Source: Octopus vulgaris | Lineage: Eukaryota | DNA: 64,000 nt | Assembly: GCA_951406725.2 (NCBI GenBank) | Contig: OX597817.1 | Span: 97,712,001 to 97,776,000, forward strand | Direction: 5' to 3' | Part shown: positions 1 to 64,000 of the stretch, in pieces | How positions within the stretch are numbered: the first letter of the stretch is position 1 | How the letters are laid out: each line of letters starts with the position of its first letter | Position numbers and translations under genes: made by a program | The notes under the pieces: generated by a model | What the model saw: the letters and a program-made list of their open reading frames with translations, nothing else | What the model was told of the DNA's origin: nothing | The model's database searches: none

Positions 1-364
1 ACGGAATAAATTTACAATCTATAAATGTCTTTGAATAACCAACCACTCATCTGGGAAGGCCTTGAAATCAATGTTACTATCTGGGGACTATGTGTGACCC
101 AGTGATAATAAAAAGACTGAAAGGAGGTCTGCAATCAAATAACTTTACCCAACACTTTGCAACTGAATCAGTGGAGGCAAAGCTGCCTCTCATTTACTTG
201 ACAATTTATGCACCACATTGCAGAAATCACAATGTAAGTGTATGTGAAAGCAAACTGTTACAGGGTTGTACCATTGAATTACAAATAATGCTATCTTTTA
301 TGCTCGGGTGACCCTACAGCTTCCAAGAGTACAATTGTATTCGTCTTTGCTTAGATAAAATGAC

Positions 365-740
365 AAAATTGTGGGTGTTAAGTCCCCATGAAGGGTCTTT
401 CTGACTTGTAAGAAGATGAAATTTTGTAAATATTACTTCATTTGTGTCTAATATCTATGGTTAAAATTTCATCAACAGCAAAAATATGAATTGTCATGAG
501 AGTTATGGCCCTTATGCATAGAATATAATTTCCAAATTTCGTAAAGATCTATTCAGTACTTTTGACCTAGTTTTGGATCATAAAAGAAATTACTAAAATT
601 TGGGAGTTAAGGGCCCCCATTAGGGTGTCTTAGAATCTTCATGTGAAGTGGAAACTTTGAGAATACTTCTTGATGTGTGTCAATTACTCATGGTTGAAAT
701 TTCATCAACATCGAAAATTTATGAATTTTCATGGGGGTTC
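365..740. repeat. Degenerate direct repeat, two units of about 230 bp
   Basis: aaaattgtgggtgttaag...tggttaaaattttcatcaaca (365-478) recurs as aaaatttgggagttaag...tggttgaaatttcatcaaca (595-710). Confidence 0.55.
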
Positions 741-1047
741 TGCCTGCTTCAAGCCAGCTGAAATTCAAACCAAACATATTGCATTAAACCCGCCCTTATG
801 CATTGAATGTAAGTTTCAAATATAAGGATCCTTTTATTAATTTTGGTCCAAGAAATTGTATGAAACACACAGCATTACCCTTCTCCCTAGGCTTGGATTT
901 TGTGTTCCAAGTTTCACTATGATCAGTGCAGCAGTTTTCGAATGTATAAGTAACACACAAACACACATAAAGACATTGACTTTGATATAATAGATATGAA
1001 TGTGCACATATACATACATGTATATATATGTGTGTGTATGTGTGTAT

Positions 1048-1079
<32 letters not shown>

Positions 1080-1149
1080 AAGATAAATTGATAGATACAA
1101 CTGAGTGGGCAAACAAAAATATGAGACAGCCTAGTGCTTTTTATGTTGA

Positions 1150-1260
1150 TAAGCCTGGTACTTATTCTATTAGTTTCTTCTTGTGAAACCAGTAAGTTAT
1201 GGGGATGTAAATAAACGAACAGCAGTTATGAAGCAGTGATGAGAGCAAAACACAGAAGCA
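1150..1260 (-). mobile_element. Decayed 3' half of tRNA-SINE (family of 48376-48794)
   Basis: Reverse complement resembles the SINE 3' part (gatagaataagtactgggctta). Confidence 0.6.
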
Positions 1261-1284
1261 AAGTCACACACATACACTTACATA

Positions 1285-3722
1285 TCATCATCATATCATT
1301 GTTTAACGTCCGCTTTCCGTGCTAGCACGGGTTTGATGGTTCGACTGGGGTCTGGGAAGCCGGGAGGCTGCACCAGGCTCCAGTCTGATATGGCAGTGTT
1401 TCTACAGCTGGATGCCCTTCCTAACGCCAACCACTCTGTGAGTGTAGTGGGTGCTTTTTACATGCCACCAGCACAGGTGCCAGGGTAGGCTGGCAGCGGC
1501 CCCGATCAGTTGCTGCTTTTTACATGCCACTGGCACATAAGCCAATCAAGGTGGCGCTGGAATCGGCCACATTCGGATGGTGCTTTTTACGTGCAACCGG
1601 CACGTATCAAAACTACTATTTCCAAGGTAAGCACAGCAGGTCGTTCTGCAATCCAAGGTACTTTGAATGGGCTGGGGCTATGCGAACCTGGTGCAGGAAG
1701 CAGCCCGGGTCTTTGCAGTCACAGCATATCTTCTGAGATCTCGGTCCTTTGTCATTGCCTCTGTGAGGCCCAACGCTCAGAGGTCATGCTTGACTACCTC
1801 ATCCCATGTCTTCCTGGGTCTACCTCTTCCCCTGATACCTTCAACTGTTTGGGAGTGGCACTTCTTCACACATCTCTCCTCATCCATCCATCCACAGTAC
1901 ATGACCATACTATCGCAAGCATCTCTCTTGCACACTACATCTGATGCTTCTTATGTCCAGCATTTCTCTCAGGGCGCTTACACTCTGTCGTGTGTGCACA
2001 CTGACATTACACATCCAGCGGATCATGTTAGCTTCATTTCTTTAAAGTCTACATATGTCCTCTGCAATCACAGCCCATGTTCCACTACTGTGAAGCATGG
2101 CGGTTCGCACACATGCATCATACAATCTACCTTTCGCTCTGAGCGAGAGACCCTTTGTCACCAGTAGGGGTAGGAGCTTTCTAAACTTTTCCCAGGCTAT
2201 TCATACTCTAGTGGTGACACTCTCTGAGCATCCACCTCCACTACTAACTTGGTCACCTAGGTAGTGGAAACTATCAACTACTTCTAGTTTCTCCCACTGG
2301 AGTGTGATGGAATCTGTTTTCTGAGTATCTGTGGTGTCTATTGCCCCTGTGCATCTGCCGCACATGAAAGCTATCTTACCAGTTAATTTTCCTTTGATGT
2401 TGCTGCACTTCTTATGCGTCCATAGCTTACACTGGGTACATCTTATGGAGTTTCTACCTACACCATTCCTACAGATCGAGCAGGGCCACCTGCCCGAGGG
2501 TGTGTGTGTGATGAGTTTGCCTTTCTGCTTACTATAACTTTGGTCTTTGCTACATTGACTCTTAGGCCCTTTGATTCTAAACCTAGCTTCCACACCCGAA
2601 ATTTCTTTTCTAGTTCCGGTAGTGATTCTGCTATGAGGGCCAGGTCATCAGCATAGAGGAGCTCCCAGGAGCAACCTGTTTTGAATTCCTCTGTTATTGC
2701 CTGGAGGACTATGATGAATAAAAGGGGACTGAGGGCTGAGCCTTGGTGTACACCTATTTCTACCCGGAATTCTTCACTATACTCATTGCCAATCCTAACT
2801 TTGCTGACAGCCTCTCTGTATAGGGCCTGTACAGCTCTTATTAACCATTCATCAATCTCCAGTTTCCACATGGACCACCAGATAAGGGATCGGGGGACCC
2901 TGTCAAAGGCTTTCTCCAAGTCCACAAAAGCTATGTAGAGGGGTTTATCTTTAGCTAGGTATTTCTCCTGCAGTTGTTGTACCAGGAATATGGCATCAGT
3001 GGTGCTTCTACCCGGCACAAAACCGAACTGCATCTCATCTAAGCAAATTCTCTCCCTAATGATATGGGCTATGACCCTCTCTGTGACCTTCATCACCTGA
3101 TCCAACAGTTTAATACCCCTATAGTTATTTCTATCTAGAGCATCACCTTTGCCCCTGTAGCAGTTGACTATGGTGCTGCTACACCAGTCATTGGGTATGA
3201 CTCCAATATGAACTACCTGGTTTACAATGTGGGTGACTAGGCCATAGCCCACACAGCCAGATGTTTTAAGCATCTCAGCAGTGATTCCATATGGGCCGAG
3301 GGTTTTCCTGGTTTCATACCTCTAATTGCCTTAACTACTAGGGAGCTGTCTATTCGGATAGCTGGTCCCTCTACTGGGTCAACATTTGGCAGGCTCTCCT
3401 TCTCCCATTCATTCTCCACATTCAGCAGTCTCTCATAGTGGCTTCTCCAAGCCTTTTTCTTTTCAGAAACATTGAAAGCAAGTGCACCATCATCCATGTG
3501 GACGCATTTCTCTCCTGTGACATCACTATTTTCTCTCACACACTGTCTTGCAATCCAAAATACCTCAGTTCTTTGGTCCTCACGCTGCTGGACATTGGAA
3601 AACTTCTTTTCTGCTCCATCCTTGGCTATGTATACCTGCTGCCCAGCCTCCCTTTTGGCTACCTGGTACAGTTCCCTGCTGCCCCCATCCCTCCAGGCTT
3701 TCCAGGCCTGCTTCTTTGCTCT
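1285..3722 (-). mobile_element. RTE-clade LINE, 5'-truncated, frameshifted RT
   Basis: ORFs 3237-3734, 2458-3273 and 2201-2593 carry NYRGIKLL, FVDLEKAFD, QGSALSP, LYADD and a Cys-rich insert; tandem-repeat 3'UTR; (GAT)n-type tail at about 1285-1300. Confidence 0.92.
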
Positions 3723-3799
3723 AAATACATACATATATATATATGATTGATTTCTTTAAGTTTCTGTCAATGAAATCCATATATATATATATATATCTA

Positions 3800-4330
3800 T
3801 CTATATATATAAAGCTGAAGTTGTCTGTGTGTGGCAGGTTTGGTAGCCTTCAACTAACACTATCTCCTCTAAGACCCTGTGGCGCAAGTTGACCACAATT
3901 GAGAATATGATAGAAGAAGGCTTGCTCTTCATTCTGTAGAAGAAAAAATTCAAATTGGACCATGTTAACACTAAAAATTATTTACATCAAAAAGGTGCCT
4001 TTCTTCTACGAAAATCCCTATTTTTTACGACTTTTTTACTACTGTGTGAATCCCGAAAACTTGAGAACTACACAACCAATTTCATTCAAATTTTATACAT
4101 GCTTTAGGGTCCATGTAGTGTTAAGGGGGGAAAAATGTTTAACTTCTTGCCATGTCGAGTCCACAGCAATATCATATCTTCTCCACTGTTTCAGTATTAC
4201 GTGTCAAAAGTGAAACAAAGACATCTCTCTATTATAATGTCAGATGCTATCACTTTAATAGTTTCACTTTAATACTGAAACTATTAAAGTAAAACTATTA
4301 TATAAGTGGGATGAACTGTAAGTAAACATT
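3800..4330 (+). mobile_element. Non-autonomous Helitron-like element, 5' part
   Basis: Starts TCTATATATATAAAGCTGAAGTTGTCTGTGTGT; 4055-4260 is homologous to the reverse complement of 17725-18090. Confidence 0.6.
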
Positions 4331-4344
4331 ATAGCACAGGGTTA

Positions 4345-4465
4345 AGTAAATTGGTTTAGTATCTAAAAGACAACAATAAGGATTTTAAGTTAGATTGGCC
4401 CATCTTGTCCACCTCTTACCCTTATGACAAGGGCAAAGGATTTGGTAACATTTGCAACTCTGAAC

Positions 4466-4466
<1 letters not shown>
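4345..4466 (+). pseudogene. Penelope-like GIY-YIG C-terminal fragment
   Basis: Translates [40 protein letters not shown], homologous to 47098-47220. Confidence 0.7.
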
Positions 4467-4503
<37 letters not shown>

Positions 4504-4530
4504 TATATATATATATTTAGATATCTATAT

Positions 4531-4583
<53 letters not shown>

Positions 4584-4589
4584 AAGCAA

Positions 4590-5146
4590 GTGAAATTAAA
4601 ATCAAAATCAAATTCGATGACTGGCAACCATGCTAGCGGGATGCAAAGAGCATCATACGAGTGTGATCATTGACTGAGTGGCCAAACGGCTTCCGTGCCA
4701 GTGGCACTTAAAAGGCACCATTCGAGTGTGATCGTTACCAGCATCGCCTTACTGGCACTGGAGCCCCGTGCTAGTAAGGTATTAAGAGGACCATTCGAAC
4801 ATGATTGTTGCCACAGCAGCTATCAGGCCTCCGTGCTGGTGGTATATAAAAGACACCATCCAAGCGTGACCGTTACCAGCATCGCTTTACTGGCACCTGT
4901 GCCAGTAGTATGTGTAAACAATTGAAGCGAGGTCATTGCCAGTGCCGCATGACTGACCCCGTGCTGATGTCACATACAAGCACTCATTACATTTTCGGAG
5001 TGGTTGGCGTTAGGTAGGGCATTCAGCTGCAGAAACTCTGCCAGATCAAGATTGGAGCCTGGTGCAACCATCTAATTCGCCAGCCCTCACTCAAATTGGG
5101 CAACCCATGCTGGCATGGAAAGTGGATGTTAAACGATGATGGTGAT
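4590..5146 (+). mobile_element. RTE 3'UTR fragment with tandem subrepeats of about 55-60 bp
   Basis: Homologous to the reverse complement of 34658-35170; ends gttaaacgatgatggtgat. Confidence 0.85.
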
Positions 5147-5515
5147 ATATATACATATATATACACATACATATATATATATATATATACACAAACATAT
5201 ATATAGACATATATACACACACACATATATATATATACACACATATATATAGACATATATATACACACACACATATATATATACACACATATTTATATAC
5301 TTATATACATACAGATATTAATATACTTATATATATACATATATAGATATATATGTATAAAAAATATATATAAAAATACAAAATGGGACAAAAATGCAAA
5401 ACATTCAAATAGACGACACAAAAAACTCTATATATATATATATATACACATACACACATATGCATATATACATGTGCATATATACATGTGCATATATACA
5501 TGTGCATATATACAT

Positions 5516-5563
<48 letters not shown>

Positions 5564-5980
5564 GTACATATATATATATACATATAAACATATATACATA
5601 TACATATATATATACATATATATATATACACATATATATATATATATATATACACATATATATATACACATATATATACATATAAATATACACATATATA
5701 TACATATAAATATACACATATATATACATATATATATGCACATAAATATATACATATATATATACACATATATATACACATATATATATACATATATATA
5801 TACATATATATATACATAGACACATATATACATATATATATATATTTACACATATATATATACATATATATATATATACACATATATATATACATATATA
5901 TATATATATACATATATATATACATATATATATACATATACATATATATATACATATATATATACATATACATATATATG
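5146..5980. repeat. (TA)n/(CATA)n compound microsatellite
   Basis: Direct inspection. Confidence 0.97.
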
Positions 5981-6344
5981 TCACCCCTAAATATCCCTTT
6001 ATTATTATGTGCTGATAATTTCTCCATGTTACTATGATAATTTTGCCCGTCCATGTCCTCGCTCTCTCCTATATCAACCTTGCGTATTCCCGGTGCGCCC
6101 GCCTTGCCCACCCCCACCACCACCACCACCAATACCGGATATCTCTATATTTTTGCTCCATCTATACCAGATGTCGCTTCTCCCACCACCATTATAGGTG
6201 TCTACTCTTCGACCCCCCCTCTTCAATACGCTATTTCACCATGCATTACCCCTCTCGTGATATCCTACGTTCTACTTGTCTAGAACCTGTCATCGTTTCT
6301 CCGAACACCCCTCCCCACTGGTGCTCCCCTATATTCCTGCACCC

Positions 6345-6658
6345 CCCACACATAAAAAGCACCATCCGAACGTGGCCGATGCCAGCGCCGCCCCAACTGG
6401 CTTCTGTGCAGGTGGCACATAAAAAGCACCAACCGACCGTGGCCGATGCCAGACCCCTCTGGCTCCTGTGCAGGTGGCACGTAAAAAGCACCCACTACAC
6501 TCGCGGAGTGGTTGGCGTTAGGAGGGGCATACAGCTGTAGAAACACTGCCAGACCAGACTGGAGCCTGGGGCAGCCCCTGGCTCCCCAGACCCCGGTCGA
6601 ACCGTCCAACCCGTGCTAGCACGGAAAACGGACGTTAAACGATGATGATGATGATGAT
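6345..6658 (+). mobile_element. RTE 3'UTR fragment with (GAT)n tail
   Basis: Matches the reverse complement of 1295-1600; ends cgttaaac(gat)6. Confidence 0.88.
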
Positions 6659-6683
6659 ATATATACATATACATATATATATA

Positions 6684-8687
6684 CCTATACGAAGCACCCA
6701 TCATCTCTCCAACTTAAACTTTCATAAAGCCAACTGGATGTTGATTGAGAAAGAGATCCTCAAACAGGATTGGCCTGAATGTCTCTCCACACCGGACATA
6801 AACATGAAACACAAACACTTCATGTCCATAATACAAGCCATATGTGACAAATATGTCCCAGTGTGCAGGGCCAGCACACACAAGAACAAAAACAGGATCC
6901 CTAGAGAAAGGAGGATTCTTATGAGACGACGGACAAGGATTGCAAACCGCCTGAGCAAGCACACTAAAAGTGGTGAGAAGTCTCGGCTCGAAAGAATGCT
7001 AATGGAAACTGAGAAAAGTCTACATCAGTCCCATGAAAAGGAGAGAGCAGATAAGGAGGCTTGGGAATAGAAATATAAAATCAAACCCTAAAGCTTTCTT
7101 TAAGTTTGCCAAAGAGACAGCCACAGTGCACCAGAGAATAGGACCTCTCTTCCAAAAAGATGGCTCTCTCACAGGAAATCCCACGAGGATAAGTGAAATA
7201 CTGAACGAACAGTTCCAAAGTGTGTTCACTACACCTCTAGGACACAGGCAAGTAAACAACCCAGAAGAATTCTTTGCCACTTTACCTGCGGCCAAAGAGA
7301 CAAAAATTGAGTACATCAACATCGAAGATGATGATATCACACTAGCCATTGATGAGATTGACACAAACTCAGCTGCTGGACCTGATGGATTCCCAGCGAT
7401 CCTTCTCAAATCGTGCAAACGAGCCCTTGCAAAACCGCTACAGCTTCTTTTTCAGAGCTTTCTTGCAAGTGATAAGCTCCCAGTCAAATTGAAAGAGGGG
7501 GTAATATGCCCTATCCATAAGGGAGGTAGCAGAGCAGATGCTAAAAATTATAGGCCTATCTCTCTGACCTCACACATCAGCAAAGTCATGGAACGAATAG
7601 TCCGTAAGAAACTAATCATGTTCCTTGAAGAAAATGACTTGCTGTCTGACACCCAGCATGGATTTCGACCAGGTAGAGGCTGCCTAACACAGCTCCTGCA
7701 ACACTATGACTGGGTGTTGAAACAGCTACTAAATGGCTCAAATGTGGATGTAATATATCTCGACTTTGCAAAAGCCTTTGATAAAGTCGACCATGGTATG
7801 ATCTGTCACAAACTGCGTGGTCTCGGCATAGGCGGGAAACTTGGAGAGTGGCTGCACAACTTCCTAAAAGACAGAAAACAGGCAGTTGTGAGCAATGGAG
7901 CCACCTCCAGGGAAACGCAAATAACAAGCGGTGTCCCACAGGGCACTGTCTTGGGGCCACTGATGTTCATAGTGGCCCTTTCAGACATGCCTTCAGTTGC
8001 TACGATGACCACCCTTGCTAGCTATGCAGATGACACAAAAGTCTCCCACGCAATACAAAATCCTGAAAATATTGCGCATCTGCAACATGAGCTGGACACA
8101 ATATACAGATGGGCTGAGGACAACAACATGCAGTTTAATGCAGGTAAGTTCCAGGCCCTGCGCTACTGGCACACAAAGGTAAATGACGTGAAGACTGGAT
8201 ACACTGGCCCAGGAAGAATTGCAATCCCTGAGTCAAAATCAGTGCGTGACCTGGGCATTGACATCAGCAATGATGCATCTTTCCAAATGCATATTGCTAA
8301 TCTGGTGATAAAATGCAGACGGCTAGCTGGATGGATTCTCCGAACTTTCAGAACAAGAGAGAAGGAGACACTGATGGTTCTATGGAAAACATTTGTCCTC
8401 AGCCGCTTGGACTACTGCTCCCAACTTTGGTCACCACACAATATAAAACAAACAGCAGAACTCGAAGCAACTCAGAGAAGCTACACAAAGAAAATCGTCT
8501 CAATGCAAAATGTCAGCTACTGGGAAAGACTGAAGGTATTAAACCTCTTCTCCCTGGAGCGGAGGCGGGAGAGATATGCAGTGATATACATCTGGAAAAT
8601 CCTGGAGGGTCTTGTCCCAAACTTTGGCATTCAAAGTTACTCCAACCGCAGAACGGGGCGCCGCTGCGTGGTGCCAAGGATTCCAAC
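6684..8687 (+). mobile_element. CR1-group LINE, 5'-truncated, near-identical to 24427-26430, runs into the gap
   Basis: RT motifs NYRPISLT, YLDFAKAFD, VPQGTVLGP, YADD; frameshift near 7063. Confidence 0.95.
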
Positions 8688-8787
8688 NNNNNNNNNNNNN
8701 NNNNNNNNNNNNNNNNNNNNNNNNNNNNNNNNNNNNNNNNNNNNNNNNNNNNNNNNNNNNNNNNNNNNNNNNNNNNNNNNNNNNNNN
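8688..8787. other. Assembly gap (100 N)
   Basis: Run of N. Confidence 1.
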
Positions 8788-8929
8788 AAAAAATAATTTC
8801 TTATAAAGATTCATCATATTCATAAAAATCAGCCAGAGCAAGTAATAAGAATATGAAAATAATAGTTGAAAAATTTCGTTATAGGTATGAATATACCATA
8901 AACATATATACATATATATAGAACAGATT

Positions 8930-9008
8930 GGTAAAGAACACGCACACCACCCATTTTCGGCTTAACAAAAACCCTAACCCCAAAAACCGGCTGTAAGTAT
9001 TCTTTACC
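8930..9008. mobile_element. Tiny TIR element with a CCCTAA core
   Basis: ggtaaagaa...ttctttacc termini; second copy at 53100-53184. Confidence 0.6.
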
Positions 9009-9013
9009 TTCGC

Positions 9014-9071
<58 letters not shown>

Positions 9072-9239
9072 AATACGTTTATACACGCATACATATCCAC
9101 ATATTCAATGCATAAAAACCATGTACTAGTACATATGAAGAACATATCAATATAACATCCAAGTCAGCCATTACTATGATTAGGAGACTATGCGGGCACA
9201 GTTCCATGCATCTACAGATTATATACACAATTCGATTAA

Positions 9240-10400
9240 TAAAAACCTGAAGATGATGAACTATTCAACAATAATTTAAATAACACTTACATATTCAACT
9301 GTGAAAATATTCGAAATGTCAAAATCAGTCGCCTTACCATCTAGCCCCGGTGTTTCCCCGATAACAGATCATAATAAAATTTCAGGTGTATGTATATGTG
9401 GTGGGAGGTATCTACAGAACGGAGAGAGAGAGAGAGACGAATGTATCGATATTTGGCAGTGTCAAAAGTCTGTCGCTTTCAGTCTCACGAGGTCATCAGA
9501 TAATAACCACGACGACGAACCATGTTTCTCGACCACATCCCGCCCCATTCCTGGAATGACCATATAACACAACTTCTCTTCGCTTATTAAATTGTTTCCG
9601 GATGTTGCGATTTGTAATATCTTATTTATAGCTACGAAAAACAGATAAAATACTAAAAGAAAATTGAAAAACATAAAGGAATTCAAATAATAATAAACCA
9701 AGAACAATATATTGAATCGGAATACTGCTGAATACACACGTGTATATAATATTTGAATTGCATATATTATAAAGATCCTGAAAAAAAATAAATGAAAAAC
9801 ACTTCCATTTCATATTTATTTACAGGAAAACAAGAATAAATAACTGGAATATGAAAACATGCTATACTCAAGATAAATTAGAAAATGAGTATTATTAATT
9901 GTCAAATGTAAAACCATGCTTCAGACACCACTCCTTTGGTAGTGGTGGGTAGCTATACATACATTAGAAAAATATTTCCAGAAAATCGGGGAAAGTGGTG
10001 AAATACGACATAAGAATTTAAAGAACGTCAGTCTAATAAAGAACTAGCAATTAATAAATTAATTTCTCCATGCTTTAGTAGATTCCTTCGCTTATAATTT
10101 ATAACAATAAATACTTTGGATTTCCTAATTGATGTGGAAGATGAATAAGTCATTAACTGTCCTTTTGCATAAGATTTCTCTTACCAAACAGATTGATCGT
10201 AATATTTGTTATTATTTTGGAATGACATGAAATGAGGTGGGGTAAGGAAATCTGATCAAAGTCAGTAATAGATTCAGCTTAAGTCCAACCCAACCATTCC
10301 AATTGAGAAGTCAAATTTGTCAGAAGGAATCGACAATACCAAAGAAATCTCAATAGGAAGTTTAAAGTGAGGTTGAATAGTATTTGATAAAATATTTTCC
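9240..10400. mobile_element. Highly decayed Penelope-like remnant
   Basis: ctgaagatg...cgaaa pLTR-like motif near 9250-9315; weak GKYFIK and SY-TT linker-like peptides on the minus strand. Confidence 0.35.
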
Positions 10401-11189
10401 AGCACTATAACGAAGGAATGAAAGACATTCCACTCGCAGTCCCGTGACTGCAGTGGTTAAACATTCAGATACACACATTCACCCGAAGTGGGTGTCCCCA
10501 CGGGTAAAAGTAACCAAAGCTACCCTGTGATAAACTGCATCATAAAGACTTGAGTAAATTACCTTAACCTTTATGGCACTCATTTTCGGCTAATCATGTC
10601 TCTGCTACAGTAGAGAAAACCGGGAACAAAGTAGTGAGATGAATGTGTTGAAAAAAACAAGCTCTTTCTAACACAAACAACACTACCTACCATTTTGTCG
10701 AGTCATGTGACCGATTCAAAGTTATTGTTAAAATACAACTTGAAACTTTAAGAACCGAAACGAAATTCAGCTGCTTTAGATTTATCTTATTTATTTATTT
10801 ATTTTTTTCTTATCCATTATGATGTCCGGTTCATTCGATATACTTTTTAAATATATTTGATCGCTTCTGTCTCGCAACAAAATAAGAACAAAAGGTTTCT
10901 ATAATTCACATTCAATGTGAATTTACAAACAAAAAAGAAAATATGAAATATAATGTAACAAAATCAAAAGTATCCCAATTCGCAGCAAACACATACGCAG
11001 TTGTACACATATACACACAAGCATCTACTTACTATACACATATTGCGATGTACGGAGTCGTTTGACGTTTGCCCTTTTACCGGATGGTAGCTATATTAGT
11101 GCGTATCTGTGTGTCCTCTACAGGTGATCGTTCTTTGTTGACATGTTACCCACTGTAACACCAAATCGGCGGATCTCGTTTATTATTGT

Positions 11190-11230
11190 ACTAGCACTAT
11201 GACCCGGCGTTGCCGGGTCATAGTGCTAGT
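11190..11230. repeat. Perfect 19-bp-arm palindrome ending CTAGT, Helitron-type 3' hairpin
   Basis: actagcactatgacccggc-gtt-gccgggtcatagtgctagt. Confidence 0.8.
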
Positions 11231-11348
11231 GCATGTATATATGTGTGTACATATTACATATACATCTATATATATACATCTACACATAAAATACAAAGTT
11301 ATATCTTGATATCGCTAGTGATAACAATACACAAAATATATAACAGAC

Positions 11349-12164
11349 TGGAATTGTAGGCCCGTCTCTTGCAATTTCGATCAATTGTATCTTGTCCTCC
11401 CTCTTGTATAGAAGTGTGGCTACAATCCAGCCTACCTCTACTTCTGGGGGACATTTTTAATTTTTATCCGGGACGTCCTACGTCCCAGATATAAAGGTAA
11501 AAATAAAATATTTCCACTTTGCAAGGTTCGAGTCGAGTCCTCCCTTGCACGCTTCGTTGACTCGAACCTTGCTTCTATTGTGGCGAATTTACCGCCTCTG
11601 GTTAGATACTTGATATCTTTCAAGACACTTTTCGATGGTGCTTTCCTCCAGCTGTTCAAATCTTTTTTTTCTCTACATCGTATACTTTATAGACAATAGT
11701 CTTTTCTTTTGGTGGTGTTATCCTAGATTCCCCGTCTTTGTCGGTGATCAATCCTAAATAGGTTTGTATTTCTTCCATTTTAATTTTAATGAGTTCGCGC
11801 CCACCGACGGCTGCAGCGAAATTCATTTTTGGACTTTCTTCTATCGAAGGCATTCTAACAAAAATGCTTCCGTATAAACGGTGAAAATATTGTCAATTTC
11901 CCCAAACAGAGACACAATTCAATTTTTAAACAATAACCAAAGCTCCTTCTCCCAAAGTGGGGGGTTTACGGTTTACAATTATTTAACAAATGCAACACAA
12001 CAACGTTTCCCTTACGAGGAACCAACAAACGTGATAACAATAGTTAAACAGTAATAATAATAACAACAAACCTTACGGTGAATCAAAAAGCAGTACGCAG
12101 TTGAAGCTATAGTCCTTTATGTATAAGAAATAAACCAACAGCAGTACTCAGTAGAAGCGGTTGT
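11349..12164 (-). mobile_element. Tx1-clade LINE 5'UTR plus ORF1 fragment (element B)
   Basis: ORFs 11656-11853 and 11438-11659 resemble ORF1 at 16765-17217 and 40404-41126 (IVYK..., EKCL, F.T.E.RF). Confidence 0.75.
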
Positions 12165-12422
12165 GATTTTTTATTACCCACAAGGGGCGAACAAAGAGGG
12201 AACAACACAATCTGATTTGGGGTCAGATTTACGAATGGTTTTACATAGATGATGAATTTAAAAATTTTAACACATAATTACGAATCACAATAAAAACGAA
12301 AAAATCGGATGATGGGACTGACCGGAAAACATTGCGGATGGAGTGGGGGGGGGGGCGGGTTTAGCTCGGACCCCACGAGCCCCGCCTCGCCACTGATACC
12401 TGGGTTTCATCCTGTCCTACAT

Positions 12423-15400
12423 TTATGTGGTACCATTCATACGCGACATCTGTGCTACATTCTTCCATCGTTTTTCGAACACTTTCTCAGTCAGGCATTT
12501 TCTCTCCAGCCCTATTTTCCTTTTCAGGTGGAAGATGAAGTAATTCATCAATCCAGGGCCAGAGATGAAATTGCCTGACTCTATACCTTTCAGCCTCGTC
12601 TTCCAAATCACCTCTCTCGCAATTGCAACTACAACGAGAAAACAATTCTTACCTTCTTTCGAGAGGAAATCCGGTGAGTCAATTTTTACAATAGACTCAG
12701 TCGACAGCTGTACTCTTCGTGTGTTTGACAACAGTTGTTCGGCATAAACCCACACCTCTGACACCTCCGGACATTGAACAATAGCATGCGGGACGGTTTC
12801 CCTATCCCGCTCGCATCTTGGACATGTCGGATTGCCTCGGCCACCATGCCTTGCGAGTTTGTCCCGAACAGGTAGAGCTCCTCTGTAACATTGCCATGCC
12901 AGAGACTTCTGAAAGTTGTCCAGGGTCTTCGGCCCGAATGTACGTCGGAACAGACTGGCCAGCTGATTATCATCGAGACCTAGGGTTTCCCCTAAAGTAT
13001 CGTCACATTCCGCCTCTACCAGCCCTCTATAGAAGAATGTGGTGGAACCCCCACTGCAGGCGTTGCACGAGCGACGGAATAGCAGGAGAGCATTGCGACA
13101 CTCCGTAAACCATGTGCCCAGTTTTGATCTTCGATTCAACCAGGTTTCCCATCCACCGAAACTAGTAAACTTGGGAAACATCCGTTTCACCAGCGGAGAC
13201 CACACCCGTTCACCATCCGGGTAGAGCCACAGATGCTCAACCTCAGCGCATGTGCGCACATCAACAGCCAAGGCATCCCTAGCTCACCCTTTAACGGTTG
13301 TTGACAGCAAGTAGAGCGTTTCACAAGCGGTTTCGAGCCCCTCCACAAAAAGTGAAAGAGCTGTCTTTCCAGCTTGATCAACCACGAATCAGGGCAAGGA
13401 ACGACGGATAGGCGGTAGGTGATGACCGATGCGATAAACACATTGGCTACTTCCGCCCTTCCTTTCAGGGATAGCCACCGCCAAGACCAGGTCTTGACTA
13501 CTGCAGCCACCCTGCTCGATACCTCGGCCTAGTTCTTCTCTATTTGGAGGTCTGGTCCAAACCAAACCCCTAGCAACTTAATCGGACCCTCCGTCCAACG
13601 TCCCACGACGCTGTCAGGAGGCATTGACTTGCCTCTTCAGGTGCCGAACTGCAAGCCGACTGACTTTTCCCGATTAACTTTTGCTCCTGCCACCATCTCG
13701 TAAACCTCTATGACCTTGCCTACCCTCTGTAGGTGATCCATTTCGGTTACGATGATGGTGATGTCATCCGCGTAAGCTGACACCGATTTTCCACAACCTG
13801 GCTGTCTCGGGATGCCGCTCAATTTTCGCAGTAATGGCTCAAGAGCCATCACGTACAAAAGCGGGGAGAGCGGACACCCTTGACGAACCGAGCGTTTGAT
13901 GTTGAACGGCTTCGATAAGAAGTCGTTCACCCGAACTACCGAGTCGATGTTGTCGTAAATCTGAATGATCCACCTGAGGAAGCCAAGACCCAGGCCGAAC
14001 TGTGCAGGACGGACACCAGGTAGCGATGGTCAACCCTATCAAAAGCCTTAGATTGGTCTAAATGGACCAGTGCCCCACCATTGCCATAATCACTATTAAC
14101 CCCCTCTAAAGTGTACCGCATAAGATAGAGATTATCCTGAATGGTTCTGCCGGGAACGGCACATATCTGTGCCTCCCCGATCAGACCATCCACGACACGC
14201 GCCAATCTTTTCGATAACACTTTGGCCAAAATCTTCAACTCTGTGTTTAGCAGAGTGATGGGCCGAACATTATCAATACAATCCCCCTTGTCCGGGGCCT
14301 TCTGACAAGCGTCACTACTCCCCGGCGCACAGATCTGGGAATAAACCCGTTCTGCTGCCAGTTCGCGTAGACCTCCGCCAGTAGGTTCCCGAACAAGTCT
14401 GGCATACTCTTATATAACTCATAGGGTAGACCATCTAGTCCTGGCGCCTTACCTGCGCCGCAGTCCGCCATAGCCTCAGCCACCTCCTCAGGCGTGATCG
14501 GCCTTTCACAGCTCGCCACGTCTCGCCCCGATAGGCGCGGCAGCCTGTCGGGGAGGTCCGTAAAGTCCCTCCTACTATCCGGTCCGCCGCCCCCACAGAA
14601 AAGTTGAGCGAAGTGCCCCTGAAAAGCCTCACACATCTCCTCGGGTTCGTCTATATACGCCGAATGTGCATATATTTTTCTAAATTACTCTTTTCAGTAT
14701 TTAGCTTCTTTTCCTTTTTACCAGCTACCTTGTTGGTTCGTCAAAGATCGAATTGTGGCATCATTACCACGTTGAGCCTCCACCACTCGGGCCCATCCTG
14801 CGGCGTTGATTCCCTCACAACCCACTACGCAGATCCTAGCCCTGACAATGCAGCCCATGTGTTTGGCCTCGAGGTGCTGGTTTAACGCCAGTCTCTTGGC
14901 CGTCACCTGAGGCGCAGAGCCAGTTTTCATGGCTTCCTCTAAATCCTTAACTAGAGTTGATCCCCTCCTAGCCTCTCTAGCCACTAATCCTATACTATAT
15001 CTAATAGACTCGAATTTTATGGCTCGCTTGAGAGCATACCACCATTTATTATTAATGACAGCACCAAGATAGCGCCCTCTGAATCAAAGTCCTAATCCGG
15101 TCTCTGTATTCCTTAATCGCCAAAAGGGACGTATTAAGTTTCCAATAACCGGAGCCTCTCTTATATACCTTATCTATGTCAAGCTTACAGGCGATCACTG
15201 TAGCTGACCGGGTAAAACTGTGGACACTTAGCTATTTCTCCATCTGCTTTTCTAATTAGTACTCTATCTATGCAAGACCTGGAAGATCCGTCGCTATTTG
15301 ACCATGTCCACAATGGAGCGTTCGGAAATTCCAACCTATAAGGATCTGCTAGCTCAAACCGTCTTAGCAGTTCCAAGAAGCCAGGGTTACCTTTTCTATC

Positions 15401-15875
15401 TGTACACGAGCCAACAAAATCTACTCGCGCCTGATAAATTGTGTTGTAGTCTCCTAGCACAACTAACGAATGTGAAGTACTAAGAAACTTCTCTAGCTCT
15501 CGAAAATATTCACTTTGCCCAGATGATGATGAGGGTGCATAAATTGCAACCAGTCTGCTAACTTTACTGTTACTGAACGTCAAATCCATGACGACCAGCC
15601 TACCTTCTGGATCTGAAAAAAATTAACTTTTTCTCAAAAACCCGGTTTCTTTTTAATAGTACCAACACCCCACTCCCGCCAGTAGGACTGCCTGGAGAGA
15701 AAAAACTCTCGTAGCCGTTCAACAGCGAGAGCAGATCTCTTGGCCCCTCTAACCGGGTTTCTGTAGCAACAATGACATCCAAATTCCGCGACCTGATATC
15801 ATTAAGGAAGCGACCCTGCTTCCAGCTTGATCTCAGGCCACGCACATTTAAACAACCAACATGAATGTTAGACAT
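12423..15875 (-). pseudogene. Tx1 ORF2 (EN-RT-zinc finger), multiple frameshifts
   Basis: CLNVRGL, VLGDYN, IDRVL, LDQSKAFDRV, RQGCPLSP, AYADD, CPRC...H...C. Confidence 0.92.
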
Positions 15876-15916
15876 TACTTACCTCAGTATTAGTGGTTCG
15901 GCGTTTCTTCATCCTC

Positions 15917-17217
15917 TTATTCTTTTTCCCGGGCTAGTGGCGTATTTGGACGTAGGCCCTCGTAAATATATGGAGAAAAATCCATTCTTAGCGGGCCTAC
16001 GTCGTGGAAGAATTCGGACTTAATCCACCCGTAATCCTTCCGGCTTATCTTGTAGATAAGGAGGTGTTTCGATGTAATTTTTTCAACTCGTTTGATAGTT
16101 GGGATAACCGCCAGACGGTCGACTAGTCTGTTGTTTGATGCCTTTATGGCCATGTACGTATTGTCTTTCTCTTGTTCATTTTTCTTTTTTATATTCAATT
16201 TGGGAGGGGCGGTCTGTGTTTTTTTTGTTCTTTTTCTTAGAAGTAGTCGACCACCCCTCCTCTCTGTCTTTCTCTTCACTTTCTTCTGTCGCTGGTGATG
16301 TAACATCTTTAGGTGTTGGTGATGGTGTTTCTTTCGGTGTTGGTTCTGGTGTTGTTTCATCTGGTGTTTCTTCTTTTCTTTCCTTCTCTTTAGGTTGGCA
16401 CTCGGCCATGATGTGCCCCTTCAACCCGCAGTTGAAGCGTCTCGGTTTTCTGCCTTCCACGTATACTATCAGTCTCTCGCCTCCGCCAACATTTATAGCT
16501 TCTGGAATTTCTTCTAAGGTTGCTACCTCCGCTTGAATTGCCATCGTCAAGCATTGCCCCTTCCAATGCTCTTCCTCTTACACTGAGGCCTGGAAATATT
16601 TATTTTTTCATCCAGGCCTAATGTTATTGCTGCCACTAAACAAGTAGCATCCACTTCAGGGGGCTGTTGTTTATTTTTATTTTTGATGTTCTTCTTCCCA
16701 TGTATATTGGAAGAAGAACCACCTCCTCTATTTTGAGTGTCTCCGAAGAGTACTTTTTCGCTGCTTATTCTGTTTTAAACCTTACCTCCACTGTACCGAA
16801 CCTTTTTCTACGGTTGATGTAGGTGATTTCGGGCCAAATTGGTTTCAGGCATTTTTCCACTTTTTTTCCCTCTATTCTTTGAATCATTTTTTTAACTATG
16901 CTGTACGTCTTGTAGATGATCCTTTTCCTGTTTACTGCGTCGGTCGTTCCTTCTATTGTAGCCACTGTAATTTCCGTTCCTTCTTTTTTCAACATGTGCA
17001 TATATTTTTCTAAATTACTCTTTTCAGTATTTAGCTTCTTTTCCTTTTTACCAGCTACCTCTGCGAATTTCTTCGGTGAGACTGCTGGTGTTTTTTCGTT
17101 TTGTTTTTTCGGTGTTACTGCTGGTGAACTACTTTCTTCACCTGACACAGGTAAGAAAGAGAAAGGTGTATGCATTTCCATTTTTCCACAACAAGTTGGC
17201 TTAAAAAAGCCTTTCAC
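15917..17217 (-). pseudogene. Tx1 ORF1 (zinc-knuckle protein), frameshifted
   Basis: EGRKPRRFNCGLKGHIMAEC degenerate CCHC knuckle in ORF 16176-16550. Confidence 0.8.
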
Positions 17218-17422
17218 AAAATTGGCTTCAAAAGCCTTTCACAAAAATTGGCTTAAAGAGCCACAAGATAACAATAATTTCAACAAATAGCTTTCAAAGA
17301 AAGCAAATAAAAGTTCTTTTTAAAAACAATAACAATAATTCACAGTAACAATAACAATATTTACAAGGAAAAAAATTGACACGTACCAACAACTGTAGAG
17401 GCGGCTGTTCGAGAAAACAGAC

Positions 17423-18137
17423 ATTACATACATCCAAACTTAATATAGATACTTAATGCTAGCTAATTAGCAGATAATCTAATGTAAAAGCCGTGGTAAA
17501 GTGTATGTGCACAGCTCCATCCGGACTATTCCATTCCTGCACACTAATTTTATTTTTAATTTATTCCCATTCATGTGAAACCACTTATTCAAGTTCAAGT
17601 CATTGATGCAATTTTATACCAATTGCTATTTTTACTTTTATTGTTATGTTACGATTTAATTTAGTTTGATTTTAATTATTACTTACTACATATAATTCAA
17701 TTATCATTATTATCTCTAATTTTTATTGTTAAAGTGAAAGTATCTGACATAAAATAGAGAAATGTTTTTGTTTCACTTTTAACACGTAATACTGAAATAG
17801 TGGAGAAGATATGATATTGCTATGGGTTCACCCTAGGCAAGAAGTTGAACATTTTTTTGGCCCATGAAACTACATGGGCCCTAAGTAAGACATGTGTAAA
17901 ATTGGAATGAAATTGGTTGTGTAATTCTCAAGTTTTAGGGAATCATAGTGGAGAAGATATGATATTGCTGTGGGCTCTCCCTAGGCAAAAAGTTTTTAAA
18001 ATATTTTGCCGATGACACTCCCCGGACCCTAAGTAAGGCATGTGTAAAATTTGAATGAAATTTGTTGTGTAGTTCTCAAGTTTTAGGGAAACACACAGAC
18101 AGACACACACACACATTCTCAGTTTTATATATAGAGA
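17423..18137 (-). mobile_element. Non-autonomous Helitron-like element, 5' part, with internal duplication of about 150 bp
   Basis: Minus strand begins TCTCTATATATAAAACTGAGAATGTGTGTG; 17798-17940 repeats at 17947-18088. Confidence 0.62.
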
Positions 18138-18895
18138 GATTACTGCACCTCTCTTCCAGGTACAAATGAACGCTTACTTCCTATTGAAATCATTAAGCTT
18201 AAAATGTGTTTTGCGATAATTTGAAACAAAAGTTATTCCATTTTGGCCTCGCTGTGAAAAGTAAACAAAAGTAGTTACACCACATGATTTTATTTCTGTG
18301 TGAACAGATAAAGGAATTGATTTTACTAATTTCTACTCTTTTCAAAGCTTCCTTGCAGAAAGAATAGTGAGATTAGTTGCTTATAACTATAGAGAGTGTG
18401 CCCAAACTCAACAAAATTTATCAATCTTGGTAGTTCTGTCACTGATGAAGATCTAAGAAGAACAAAAACTAGTCAGAGCGATCCCATTTTCCCTGTTCCC
18501 AGAAATAGTTTAAAATTACACCATTTCCTTTTCTTTTCAGATCAAGGCTAAATTGTATGTTTGTTAAAAGGAAAATTGTACCTTACATTTTGAATTATCC
18601 CAAAACGTTGTGTAGTGCACTGTGAATTTAATTATTTTAATCTGTGTTGCCAGTGAATGTACTGTTATGCAAATTACATTGGACCAGTTTAAGTAAGTTC
18701 TGGTTTGTATGCCCTTATCTATGGACAAAAGATGGATATTATTAGTCCAGTGAAGTTCTAAGAGGTTTAGAACGACTAATTAAAAGGATTCAATGGAGAG
18801 ATAACAATCTATGGTGTTACCACTTTGTTTATTATTCCACAACAATGCTAGAATCTAATTTAAAATGTAATTATATTTCAAATTTTCCGCTCTAC

Positions 18896-19827
18896 CGGTC
18901 ATTCTTTGCAACACCTGTCTGTATTCGGATTGTCCTTGAACCGGGGCCATCTGGACTCCCGTTTTCGCCGTGAACAGGGATTAATTTTCTCTCTTCACTC
19001 TTTTGCGCCATATGGACTCAACTCTCCTCCCCTCTTCATCTAACCCTCCTTCCCTCTCCTCTCTCCCTCTCACACCTACTTCCTCCCACCCACCTCTCCT
19101 CTCTTGCTCTGACTCCTACTTCTTCTCTTCACTCCTACTCTCCTCTCTTCTCTTCACTCCTACCCACCTTTTCCCTTCATCGTCACCCTTCCCTCGTAAC
19201 CCCACCCTACACAATCCAACCCTACCTTCTCCATCCATCCCACTCCCACCCCATCCCTTACACCCACTCCCACATACCCTACCTGTACCCCACCCTCAGC
19301 CTAACCCACACCTCACCCTTGCTTTCCATACTCTCGCTTCCCCCACATCCCAACACCACCACACCACACCACACACTACCACACCATATACCACCATACC
19401 ATACAACACCACATCACACCACCACACACGCACTAGCACTGACAACTTCCCAGCCCACACCCTCATCCACACACCTACACCTACACACACACACATCAAG
19501 GTCACCAGCCCTCTTCCACACGCACATACATGCTCTCTTATACACAGGCACGCGCATCTTCGTTTTCGGATCACCACTACTTTGTTATCTTCCCTTCTTC
19601 TTAGCTCTCCTGTGTGACTCCTCTATCCGGCATTCGCCATGATAGATCGCTAGCCACTACACATTCTTTATTTTCTCTCCTTGTTTCTTTCTGTGTTCCT
19701 TTCTGTGGAAGAGCGTAGGCATGAAGCATTAAAGACTTTTTCACTTCCCGAGTGTTAAACTAATACATCTATTTGTTGTCTACACCATCTGTCTTCGTCT
19801 TTTGCGTTTTTTGTGAATTCTCCCCCA
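18896..19827 (+). mobile_element. Penelope-like 3' fragment (GIY-YIG end, C-rich spacer, pLTR)
   Basis: TGHSLQHLSVFGL...RFRREQGLIFSLHSFAPYGLN matches the Penelope endonuclease C-terminus; pLTR-like 19620-19827. Confidence 0.7.
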
Positions 19828-19850
19828 AAATATGTACACACACACACACA

Positions 19851-19929
<79 letters not shown>

Positions 19930-21026
19930 TGATAATTCGAAGTTACCTGGTAACTATAAAATTTGGTGCTTGCAGTTCGGCTTGTACCCGCGACTTGCGT
20001 GGCCACTTTTAATATACGAGGTAGCATTGACACGAGTTGAAATCATTGAACAAAAATGTAATGTTTTCATTAGAAAGTGGCTATGCCTACCTCGTATGTT
20101 GAACAGTTCAGCTCTTTATCGTAAAAGAGGTTCGTTGCAGCTGCCAATAGCATCAATAGTCGAAATATATAAGCTGGGGAAGATACGGACAGTCATGATG
20201 CTGAGAGAATCGAAGGATATGGAAATCAGGCGTAACCCACCAGAGGTGAAAACAGCCAGGAAGTGAAAAGCAGAAGCAGAGACTGACGACATCTTGTCTT
20301 CTCTTATACACAGAGATATGGTGGGAGAAACGCAGAACCATCGGAAAGGACTTGGTTTTGGTGCAGATCAGTTCAGACCGTTTGCGAGCATGATGCGGAG
20401 TGAACGCAGATCTGTTGTTAGCAACAGCGTCAAAACAAGAGAAGCAGAGAGAAGAGAGCTTCATTTGATCCGATGTTTTCATCAAGGTCAGATGACGAGA
20501 GGGGAAGAACATGTTGTTGAGAGGAAGATAAGTTGGGATGAGATGTGGAAGTGGACGACATTTCGGCTGAGTTTCCTGATTCGTTCATCTTATGATGTTT
20601 TGCCATTACCTACGAATCTAGTAAGATGGAACGTCTCAGAGAATGACATCTGCAAATGTGGAAAAGTCGATACACTAAAACATTCTTTCCAACTGTTCGT
20701 TAGCATTGAACAGGTATACATGGAGGCACAACTTGGTCCTTAAGGTTATCTTCAATGCTATAAAGAACCAAATTCATCTCAACAACACTGAGAAAAAAAC
20801 CGTTAAATGTACCATCTAGAGATTTCGTTACCTTCGTGCGACCAGGTCAGCGGATCCGTTTCAAGAAGAAGATCAAGAAACTTCCTGAGAGAAATGAAAA
20901 GTGGAACGGCTATTGGGAGGTAACTGCAGATTTACCTGGATGCCAGGTTTTCTTTCCCATCCCAATTACGGAAAAACCAGATATTTTGATGTGGTGTGAA
21001 AGAAAGAAAGTTGTAAATATAGTCGA
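19930..21026 (+). mobile_element. HERO-like (R2-group, RLE) LINE 3' part, first half
   Basis: LPGNYKIWCLQFGLYPRLAWPLLIYE, LQLPIASI, KPDILMW..K.V.IVE. Confidence 0.85.
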
Positions 21027-22831
21027 AATTTCTTTATTACCCACTAGGGGCCAAACATAGAATTGGACAAAGCAACTGATGGGATCAGTGAAACGGTAGG
21101 AGCTTACATATAATATGGTTTTAATATACAAGATGGCGCTGAACTTACAACAAGTGTGTGTTAACGTGTCTCTCCTAAAGATTAAAGAAGTCCTTCCAGA
21201 GATCGATGTTATCAGAAGCGAAATTGTCTGCAAAGCGAATATAAGTGAGAGTACAACAAGTCACTGTATTTGAGAAGAATATTTTTGCTTTTGATATAGT
21301 AGTTGCAACTAGAACATACCTCGCGAATACATGTGTTAAAAAGCACGTGTGTTACTTCCCGAAATCGAAGTGAATTTTATTCTTTGTCCGTGAATCAACA
21401 AGACACAGTATTTTTGAGAAGGATATTTTCGTTTTTGATGTCGTATATCTGCGTGTTCTGAAAGCCTCTGAAAAATTTGCTGCTTAATACCAAATCGCTT
21501 AGGAAAATATAGAAAGTATCGTTAAATTGTTTGCATGTACGAAATCGGAACTCTAATTCCTTTTGTTTACAAAATACGATTAAGGAATATAAAAGGTCTA
21601 TCTTATCTATCTATCTTCCTTTCTTATAAAAAGGAATCACGTAAGTATTCTCTCAGCCGGTAAGGTAAGGAAGATATTATTTATTTATTATCATTAGTGT
21701 TCTTTCAACCAGAAGATAATAATTAAAAAAGATATAAAAATACGCGCTATTCTATCTTTATATTTTGTCCTCCGTTTTTGCCACACACTCTCTCCTTCTC
21801 TTTCTTACATTTCTATTTCTATCTCTCTCATACATTTTTATTATTTGTTATCATTAGTGTTCTTTCAACCAGAAGATAATAATTAAAAAAGATATAAAAA
21901 TACGCGCTATTCTATCTTTATAATTTGTCCTCCGTATTTGCCACACACTCTCTCCTTCTCTTTCTTACATTTCTATTCCTATCTCTCTCATACAGTTTAT
22001 ACCTTATCTGTCTCTCCATCCACAAGACCCTCTATTTCCGCTCTCACTCTCCCCTCCTCCCTCTCTCTCCCTCTGCCATCGTTTCTCTTTCTGCATCTCT
22101 CTCAGATCAACTTTCTCACATCTCACCCCCCCTCTCAGTTCCTCAACTTCACTCATTCTCTCTTGTATCTATATACCGCCCTCTTTCTCTCTCTCTCTGT
22201 TACTCCCCCTCCCTCTCTCTGCCTCTTTCCTCTCCGCTCCTTCACAGGTCAAACCCCTTTTCCTCTTCCCCTTCTGTTCCCTTATTTCTTTCTCTACACC
22301 ACCCTCCCTGTCCCTTTACTACACGCTGTTGCACCTCTGTTGCGCCCCCTCTCTCCCTCTTACCCCTTTTTTCTTCCGACCTTTCCTCTCCCTGCTCCCT
22401 CTAAGGCTCACCCCCTTGTCTCTTTTTTCCTCTTTCTGTCTCCTTCCTCCACACCACCCTCTCTGTCCCTTTACTTCACTCCCTGGTACCTCTATCCTGC
22501 CCTCTCTCTCTCTCCCTCTCCATTTTATCTCTCCGCCTTTCTTCTCCCTGCTCCCCCTAGGGTCCACCCTCTTGTCTCTCTTTTCCACCCTGTCCCTTTA
22601 CTTTCTTTCTACTACACCTCTATCCCGCTCACTCTCCCCCTGCTGACCTGCCATTCTTTCTCCTTTCTCTTTTTTCCCTCTTTATTTTCTCTCTTTCTCT
22701 CTTCTCTCAGGACAATCCCCTCGTCTCTCTCTCTATCCCCCCCCCCTGGCTTTTCTCCTTTCTCTTCTCCCTCTCCATCTTATCTTTCCTTCTCTCTCTC
22801 TCTTTCTGTTCCTATATTTCACTAGACGAAA

Positions 22832-23728
22832 ATGGCAAGAAACTGGTCTGCGAGAGAGGTGCAATTGTTCGTCCGCGCTTGGAAGATTGCTGAGTACGAC
22901 TCGCCGAACAATATTATTGCAGCGGCGCTGAAAAGCAACAATTTTTTGAGAACCACCGCCCAGATAGAGCGAAAGAAGCGAGAATTTATCCGTTCGTACG
23001 CTCTAATCAGGCAACATGTAGACACCCTGGAGATCATCCTAGGAGGTGACGGCACCAGGGAAGGCCAAAAGGATGAAGAAAACATCCAGAACCAAACGGA
23101 GAAACCTAGAACACAGGGAAACAATGACACATGTCCAGCTCCCAACACCACAACTGAAGACCAAAGAGGTGCGATGGCCGCAAGAAAAGAAAAGCACCCT
23201 AAAATTGATGGGAAACAGGAGGTAAAAGGCGACAAAATCAAAGCTAAAAGAAACCCTGTCCAGAGAAAACAAAAGGACCCCAGCAAGAACTATAAGGGCA
23301 AAGAAGGAAACATCTGCAAATTCTACCTGAGGGGGTCTGCTGTTACTGCGTCGAAGGTGCACACTGTCGCTTTGCACATCGGAGGCCCTACCAAAACCGC
23401 ACGGACGCGAGACAGAGGTCCCTCCCTCAGGGAGAACAAAAAGAAAAAGTTAAAAGAAGGGAAAAAAGCGCACTGACTACTACTGAAAGACAGTATGCAG
23501 ATGTGGTGCGCGGAAACCCAACAGGTGGCCAGCTTCACCCAGATGTGAGAAGGGCGGCAGCTGAACAGCAATCTTTTTTGTGCATGGCACAAAAAAATTG
23601 TTCAGCAGCTGACCTGGCTACAAGCACAAAGCTGGAACTACCACCACATAAGGCCACCTCCAACAGATGCAGGATGGCCACCACAGACACCAACACCAAC
23701 ACACACACCACAAAAATATTTCTACTGA
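22832..23728 (+). pseudogene. CR1-group ORF1: Myb/SANT-like N-terminus plus CCCH finger, two apparent homopolymer frameshifts
   Basis: NWSAREVQLFVRAW...RTTAQIERK; removing one G near 23332 gives CKFYLRGVCCYCVEGAHCRFAH; removing one A near 23595 gives a stop at 23728. Confidence 0.65.
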
Positions 23729-26684
23729 ATGTAGGAGGGCTGCAGCGCGGAAACTGTAAAAAGAAAATTTCATTCCTGAGAGACCTTGTGACATGCAATC
23801 AAGCTATATGCATGGCACTCACAGAAACGCATCTTGAACCCGATATAGGTGATGCAGAGATACACATGCCGCAATATGCAGTCATACGCACAGATAGAAA
23901 AGGGAGGAGCCATGGTGGAGTTGCAATGTACATCCGAGATGACCTCACACCCCAGGTCCTGCTGTCATATTCAAACTCAGTATGTGAAACTCAAATTGTA
24001 CACATAAGACAACTGAATATCGTCATATGCACTACATATCGCCCACCAGATGCCCCAAATCACTCAGGTATGTTTGAAGACTGCCTAACAAAAATAGGAG
24101 AAGTCCTCACCAACTTTGAACAGCACAACAGTGTATTCTTCATGGGTGACTTTAACCTCCCCAATGTGGAATGGCCTGGGGGGCAGATGCTCCCAGGGAT
24201 GACACACCATCAGCAGGCACAGGTGGAGTCCCTGCTCCATCTCACAAATGCCTCTTTCATGGAGCAAATAGTTCTGCAACCAACAAGGGCAGATAATATA
24301 CTGGATCTCTGCTTCACAAACAATATGGATATTATCCATAATGTTAATGTGATGCCGACAATGATCTCGGATCACAACATAATAGAGCTGTCTAGGTATG
24401 GAACAAAAGCCCCCGTAGACACACAGCCTATACGAAGCACCCACCATCTCTCCAACTTAAACTTTCATAAAGCCAACTGGAAGTTGATTGAGAAAGAGAT
24501 CCTCAAACAGGATTGGCCTGAATGTCTCTCCACACCGAACATAAACATGAAACACAAACACTTCATGTCCATAATACAAGCCATATATGACAAATATGTC
24601 CCAGTGTGCAGGGCCAGCACACACAAGAACAAAAACAGGATCCCTAGAGAAAGGAGGATTCTTATGAGACGACGGACAAGGATTGCAAACCGCCTGAGCA
24701 AGCACACCAAAAGTGGTGAGAAGTCTCGGCTCGAAAGAATGCTAATGGAAACTGAGAAAAGTCTACATCAGTCCCATGAAAAGGAGAGAGCAGATAAAGA
24801 AGCTTGGGTAATAGAAAATATAAAATCAAACCCTAAAGCTTTCTTTAAGTTTGCCAAAGAGACAGCCACAGTGCACCAGAGAATAGGACCTCTCTTCCAA
24901 AAAGATGGCTCTCTCACAGGAAATCCCACGAGGATAAGTGAAATACTGAACGAACAGTTCCAAAGTGTGTTCACTACACCTCTAGGACACAGGCAAGTAA
25001 ACAACCCAGAAGAATTCTTTGCCACTTTACCTCGGCCAAAGAGACAAAAATTGAGTACATCAACATCGAAGATGATGATATCACACTAGCCATTGATGAG
25101 ATTGACACAAACTCAGCTGCTGGACCTGATGGATTCCCAGCGATCCTTCTCAAATCGTGCAAACGAGCCCTTGCAAAACCGCTACAGCTTCTTTTTCAGA
25201 GCTTTCTTGCAAGTGGTAAGCTCCCAGTCAAATTGAAAGAGGGGGTAATATGCCCTATCCATAAGGGAGGTAGCAGAGCAGATGCTAAAAATTATAGGCC
25301 TATCTCTCTGACCTCACACATCAGCAAAGTCATGGAACGAATAGTCCGTAAGAAACTAATCATGTTCCTTGAAGAAAATGACTTGCTGTCTGACACCCAG
25401 CATGGATTTCGACCAGGTAGAGGCTGCCTAACACAGCTCCTGCAACACTATGACTGGGTGTTGAAACAGCTACTAAATGGCTCAAATGTGGATGTAATAT
25501 ATCTCGACTTTGCAAAAGCCTTTGATAAAGTCGACCATGGTATGATCTGTCACAAACTGCGTGGTCTCGGCATAGGCGGGAAACTTGGAGAGTGGCTGCA
25601 CAACTTCCTAAAAGACAGAAAACAGGCAGTTGTGAGCAATGGAGCCACCTCCAAGGAAACGCAAATAACAAGCGGTGTCCCACAGGGCACTGTCTTGGGG
25701 CCACTGATGTTCATAGTAGCCCTTTCAGACATGCCTTCAGTTGCTACGATGACCACCCTTGCTAGCTATGCAGATGACACAAAAGTCTCCCACGCAATAC
25801 AAAACCCTGAAAATATTGTGCATCTGCAACATGAGCTGGACACAATATACAGGTGGGCTGAGGACAACAACATGCAGTTTAATGCAGGTAAGTTCCAGGC
25901 CCTGCGCTACTGGCACACAAAGGTAAATGACGTGAAGACTGGATACACTGGCCCAGGAAGAATTGCAATCCCTGAGTCAAAATCAGTGCGTGACCTGGGC
26001 ATTGACATGAGCAATGATGCATCTTTCCAAATGCATATTGCTAATCTGGTGATAAAATGCAGACGGCTAGCTGGATGGATTCTCCGAACTTTCAGAACAA
26101 GAGAGAAGGAGACACTGATGGTCCTATGGAAAACATTCGTCCTCAGCCGCTTGGACTACTGCTCCCAACTTTGGTCACCACACAATATAAAACTAACAGC
26201 AAAACTCGAAGCAATTCAGAGAAGCTACACAAAGAAAATCGTCTCAATGCAAAATATCAGCTACTGGGAAAGACTGAAGGTATTAAACCTCTTCTCCCTA
26301 GAGCGGAGGCGGGAGAGATATGCGGTGATATACATCTGGAAAATCCTGGAAGGTCTTGTCCCAAACTTTGGCATTCAAAATTACTCCAACCGCAGAACGG
26401 GGCGCCACTGCATGGTGCCAAGGATTCCAACATCACCATCAAAATACAGGTCCAGATACTGCAACAGCTTGGGTTTCAGAGGACCACAGCTCTTTAACAT
26501 CCTCCCTAAATGCCTGAGAGACTTACATGGTGTGGATGTGGGTTTCTTTAAAACTAAACTGGATCTCTTCTTGTTGGAAGTCCCAGATGAGCCTACCTCA
26601 CGACAGGAGACGCGGATGCGGGCAGCAGCATCGAACTCCCTTGTTGATCAAGTGCCACGTATCAGAGGTGGATTCACAAATTAA
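23674..26684 (+). CDS. CR1-group ORF2 (APE endonuclease plus RT), one 1-bp deletion near 25033
   Basis: LNVGGL, LTETHL, YRPP, MGDFN, LDLCF, SDH, YADD; the copy at 6684-8687 has the missing base. Confidence 0.92.
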
Positions 26685-26857
26685 TGTAGCTCATTCAGCG
26701 GTGGTGCCCCAGCATGGCCGCGGCCTTCGGGCTAAAACATTTTTAAGGATTTAAGGATTTAATATATAAACAATACAAAAGACAATACAAATGAAGCGAT
26801 GATCAGGTCACGCTCCGACCCCACAAGCTCTGATCTACCGCTGGTATATTTTTATAT

Positions 26858-27833
26858 TGTTGTGAGTTCAACTTAAGGACAGAGCCGGCAACCTACTTTG
26901 GGGATGAATCCATTGTCCTGCCAGATGCGGGTTGATTAATTAGCTCTGGGGAAGCTCCCCGACCCTTTCAGGTGAATTAGAGTTCAGTTTGTGAGAGACG
27001 GTGAGAGAAATGTTGAGGGCTGAGGAAGACAGATTAAGGAACTGAGGGAGTTCCAGCAGAGAGAGATTGGGGTAGTGACAGGCAGTCGAGGACAGAGCAA
27101 GTTGGATTTGGCAGTCGGTATTTGGTAGTCAAGGCGAGCGGTTGGATTTAGCAGTGAGGATTTGGTATTTAAGGCGGGCCAGTGGCAGTTGGATTTAGCA
27201 GTGCTAAGAGAGATGAGGTACAATATGAGACATTGGCTATTATAGTAGGAACTACGGTACGTGAATTGTTGTATTGATATGTGAAGAAAAAGAAGGAAGA
27301 AGAATCGATGTATTGAAATGTAAAAGAAATGAGAGAGTAAAAAGAACATTGTTTATGTTGTTGATGGTTATAAAGGAAAGGCTAAAGAGAACTGTGCAAA
27401 GACATTGTGTACAGAGTTGTTGAAAAGAATTTAATGAACAATGTGAACTGTGCTGATATGTGTTACAGAACTGTTATCTCCGGACTGTATGATGTATTGA
27501 TTTGTTGTTTAATTCGACGTGTACTCTTTAAATGCTGTTTAAATGCTGTGATGTGTTGATTCTGTTACTTGCATGTATTTCCTCTTTAAATGTATCTGAT
27601 ATGTATTTGATGTTGTAACAATTAATAGTCATATAAACTAGTTGTTAAACGTAGCCAATTGCCTTCTTTGTGTCTCTCTCGATTGCCTCTGTGTCTCTTC
27701 TTGCGGCTGCTGTTTTAGTTGTTGTCTCTCTCTCTCTCCTCTCCGAGTTTCCGTGGCGTACATTTACTGATCGATCGGGCCTGTGTGAGGGATTCCGTAA
27801 CAGCTTTCGTTCTTCGGAGGTCCCCCCGTAACA
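26858..27833. mobile_element. Solo LTR
   Basis: TGTT...AACA termini with 4-bp TSD ATAT (26854-26857 / 27834-27837); interrupts the Tx1-C 3' region. Confidence 0.75.
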
Positions 27834-28026
27834 ATATTTTCTTTTTGACCCACGGTTCCTTGCACGCCCAACACTCGTGCAATATGCTTCCATCTCTTTT
27901 GGAACGTACACTCCGACAGACACTTCTTCTCCAGCCACAGCTTCCATTTTTAAATGAAAAGAAAAGAAAGATCGTAAATTATGACCAGAGATAAATTTGC
28001 CTGTCTTAATTCCTTTTACCCTAGTC

Positions 28027-28166
28027 TTGTAAATATAGTCGAGTTAACGGTTCCTCATGAAGATAATATGGACGCCGCTTGGGCTCGAAGATTGAACCAT
28101 TATGTAAACCTCCTCGAGGAATGTGAAGACGCAGGCTGGAAAGCGGAACATTTTCCAATCGAAGTT
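28027..28166 (+). mobile_element. HERO-like LINE continuation (RLE domain)
   Basis: VNIVELTVPHEDNMDAA...GWKAEHFPIEV resumes after the 16-bp duplication ttgtaaatatagtcga. Confidence 0.85.
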
Positions 28167-31017
<2,851 letters not shown>

Positions 31018-32277
31018 GGCAGACGTAGATCGCCTTTACCTTCCCAGAGCCCAAGGAGGTCGAGGCCTGATCCAATTTGAACTAGCTTACAAAACAACCA
31101 CAATTGGACTGGCCAAATATCTCGAAATATCGAATGACTGGATGCTAAAGCTCGTGGAAAATCACGAGAGACGAAAGAAGCTTCATTCTATCATCAAGGA
31201 AAGCAAAAAATTTGCTATTGATCTCGTGCAGGATACCCAAACTGAACAACCCGAGGGAAGTACGGCAACTATTGTTGCAAAGAAGGTGAAAATGATGGCA
31301 ATGAAAAAAGCGCACGAGCAATTGGCTGATAGGTGGGAGGAGAAACCTCTGCACGGCAAATATGTGACCCGCAGCAAACAAGCTGATGTTGACCAGAAGC
31401 AAACCTAATAAGTGGCTACGGAGCTCAGGGCTAAAAGCAGAGAGCAAAGGTTTCATCCTGTCGGCTCAAGACCAAAGCCTATTAACCCGGAACTACCAGG
31501 CCAATGTGATGAAAAGTGGAGCAGACCCAAAATGCCGATTCTGCAACGACATGATTGAAACAGTGGACCACCTAATCTCTGGATGTAAAGTCTTAGCACC
31601 AGTGGAGTATAAATTAAGACATGACAGAGTTGGCCAATATCTCCACTGGCTAATAAGTCGGCATTACAATATCAAAACTGCCGACAAGTGGTATAATCAC
31701 CACCCTGAGGCTGTAACTGAAGGAGAAAATGTAACCATTCTGTGGGACTTTCCAGTACATACAGACCGAACCATCAAGGCCAATAAACCAGATATTGTTG
31801 TGAAAGACCAAAACAATAAAGTTTGCTTATTGATCGACATGAGCATCCCCTGTGATCATAATATCTCAGCGAAAGAGTTTGACAAGCTCAGAAAATATAA
31901 AGACCTACTCATTGAAATTGAGAAAATGTGGCATCTCAAGGCGGTTACAATACCAGTGATCGTAGGAGCACTAGGAATGATCAAGAAGGGAACCGAAAAT
32001 TATATGAGAATGATCCCTGGCTTACCATCCCTGCAAGAAATGCAAAAGATTGTCTTAACTGGTACATCACACGTATTGAGAAGAGCATTGTCGATGTGAG
32101 AACTGTTGCTGCTCATGTATTTTAATTTAACTTTACAAAAAAAAAAAAAAAAAATGAACGAACTACTGAGTTTGGTTTAATGGCCTACCAATATACACTA
32201 TGAGTTTCTTTGCCCTAGGAGTCGGGAAGACACTCGGCAAGAAATGGAAGCAAATTTGAAAGAAGAAGAAAAAAAAG
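31018..32277 (+). mobile_element. Dong/R4-clade LINE, 5'-truncated, flanked by (TAA)n
   Basis: RLYLPRAQGGRGL, KPLHG, CRFC...ETVDHLISGC, RHD, KPDIVV...LIDMSIP (RLE domain). Confidence 0.9.
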
Positions 32278-32712
32278 TAATAATAATAATAATAATAATA
32301 ATTGTGTACAGTGCTCAGGTGCACTACAACTCATCTAAAGTGTATATATAATCAGGTGTAGTTTCGGCGGATTTCGGAAAGCATGAGGGCCTTAAAGGAT
32401 GCAGTGTCATGGCAGTCAACAACTGACGCAGGCAGTTTATTCCATGCTTCAGCAACTCTGAGCGTGAAAAAAATGTTTCCGAAAGTCATGGGAGCTGTGT
32501 TGTTTTCTGACTTTGTAGGCATGTCCACGTGTGTTAGACACATGGAGATCAAAAAGGTGTTCAGTGTTGTTGTTGGTGAGGTGGTTGATAAATTTGTGGG
32601 TGTTTACCAAGTCCGTCGCCAGACGCCGGAGCTTCAGTGAATCCATGCCCAGGGAAACAAGGCGCTCAGAATATGGTAGGTGTCTGATGGAGGTTATGCG
32701 TTTGGTTGCAAA
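32278..32712 (-). mobile_element. CR1 LINE 3' fragment (second family) with (ATT)n tail
   Basis: PYSERL...SLKLRRLATDL, TRGH, FF.LRV..AWNKLP. Confidence 0.88.
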
Positions 32713-33790
32713 ATGTGTCTGGTTCTATTGTTGTGGGTAATCGCTGAGGTTAGCAAGATCGACAGTGTAGCCTGCTGGAGTTATGAGCAAGACAGGTAAT
32801 TTTCTCCATTCATTACGTGACCAAACAAGGATCTAACAGAGGGAAAGTATGTTTAACATGAGCGCAGAGCGTGTGAACATCCGACATGCATTGAGTCGGG
32901 AAAAGAGCTGAGCTGGCACGGATATGTTGAAAAACAAGGAAGTAGGCATAATAGAGGTGCGTGTGCAGATGCGTGCACAAGGCCAGGTAGTATGCTAGTG
33001 CAGTGATTACAAATACAAAACAGTGATGAATATGCCAGTGACTGAGACAGTGCTGATTATGCCAGCCAATGCATGAGGTATTAAATATCTTGAACATGCA
33101 GGAGCAAAAGTATGGCATGCTGGCGCATTGTAAGGGACGAACAACTTTCTCTATGTATACGTGACTGACCCAGGGTCTGACAGAAACAAGTTGTATCTAC
33201 ATGTGACAGTTTTAACAAGCAGGTACATGAATGAACGTTGTGTGGTGCAGCAAAAGAAATGCACAGTACAGAAATGAGTAAACAAAGGTGGGAAACTAAG
33301 CTGGAAATAGTGTCCTTTGTTAAAAGTCTACTGCTGAAAGTGAAAAAAGATGTGTATGCATAGAAAAAGAGTTGTTGAGAGTTTATATAAGAGTCTTATA
33401 TATGTGCAAAAGTTTGTAGACAATGTAAGGTTTGTAAATTAGGACAAGACGAAAAGTGTGTATGTGGCGAAAAGGTTGCATGTGCGGGCTTCCATATTTT
33501 CTTCTAGTTGGTTTCTGGGGATGTAGCTGTCGAAATTATGCATTTATTGGCTTCCATGGTGAATGAATTCTTTGAGCGTCAGCAGTGTTGCATTGTTGTG
33601 AAGTGTACCGCAGTATGGATCGCACTACAAAGCTTTCTGTATTAGGTCGAATGAGGGTGCATCTTGATGGTGACGAAGGTTGTCATTCTTTAGCTTGGGG
33701 ATCAGCTGTGTAACGATGGGGTTAAGGTGGAGTCAGTGGTCACCAATTTGTAATGGTTAGTTCTTTGTTGCAGTCAAGGGTCACCAATTG
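32713..33790 (-). mobile_element. Internal region of non-coding LTR element (PBS-proximal part, inverted)
   Basis: Homologous to 43546-44890; PBS TGGTGACCC on the minus strand near 33778-33787. Confidence 0.75.
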
Positions 33791-33809
33791 TATTATTATT
33801 ATTATTATT

Positions 33810-34640
33810 ATTTCAGTTCTGAAAAACCTTCAAGGCATTTCACACACGGCAATCTTGCAGGAAGACCTACGATATCATGGATTGAGAATACACTCACACG
33901 CTGACCTGAGCTTATTTTACAATGAATTTTGATACGTGCACCTGCATTCGTATATACGCGCCAACTCATTTTCCATACTGCACAGTTACTGACCGCACAC
34001 ATTTTGGCATCCAAAGTGACACTGCTATCCAGGCTCACTTGAGTATGTCCTGTATACACTTCAATAATCCTCTCTCCTGATATGCAAGATTTTTCCTCAG
34101 CCATGATTTTCGTTCTCTTCTAGGCCACCAAAAGCTAGACTAGAGATAACAGACCACCAACAAAATTCATTGTTCTCAACAATATGTCTCTCTCTCTGAC
34201 TAGTTTGGATAATTTCACCGTAGGAGAAAGTGAAGTTGGCAAAAAGGAGATGACGTAGAGGCAACCATAGGCAGAATGCAGTTAGTGAGATAATTCAACT
34301 GGGAGAAGGCTTACAATGAAAATGTCAATTACGATACAGTGTCTTATCACAACACCGCTGCTGTTTAAATGTCAGGCACAATGAAGGTATCATTTTATTG
34401 ACTTCCTACACTTAACATTCACTCTATTTTCCTCTAATTCCTAGTTAGGCAGCTAGCAGTTGACCAAACATAAGCAACAACAACATACAAGAAAAGGTAA
34501 CTATTGTTTTTATGATACACACACCTGCTCGTTGTGGTATGGCATATATTAAAGTAAATAAATATTTCTTTACAACTTCAATCACTCTTCTTCTTCCATC
34601 TTGCATACTGGCAACCAACACCTTAACAACAACCGTTACA
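33810..34640 (+). mobile_element. Distal internal region plus degenerate LTR of the same element
   Basis: Homologous to 44884-45190 and to LTR 42837-43543; ends aaccgttaca. Confidence 0.72.
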
Positions 34641-34657
34641 TATATGTATGTATATAT

Positions 34658-37411
34658 ATCATCATCATCATCGTTTAACGTCCGCTTTCCATGCTAGCAT
34701 GGGTTGGACTGAGGGATGGCGAGCCAGATGGCTGCACCAGGCTCCAATCTTGATCTGGCAGAGTTTCTACAGCTGGATGCCCTTCCTAACGTCAACCACT
34801 CCGAGAGTGTAGTGGGTGCTTTTTACGTGCCACTGGCATGGGGGCCAGTCAGGCGGCACTGGCAACGACCTCACTCGAATCTTTTTACACGTGCCACCGG
34901 CGCAGGTGTCAGTGAGGCATCGTTCGTAACGATCACGCTCGAATGGTGCCCTTTTACATGCCACGAGTATGGAAGCCAGTTGGCTGCTCTGGCAACGATC
35001 ACGCTCGGATGGTGCTCTTGGCACCCTGCTAGCACAGGCATAAGTGCCAGTAAGGCAATGCTGGTAACGATCATACTCGAATAGCCGCTCTGTCAACGAT
35101 CACACTCGTATGGTGCTCTTTGCATCCTGCTAGCACGAATGCCAGTAATCGAATTGATTTTGATTTGGATTTGGATCTCACTTGCCTCAACAGGTCTTCA
35201 CAAGTAGGGTTTGTGTCACAAGAAGGAAAGGTATGCATAAGTGGGCTGGCTACGTCCCAGGTAGAGGCCACGGGTTATGGTCTCATTTGTCCTGCCGGGT
35301 CTTCCCACGCACAGCATACTTCCAAAGGTCTCGGTCTCTGGTCATTTCCTCGATGATACCTAAAGTACGAAGGTCGTGCTTCACCACCTCATCCCAGGTT
35401 TTCCTGGGTCTACCTCTTCCACAGGTTCCCTCAACCGCTAGGGTGTGGCACTTTTTCACACAACTATCTTCATCCATTCTCGCTACATGACCACACCAGC
35501 GCGAACGTCTCTCATGCACACCACATCTAATGCTTCTTAGGTCCAACTTTTCTCTCAAGGTACTTACACTCTGTCGAGTATGCACACTGACATTACACAT
35601 CCATCGGATCAAACTGGCTTCATTCCTTGCAAGCTTACGCATGTCCTCAGCAGTCACAGCCCATGTTTCACTGCCGTGTAGCATGGCTGTTCGTACACAT
35701 GCGTCATACAGTCTACCTTTTACTCTGAGCGAGAGGCCCTTTGTCACCAGCAGAGGTAAGAGCTCTCTGAACTTTGCCCAAGCTATTCTTATTCTAGCAG
35801 CTACACTTTCAGTGCACCCTCCTTCGCTACTGACTTGGTCACTTAGATAACGGAAGCTATCAACTACTTCTAGTTTTTCTCCCTGGAATGTGGCGGAAGC
35901 TGGTCTCTGCTCATTTTCAGTGTTTATTGCTCCCGAGCATCTGCCACATACAAAAACTATCTTTCCAGTTAGCCTTCCTTTAATATTACTGCACCTCTTA
36001 TGTGTCCATAGCTTACACTGGGTACATCTTATAGAATTTCTACCTACGCCTCTACTACAGATCAAGCAGGGCCATCTACCTGAAGGGATTTGTGGTCTGC
36101 CTGCCTTCCTACTTATTTGGACTTTGGTTTTAGCTAGGTTGATTTTTAAGGCCCTTCGATTGTAATCCTTGTTTCCACACTTGATACTTCTCCTCTAGTT
36201 CTGATAGTGACTCAGCAATTAGAGCAAGGTCGTCAGCATAGAGGAGCTCCCAGGGGCATCCTGTCTTGAATTCCTCCGTTATTGCCTGGAGGACTATGAT
36301 AAATAGGAGGAGGCTGAGGACTGAACCCTGGTGTACCCCAACCTCTACCTTGAATTCTTCAGTGTACTCGTTGCCAACCCTTACCTTACTTACAGCCTCC
36401 CTGTACATGGCTTGCACAGCTCTCACTAACCATTCATCTATCCCTAGTTTCCTCATTGACCACCAGATAAGGGATCGGGGGACCCTGTCAAAGGCTTTCT
36501 CCATGTCAACGAAAGCCATGTACAGGGGCTTATCTTTGGCTAGGTATTTCTCCTGCAGCTGTCTCACCAGAAATATGGCATCAGTGGTGCTTTTCCCTGG
36601 CACGAAACCAAACTGCATCTCATCCAAACTTACTCTCTCCCTAAACTTCATTACCTGATCCAACAGCTTGATACCTCTGTAATTATTTGTATCTAGGGCG
36701 TCACCTTTACCTTTGTAGCAGTTGACTATTATGCTGGTACACCAGTCATTGGGTATGACTCTTTCGTGTATCACCTGGTTAACTATACGGGTGACTAGGC
36801 TATAGCTGACACTACCAGATATTTTGAGCATTTCTGCAGTAATTCTTGATGGGCCTGGGGCTTTCCCTGTCTTCATGCTTCTAATTGCCTTAACTACCAA
36901 GGAACTGTCAACTCGGATAGCAGGTCTCTCTGTTGGGTCGACATTCGGCAGTCTTTCTTTATCCCATTCATTTTCTTTATTCAGCAACCTTTCATAGTGA
37001 CGTCTCCAAACCTCTCTCTTTGCATCCTCATTTAGCGCAAGTGAATCATCATCCATGCGAACAAATTTCTCTCCTACCACATCACAATTCTCTCTCACAC
37101 ACTGTCTTGCAAGACAAAATACCTCAAGTCTTTGGTCCTCACGGTGCAGAACATTGGCAAATTTTTTCTTATCTGCTTCCCCTCTGGCTAAATAAACCTG
37201 CCTCCTAGCTTCCCTTCTGGCAGTCTGATACACTTCCCTGCTATCACTGTTCTTCCAGTCCTTCCAAGCCTGTTTCTTTTGTCTAATAGCCTTGTCAACA
37301 ACATTGTTCCACCACCACGTTATTTTGGGTTGAGAGGGGGCTTTGCACCATCCACAGAGCTGGTCAGTGGCCCTTAGCAGGTTGTCCTGTAGGAACCTCC
37401 AGTTGTCTTCT

Positions 37412-37416
<5 letters not shown>
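34658..37416 (-). mobile_element. RTE-clade LINE, 5'-truncated
   Basis: ORFs 36130-37233 and 35283-36065 (FVDMEKAFD, LYADD, GSETW, GRGRPRKTW); same family as 1285-3722. Confidence 0.94.
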
Positions 37417-37447
<31 letters not shown>

Positions 37448-38084
37448 GAGGGGAAATGAATTTCCTTAAAATAATAGGTATATATAAAGCATATAGCTTA
37501 TATCCATTCAAAAGAGGAAAAGAAAATGGAGATTAGGAAGTTAACAATTGCTTATGATTAACAACAAATTGGTCATTTTTGCTTCTTACAGCCTTTCAGT
37601 TAATACTCAGTAATTTAATTACAAATTTGTACATTAGATTTACATTTATGTGACATGAGTATGATTTCATCAAAGGAGAAAGATGTACCTTTGGATGTTA
37701 TATATGGACTTATCAATTCATTTTAGCTGACTAAAATCTCCATTTTCTTTTCTTCTTTTAGACAGATATTAACCATATACATATATAACTTAATTATTAT
37801 TTTTGTTGTACATCCATTTTCCATGCAGATATGGACTGGTCAGTTCTTATTTGGAATTATAGCCACAATATGAACTGACCAGGTGAATTAGTAAAGTCAT
37901 TCGAGCATAAGATAGATTGCTTTGCATTTGCAGTATTCATTCAGTCACTTGTGCTCTAAGTTCAAAAAACACTAAAGTCAAACCTGAAGAGAGATTAGAG
38001 TCACCATGTCAAAAATGGAAAGTACTGTCTGATTTTTTTGAAAACATTTGATTTAAGATGTTATTTTTTAAGTGCTTTAGACAA

Positions 38085-39340
38085 AATTCTACATGCTTAA
38101 TAGTTGATGTGTACTCTTTAAGAAATTTTTGTTGATTTCTTTCAGAATATAATTTTGAAGTGTAGAAATCCTTAATTTCAAACATGAAAAAAGAAGAAAT
38201 GCATTTATTTATTTTTGCATGAATTCAAGCTTGGAAATAATGCTTCCCAAACAGCTTCCAATATCAACAGAACATGGAATGAATGGTCTACTAGTGATCA
38301 GACAATACAACACAGGTTCGAGAGATTCCATAGTAGGGATGAGAACTTTGAAGATCAAAAAGGCAGTGGACGTCCATCCACCCTTCGTGATTAGCATTGA
38401 AAACAATAGTTGAAAACAATAGTTGAGCTATTGAAAAAGCTCGATAAATGGGTCTTGCATGACCTCAATTAAAATAAAAAAACTTCAGTATTTTGAAGTA
38501 TGTTCATTGAACACACTCTCTCTGTGAAATTCTAATACCCCATTTCTTGATTGAATAGTGACTTGTGACCAGGGCCAGGTTTAGGGTTGCTGGCACTCCA
38601 GATAAGCTGAAGTATGTGTACAAGCTGACGGTCATGGAAATTTCTTGTCTTTGTCACACCCTCTTTGGCACCCCCTAGCATATAACACCCCAAGCGACTG
38701 CCCAAGTTTCTGGTACCTTGAGCTGGCCCTACTTGTGACAAAAAGTGGATCCTTTATGACAATCATAATTGATTAGGGTCAATGGCTTGATTGTGATGAA
38801 ATACCCAAATATTTCCTGAAAATGAAGATTATGGTGACTGTCTGGTGGTCTGCTATTGGTGTCATCCATTACAGCTTTCTGGAACCTAACCAGAGCATTG
38901 CATCAGAAGTTTAGTGTAAGCAACTGGAAGAAATGTATGTTCACTTGAGCAAAATGAAACCTGCACTTGTTAGACAACACGCAACCACACATTTCCAAGA
39001 TGTCACTGCAAAAGCTCACAGACTTGGGATATGAGTCTTTAGCACATCCTCCATATTCTCCCTATGTTTCACTGACTACTGCTTTCTCGGGCATCTAGAC
39101 ACTTTTTTAAGACAAAACAACCCTCATTCCAAAACCAAGGTTGAAACTGAATTCTTGGATCTCTTGAAATCAAAATCTTTGGATTTTTATCAAAGAGGCA
39201 TAAATGATCTTGTTAATCGATGGGAGAAATGCATAGCTGTTCAGGGATTATATTTTGAATAATTAAACTGTTATAAGTTCATTTTTTCAAAATATAGGCT
39301 TATTTTTTAAATCAGACATCATTTTGTGAACAACCTAATA
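38085..39340 (+). mobile_element. Decayed mariner transposon
   Basis: IVTCD/KWILYDN, MVTVWW..GVIHY, HPPYSP, RWEKCI..QG.YFE; right TIR ...gaacaacctaata. Confidence 0.85.
38570..38731. mobile_element. hAT-type MITE inside the mariner
   Basis: TIR cagggccag / ctggcccta; 8-bp TSD cttgtgac (38562-38569 / 38732-38739). Confidence 0.85.
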
Positions 39341-39497
39341 TATATCAATATATCATGGCAGTGCCCAAAGCAAGGCATAAATACATACTGTTTTAATCCT
39401 TAAAATGTTGGATTGTTATAATGTCCACTTCAGTATACAGTATATTTAATAAAACCAGTAAATACACGACTATCTCTGACCACTTACTATGTACTCT

Positions 39498-41261
39498 TTT
39501 CTTTATTTGGCACTACAGCCATAACACAGAGGGGACACTACAAGGATGACAGAACATCACAGTGGGGACAAAAAACATAAAACAAATGAAAATGAAATGA
39601 CTGCATGGGTCCCACCCCCATACAGTACCATTTGAACATTTAATACACTGTTTACAATTATTCATTCTCCTTTGTTTTTTTTTCTTTATCGTTTTTTCTC
39701 TTTTTTTCCTTTTTTTCCAATAAAACAATTTAACTTACTTTTTCCTTTTTCTTAGTATTTCATAAAAGGTTTGAGATATTTCAATTCCACTACTGGTGGC
39801 AATTTATCAAATTCCACCGCTACTCTTGGTGGATCAATTCCCCCTCCACACATATCTCTCAGCCTATCAACCACAATGGCCTTCACATTCTCCGAATACA
39901 CTTCTATGGGCAACTTCACCCTTATGATGATAGACTTAAATTTCATTATCTTCCGTTCTGTTTCCTTGTTTTACGCATATGTCACAAAATTCCATCGATA
40001 TTTTGGGGGATTTCTTACTTGCTTTCCCTTTTCCTGCTCCACTGCTGGTACCTTTTCTCTTCCCTCCTCTACTCTGAATAATCTCTCCATTTCACCCTCA
40101 TATAATTGTTCTCCTGAATCCTCCTCCTCTACTGGTACAATCAATGTCTTTGCTGCTGTCTCCTCCTCGAGCTCCTTTTCAAGTTCCCTTTCGATCTTCT
40201 TGTCAACCACCATTTTATTTTCCTTCTGACTTCCTTCACAACCTCTTTCTCTACCATTTCTTTCTTTTTCTGCCTCTCTGGTTGGAGGGCTTACTCTATC
40301 ACTTCTCTTTCTTGTACCACTTGGTCTGCACTCTCTTGCTTCTCAGTCTGTTCTATCTATTGTTCTCTCTGGGGGCACCTCGCCTTCATGTGGTCTTTTT
40401 CTCTTATTCGTAGCATATGGGCGGCCTACCCTCCACCACCACTCGCAGCCTTATGTCTTCAGGCAGAACTATCTCTTCTGCGATTCTTTTGAGGTCTTCT
40501 ATACTCGCTTGAATGGCCATTTCTATGCCATACCCCCAATAGTTCACACTTTTGGTTCTTGTGGCCTTGAGAATCTTGGCCTCCTCCTCCATATTGAACA
40601 TAATGGCTGCCATCGGCCATGTTTCTTTTATCTCTGGTGGCACTTTGCCAACTCCCACCCTGGCAACACGTTTGCCACAGTCGGTCGGCAAAAGCACCCA
40701 TTCCTCTGTTCTTATGGCTTCCGTGGAGTGCTTAATTGCTTTATCCTCTATCGCTAAATGCACCTCCACAGTACCATACTTTCTTTCTCTGGTAATGAAC
40801 GTAGTCAACCTCTTTATTTCCTTCAAACATTCCTCAATAGCCACGATTGTTGCTATTTCAACCTTTCTGCTTGCTACCTTCAGTGTTTTATAAATTACTG
40901 TCCTTTTTGTTACATTACTTGTGAGTTCTGCAGGCAGCATTAGTCTCAGTGTGTTTCCTTCCTTTTCCAACAATTTGTTACATTCTTTCATTTTCTTTGG
41001 TTCGACTTTTACTTCATGCACCTCCAGCACTTCAACTTCTGTTCCTCTACCAGTTGCAGCTGCATAGCTGGCACCTTCTCCATTTATCCCACAATAGGAA
41101 AAAAAAAAACAATTAAAAAATAACAATAATCAGCAATTTCAACAGCAACAATAATAATGTTGGTTACACCTACGAGGGGAGACATTTAACAAATATTCAA
41201 CAAAGTGACTCATGTCTAACACGACAAAATTAACTCCGATACGAATATCTCAAACCGCATG
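39498..41261 (-). mobile_element. ORF1-only Tx1-related LINE (HAL1-like) inserted in an LTR
   Basis: ORF1 pieces 40404-41126, 39971-40213 and 39752-39946 with EGRPPICYE..DH...RCP knuckle; no ORF2; AATAAA end; TSD ctatgtactct / ctatatactct. Confidence 0.78.
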
Positions 41262-41539
41262 CTATATACTCTGGTACTTCACATAATTCTCTTTACTTAT
41301 AGTGACTATGTTATTCCATTTGTCATGTGGAAGGGGTGTACTATTATCACTAATTTCCTAAAACATCTCCCCTTTTAAGTTTTTCTTATGAAGTGTCATT
41401 TTATTTAGCAACAATTTTATTCCCCTCACCTCCCTTTTTTGATATTTTTTCATACAATTTAATTTTTTTTTTCGATTGGCATCTATTTTCAAGAATTCTG
41501 TACATTTTCTTTTCCTCTTACTTGTATGCCTGGGCATCT

Positions 41540-42008
41540 GCAGTGGTGTTGGTACTTGGAATGTATCGTACTGAAAATTTTACACAATATATCTATTGTG
41601 TCATTAAAATCTATGTCCAAAGATTTTCTTGGGAGTACATAATTACTGTATTGCTCATGTTCTGTCACTGCCAGTTTTCTCTTGATTAAGTGCTTTTTCA
41701 TCTTGTCATCCCAGTCTTTACAGTCTTTATCAAAGATTTGCTCATATCTTCTGTAGTATGCTTCAAAGGTAACTCCTTCATCAGGTTCATATTTGAACTC
41801 TGTTATGGAGTGTGCAACATAGTTTGTCAAGAACAATTTTTCTGACTTTCCTGACAACTTCAGTAATTGCAGCATTTGTTGCTATAATATTAATTGTTGT
41901 TGTTGCTTCTGTTGTTGCTCTTGCAGTTGTATCTGCTGCTGTTGTTCTTTCAGCTGTTGTTGTGACTGTTTTTGCAACTCGAGCAAACCTGCTAACAAAT
42001 ATTCCATA
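41540..42008 (-). pseudogene. Gypsy gag N-terminus
   Basis: Q-rich start, then ITEFKYEPDEGVTFEAYYRRYEQIF...RKL...EHEQYSNYVLP, typical of K02A2.6/Mag gag. Confidence 0.82.
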
Positions 42009-42298
42009 CTTTTATGATTTTTCGTAAAATTCATACACCAACTTTGTGAGTTTATTAACTCCTCTTTAAGTTTCTGTTAACTGCACATAAATTGATTTAT
42101 CCTCATCGAGTTTATTAATTCCTCATGGGTTGTTCAAATCCTCGTTGAGTTTATGAATTCCTTGTGAGTTGTTTAAATCCTTGTCAAGTTTATTAATTCC
42201 TCGCGAGTTGTTTAAATCCTCATCACCACTGTTATAATCCTTAAAATGTTGGATTTACATAATGCCCACTTCAGTATACAGTATACAGTAAAACCAGT

Positions 42299-42696
42299 AT
42301 TGTTGCTATTTCGATCCTTCTGCTTGCTACCTTCAGTGTTTTATAAATTACTGTCCTTTTTGTTACATTACTTGTGAGTTCTGCAGGCAGCGTTAGTCTC
42401 AGTGTATTTCCTTCCTTTTCCATCAATTTCTTACATTCTTTCATTTTCTTTGGTTCGACTTCAACCATCACTCTATTATCAGTTGCAGCCACATAACTGT
42501 GGTCTCCCACTGGCACCTTCTCCATTTTTCCACAATGGGAAAAAAACAACAATAATCAGCAATTTCAACAGTAACAATCAATAATCTTGGGTAGACCCAC
42601 AAGGGGAAAACCTTCAACGAATATTCAATAAAGTGACTTACGTCTAACAAATAACAAGACAAAATTAACTCCGATACAAATATTTTAAACTGCCTG
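42299..42696 (-). mobile_element. 5' part of the same ORF1-only LINE inside the other LTR
   Basis: ORF 42271-42552 shares EKEGNTLRL.LPAELTSNVTKRTVIYKTLKVASR; same 5' junction with the LTR. Confidence 0.8.
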
Positions 42697-42836
42697 CTAT
42701 GTACTCTGGTACTTCATGTACTTCTCTTTACTTATAGTGACTAGGTTATTCCATTTGTTATGTGGGAGAGGTGTACTATTATTACTAATTCCCTACAATA
42801 CATACAAATATGCAAATAATTGAATAATTATATGTG

Positions 42837-45736
42837 TGTAGCGAATTTTGCATGCATGAAGTGGATTCAATCCACCATATCCAAATTTAAATTAACACTG
42901 CAACAGAACTTTTCCCACGAAGGAACAATGGTTTTTCTCTGACAGCAGTTTTACAGTTTCCAGATGCCTTTAGCTAGGCTGAAATAATGTCTTCACTACT
43001 TGACCCTTTCTAACCTCTTCTACTTCACCAAAAGCTAGAATAGATAACAAGACCACCAACTAAATCTATTGTTCTCAATGATATATCTATCCTTCTGAAT
43101 CTTTATATAAGCAAGCAAAAATCGGTTAGTCACTGTGGTGACAACTCAATGAGAACAAAGTCTGGCTGACCAGCTAGAACATTGGTCAGAGGGAGAAATG
43201 AAGTTTACTACCAGTAACTGTGAAACAACGTTTCACACCCTACAATTCTCTCTAGCTCTAATTCTGTTCTCTTACAACATCATTCTATGTCTCCGCAATT
43301 ACTACTAAACAATGAAGCGAACCCTAATACAAACTTTACTTCGCATGCCTTTGGATTTATCATTAACCTGCTCGTCGAGGCAAGGTATTTGTAATGTAAC
43401 AGTAAATAAATATTTTCTTAAAACTTCATGCCTTGTCTATCATTCACATTTTACAATAGACAGCAACAACAACTTTTTATCATTGCATCTGCTGACTCCA
43501 ACTCATAATAATAATATTTACCAAACCAATTTCTGCCGTTACAATTGGTGACCCACGACTTCAACTAAAAATAATATCGTTACAACCAATTGCCGTTGCA
43601 ACTGGTGACCCTCAAACAAGAGCATTGCAGCCTTCCTAAGAACCAACCATTACAAACTAGCGACCCCAACATTGTACCATAACAGACATCGCTATTAAAC
43701 AAAACTTCAATTGCAACAACTTGGTGACCTGTGTAAAGAGAATTGATACCTTCCGATGCTGCATGCCGCTGCATTTTTACTGATTCGAACTAAAGAACTA
43801 GAATATCAACCGTCACCAAATCAAAGAAAAAGAATCACCACCAAGATGCATCCTCCATTGACCTGCTACAGAAAGCACTATACCTCGATGCAATCTACGA
43901 TGCACTTCACAACAATACAACATAGCCGACGCCCAAGGTATTTGCCTACATGAACAGAAACTAACTGGAAGAAAATACAAAAGCCTGCACATGCAACCTT
44001 TTTGGCACACACGCACTTTTCGTCTAGTCCCGACGTATAAACCCTGCATTGTCTGTGAACTTTTGCATGTACATAAGACTCTCACATAGACATTCAACAA
44101 ATCTTTTCCTTTGCATGCACATCTTTTCACTTTCAGCTGTAGACTTTTAACAAAGGACACTATTTTCAGTTAAGTTTATTATTTCCGCTTTTTTATTATT
44201 CATATTTTGCATGTACTTTTTAACGTTAACTTTGCAAATGTTTATATTGTTGCATATACACATGCGTGCACCTTTCCTCATAGCCTGGCCTTGCACATGC
44301 ATCTGCACACTTTGCTCATACACACATACATGTTGACTCTGTTACATTCATACACCACACATGCCTTTCTCGCTTGTTTTCCATACTCAATGCGCCCTTG
44401 TAGACAACTCATCTCTGTAAGACCCTAGGTCAGTCACGCATACATGAAGTTGTTTGTCCCCTACAATGCACCAGCATGCCACACTTTTGTTCCTGCATGA
44501 TCGAGGCATATAATACCTCATGCACTGGCTGGCAGCCTCAGCCTTACTGCATTAATCACTGGCATATTCAATACTGTACACTATTTTTGTAATCAATGCA
44601 CTAGCATTAGCCTCAGCCTTGCAAGCTCTATTGCACTCATGCACATGCACATCTACTGCCTTATTTTGCAATATGTCTGCGTCAGCCCAATTCTTCTCCC
44701 GACTCAAAGCACGTCGGATGATCACATGCTCTGCGCTCATGTTTAGACATAATTTCCCCCTGTTAGACCCCTGTTTGGTCAATAATTAACAGAGCAAATT
44801 ATCTGTCTCGCGCATCACTCAAGCATGCTTACACTGTCGTCCTTGCTAACTCAGCAATTAACCACGACAACAGCACCAGACACATTTCACTTCGGGCTTT
44901 CACCTTCAAGGTATTTCAAACACTGCAACCCGGCAGGAAAATCTTTCATATCACGGATTGAGAATGCACTCACTCGCTCATCTCAGCTTATTTTACAGTC
45001 AATTTCGAAACGTGCACCTGCATTCCTGTATATGCCCTCACGCGCACACATGCGCTCATTTGCTGTACTGCCCAGTCACTGACTGCACACATTTTGGCAC
45101 GCAAAGCGACACCACTATTCAAACTAATCCAAACAGAAAACTGTTCCGTATACACTTCAACGATCCTCTCTCCTGATATGCAAATTTTACCTTTACCATG
45201 CATTTCTTCATTTCCTTCGATCATTCGTTTCCTTACCAGGAAGCTCACTGGCAGGGGGAGTGTATGTAGTGAATCTTGCATGCATGAAGTGGATTCAATC
45301 CACCATATCCAAATTTAAATTAACACTGCAACAGAGCTTTTCCCACGAAGGAACAATGGTTTTTCTCTGACAGCAGTTTTACAGTTTCCAGATGCCTTTA
45401 GCTAGGCCAAAATAATGTCTTCCTCACTTGACCCTTTCTAACCTCTACTACTTCACCAAAAGCTAGAATAGATAACAAGACCACCAACTAAATCTATTGT
45501 TCTCAATGATATATCTATCCTTCTGGATCTTTATATAAGCAAGCATACCACAAGTAAAAATCAGTTAGTCACTGCGGTGACAACTCAATGAGAACGAAGT
45601 CTTGCTGACCAGCTAGAACATTGGTCAGAGGGAGAAATGAAGTTTACTACCAGTAACTGTGAGACAACGTTCCACACCCTGCTGAGTATCAATATTTCAT
45701 CATAATATAGTTTACCAATCAATTAAAACCGTTACA
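42837..45736 (+). mobile_element. Non-autonomous non-coding LTR element (LARD-like); LTRs 42837-43543 and 45265-45736 (second one internally deleted)
   Basis: TG...CA LTRs near-identical over about 420 bp; PBS tggtgacccacgac 43546-43559; PPT ggcagggggag 45250-45260; no credible ORF. Confidence 0.85.
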
Positions 45737-46078
45737 CTTATATTAGTAGTAAATATTAGTAGTAAAAAATATATATATATATATATATAAGTAACAATAT
45801 AAGGTGAAATTAATTAATTTGGAATAATTATTAATTACACCAAATAGATTTCGGCATGTAAAAGCCTCATTCGAGGAAAATTTAAGTAATACTAAGCAAT
45901 TAAGGGTTTAGCAACGAATTGCCACACCACACACCGAATTTAGAAATAGCAGTCAAAGAGTTATAGCTATTCTTTCTACTAAAAGGGAGATCTCAGTAAA
46001 AACACAGCACTTGAAAGGCAAACACAGACAGGTAAGAGAGAATGAAATGACGGCAATCTATCATACAATTTTAAGTCA

Positions 46079-46169
46079 CCTACGGACGTACGTTTCGAAA
46101 TTAAGTTTTAGGAAAGCATAAGAATTAGATAATTATATCTTACCCAACTTCTTTTCTCATCAGCGTAGG
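46079..46169 (-). ncRNA. Minimal type I hammerhead ribozyme
   Basis: cctacg-CTGATGA-gaaa..tttc-GAAA-cgtac-GTC-cgtagg. Confidence 0.85.
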
Positions 46170-46661
46170 ACACTACAATTATGAATAATTGTATATTAAA
46201 TTTCGAGATACTAGAAGGCATCATCTCAACTCAGTATCAGAGCGAGCTAAAGCCGTTACCAGTACCACCAAATTCAAAGTGTGAATGAAAGTTTGTGTCA
46301 CCAGCCCCTTCCCACCCGCGTGTAGCCAAGACAAGATGCTGTGGTCATTTACTGGGATGAAATATGGTTATCAGTAACAATATAGGGTGAAATTAATTAA
46401 TTTGGAATAATTATTAATTACACCAAGTAGATTTCGGCATGTAAAAGCCTCATTCGAGGAAAATTTAAGTAATACTAAGCAATTAAGGGTTTAGCAACGA
46501 ATTGCCACACCACACACCGAATTTAGAAATAGCAGTCAAAGAGTTATAGCTATTCTTTATACTAAAAGGGAGATCTCAGTAAAAACACAGCACTTGAAAG
46601 GCAAACACAGACAGGTAAGAGAGAATGAAATGACGGCAATCTATCATACAATTTTAAGTCA

Positions 46662-46752
46662 CCTACGGACGTACGTTTCGAAATTAAGTTTTAGGAAAGC
46701 ATAAGAATTAGATAATTATATCTTACCCAACTTCTTTTCTCATCAGCGTAGG
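46662..46752 (-). ncRNA. Minimal type I hammerhead ribozyme (second copy)
   Basis: Same sequence as 46079-46169, offset by 583 bp. Confidence 0.85.
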
Positions 46753-48375
46753 ACATTACAATTATGAATAATTGTATATTAAATTTCGAGATACTAGAAG
46801 GCATCATCTCAACTCAGTATCAGTACCAAATTCAAAGTGTGAATGAAAGTTTGTGTCACCAGCCCCTTCCCACCCGCGTGTAGCCAAGACACAGACAGGT
46901 AAGAGAGAATGAAATTGTTCATTGTGGTCTTTTAAATCCCAAATCAGTTTGCTGAGACCGGTACTATTCCGTTTATTTCTATCCCTAAATGTTGAGTAAT
47001 GGATAGAAATTCTTTTAGATAACTCTAACGATGTGCTTCCAATGTAAAATCGTACTTTATTACGAGTACTGATTATACACTGGTATAGTACCGGTCTCAG
47101 CAAACTGATTTGGGATTTAAAAGACCACAATGAACAATTTCATTTAGAATGGTTGATCCTCTCAATTTCGATACCATATGACAAAGGCAAGAAATTCTGT
47201 CTTCTCTGCAATTCTGAACTATTTTTCATTATTTTTTCTAAAAATACTCTAGTAAACACGGTTATAGAACGAGCATACAGATGTAAGCATTGGCAGAAAC
47301 ATACATTTAGTGCATATAAGTAGTCTCTATCATTATATATAATTTAAACTTTAATTTCCTTTATATTTAACATTCACTATTAATATCCCTACTCTTTCTG
47401 TTAGCTACTTGTGACGTTATATCATATAACGTTTTTTTTAAACAATATTAATAGCGTTCTGTCTATCGCTATACAAATCCATCATTTTTTGCTAAAATGT
47501 CGTATTGACGAGTTTCGTTTTTTTCACTTTCCCGAAGAGAAGATTGCATTGTTTATACCATGTATTCTTTTGAATAGTATCAGTGGAATTTTCGAAACAT
47601 GTGTAGAAAGTAAAAATACTTGTTTAAACCTGCGTTAACTCCATTTTTTATTCATATTATTCAAAATATTCAACGTAAACACGAAGTTTCAACCTTTATA
47701 AACAAGGAGTTACAACATCTTTACTTGTGAGATTTTTGCTGCCCTGGTAACTATTTATTTATTTTTCCGTGTTACTTGTTAACAAGGTAAAAATACACTC
47801 ATCTATATATATATATATATATATATAGGTGATAAATAAAAATATATGCATACATACAAACATATATGTACGTACCTACATCTACATGTATATATACATG
47901 CATATATAAATAATTATACGTGAGTACAGGACATCACAATAAGACGTAGAAACGGAAAAAAACAAAAAACAAGAAAACGAAAAAACAATTACAGGACGAG
48001 CTACACAAGGACAAAACCCCCGTCATCAGTTGTCGCTAGTGGAGTCAAGCATGTTTCGAAGGCAGAGACAGAACACTAATCCAATAGGCCTTCCTGCGAG
48101 AGAATTAAAATACAATTCCAAGCAGCGGGGCAAAATGAGTACGAACACGAACAAGACGTAACAATAAAACTGCAAAAATAAAAATACATGTACAAAAAAT
48201 ACAATTAATTACAAAACGAGAAAATAAAAAGAGAATACGATACAGGAAATCAAACACACAAGAGGACGAACGAAAAAGCCTTTTTTTTCTGGCATAGACA
48301 AACAATAAAACTGCAAAAATAAAAATACATGTACAAAAAATACAAATAATTACAAAACGAGAAAATGTATATATA

Positions 48376-48540
48376 GGCGCAGGAGTGGCTGTGTGGTAAG
48401 TAGCTTGCTAACCAACCACATGGTTCCGGGTTCAGTCCCACTGCGTGGCATCTTGGGCAAGTGTCTTCTGCTATAGCCCCCGGCCGACCAATGCCTTGTG
48501 AGTGGATTTGGTAGACGGAAACTGAAAGAAGCCTGTCGTA

Positions 48541-48593
<53 letters not shown>

Positions 48594-48794
48594 GCGTGTG
48601 TCTGTGTTTGTCCCCCTAGCATTGCTTGACAACCGATGCTGGTGTGTTTACGTCCCCGTCACTTAGCGGTTCGGCAAAAGAGACCGATAGAATAAGTACT
48701 GGGCTTACAAAGAATAAGTCCCGGGGTCGATTTGCTCAACTAAAGGCGGTGCTCCAGCATGGCCGCAGTCAAATGACTGAAACAAGTAAAAGAG
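48376..48794 (+). mobile_element. Full-length tRNA-derived SINE with internal (TA)/(TG) microsatellite
   Basis: A-box-like tggctgtgtgg, B-box-like ggttcagtcc, cttgggcaagtg core, LINE-like 3' tail. Confidence 0.9.
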
Positions 48795-49017
48795 TATATA
48801 TATAATGCATCACGGTGTTGCCTGGGTGTTATGACCTACAGGCACATTGTATTATTTACGCCTGTCTTATGGGCAGAATCGGTACAGCTGATATAGAGTT
48901 AATGGCATAATGGAAGTTATTGTTTGTTTAAAAGTGAAGGGATAGGGTACAATTTGCATGGGTTTACATGAAAGTGCTTTCCCCACGGCAATTTTTTGTT
49001 TGTTTGTTTTGTTATCT

Positions 49018-49345
49018 ACATAGAGAAGTACAGAGATTACAAATCTGCCAAATATATTTTTTTAAAGTTTAATTTTTTAATTCACCTACCGGCTTTCAAA
49101 AAGCTAAAATCTCCCAGTCTTTCACTTTTCTTGATGCTTCCCGCATGCGTAGAATTCTACTGAAATAGATCACCACCAGAAAACATGACATGCTAGAAAC
49201 AACAAGTAAATGATATTATTTCAGAAGAAATTTCCCCGCTTTCCAAAAAGCTAAAAGTGAAACATTGGGAGTGTGTAGCTTTTTGAAAGTGTTGAGGTGA
49301 TTGATAAAATTCTTAAAGATTCGTACTCTCTGTTTTTTCTCCATG
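49018..49345. repeat. Long imperfect inverted repeat (foldback or MITE-like)
   Basis: ctttcaaaaagctaaaatctcccagtctttcacttt versus aaagtgaaacattgggagtgtgtagctttttgaaag; outer arms also pair. Confidence 0.7.
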
Positions 49346-49464
49346 GATTATCAAGAAAAAAATTTGAAAAAAGTAAAAAATGAATTTGGTGTGGAGAGGA
49401 AGAAAATTAAAATATTGAGAACATATTTTGTGGGTGAATCCCAATCTCCTGTATTGCAAATGTA

Positions 49465-49530
49465 GTGACGCCATTTTTGGAAGTCTTCAGCACGCATGCA
49501 GCCGGAAGTTCCCTCATGTGCATGCGCAGA
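49465..49530. promoter_or_regulatory. Cluster of YY1-, ETS- and NRF1-like motifs
   Basis: cgccattt 49469-49476, ccggaagt 49502-49509, tgtgcatgcgca 49517-49528. Confidence 0.4.
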
Positions 49531-50214
49531 GAAGTACCAACAGCAAGATTTCCCGCTGGATCTGTCTTTTCGAAGCTGCAGCTGAATTGAATGGACATGT
49601 CCTCGCAGGCCTCCCAAGCTAGCCAACATGTGGAGAAGCCCTTCTACGCTGGAACGAGACAGCATTTGGCTCACACGAGTTAACTAATGTGACTAGTTTT
49701 CATGGCCCATGGCTACCGGTTTGCCCTAAAGGAAATATATGTATATATATTATTGCGAATCCAGAAAAATTAATATCATTTATTGCTGTTGAAGATATTT
49801 GAAGTCTTGGTTTTCCTTTCAACAAATAATTTAATGTAACAGGATAAGACCGGCACCCCTCAAGTGTTCCAGAGACCTTCATCCTTGTTACACAAACAAG
49901 GGAATTGGAAGAAATTTAGGAAAAAATAAGGTGGGGAGAGGAAATGTCACCTCGAACATTCTAGAAAGAAGAGGTAAAGGAAAGGATTTCTGCGAAAACT
50001 TCCTTTTAAGTTTAAATCAAAGATCACAAATGCAAATTATACAACAGAAAAAGATCATTTCAATTTGAGCTGTAAATCTACGTGTGCACACTGCAAGAAA
50101 TAACATAATTCTCACAGAAGTTTTACCTAGAGTGTGTGTATACGTGTGAATGTGTGTGTATACATGTGTGTGTCAAAGGAAGTTATTTTATGGTATTCTT
50201 TCGCTTGAAGAAGC

Positions 50215-52909
50215 TGAAACGAACTTAGTGAGTGATGTGAACATCTGATCTTGTACTTTCGGGGTACAAGAAAGCAATCACTCACTAGCCGTTGCTTTAA
50301 TAATCCAGAATTCTACTAGTCAGAAACAACAAGACGCAGACGTGAAATATATATATAACTACTTTATTCTCTTTCTTGGTAACAATAACAATAAGCGTGT
50401 TATCTGATGTCCTTGATTCTGGGCGCGCACCGCTATAAGTTAATAGATTGTAATATTTACAATGTCCAGCCCAAAAACAGAAACGGATTCAAGATGGCGT
50501 CGAACAGGGAAGTTGAATGTGGTCGGCAACAATTTGGTTTCGGCCGACTGCTGCTATCAACCGGAGAGAATATATGCGTGACCGCCGCCTTCAATCGCTG
50601 GGTCCCAAGTCACCGCTTGCTGCTGCTAGTGGTCAAACGTTCTACGATCCCCCTGCCTTGGCCAGGGTCGTTCTTCCGGTGGTTCGCGCATGCGCGAGAG
50701 GGCCCTTCCTCTCACTTGGTGAAGGCACCAACACGCGCGAAATACAAATGGTCGGTGCGCGAGCGCGCGCCGTTGTAGGATCACTACAGGCTCCCCTCCA
50801 GTGCGTACGCACGAAAGGAAACTTATTGTAGTGACTGCAAAACTCAAGGTGGACACCAGATAACCAAATAGCACACAATAATATAATGGCAAAATTTATA
50901 ACATACACAAGAAATTTACTAAAGGAAAAAGAGAAAAAAATACTCAATGAGCAAAAATCAAGAGTGCATGCATGAAAGTGTATACGTCACAAAGTATAGA
51001 ACCTTCCGCTGTAGGAAGCGGAAGAAAAGGCAGAACTCACAGTTATTGAACCTAGGCGAAATTAAAATCCAACTTCTCTAAAGGTAGTTGATCCTGCGAA
51101 ATAGCAGTTAAATCAATTGCTGCAGGAGAGGAAATGGAATTGGCAGAAGCTCGCTAGTAACACAAAAGGCAAAAGTGCAAACATGCTGGTGTGATGCGCG
51201 ACACAGATAATTTTCTGTTAATTACGTGACCAAACAGTGGTCTAACAGGGAAAAATAATTACGCCTATAAATCGGCGCAGCGCATGTGAACATCCGATCT
51301 ATGAGTCGGGAAAAGAATTAGGCTAACGCACGTGTTGCAAAAACAAGGCAAGTACACGTGCGAAGCAAAAAACGCATGAAATGCAATGGTGCTTGCCAGA
51401 CCGAAAAACAGCAAATGAATATGCCAGTGGTTAAGCGATTATATGCTTCGTTCGTATAGGAACAAAAGTATGACATGCTGGCGCGTTATAATGGACAAAC
51501 AACCCTCTCTATGTATACGTGACCGCTAGGGTCTATAGAAATGAGGGGTGTCCACAAAAGGCAAATTTAGCATGGAACAAACAAGCGAGAAAAGCATGTG
51601 TGACATATGTATGTGAGAGAGAGCATTTATGTGTGTGTACGTGTGTGCGACAGAAATACATACAAGGTGAATGCGAGCAAAAATATAAAAGAATATACAG
51701 CGCATAGAAAAAATGTCTCTCGGGCTATTCCAGACAATGGAATTAGTTTACCAGTCTATAATAGCCTGATGTACAATAGCAGTTCGTTCTGTAACAGAAA
51801 TGTTGAAATCACAAAATGCAGATGCCGGTTGAACACATATCGTGTAACAGTTGTGGCTTCGATGCTGTGACAGGTTAACTGGAACAGAAGAATCTCGTAG
51901 ATAGACGGTGCTGTGAATCCTTGGTGTGCATATGCACAATACAGCGTGCACACTAAAGTTCCGCGAGATGCTATGTACATCTTGTGGAGGTCGACGGTGT
52001 TGAAAGGCGACGTTGGTGGTGGAAGGCGACTGTAGTGGACTTGGGACAACATCGTTCTTAGTGATGATGGCGACGAAGATAGCGACGACGTGAAGTAGAC
52101 AGACGACGATGATGATGACGAAGGTGGAGAAAAGGCATCGATGATGTGATGGCGTTCGTCATCATGGCTGTAGAATAAGAAAGAGGCTCCTTCTACAACT
52201 GTTTGTGGTGGCCGGAAACAAATCGTCGAAAGTTGAATGCGTAGAGTTAAATCGTGTTCCGACTTCGCAGAAAAACTGGATTTTTTTTTGTTGTTCAGTG
52301 ATCTCTGGTTTTAGACCAGAATCACGTCGGGGTCACCACTGTAACGAGCTTAGTGTGAATGTGAATATCCTAGTGCACTTTTGGGGTGCACAAAGCAATC
52401 ACTCACTCGTTCGTTAATAATAATCCATTATCTCTGCCTGTCAGAAACAACAAGACGCAGACGTGAAATATATATATAACTACTTTATTCTCTTTCTTGG
52501 TAACAATAACAATAAGCGTGTTATCTGATGTCCTTGATTCTGGGCGCGCACCGCTATAAGTTAATAGATTGTAATATTTACAATGTCCAGCCCAAAAACA
52601 GAAACGGATTCAAGATGGCGTCGAACAGGGAAGTTGAATGTGGTCGGCAACAATTTGGTTTCGGCCGACTGCTGCTATCAACCGGAGAGAATATATGCGT
52701 GACCGCCGCCTTCAATCGCTGGGTCCCAAGTCACCGCTTGCTGCTGCTAGTGGTCAAACGTTCTACGATCCCCCTGCCTTGGCCAGGGTCGTTCTTCCGG
52801 TGGTTCGCGCATGCGCGAGAGGGCCCTTCCTCTCACTTGGTGAAGGCACCAACACGCGCGAAATACAAATGGTCGGTGCGCGAGCGCGCGCCGTTGTAGG
52901 ATCACTACA
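50215..52909 (-). mobile_element. Complete non-autonomous non-coding LTR element; LTRs 52340-52909 (5') and 50215-50788 (3')
   Basis: 4-bp TSD aagc (50211-50214 / 52910-52913); tRNA-Trp PBS TGGTGACCCCGACGTGATT 52320-52338; PPT ggaggggag next to 50789. Confidence 0.93.
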
Positions 52910-52971
52910 AAGCAAAGCTATCAACTCGACATATATGGGATCATATGACTGTTCGTTAATATCTGTAAAAT

Positions 52972-53060
52972 TAAGGCAGCGAGCAGGCGAAATGCTTAGT
53001 AGCATTTCATCTGTCTTTATGTTCTGAGTTCAAATTCTGCCGAGGTCGACTCTGCCTTTC
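52972..53060 (+). mobile_element. Fragment of a second tRNA-SINE family
   Basis: ggcgaaatgcttag...gttctgagttcaaattctgccgaggtcgac, with B-box. Confidence 0.7.
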
Positions 53061-53099
53061 ACACACACACATTATCTTTCGTATACATGTACATAAATT

Positions 53100-53184
53100 G
53101 GTAGAGGTAAAGAATATGTACACCACCCATTTTCGGTGTAACCCTAACCCTAAATATCGGGTGTGCATATTTTTTACCTTTGCC
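53100..53184. mobile_element. Tiny TIR element with CCCTAA core (second copy)
   Basis: aggtaaagaatatgtacacc / ggtgtgcatattttttacct arms around taaccctaacccta. Confidence 0.65.
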
Positions 53185-54112
53185 CATAAATACATATACA
53201 TACATCTTTTTTGTGTGTATGAGAGAGATAGAGTGTGTGTAACTGTATTTCCTCATAACATATAGAGAAAAGGATGTCTTTTAATGCAATTTATTTTGGT
53301 TGTGGCTTATTTTAATACAATATTTATGTGTACAATTTCATAAATGCTTGTCTGAGTAGAATTCTACGCATGCATGGCACATTGGACAAAAGTGAAACTT
53401 TAGAAGCAAATCGAAATATTGTCCGAAAATGACCTCAAAACTGTTCAACCCAACCTAGTTGCCAAAGGTTATTTTAGTTGTAAAAAATGAGTTGTTGAGT
53501 CAAAAACATAGTTTATTTGGTAGATAGATAATAAGCAGCTTTCTTTATTATAATACAGATGTGACTAATTCAGAAAAACATTATTTTCATTATACACACG
53601 TCATCACTCTCATAATCCAACACTTTGTAATTTTGGTTCAAATTGAAAGTGTGAAACTATTTTCACTTTCTAATGAAACCTGGTCATTGTAGAGAAGTGT
53701 ATTTCAAATAACTATAGCTGGTTGTTGAGATAACTTAGAAAATATGTAATTGAAAATAAAGTTTATTTGATATGTATAATTGGTTTGATTTTTCTGGTCT
53801 TGGTAAGAATAGAAGTCATTTGACGACACCTTTTTTTTGTAATTGGCTCTCCTGTTGCAGGTTCAATTCGTGAAAAGTTGAAATGATACCTATCTTGTCC
53901 ATTCCACAGAATAAGAGTATACTGGAGAGCATCATAAGAAGGATGTGTCTGTTAAACACGTTTAAGGTTGTTATCTCGAACATGAATGAGAATATCATGA
54001 TTTTCATGGGAATCACCAACCATAAGGATGGCTACTTCATTAGATATGAGCTCATTAAAACAGCGTAAAATGTTCTTTCCTATAGATGTAATGAACGCAG
54101 AAACACACACAC

Positions 54113-55866
54113 TCACAGAGAAGGACAAGTACGGACATCACGGATGGCCTGGAACCTCTTCAGAAGAAGGATTGCAAAGGTTTTGGCAGCCACATTGATC
54201 AAGCTGATGCCTCTGTAGTTGGAACACATCTTTCTATCACTTTTTTTGAAGAAAGGTAAAAGAGTTGCCTCGCTCCAGTCATCAGGAAAATGCTCCGTCA
54301 CCCACACAGCGCAGAAGACACGTTGGAGCCAAGCTACGAAGACATCGGCTTAGCCTTGTAGATCTCAGCTGGGACATCGTCTTCACCCGGGGCCTTGTTG
54401 TTCCGGAGATTTTTCGGGATACTGCACACCTCCTCGACCGTTGGAAGGGCAGTGTTGCACCTGTACTCTTCTCAAGGCGGCTGTGCATCGGTTGTTGTAG
54501 ATGGAGGCAGGTGATTGAGCAGCTCAGAGAAGTGGTCCCGCCATCGGCCCAGCCAGTCACTGAGGTTGGTAATGACTATGCCGTACTGATCACAGATCAT
54601 CTCGCTGACACCCGGATTGCTTCAGCTGGCCTGCTTCACCAGTTGGTAAAGCTTGTGTGAGTTGCCACACGTGGATGCTCTCTCCGTCCACTCCACAAAT
54701 GCACGTCAGTGCGCATTTCTATCGGCCTGGATGGCCTGAGAGGCTTGACGTCGAAGAGTTCAGAGATTTGGAGCCCCTTCAAGCCGAACCACTCTCAACC
54801 TCTCCCCGAGTTCAAGAGTGTCGCCGGAGATCCAGTCCCTATGACGGCGGCGAGTAGACCCGAGATGTTTTTGGGCCGCCTCAACCGTTGCCTCCTTCAG
54901 CGCGCACCACTCCTGCTCTGGCCACTGTTCCACCACGTCACCAAGCAACTGGAATCGGTTCTGAAGCTCCAACCGGAAACCATCACCAGCATCAAGTTTG
55001 AGTTGCGAAATGTCAATTCTCTTCTTGCGGCTAGGAGAATGCTTCGCCTGCAGCCGCAAACGAAAGGTTGCTCGAACAAGAGTATGGTCTGACCCATGTT
55101 TGCTGCCCGTATCAGACCCGTGATACGCATGAGAGTCCACCACTGAGCTAGCCCAGCTGGACCTGACCAGTATGTAGTCGATCTGATTGGCTGTTCTCCC
55201 GTCATTGGACTGCCAAGTGACGAGGTAGCGTGAAGGATGTTGGAACTGGGTGTTGGTAACGATGAGACGATTGGCATTCATGCAGTACTTGTGCAAAGCC
55301 TTCATTGTTAGCGCCTGGACACCGTTGTTGTGAAGGGTTCTGACGTTCCAGCATGCTACCTTCAGCTCTGTCCTACGTTTAAGGAGTGGGACTACTCCAG
55401 AAGTAGTTTGAAGAGCCATAGCAGTTTGAGAGTTGTTGATTGGTTGCAAGTTTGTAGTAGGTAGATAGTTCGTATTTATTGCCATGGTAGTAGTAGGTTT
55501 CATAGAAGAAGTTTCGTGGAAATATTGAATTCACAAGCTGTCCCTGACATCCCGCATGCATATCCCGAGTGATGGGACGCCCTGTTTGCTGCGGAGTCTC
55601 CACAGACACAGGGACAGAACGACCTCGAAGCCGCCGGTTGCCGATCAGACGCCTCTTGGAATTTTCACCAGTTGGCCAGGCTGTGGCCCTAATACCAATC
55701 CGCCTTAGGTGGCCCTACCAGGAACCGAAGTTCTCGACGGCATAACTCTGACACTGCCCTTTTACACCACCCTACCGCTTTGAGGAAGGGTTGGACTTTA
55801 GGGCAATGGCTGCCGCGAGTTCTCATCCAATATGGCGCTGACTGCTTGTGCCGCTACACCTGTTTA
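54113..55866 (-). mobile_element. RTE-clade LINE 5' part (5'UTR, EN, start of RT) with internal deletions
   Basis: LKVACWNVRTL, QIDYILV, SDH, NYRGISL; RTE-type 5'UTR motif gagttatgcc...cctggtagggccacc. Confidence 0.85.
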
Positions 55867-56274
55867 TTTTTCATAGAAAGGCAATAAAATGAAATTAGTT
55901 GAAACTGAAAATATTTATTACAACGTTAAATAAGGTAAAATAATTTTGTACTATTTGATTAATGGAATTTATAATCCATATGAAACAAAAAAGTTTTAAT
56001 AAGAAAACATATAGATAGAAAAGAGAACACTTTTTCTAAAAATAGAAGTAAAATAAAACTAGCAAAACTAAGCTAAACAGCAGCAACCAAAAACGTTTAT
56101 ATATCACCACCATTACTATAGGTATTATTACAAGATGCCACTGAAAGCTTTTTACATTTTCACAAGTTAAATTCAACCTTCGATCTGAAAGCAGATGTTT
56201 TAGTCTTGAAAAAGACTTTTCAATTTGTACAACAAACTGATTCTAAACCATCTCATCCTTTTTGTTGAACCTTT

Positions 56275-57487
56275 GCTCTGAAAGAACCAAAATGGATTCA
56301 GACATGGGCGCTCAACATTGAACTAGATACTATGCCTACGCAGACTTATTGAAGAATCAAAAGCATTTAATCGCGATCTTGCAATGGTATTTGTAGACTT
56401 TTCTAAAGCGTTTGACTCTGTAGAAAGGTACAAGATGTTTGAAATCCTTAAGCTCTATGGGATTCCAGACAAAATCATTTCTGCCATCAAGGTCCTTTAC
56501 ACAGATATGACTTCAACCATCTTAACCCCTGATGGAGAAACATCATCTTTCTCAATCAAAGTTGGAATACTGCAGGGAGACACACTCGCCCCATTTCTCT
56601 TCATCATTGTCGTTGACTATGTGCTACGTATGTCAGTTGATACCATTTCTGGCAAGGGCTTTGAAATAAAACCTAGAAGAAGTTCCAGACACCCAGCTGA
56701 ATATTTGACAGACACTGACTTTGCTGACGACATCGCTCTTATCAGTGATTTTCTCTCCAATGCCCAGTCTCTTTTACAATCTCTTGAACAAGCCTCAAAT
56801 TGTGTAGGTCTTTACCTCAATGAGGCCAAGACTGAATATGTAAACAAGTGCCTGTCCAACAGTGATTTCATCATCCATACTCTCAACAATACGCCCTTAA
56901 ATATGGTTTCTGATTACAAATATCTTGGGTCATACATATCATCATCTGGAAAAGATTTTCTAACTAGAAAGGGTATGGCCTGGTCAGCCAGTAATGATAT
57001 GCATAAGATCTGGTCATCAAATCTAAGTAGAGATTTCAAACTCAAAATCTTCAAAGCCACAGTTGAACCAATTCTACTATATGGCTCGGAAACCTGGACA
57101 TTATCAAAGAAGCTTGAGAGGTGGTTGGATGGAACTTACACTTGCCTCCGTATGCAAGCTCAAAATCTCTTGTGGAAGCATCATCCAACCAAAGTACAAA
57201 TATATGGGAAACTACCACCTGTATCATCTCTTGTGAAAGATAGGAGAGTCCAGTTTTCTGGACATTGTTGTAGAGCTGAAAACAAGGCAATTTCTACTCT
57301 TCTCCTCTGGAAGCCATCTACTCGCGATATCAGAGGATGCACACTCTCCTACCCTGATGTAATCTCCAGGGATACAGGCATCCAGCAACAGGACCTCCGT
57401 AATGCCATGATGGACCGTGAAGTCTGACGTAGCATAGTAAATTCCATTGTCTCGACCACGGTCGAACAATGATGATGATGATGATGG
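56275..57487 (+). mobile_element. RTE-clade LINE 3' part with (GAT)n tail
   Basis: ORF 56384-57427: FVDFSKAFDS, QGDTLAP, FADD, YKYLGS, LLYGSETW. Confidence 0.92.
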
Positions 57488-57828
57488 TGTGTTTGTATCA
57501 TGACTCTATTCAGAAGGCTGTAATATTATTTGATAGGAACACGGTTCAAAGAAATACATAAAACAAAGCTGTAACTTTAAATGCTTTTAATGTCAGCCAC
57601 ACGTATATATACAAGTTGAATGATAAATGGAAATGGCTTGATGTGTGGAGGCCATGCTCCTCTCCTGTATGTTACCTCCTGTCTGCTAGTTGCCGCATGT
57701 GTTGTGAGAGAGCCAACAAGATTATGTCTTTATGGTCTGATATCTTGATGAAGAAAGAGAAAGTTGCAAGGCCTCGTGTCAGAATATCACGCTCTAGTGC
57801 CATGTAGTGCCAGTTTGTTTAAACCCGC

Positions 57829-60800
57829 TGTTACACATTCATATCTATGTGTATGCGTAGGTTTACATATATATTAATACATCCCCACTATTAGTACTAT
57901 TTTGTTAAGCACATCTAGTAATCAGTATGAACTGTGTCTAAGTGGATACTCACAGTGTGTATTACTCCGCTATACATATGCAGTTTGTAAACGTGCCAAG
58001 TAAATAAACACGTAGAATCATAATAACACCTTCAATGAGTTGTTTATCATCCCAACTCAATAAATACTTAATTGAAAACCGTGCCTTTTACAACAAAACA
58101 GGAACACAACAAACCTAAAATTTAACAAACTGAATATCGCTTCGTCTTCGGACACATACACAAGGATCCAAAATGGTGGCCCCTGTTGCCATACAGATGA
58201 ATCTACATCCGACCATGAACTGGGACGCTGATGATATCATGGAAGCATTCAAGAAATTCAAACAGAAAACTCAGCTGGCTTTCAAAAGCTTCCTGAAAGG
58301 TACAACCACCGATGAAAAGGTAAGCTACATCCTTTTATGTACGGGAGAGAAGGGCCTAGACCTATTCAATAGTTGGGACATTCAGAATCGGATTGCAATA
58401 ATCCAGACACACTTTTAGAGAAATTTGAAAGGCACCTAGATCCCAGATCAAACCATAGAATTCATAGGTATGAATTCCAGGGCCTGAAACAAGACCCACA
58501 AGAAACAATTGACAACTTCCTGTCCAGAATAAAGAATGTTGCCGAAAAATGCAAATTCAAAAACAAGGATGAAAGGATTGTTGATCAACTCATATGGGAG
58601 TGTGCTCATAAAGAAGTCCAGAAATTCCTCATAGGTAAGGACGCTCTCCAGTTGATAGAAGCAGTAGACACTGCAAGAGCATTCAAAGCCACTACCAAAC
58701 AAATGGCCTCACTTACTTTACAAACAAACATAATAGGCAGCAGTGTAGATTGTATCTAGATATAGGACGAAACATACCCACAAACAGAGAACATACCAGT
58801 ACTGTGGTACAGAGCATGAGTTCAATGACTGAATGAAATGTCCTGCAAAGCATTTGGAAAGCCCAACCAGTGGAAAACAAAATCTTACAAATACAAGCCC
58901 CAATTTTCAAAGAGAAGACAAAGAGATATACATGTCCAACAACAGGAAGAAAACACCTCAGTGGAGGAATTCTTGGGAGTCAGCAGATAGGAAATGACAA
59001 CCAGAAAAAAAAATGAGGCATACACAACAAATCCAAAAGAAGTCAGGCAAGAAACGAATAAACATTGACTTATTGCTAAAGATTGACACTGGAGCCTAGA
59101 GTGATATCTTGCCTGTTAACCACTACAAAAAGATGTTCCCAGAACACATGACACAAGAGGACAAAGTCAAAGAAGAAATCATCACACCAAGTGATGTAAT
59201 CCTCACTGCATACAGAGGTACCAGGATTCCACAACTGGGCAAAACTACAATCACAGGGACACACAAAGGAAAAACAATCAAGTGTTCTTTTTATGTCACA
59301 AGAACAGAAGGACCTGCAATTCTCGGACCAAACTGTCAAGAGCTTAATATTGTGTCAATCAATGGTGAAGTGAAGGCAGCTTCAAACAGGATTGACAGAG
59401 GTATGCCTATCAAATACCAACCACCAATCACAAATAAAGAAGAACTGATAAGCATGTACCCAGAATGTTTTGACGATATAGTCGGGTGTTTTGAGAAATG
59501 TTGATACCATAAAACAGTCGACCCCAATGCCAAACCAATTGTTCACCCACCTTGCCGCATTCTGCTGGAATTAAAAGAGAAGCTGAAGGCAGAGTTGGAC
59601 AGAATGGAAAAAAAAATTTAATCAGCAAAATGACACAGCCAACCGACTGGGTGAATTCAATTATAATCAAAGAAAAGCCTAATGGTACCCTATGAATATG
59701 CCTTGACCCCAGGAATCTGAACAAGGCATTAAAATGAGATTGCTCTCCAATTCCAACCCTCGAAGAAATCACACCATCATTAGCTGGATCTAAGATATTC
59801 AGAAAACTGGATGCCAGTAATGGGTACTGGAATGTAAAGATTGACAAAGAATCATCGATGCTCACTACCTTCAACACACCATTTGGCAGATACCGATTCA
59901 ACTGACTCCCATTTGGATTGAAGGTGAGCCAAAATGTTTTGCAGTGCCAAATAGATGAGACTTACCAAGGCTGTAAGGGAGCAATTGGAATAGCAGATGA
60001 TATCCAAGTGCATGGCAAGGATGTGATCACACATGACTTCAATTTACATGAAGCTATAGAGAGAACCCAACAAACAGGTATCAAACTCAATGCAGACAAG
60101 TGTGTGATCAAAGCAAAAGAGTACAAATTCTTTGGAATGATTCTGCAGAGGGAGTGAAACCAGACCCCACTAAAGTGGAAGTCACTAGTGACAGTAAAGA
60201 ACCCAAAAATAAGAAGGAACTCAGAAGCTTCCTGGGATTCATCCACTATATGGGAGCCTTCATACCCAAGCTGGCCGATCACACTGCAAATGCCCGAGAA
60301 GATGACGTAGAGTTTGATTGATGTGCTTCACACTCACAGGATTTCAATGCAATCAAAAAGCTCATCAGTAAGGATACAACTCTGCAGTGCTATGATAGAC
60401 GCAAACCAGTAACACTCCAAGTTGACACTTCTATGAGAGGAGTTGGCACAGCATTGATACAAGAAGGTAAACCTATTGCATATGCCTCAAAAGCTCTCTC
60501 ACCCACAGAGACAAGGTATGCAAACATTGAAAGGGAACTCCTGACAGTAGTATATGACTGTGAAAAGTTTCATACATACCTGTATGGCAGACATTTCAAT
60601 ATTGAGTCAGACCATCACCCGCTAGAACAAATACACAGAAAAAAACCTCACAAAAACACCAGCCAGACTGCAAAGTTTACTGTTGAGGCTCCAAAAGTAC
60701 AACTACAATATCAGGTACAAGCCAGGAAAGGACCTGATATTGGCAAATGCTCTTTCCAGACTATCCTCATATGATAAACAGGAGATGGGAGGACTAAGTG

Positions 60801-62561
60801 TAAAGGTCCATCACATTGTAAATGAGACAAATACAAAACTGGAACAAATCAAAGAGGAGACCAGCAAAGATGAAGAACTCCAGCTCCTTACTCAGATGGT
60901 GATTCAGGGGTAGCCAGAGAAGAGATATCAGGTTCAGCCCCTCATTCGTGAATATTGGGTGAGCCATGATGACATATCAGTGAAGAATGGAATCCTGATG
61001 GCTAGATCCCGAATAATTATACCCAAATCAATGCAAAAAGAGATTCTTGACAAGATCCACCAAGGGCATCTAGGAATGGAGAAATGCAAGCTCCGAGCCA
61101 AGTCAGCAGTATATTGGGTAGGCATATACAAAGACATAGAAAATATAGTTTCTACATGCCACATCTGTCAAAAGTACAGAAATTCACAACAAAAGGAGGA
61201 AATGATATCCAGTGACATCCCTAGAAGGCCATGGCAAGCTATTGGAGTAGATCTGTTCACAGAAAACCAAGAATGGTACTTGATTATGGTCTGCTACTAC
61301 TCCAAATTCCCATTTGTGAGAAAAGTTAAAGACCTGAGAGTCAAAACAATAACTACAGTGGATCAAGGACTTCTCGCAGAGCAAGGAATACCAAAGCAAA
61401 TCATATGTGACAATGGAACCCAGTTCACATCTCAGGAATTCAAAAGGCTAGCCAATGAGTATGGGTTCAATATTATAACCTCATCTCCACACTACCCCAA
61501 AGGTCATGGATTAATAGAAAGACGGGTGCAAACAGTCAAGAGAACACTAGTCAAATGCTGAGAAACTAAGGAAGACCTAAACCTGGCACTTCTGTCCCTA
61601 CGAGCGACACCACAGAGGGCTGACATGAAATCCCCAGTAGAAATGCTGAATGGCGGGAAATACAAAACCACCCTGCCAACTAAGATCCAACTTCCTATTG
61701 ACCAGGAAGACACAAGGGCAAAGCTAGCAGCCACTCAAGAACAAGCAGAGAAATATTACAACAAACATGCACAATACTTACCTGAGATATTTGGAGGACA
61801 ACATGTGCATACTCAAGATCCTATAACTAAAACATGGATCCCAGCACAAGTTGTCAGTGGAGCTGAAACTCCAAGATCATATATTATAGAAACTGAATCT
61901 GGTAGGCAGCTGAGACGTAACAGGGCCCACATCTGTCCAACATCAAAGCTATTGAGGATAACATGCGCAAGGCCTGCAGCATCAGTGACAACACCAACGA
62001 GAACCACAACACGCACAGCAGATGACAGCACACACAGAATCCGTATTCCACAGAATCATCACCCCGACAGGCACCAACCACCCATCAGCAGCCCAACAAC
62101 ACACCTCAGACATCAGTGATCCACCAGATGGAGACCGAATATTTTACCACCGATTCGATACCGTTAAAAGAAAAAAAATAATAAATAACTATTTCTGTAG
62201 ATAAGGAAGCAGAAAACCACGTATGAGGGCAGAATAATCTCATGATTTCTGCTGCAGGATTGCCACCCTTGCGCTGACAATCCATTAGTGTAAGGGAGAT
62301 TACTTCTATTTTTTTCATTGCCAAAAGATCCTTTTACAAGAAGGGATGTTACACGTATATATGAATACATCCCACTAATATTTTGTTAAGCACATCTAGT
62401 AAACAGTATGAACTGTGTCTAAGGCGGATACGCACAGTGTGTATTACTCCGCTATACATATGCAGTTTGTAAACATGCCAAGTAAATAAACTCGTAGAAT
62501 CATAATAATGCCTTCAATGAGTTGCTTATTATCTTAACACAAAACAAAAGACTACATAACA
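57829..62561 (+). mobile_element. Decayed Gypsy (Mag-like) LTR retrotransposon; LTRs about 57829-58065 and 62347-62561
   Basis: gag, PR (KIDTGA), RT (KLDASNGYW, IADD), RNase H (YANIERELL, SDHHPL), IN (H..HLG, C..C, CDNGTQF, IER); PPT aagaaggga; TSD cccgc / ctcgc. Confidence 0.93.
58173..62119 (+). pseudogene. gag-pol pseudogene
   Basis: Domain order PR-RT-RH-IN, with many stops and frameshifts. Confidence 0.9.
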
Positions 62562-62609
62562 CTCGCTGTCAAGGGAGGTAAATGCGCCTACACCTGTAAT
62601 GTTTTAGCA

Positions 62610-62910
62610 TCTTTTTCATATAAGGTGCAGCATCTGTCATAAATAGTAACACATTGTTATACTTGAAATTATCAGTCCACAGTAATGCTAAAGAAGAAGT
62701 GAATAGATAAGTGATAGTAGATTAGTAGCGGTAAGAAATTCTGATGTTAACAAATCAGTGGTTTCATCAATCGAGTTCCAAATTTGCTTATCTCTGACAG
62801 CTTCCCTGATTTTGTTCATAGTTTCTGCGTAATATTTGTCTACATAGTATTTTCTAAGTGTTGATTCGTTTGGACTACTTTTCACTGCAATAGAACTGTT
62901 CCCATGGTTG
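62610..62910 (-). pseudogene. hAT/CGGBP1-like transposase fragment
   Basis: NESTLRKYYV...IR......IWNSIDETTD and VLLFMTDAAPYM. Confidence 0.7.
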
Positions 62911-63566
62911 AACAATGGTTTTTCTCTGACTGCAGTTTTACATTTTTCAGATGCCTTTAGCTAGGCCGAAATAATGTCTTCATCACTTGACCCTTTCTAA
63001 CCTCTTCTACTTCACCAAAAACTAGAATAGAGATAACAAGACTACCAACTAAATCTATTGTTCTCAGTAATATATCTATCCTTCTGGATCTTTATATAAG
63101 CAAGCACATCCCAAGCAAAAATCAGTTCGTCACTGTCGTGGCGACTCAACGGAGTTAGTCACCAGTTGGTGACAAACTCAGTGAAAACGTAGTCTGGCTG
63201 ACCAGCTAGAACCTTGGTCAGAGGGAGAAATGAAGTTTACTGCCAGCAACTGTCAAACACCCTACAATTCTCTCTAGCTCTAATTCTGTTCTCTTACAAC
63301 ATCATTCTGTCTCTCTCTGTTTACTACTAAACAATGAAGAGGAGACAAATACAAACTTTACTTCGCATGCTTTTGGATTTATCAAAACCTGCCCATCAAG
63401 GCAAGGTATTGTAACGTAACGGTAAATAAATACTTCCTTAAAACTTTATGTATTGTTCATCTTTCACATCCCACAGTAAACAATTATAACCACAAATTAT
63501 TATCGTTACCACTGCCTCCACCGACATTTCATAATAATATTTATCAATCAATTTAAAACCATTACA
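62911..63566 (+). mobile_element. Solo LTR of the 42837-43543 family, 5'-truncated
   Basis: Colinear with 42923-43543; ends aaccattaca. Confidence 0.88.
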
Positions 63567-64000
63567 CTGCTTTAGTTAAGAAGCAGATCATAAATTCCGT
63601 TGGGAATTTAACGGCTAGTTTCATTTTCTTAATAACTTTTGAGCTTTGTTTTTATTTTGAGAAAAGCAACTTTCACAGATAAATTTTTAGACACTATTTT
63701 CTGAATCTGGCGAGGGTATGTAGGGGATGCAAGTTTTGATTTTGCACACCTAAAAATTCTAGTGGGTGCAAGTGTACCCCCTGTTCCCGGGCCCTTGCAG
63801 ATGAAGATAGGCGTATTGGACGACATCAAAGGAAAACAATGAGGAAAGCATCGGACTGTAGTTTGAATAATTACATCTATGCGTTGGATACACAAAATTT
63901 GATTTACAATATCAATGAAAGCCGTTACATGAAGTTACCAACTGCTACGAGCATATTTTGTGTCCGTGTGTGCATTGGTCATTTGGTCGGGTCCTGTCTG

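What the first reader, a model, noticed from the sequence alone, without database searches (positions are those of the whole stretch)
39389..42800. Gypsy element with the same LINE at the same site in both LTRs
Seen: a TSD-bounded (catac) gag-only Gypsy element. Its 3' LTR contains a 1.76-kb LINE with an 11-bp TSD (ctatg/atactct). Its 5' LTR contains the 5' end of the same LINE joined at the same LTR position, and the rest is deleted. Established: reverse transcription copies LTR sequence into both LTRs, and some Tx1-clade LINEs target other transposons (Xenopus Tx1L into Tx1D). Inference: either the LTR element transposed after capturing the LINE, giving a composite LTR of about 2 kb that carries an ORF1 gene, or this LINE family site-specifically targets this LTR. 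Either would be an unusual hitchhiking system.
Basis: partly seen in the sequence, partly recalled or inferred. Interest (0 to 1): 0.75.

Follow-up and report, generated by a model that had tools for sequence, protein, structure and literature searches.

The report
LINE homing to Gypsy LTR promoters
A short jumping gene lands again and again at one exact spot in the end-repeats of another jumping gene, about 30 bases behind a TATA box where transcription likely starts, and the two copies seen here most likely landed separately rather than riding along when the host element moved.

Summary
The structure is real: a Gypsy-type element (TSD catac, PPT, PBS, gag remnant) with an ORF1-only L1/Tx1-type LINE at the same base in both LTRs. 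Site-specific targeting is well supported: 20 other loci carry this LINE group at that LTR site, and 6 of 16 LINE 3' ends picked without regard to flank sit there. The site lies 29-31 bases behind the LTR's TATA box, the predicted U3/R boundary, and the LINE head resembles R. Composite amplification is unsupported: of 9 elements with both LTRs readable and at least one filled, 7 have one empty LTR, and the only other double holds two different subfamilies. In the window, LINE-LINE and LTR-LTR divergence are equal (11%), so that test cannot decide. The 5' copy carries another subfamily's haplotype in one block and is close to the 3' copy in another, which fits two insertions plus gene conversion; a common origin is not rejected (AU p=0.155). 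Tx1 families that prefer LTR elements are in print (crocodilians), and this scan has already noted start-site targeting by Tx1 on other DNA of this genome. New here: the LTR target and the R mimic.

The parts
39384..39388 (.). left target-site duplication of the LTR element (catac)
39389..39497 (-). 3' LTR, downstream part (predicted R-U5); its last 11 bases 39487-39497 are the LINE's TSD
39498..41261 (-). ORF1-only LINE, 1764 bp, same orientation as the LTR element; ends in AATAAAGAAA
   Evidence: no ORF2 hit by tblastn
39752..41083 (-). ORF1 remnant, broken by frameshifts and stops; longest open part 40404-41129
   Evidence: 39% identity to ORF1 of a full Tx1-type element in the window; weak zf-CCHC in sister copies
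41238..41261 (-). LINE 5' head that resembles the LTR sequence behind the target site
   Evidence: 16 of 24 identical, reached by 3 of 100000 shuffles
41262..41365 (-). 3' LTR, upstream part (predicted U3) with TSD 41262-41272
41296..41301 (-). TATA-like box TATAAG, 29 bases before the TSD
41366..41377 (-). polypurine tract
41489..41881 (-). gag remnant (DUF7083)
42217..42228 (-). primer-binding-site-like sequence TGGTGATGAGGA; priming tRNA not identified
42230..42298 (-). 5' LTR, remnant of downstream part; deletion junction at 42298/42299 with one shared base
42299..42696 (-). 5' part of the second LINE copy; mosaic: 42299-42461 close to the 3' copy, 42462-42696 of another haplotype
42697..42800 (-). 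5' LTR, upstream part with TSD-type 11-mer 42697-42707 and TATAAG at 42731-42736
42801..42805 (.). right target-site duplication (catac)

Best explanation
An ORF1-only LINE family inserts, facing forward, at one fixed base of this short Gypsy LTR, 29-31 bases behind its TATA box, likely the transcription start, and the two copies in the window most likely came from two separate insertions followed by a deletion and a likely gene-conversion patch. Shown: the fixed site, the 10-11-base TSD, the orientation, the TATA spacing, the lack of ORF2, the head that resembles R. Inferred: mobilisation in trans by a Tx1-type ORF2; use of the LTR promoter for the LINE's own transcription; the head plus TSD rebuilding the target so that later copies stack at the promoter side; conversion as the cause of the close block.
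For: Hand tally over: 20 other loci carry this LINE group at or within a few bases of the same LTR site. Pattern on the LINE 3' end alone: 16 hits, 6 in the LTR site (one is the window), 2 in the head of another copy, 8 elsewhere. Elements with both LTRs readable and at least one filled: 7 of 9 have one empty LTR (L092, L097/L138, L111, L116, L122, L172, L176). L122 holds a 5'-truncated copy with a clean TSD. The other double, L098, holds two subfamilies: 346/452 identical to each other, while its 3' copy is 207/227 identical to the copy at L172 and its LTR parts are 93/106. In the window the 5' copy shares a five-site haplotype with L002/L035/L036/L038 that the 3' copy lacks; the 3' copy shares its state with L032. 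TATA 29-31 bases before the TSD in 7 of 8 filled LTR junctions, and at 30-31 in 14 of 18 LTR target sites. Non-LTR targets L056 and L124 have TATA at 29 and 32. Tandem copies at L093, L096, L101.
Against: LINE-LINE (41/371) and LTR-LTR (18/162) divergence are the same (Fisher p=1.0), as a single copying event predicts. In 42299-42461 the two copies are each other's closest relatives (7/160) and share two states found in none of the five closest other copies. A clade of the two is not rejected (p-AU 0.155). Two doubles in nine exceed independent filling at 5-10% occupancy (p 0.02-0.08; occupancy is a rough figure, 2 of 29). The start site is predicted from sequence only. Of 5 TSD calls outside LTRs apart from L056 and L124, none is left with a TATA: L054, L057, L084 and L091 show none (two are tandem junctions), so TATA spacing outside the LTR rests on few loci.
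Confidence: 0.68

Rival explanations
1. The family targets the LTR, but this element was born with the LINE in both LTRs: a parent with a filled LTR was reverse-transcribed, the R-like head allowing strand transfer, and part of the 5' copy was later overwritten by another copy.
For: Equal LINE and LTR divergence; close block with shared rare states; AU test does not reject; slight excess of doubles; head matches R.
Against: Reverse transcription makes the LTRs identical at integration (established knowledge), yet the 5' copy has another subfamily's haplotype over 42462-42520, which needs conversion from an unlinked locus. No second element with matching copies in both LTRs among 9; deletion junction unique among 40 scored hits. 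The LINE's own AATAAA would be expected to end transcripts early (inference).
Confidence: 0.2
2. One insertion only; the second LTR gained the LINE later by conversion or repair from its partner LTR 1.4-2.8 kb away.
For: Close block 7/160 against 34/211 in the next block (p=0.0003, the most uneven of 21 pairs). Conversion between the LTRs of one element is documented in plants (PMC5751070, abstract only).
Against: The junction-side block, which such an event had to copy, is the one with the foreign haplotype.
Confidence: 0.09
3. Local tandem duplication or misassembly.
For: None beyond the repeated layout.
Against: 11% divergence, TSD, PPT and PBS in the right places; eight relatives with the same two-LTR layout; junction present in contigs of two public runs.
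Confidence: 0.03

Closest known systems
Tx1-8_Crp and Tx1-4_AMi of crocodilians (Kojima 2015, PMC4494074; passages and section 15 read, supplements not read)
   Same: [quoted passage not shown]
   Different: The text read gives no position within the element, no link to the LTR start site and no ORF1-only form; its supplementary figures may show the sites.
Tx1 in Tx1D (Xenopus), Tx1-Mar and SINEU-3 in Mariner-N4_AMi, Keno in U2 genes (same paper, passages)
   Same: One preferred site in a multicopy target; non-autonomous passengers share the target; transcription from the flanking target proposed.
   Different: Targets are DNA transposons or snRNA genes; passengers are SINEs, not ORF1-coding elements.
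HAL1, half-L1 (PMC5753468, passage read; the primary paper was not held)
   Same: Non-autonomous LINE derivative that encodes only ORF1.
   Different: HAL1 derives from mammalian L1; no target specificity is stated in the passage read.
Start-site-targeting Tx1 families noted earlier by this scan in the same genome (unchecked AI notes)
   Same: Forward insertion about 30 bases behind TATA, ORF1-only partners, heads that mimic the target, tandem chains.
   Different: Targets listed there are SINEs, Helitrons, ribozyme repeats, U2 and gene promoters; no note on this LTR came up.

Membership tests
Gypsy-type LTR retrotransposon (host) | Two direct LTRs with TG...CA ends, short TSD, PBS and PPT | tested here: met
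   one end reads TA
Gypsy-type LTR retrotransposon (host) | gag and pol homology | tested here: inconclusive
   DUF7083 gag piece here; rve fragment in relative L174; no full pol seen
Gypsy-type LTR retrotransposon (host) | Domain order RT-RH-INT or RT phylogeny (Gypsy versus BEL or Copia) | not tested
   the label rests on recalled DUF7083 and PBS/PPT style
L1/Tx1-type LINE | ORF1 related to that of an element with APE + RT + zf-RVT ORF2 | tested here: met
   39% identity to ORF1 of the full element at window 12178-17400; RT relatives carry PF03372, PF00078, PF13966
L1/Tx1-type LINE | Variable 5' truncation, fixed 3' end, TSD | tested here: met
Tx1 clade (as against L1) | RT phylogeny with named Tx1 references | not testable with these tools
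   no named Tx1 RT was returned; Tx1 is inferred from the zinc-knuckle ORF1 and target specificity
Tx1 clade | Target preference: one sequence type in more than 20% of flanks (criterion of PMC4494074) | tested here: met
   6 of 16 (8 of 16 with tandem heads); the pattern was chosen for this subfamily
HAL1-like ORF1-only LINE | ORF1 only, no ORF2, propagated as a unit | tested here: met
   full copies 1.8-1.9 kb with TSD; no ORF2 hit in them. Works like HAL1; not a member, since HAL1 is L1-derived
Composite (hitchhiking) LTR | Matching LINE copies in both LTRs at several loci | tested here: not met
   0 clear cases of 9; window ambiguous, L098 two subfamilies

The most novel reading that the evidence does not exclude
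The LINE is an LTR-promoter parasite that can also ride in the LTR element: sitting at the start of R with a head that mimics R, it lets strand transfer work, so a filled 5' LTR is copied into both LTRs of a daughter element, and the window is such a daughter.
Probability: 0.15. Interest if true: 0.75.

Novelty: new variant of a known kind. Interest (0 to 1): 0.42.

Why it matters
It adds a compact, well-defined Pol II promoter (a 200-bp LTR) to the targets of a LINE group that appears to home on transcription starts. With 20 filled and many empty natural sites, it lets one ask whether the endonuclease reads sequence or is led by the initiation complex, an open question for target-specific LINEs. 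Insertion at the LTR start would also be expected to silence the host element or divert its promoter: one transposon parasitising another. All copies seen are old (LTR pairs 84-89% identical), which limits direct experiments.

Tried and rejected
LTR trees were not built; the two window LTRs are no closer to each other than to other copies. Public runs: no RNA holder listed; only 41985-42515 was laid, on assembled contigs, so the rest of the element and the whole span are unchecked by reads; the raised depth over 42318-42461 could be merged repeats and was not used as evidence of conversion. No tRNA gene in the window; priming tRNA not sought further. Pfam gave no family for the window's ORF1. 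ORF1 search found 7 relatives, 6 named from Octopus bimaculoides; this is the basis for calling the host probably an octopus. Automatic TSD calling failed for most loci because only one end was held; one call there (L031) pairs the 5' LTR junction with the far end and was read as the 5' junction only. Literature searches for LTR hitchhiking or start-site targeting by Tx1 returned no paper on it by listing; subscription journals and Repbase entries are not covered. Filled loci whose partner LTR was missing or not found (L093, L099, L100, L101, L112, L114, L115, L117, L118, L119, L173, L190) were left out of the 9-element census. Genome searches score only the best 40 candidates, so all counts are lower bounds.

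Full report
Observation. The element lies on the minus strand. A catac duplication bounds it (39384-39388, 42801-42805). The 3' LTR (39389-41365) is split by a 1764-bp insert with an 11-bp TSD; then come a PPT, a gag remnant (DUF7083), a PBS-like site and the 5' LTR (42230-42800). The 5' LTR has the same LINE/LTR junction, 398 bp of the LINE's 5' part, and a 1.39-kb deletion with one shared base at the joint. The joint was found nowhere else among 40 scored hits. Eight relatives with two empty LTRs have LTR pairs 83.5-88.4% identical; the window's LTR parts are 144/162. The family is old. Relatives have about 1.75 kb more internal sequence, with an integrase fragment.

What the insert is. It carries one long ORF, broken here and open for 362 codons at L097, with a weak zinc knuckle. 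It is 39% identical over a short stretch to ORF1 of a full element in the window (12178-17400, minus), whose ORF2 type has relatives with endonuclease, RT and zf-RVT domains. tblastn with ORF2 pieces hit no full copy of the insert family. It is therefore an ORF1-only LINE of the L1/Tx1 group, in the manner of HAL1 (PMC5753468, passage). Tx1 rather than L1 is inferred, not shown by a tree. At L130 a Tx1-type ORF2 is joined directly to the 3' half of this family, with no TSD found; a template switch would give this, which would fit mobilisation in trans, but insertion plus deletion would too.

Targeting. Searches with the LINE ends and mapping of fetched loci gave, by hand tally, 20 other loci with this LINE group at or within a few bases of the same LTR position. 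They include several subfamilies, 5'-truncated and internally deleted copies, and tandem stacks. A pattern for the 3' end alone gave 16 hits: 6 in the LTR site, 2 in the head of another copy, 8 elsewhere, 5 of these 8 with a different terminal base. Most LTRs are empty: 2 of 29 were filled in the first search, among 525 candidates. A more distant subfamily uses another repeat as its target.

Where the site is. TATAAG or a variant lies 29-31 bases before the TSD in 7 of 8 filled LTR junctions, and at 30-31 in 14 of 18 LTR target sites. By the usual TATA spacing (established knowledge) this is the start of transcription, the U3/R boundary. All copies seen face the same way as the LTR. The 24 bases after the TSD in the LINE match the 24 bases after it in the LTR at 16 positions (3 of 100000 shuffles; the 5' copy 12, 1262 of 100000), so a full insertion rebuilds a target-like junction at the promoter side. 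I noted the TATA spacing before reading earlier notes, which describe the same habit for Tx1 families on other targets in this genome. No RNA data were available.

One origin or two. Nine elements had both LTRs readable and at least one filled. Seven have one empty LTR, which shows insertion after integration. L098 has both filled, by two subfamilies (346/452 to each other; 207/227 between its 3' copy and L172), which shows that doubles arise by separate insertions. In the window the overall LINE-LINE difference (41/371) equals the LTR-LTR difference (18/162; p=1.0), but unrelated sister copies are just as close (L032 is 90% to the 3' copy). The difference is uneven: 7/160 in 42299-42461 and 34/211 after it (p=0.0003). 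In the second block the 5' copy has a five-site haplotype of the L002 group and the 3' copy that of L032. The best tree separates the two (support 90/90, not starred), but holding them together is not rejected (p-AU 0.155). Reverse transcription would have made them identical throughout, so two insertions plus a short conversion tract is the simplest account; conversion between LTRs of one element is reported in plants (PMC5751070, abstract). Birth as a composite followed by overwriting remains possible, and two doubles in nine is somewhat more than independent filling predicts (p 0.02-0.08).

Comparison with what is known. Kojima 2015 (PMC4494074; passages and section 15) lists Tx1 in Tx1D, Tx1-Mar in Mariner-N4_AMi, and Tx1-8_Crp and Tx1-4_AMi in LTR retrotransposons, and proposes transcription from the flanking target. 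A recent octopus repeat annotation (PMC13282606, passages) lists L1-Tx1 families without target analysis in the passages found. Searches showed no paper on insertion at the LTR start site or on LINE carriage in LTRs; the library is incomplete and supplements of PMC4494074 were not read. Verdict: a new variant of a known kind, real and tidy, with the hitchhiking reading unproven.

Noticed in passing
window 12178-17400 (minus): Full-length, decayed Tx1-type LINE with ORF1 and ORF2 and a roughly 16-base TSD; a second ORF1-bearing element follows head to tail at about 11370-12130.
   Followed up: partly
window 28650-30770 (plus): Second Tx1-type ORF2 remnant.
   Followed up: no
window 35283-37497 (minus): RT-bearing LINE remnant, RTE-like by recall (RVT_1).
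   Followed up: no
window 42833-43241 and 45261-45680: Direct repeats of about 410 bp, 95-96% identical, right beside the element, with PBS-like TGGTGACC motifs between them: probably another small LTR element.
   Followed up: no
L045, L048, L050, L051, L057-L059, L069, L074, L075, L077, L178, L183: A sister subfamily of the ORF1-only LINE sits at one site of another repeat (flank begins CATTGGCGGAGGTTTGCG), often in tandem with other Tx1-type ends.
   Followed up: partly
L130:2112-5820: Tx1-type ORF2 fused to the 3' half of the ORF1-only family, possible template-switch chimera.
   Followed up: partly
L093:2896-6087: Solo LTR holding three LINE pieces stacked at the target site.
   Followed up: partly
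window 42060-42229: Array of 39-base units beside the PBS, each resembling the PBS; also in relatives.
   Followed up: no
L042, L052, L035, L056: Non-LTR landing sites with TATA-like boxes about 30 bases upstream; L042 and L052 share a flank, so probably a further repeat target.
   Followed up: partly
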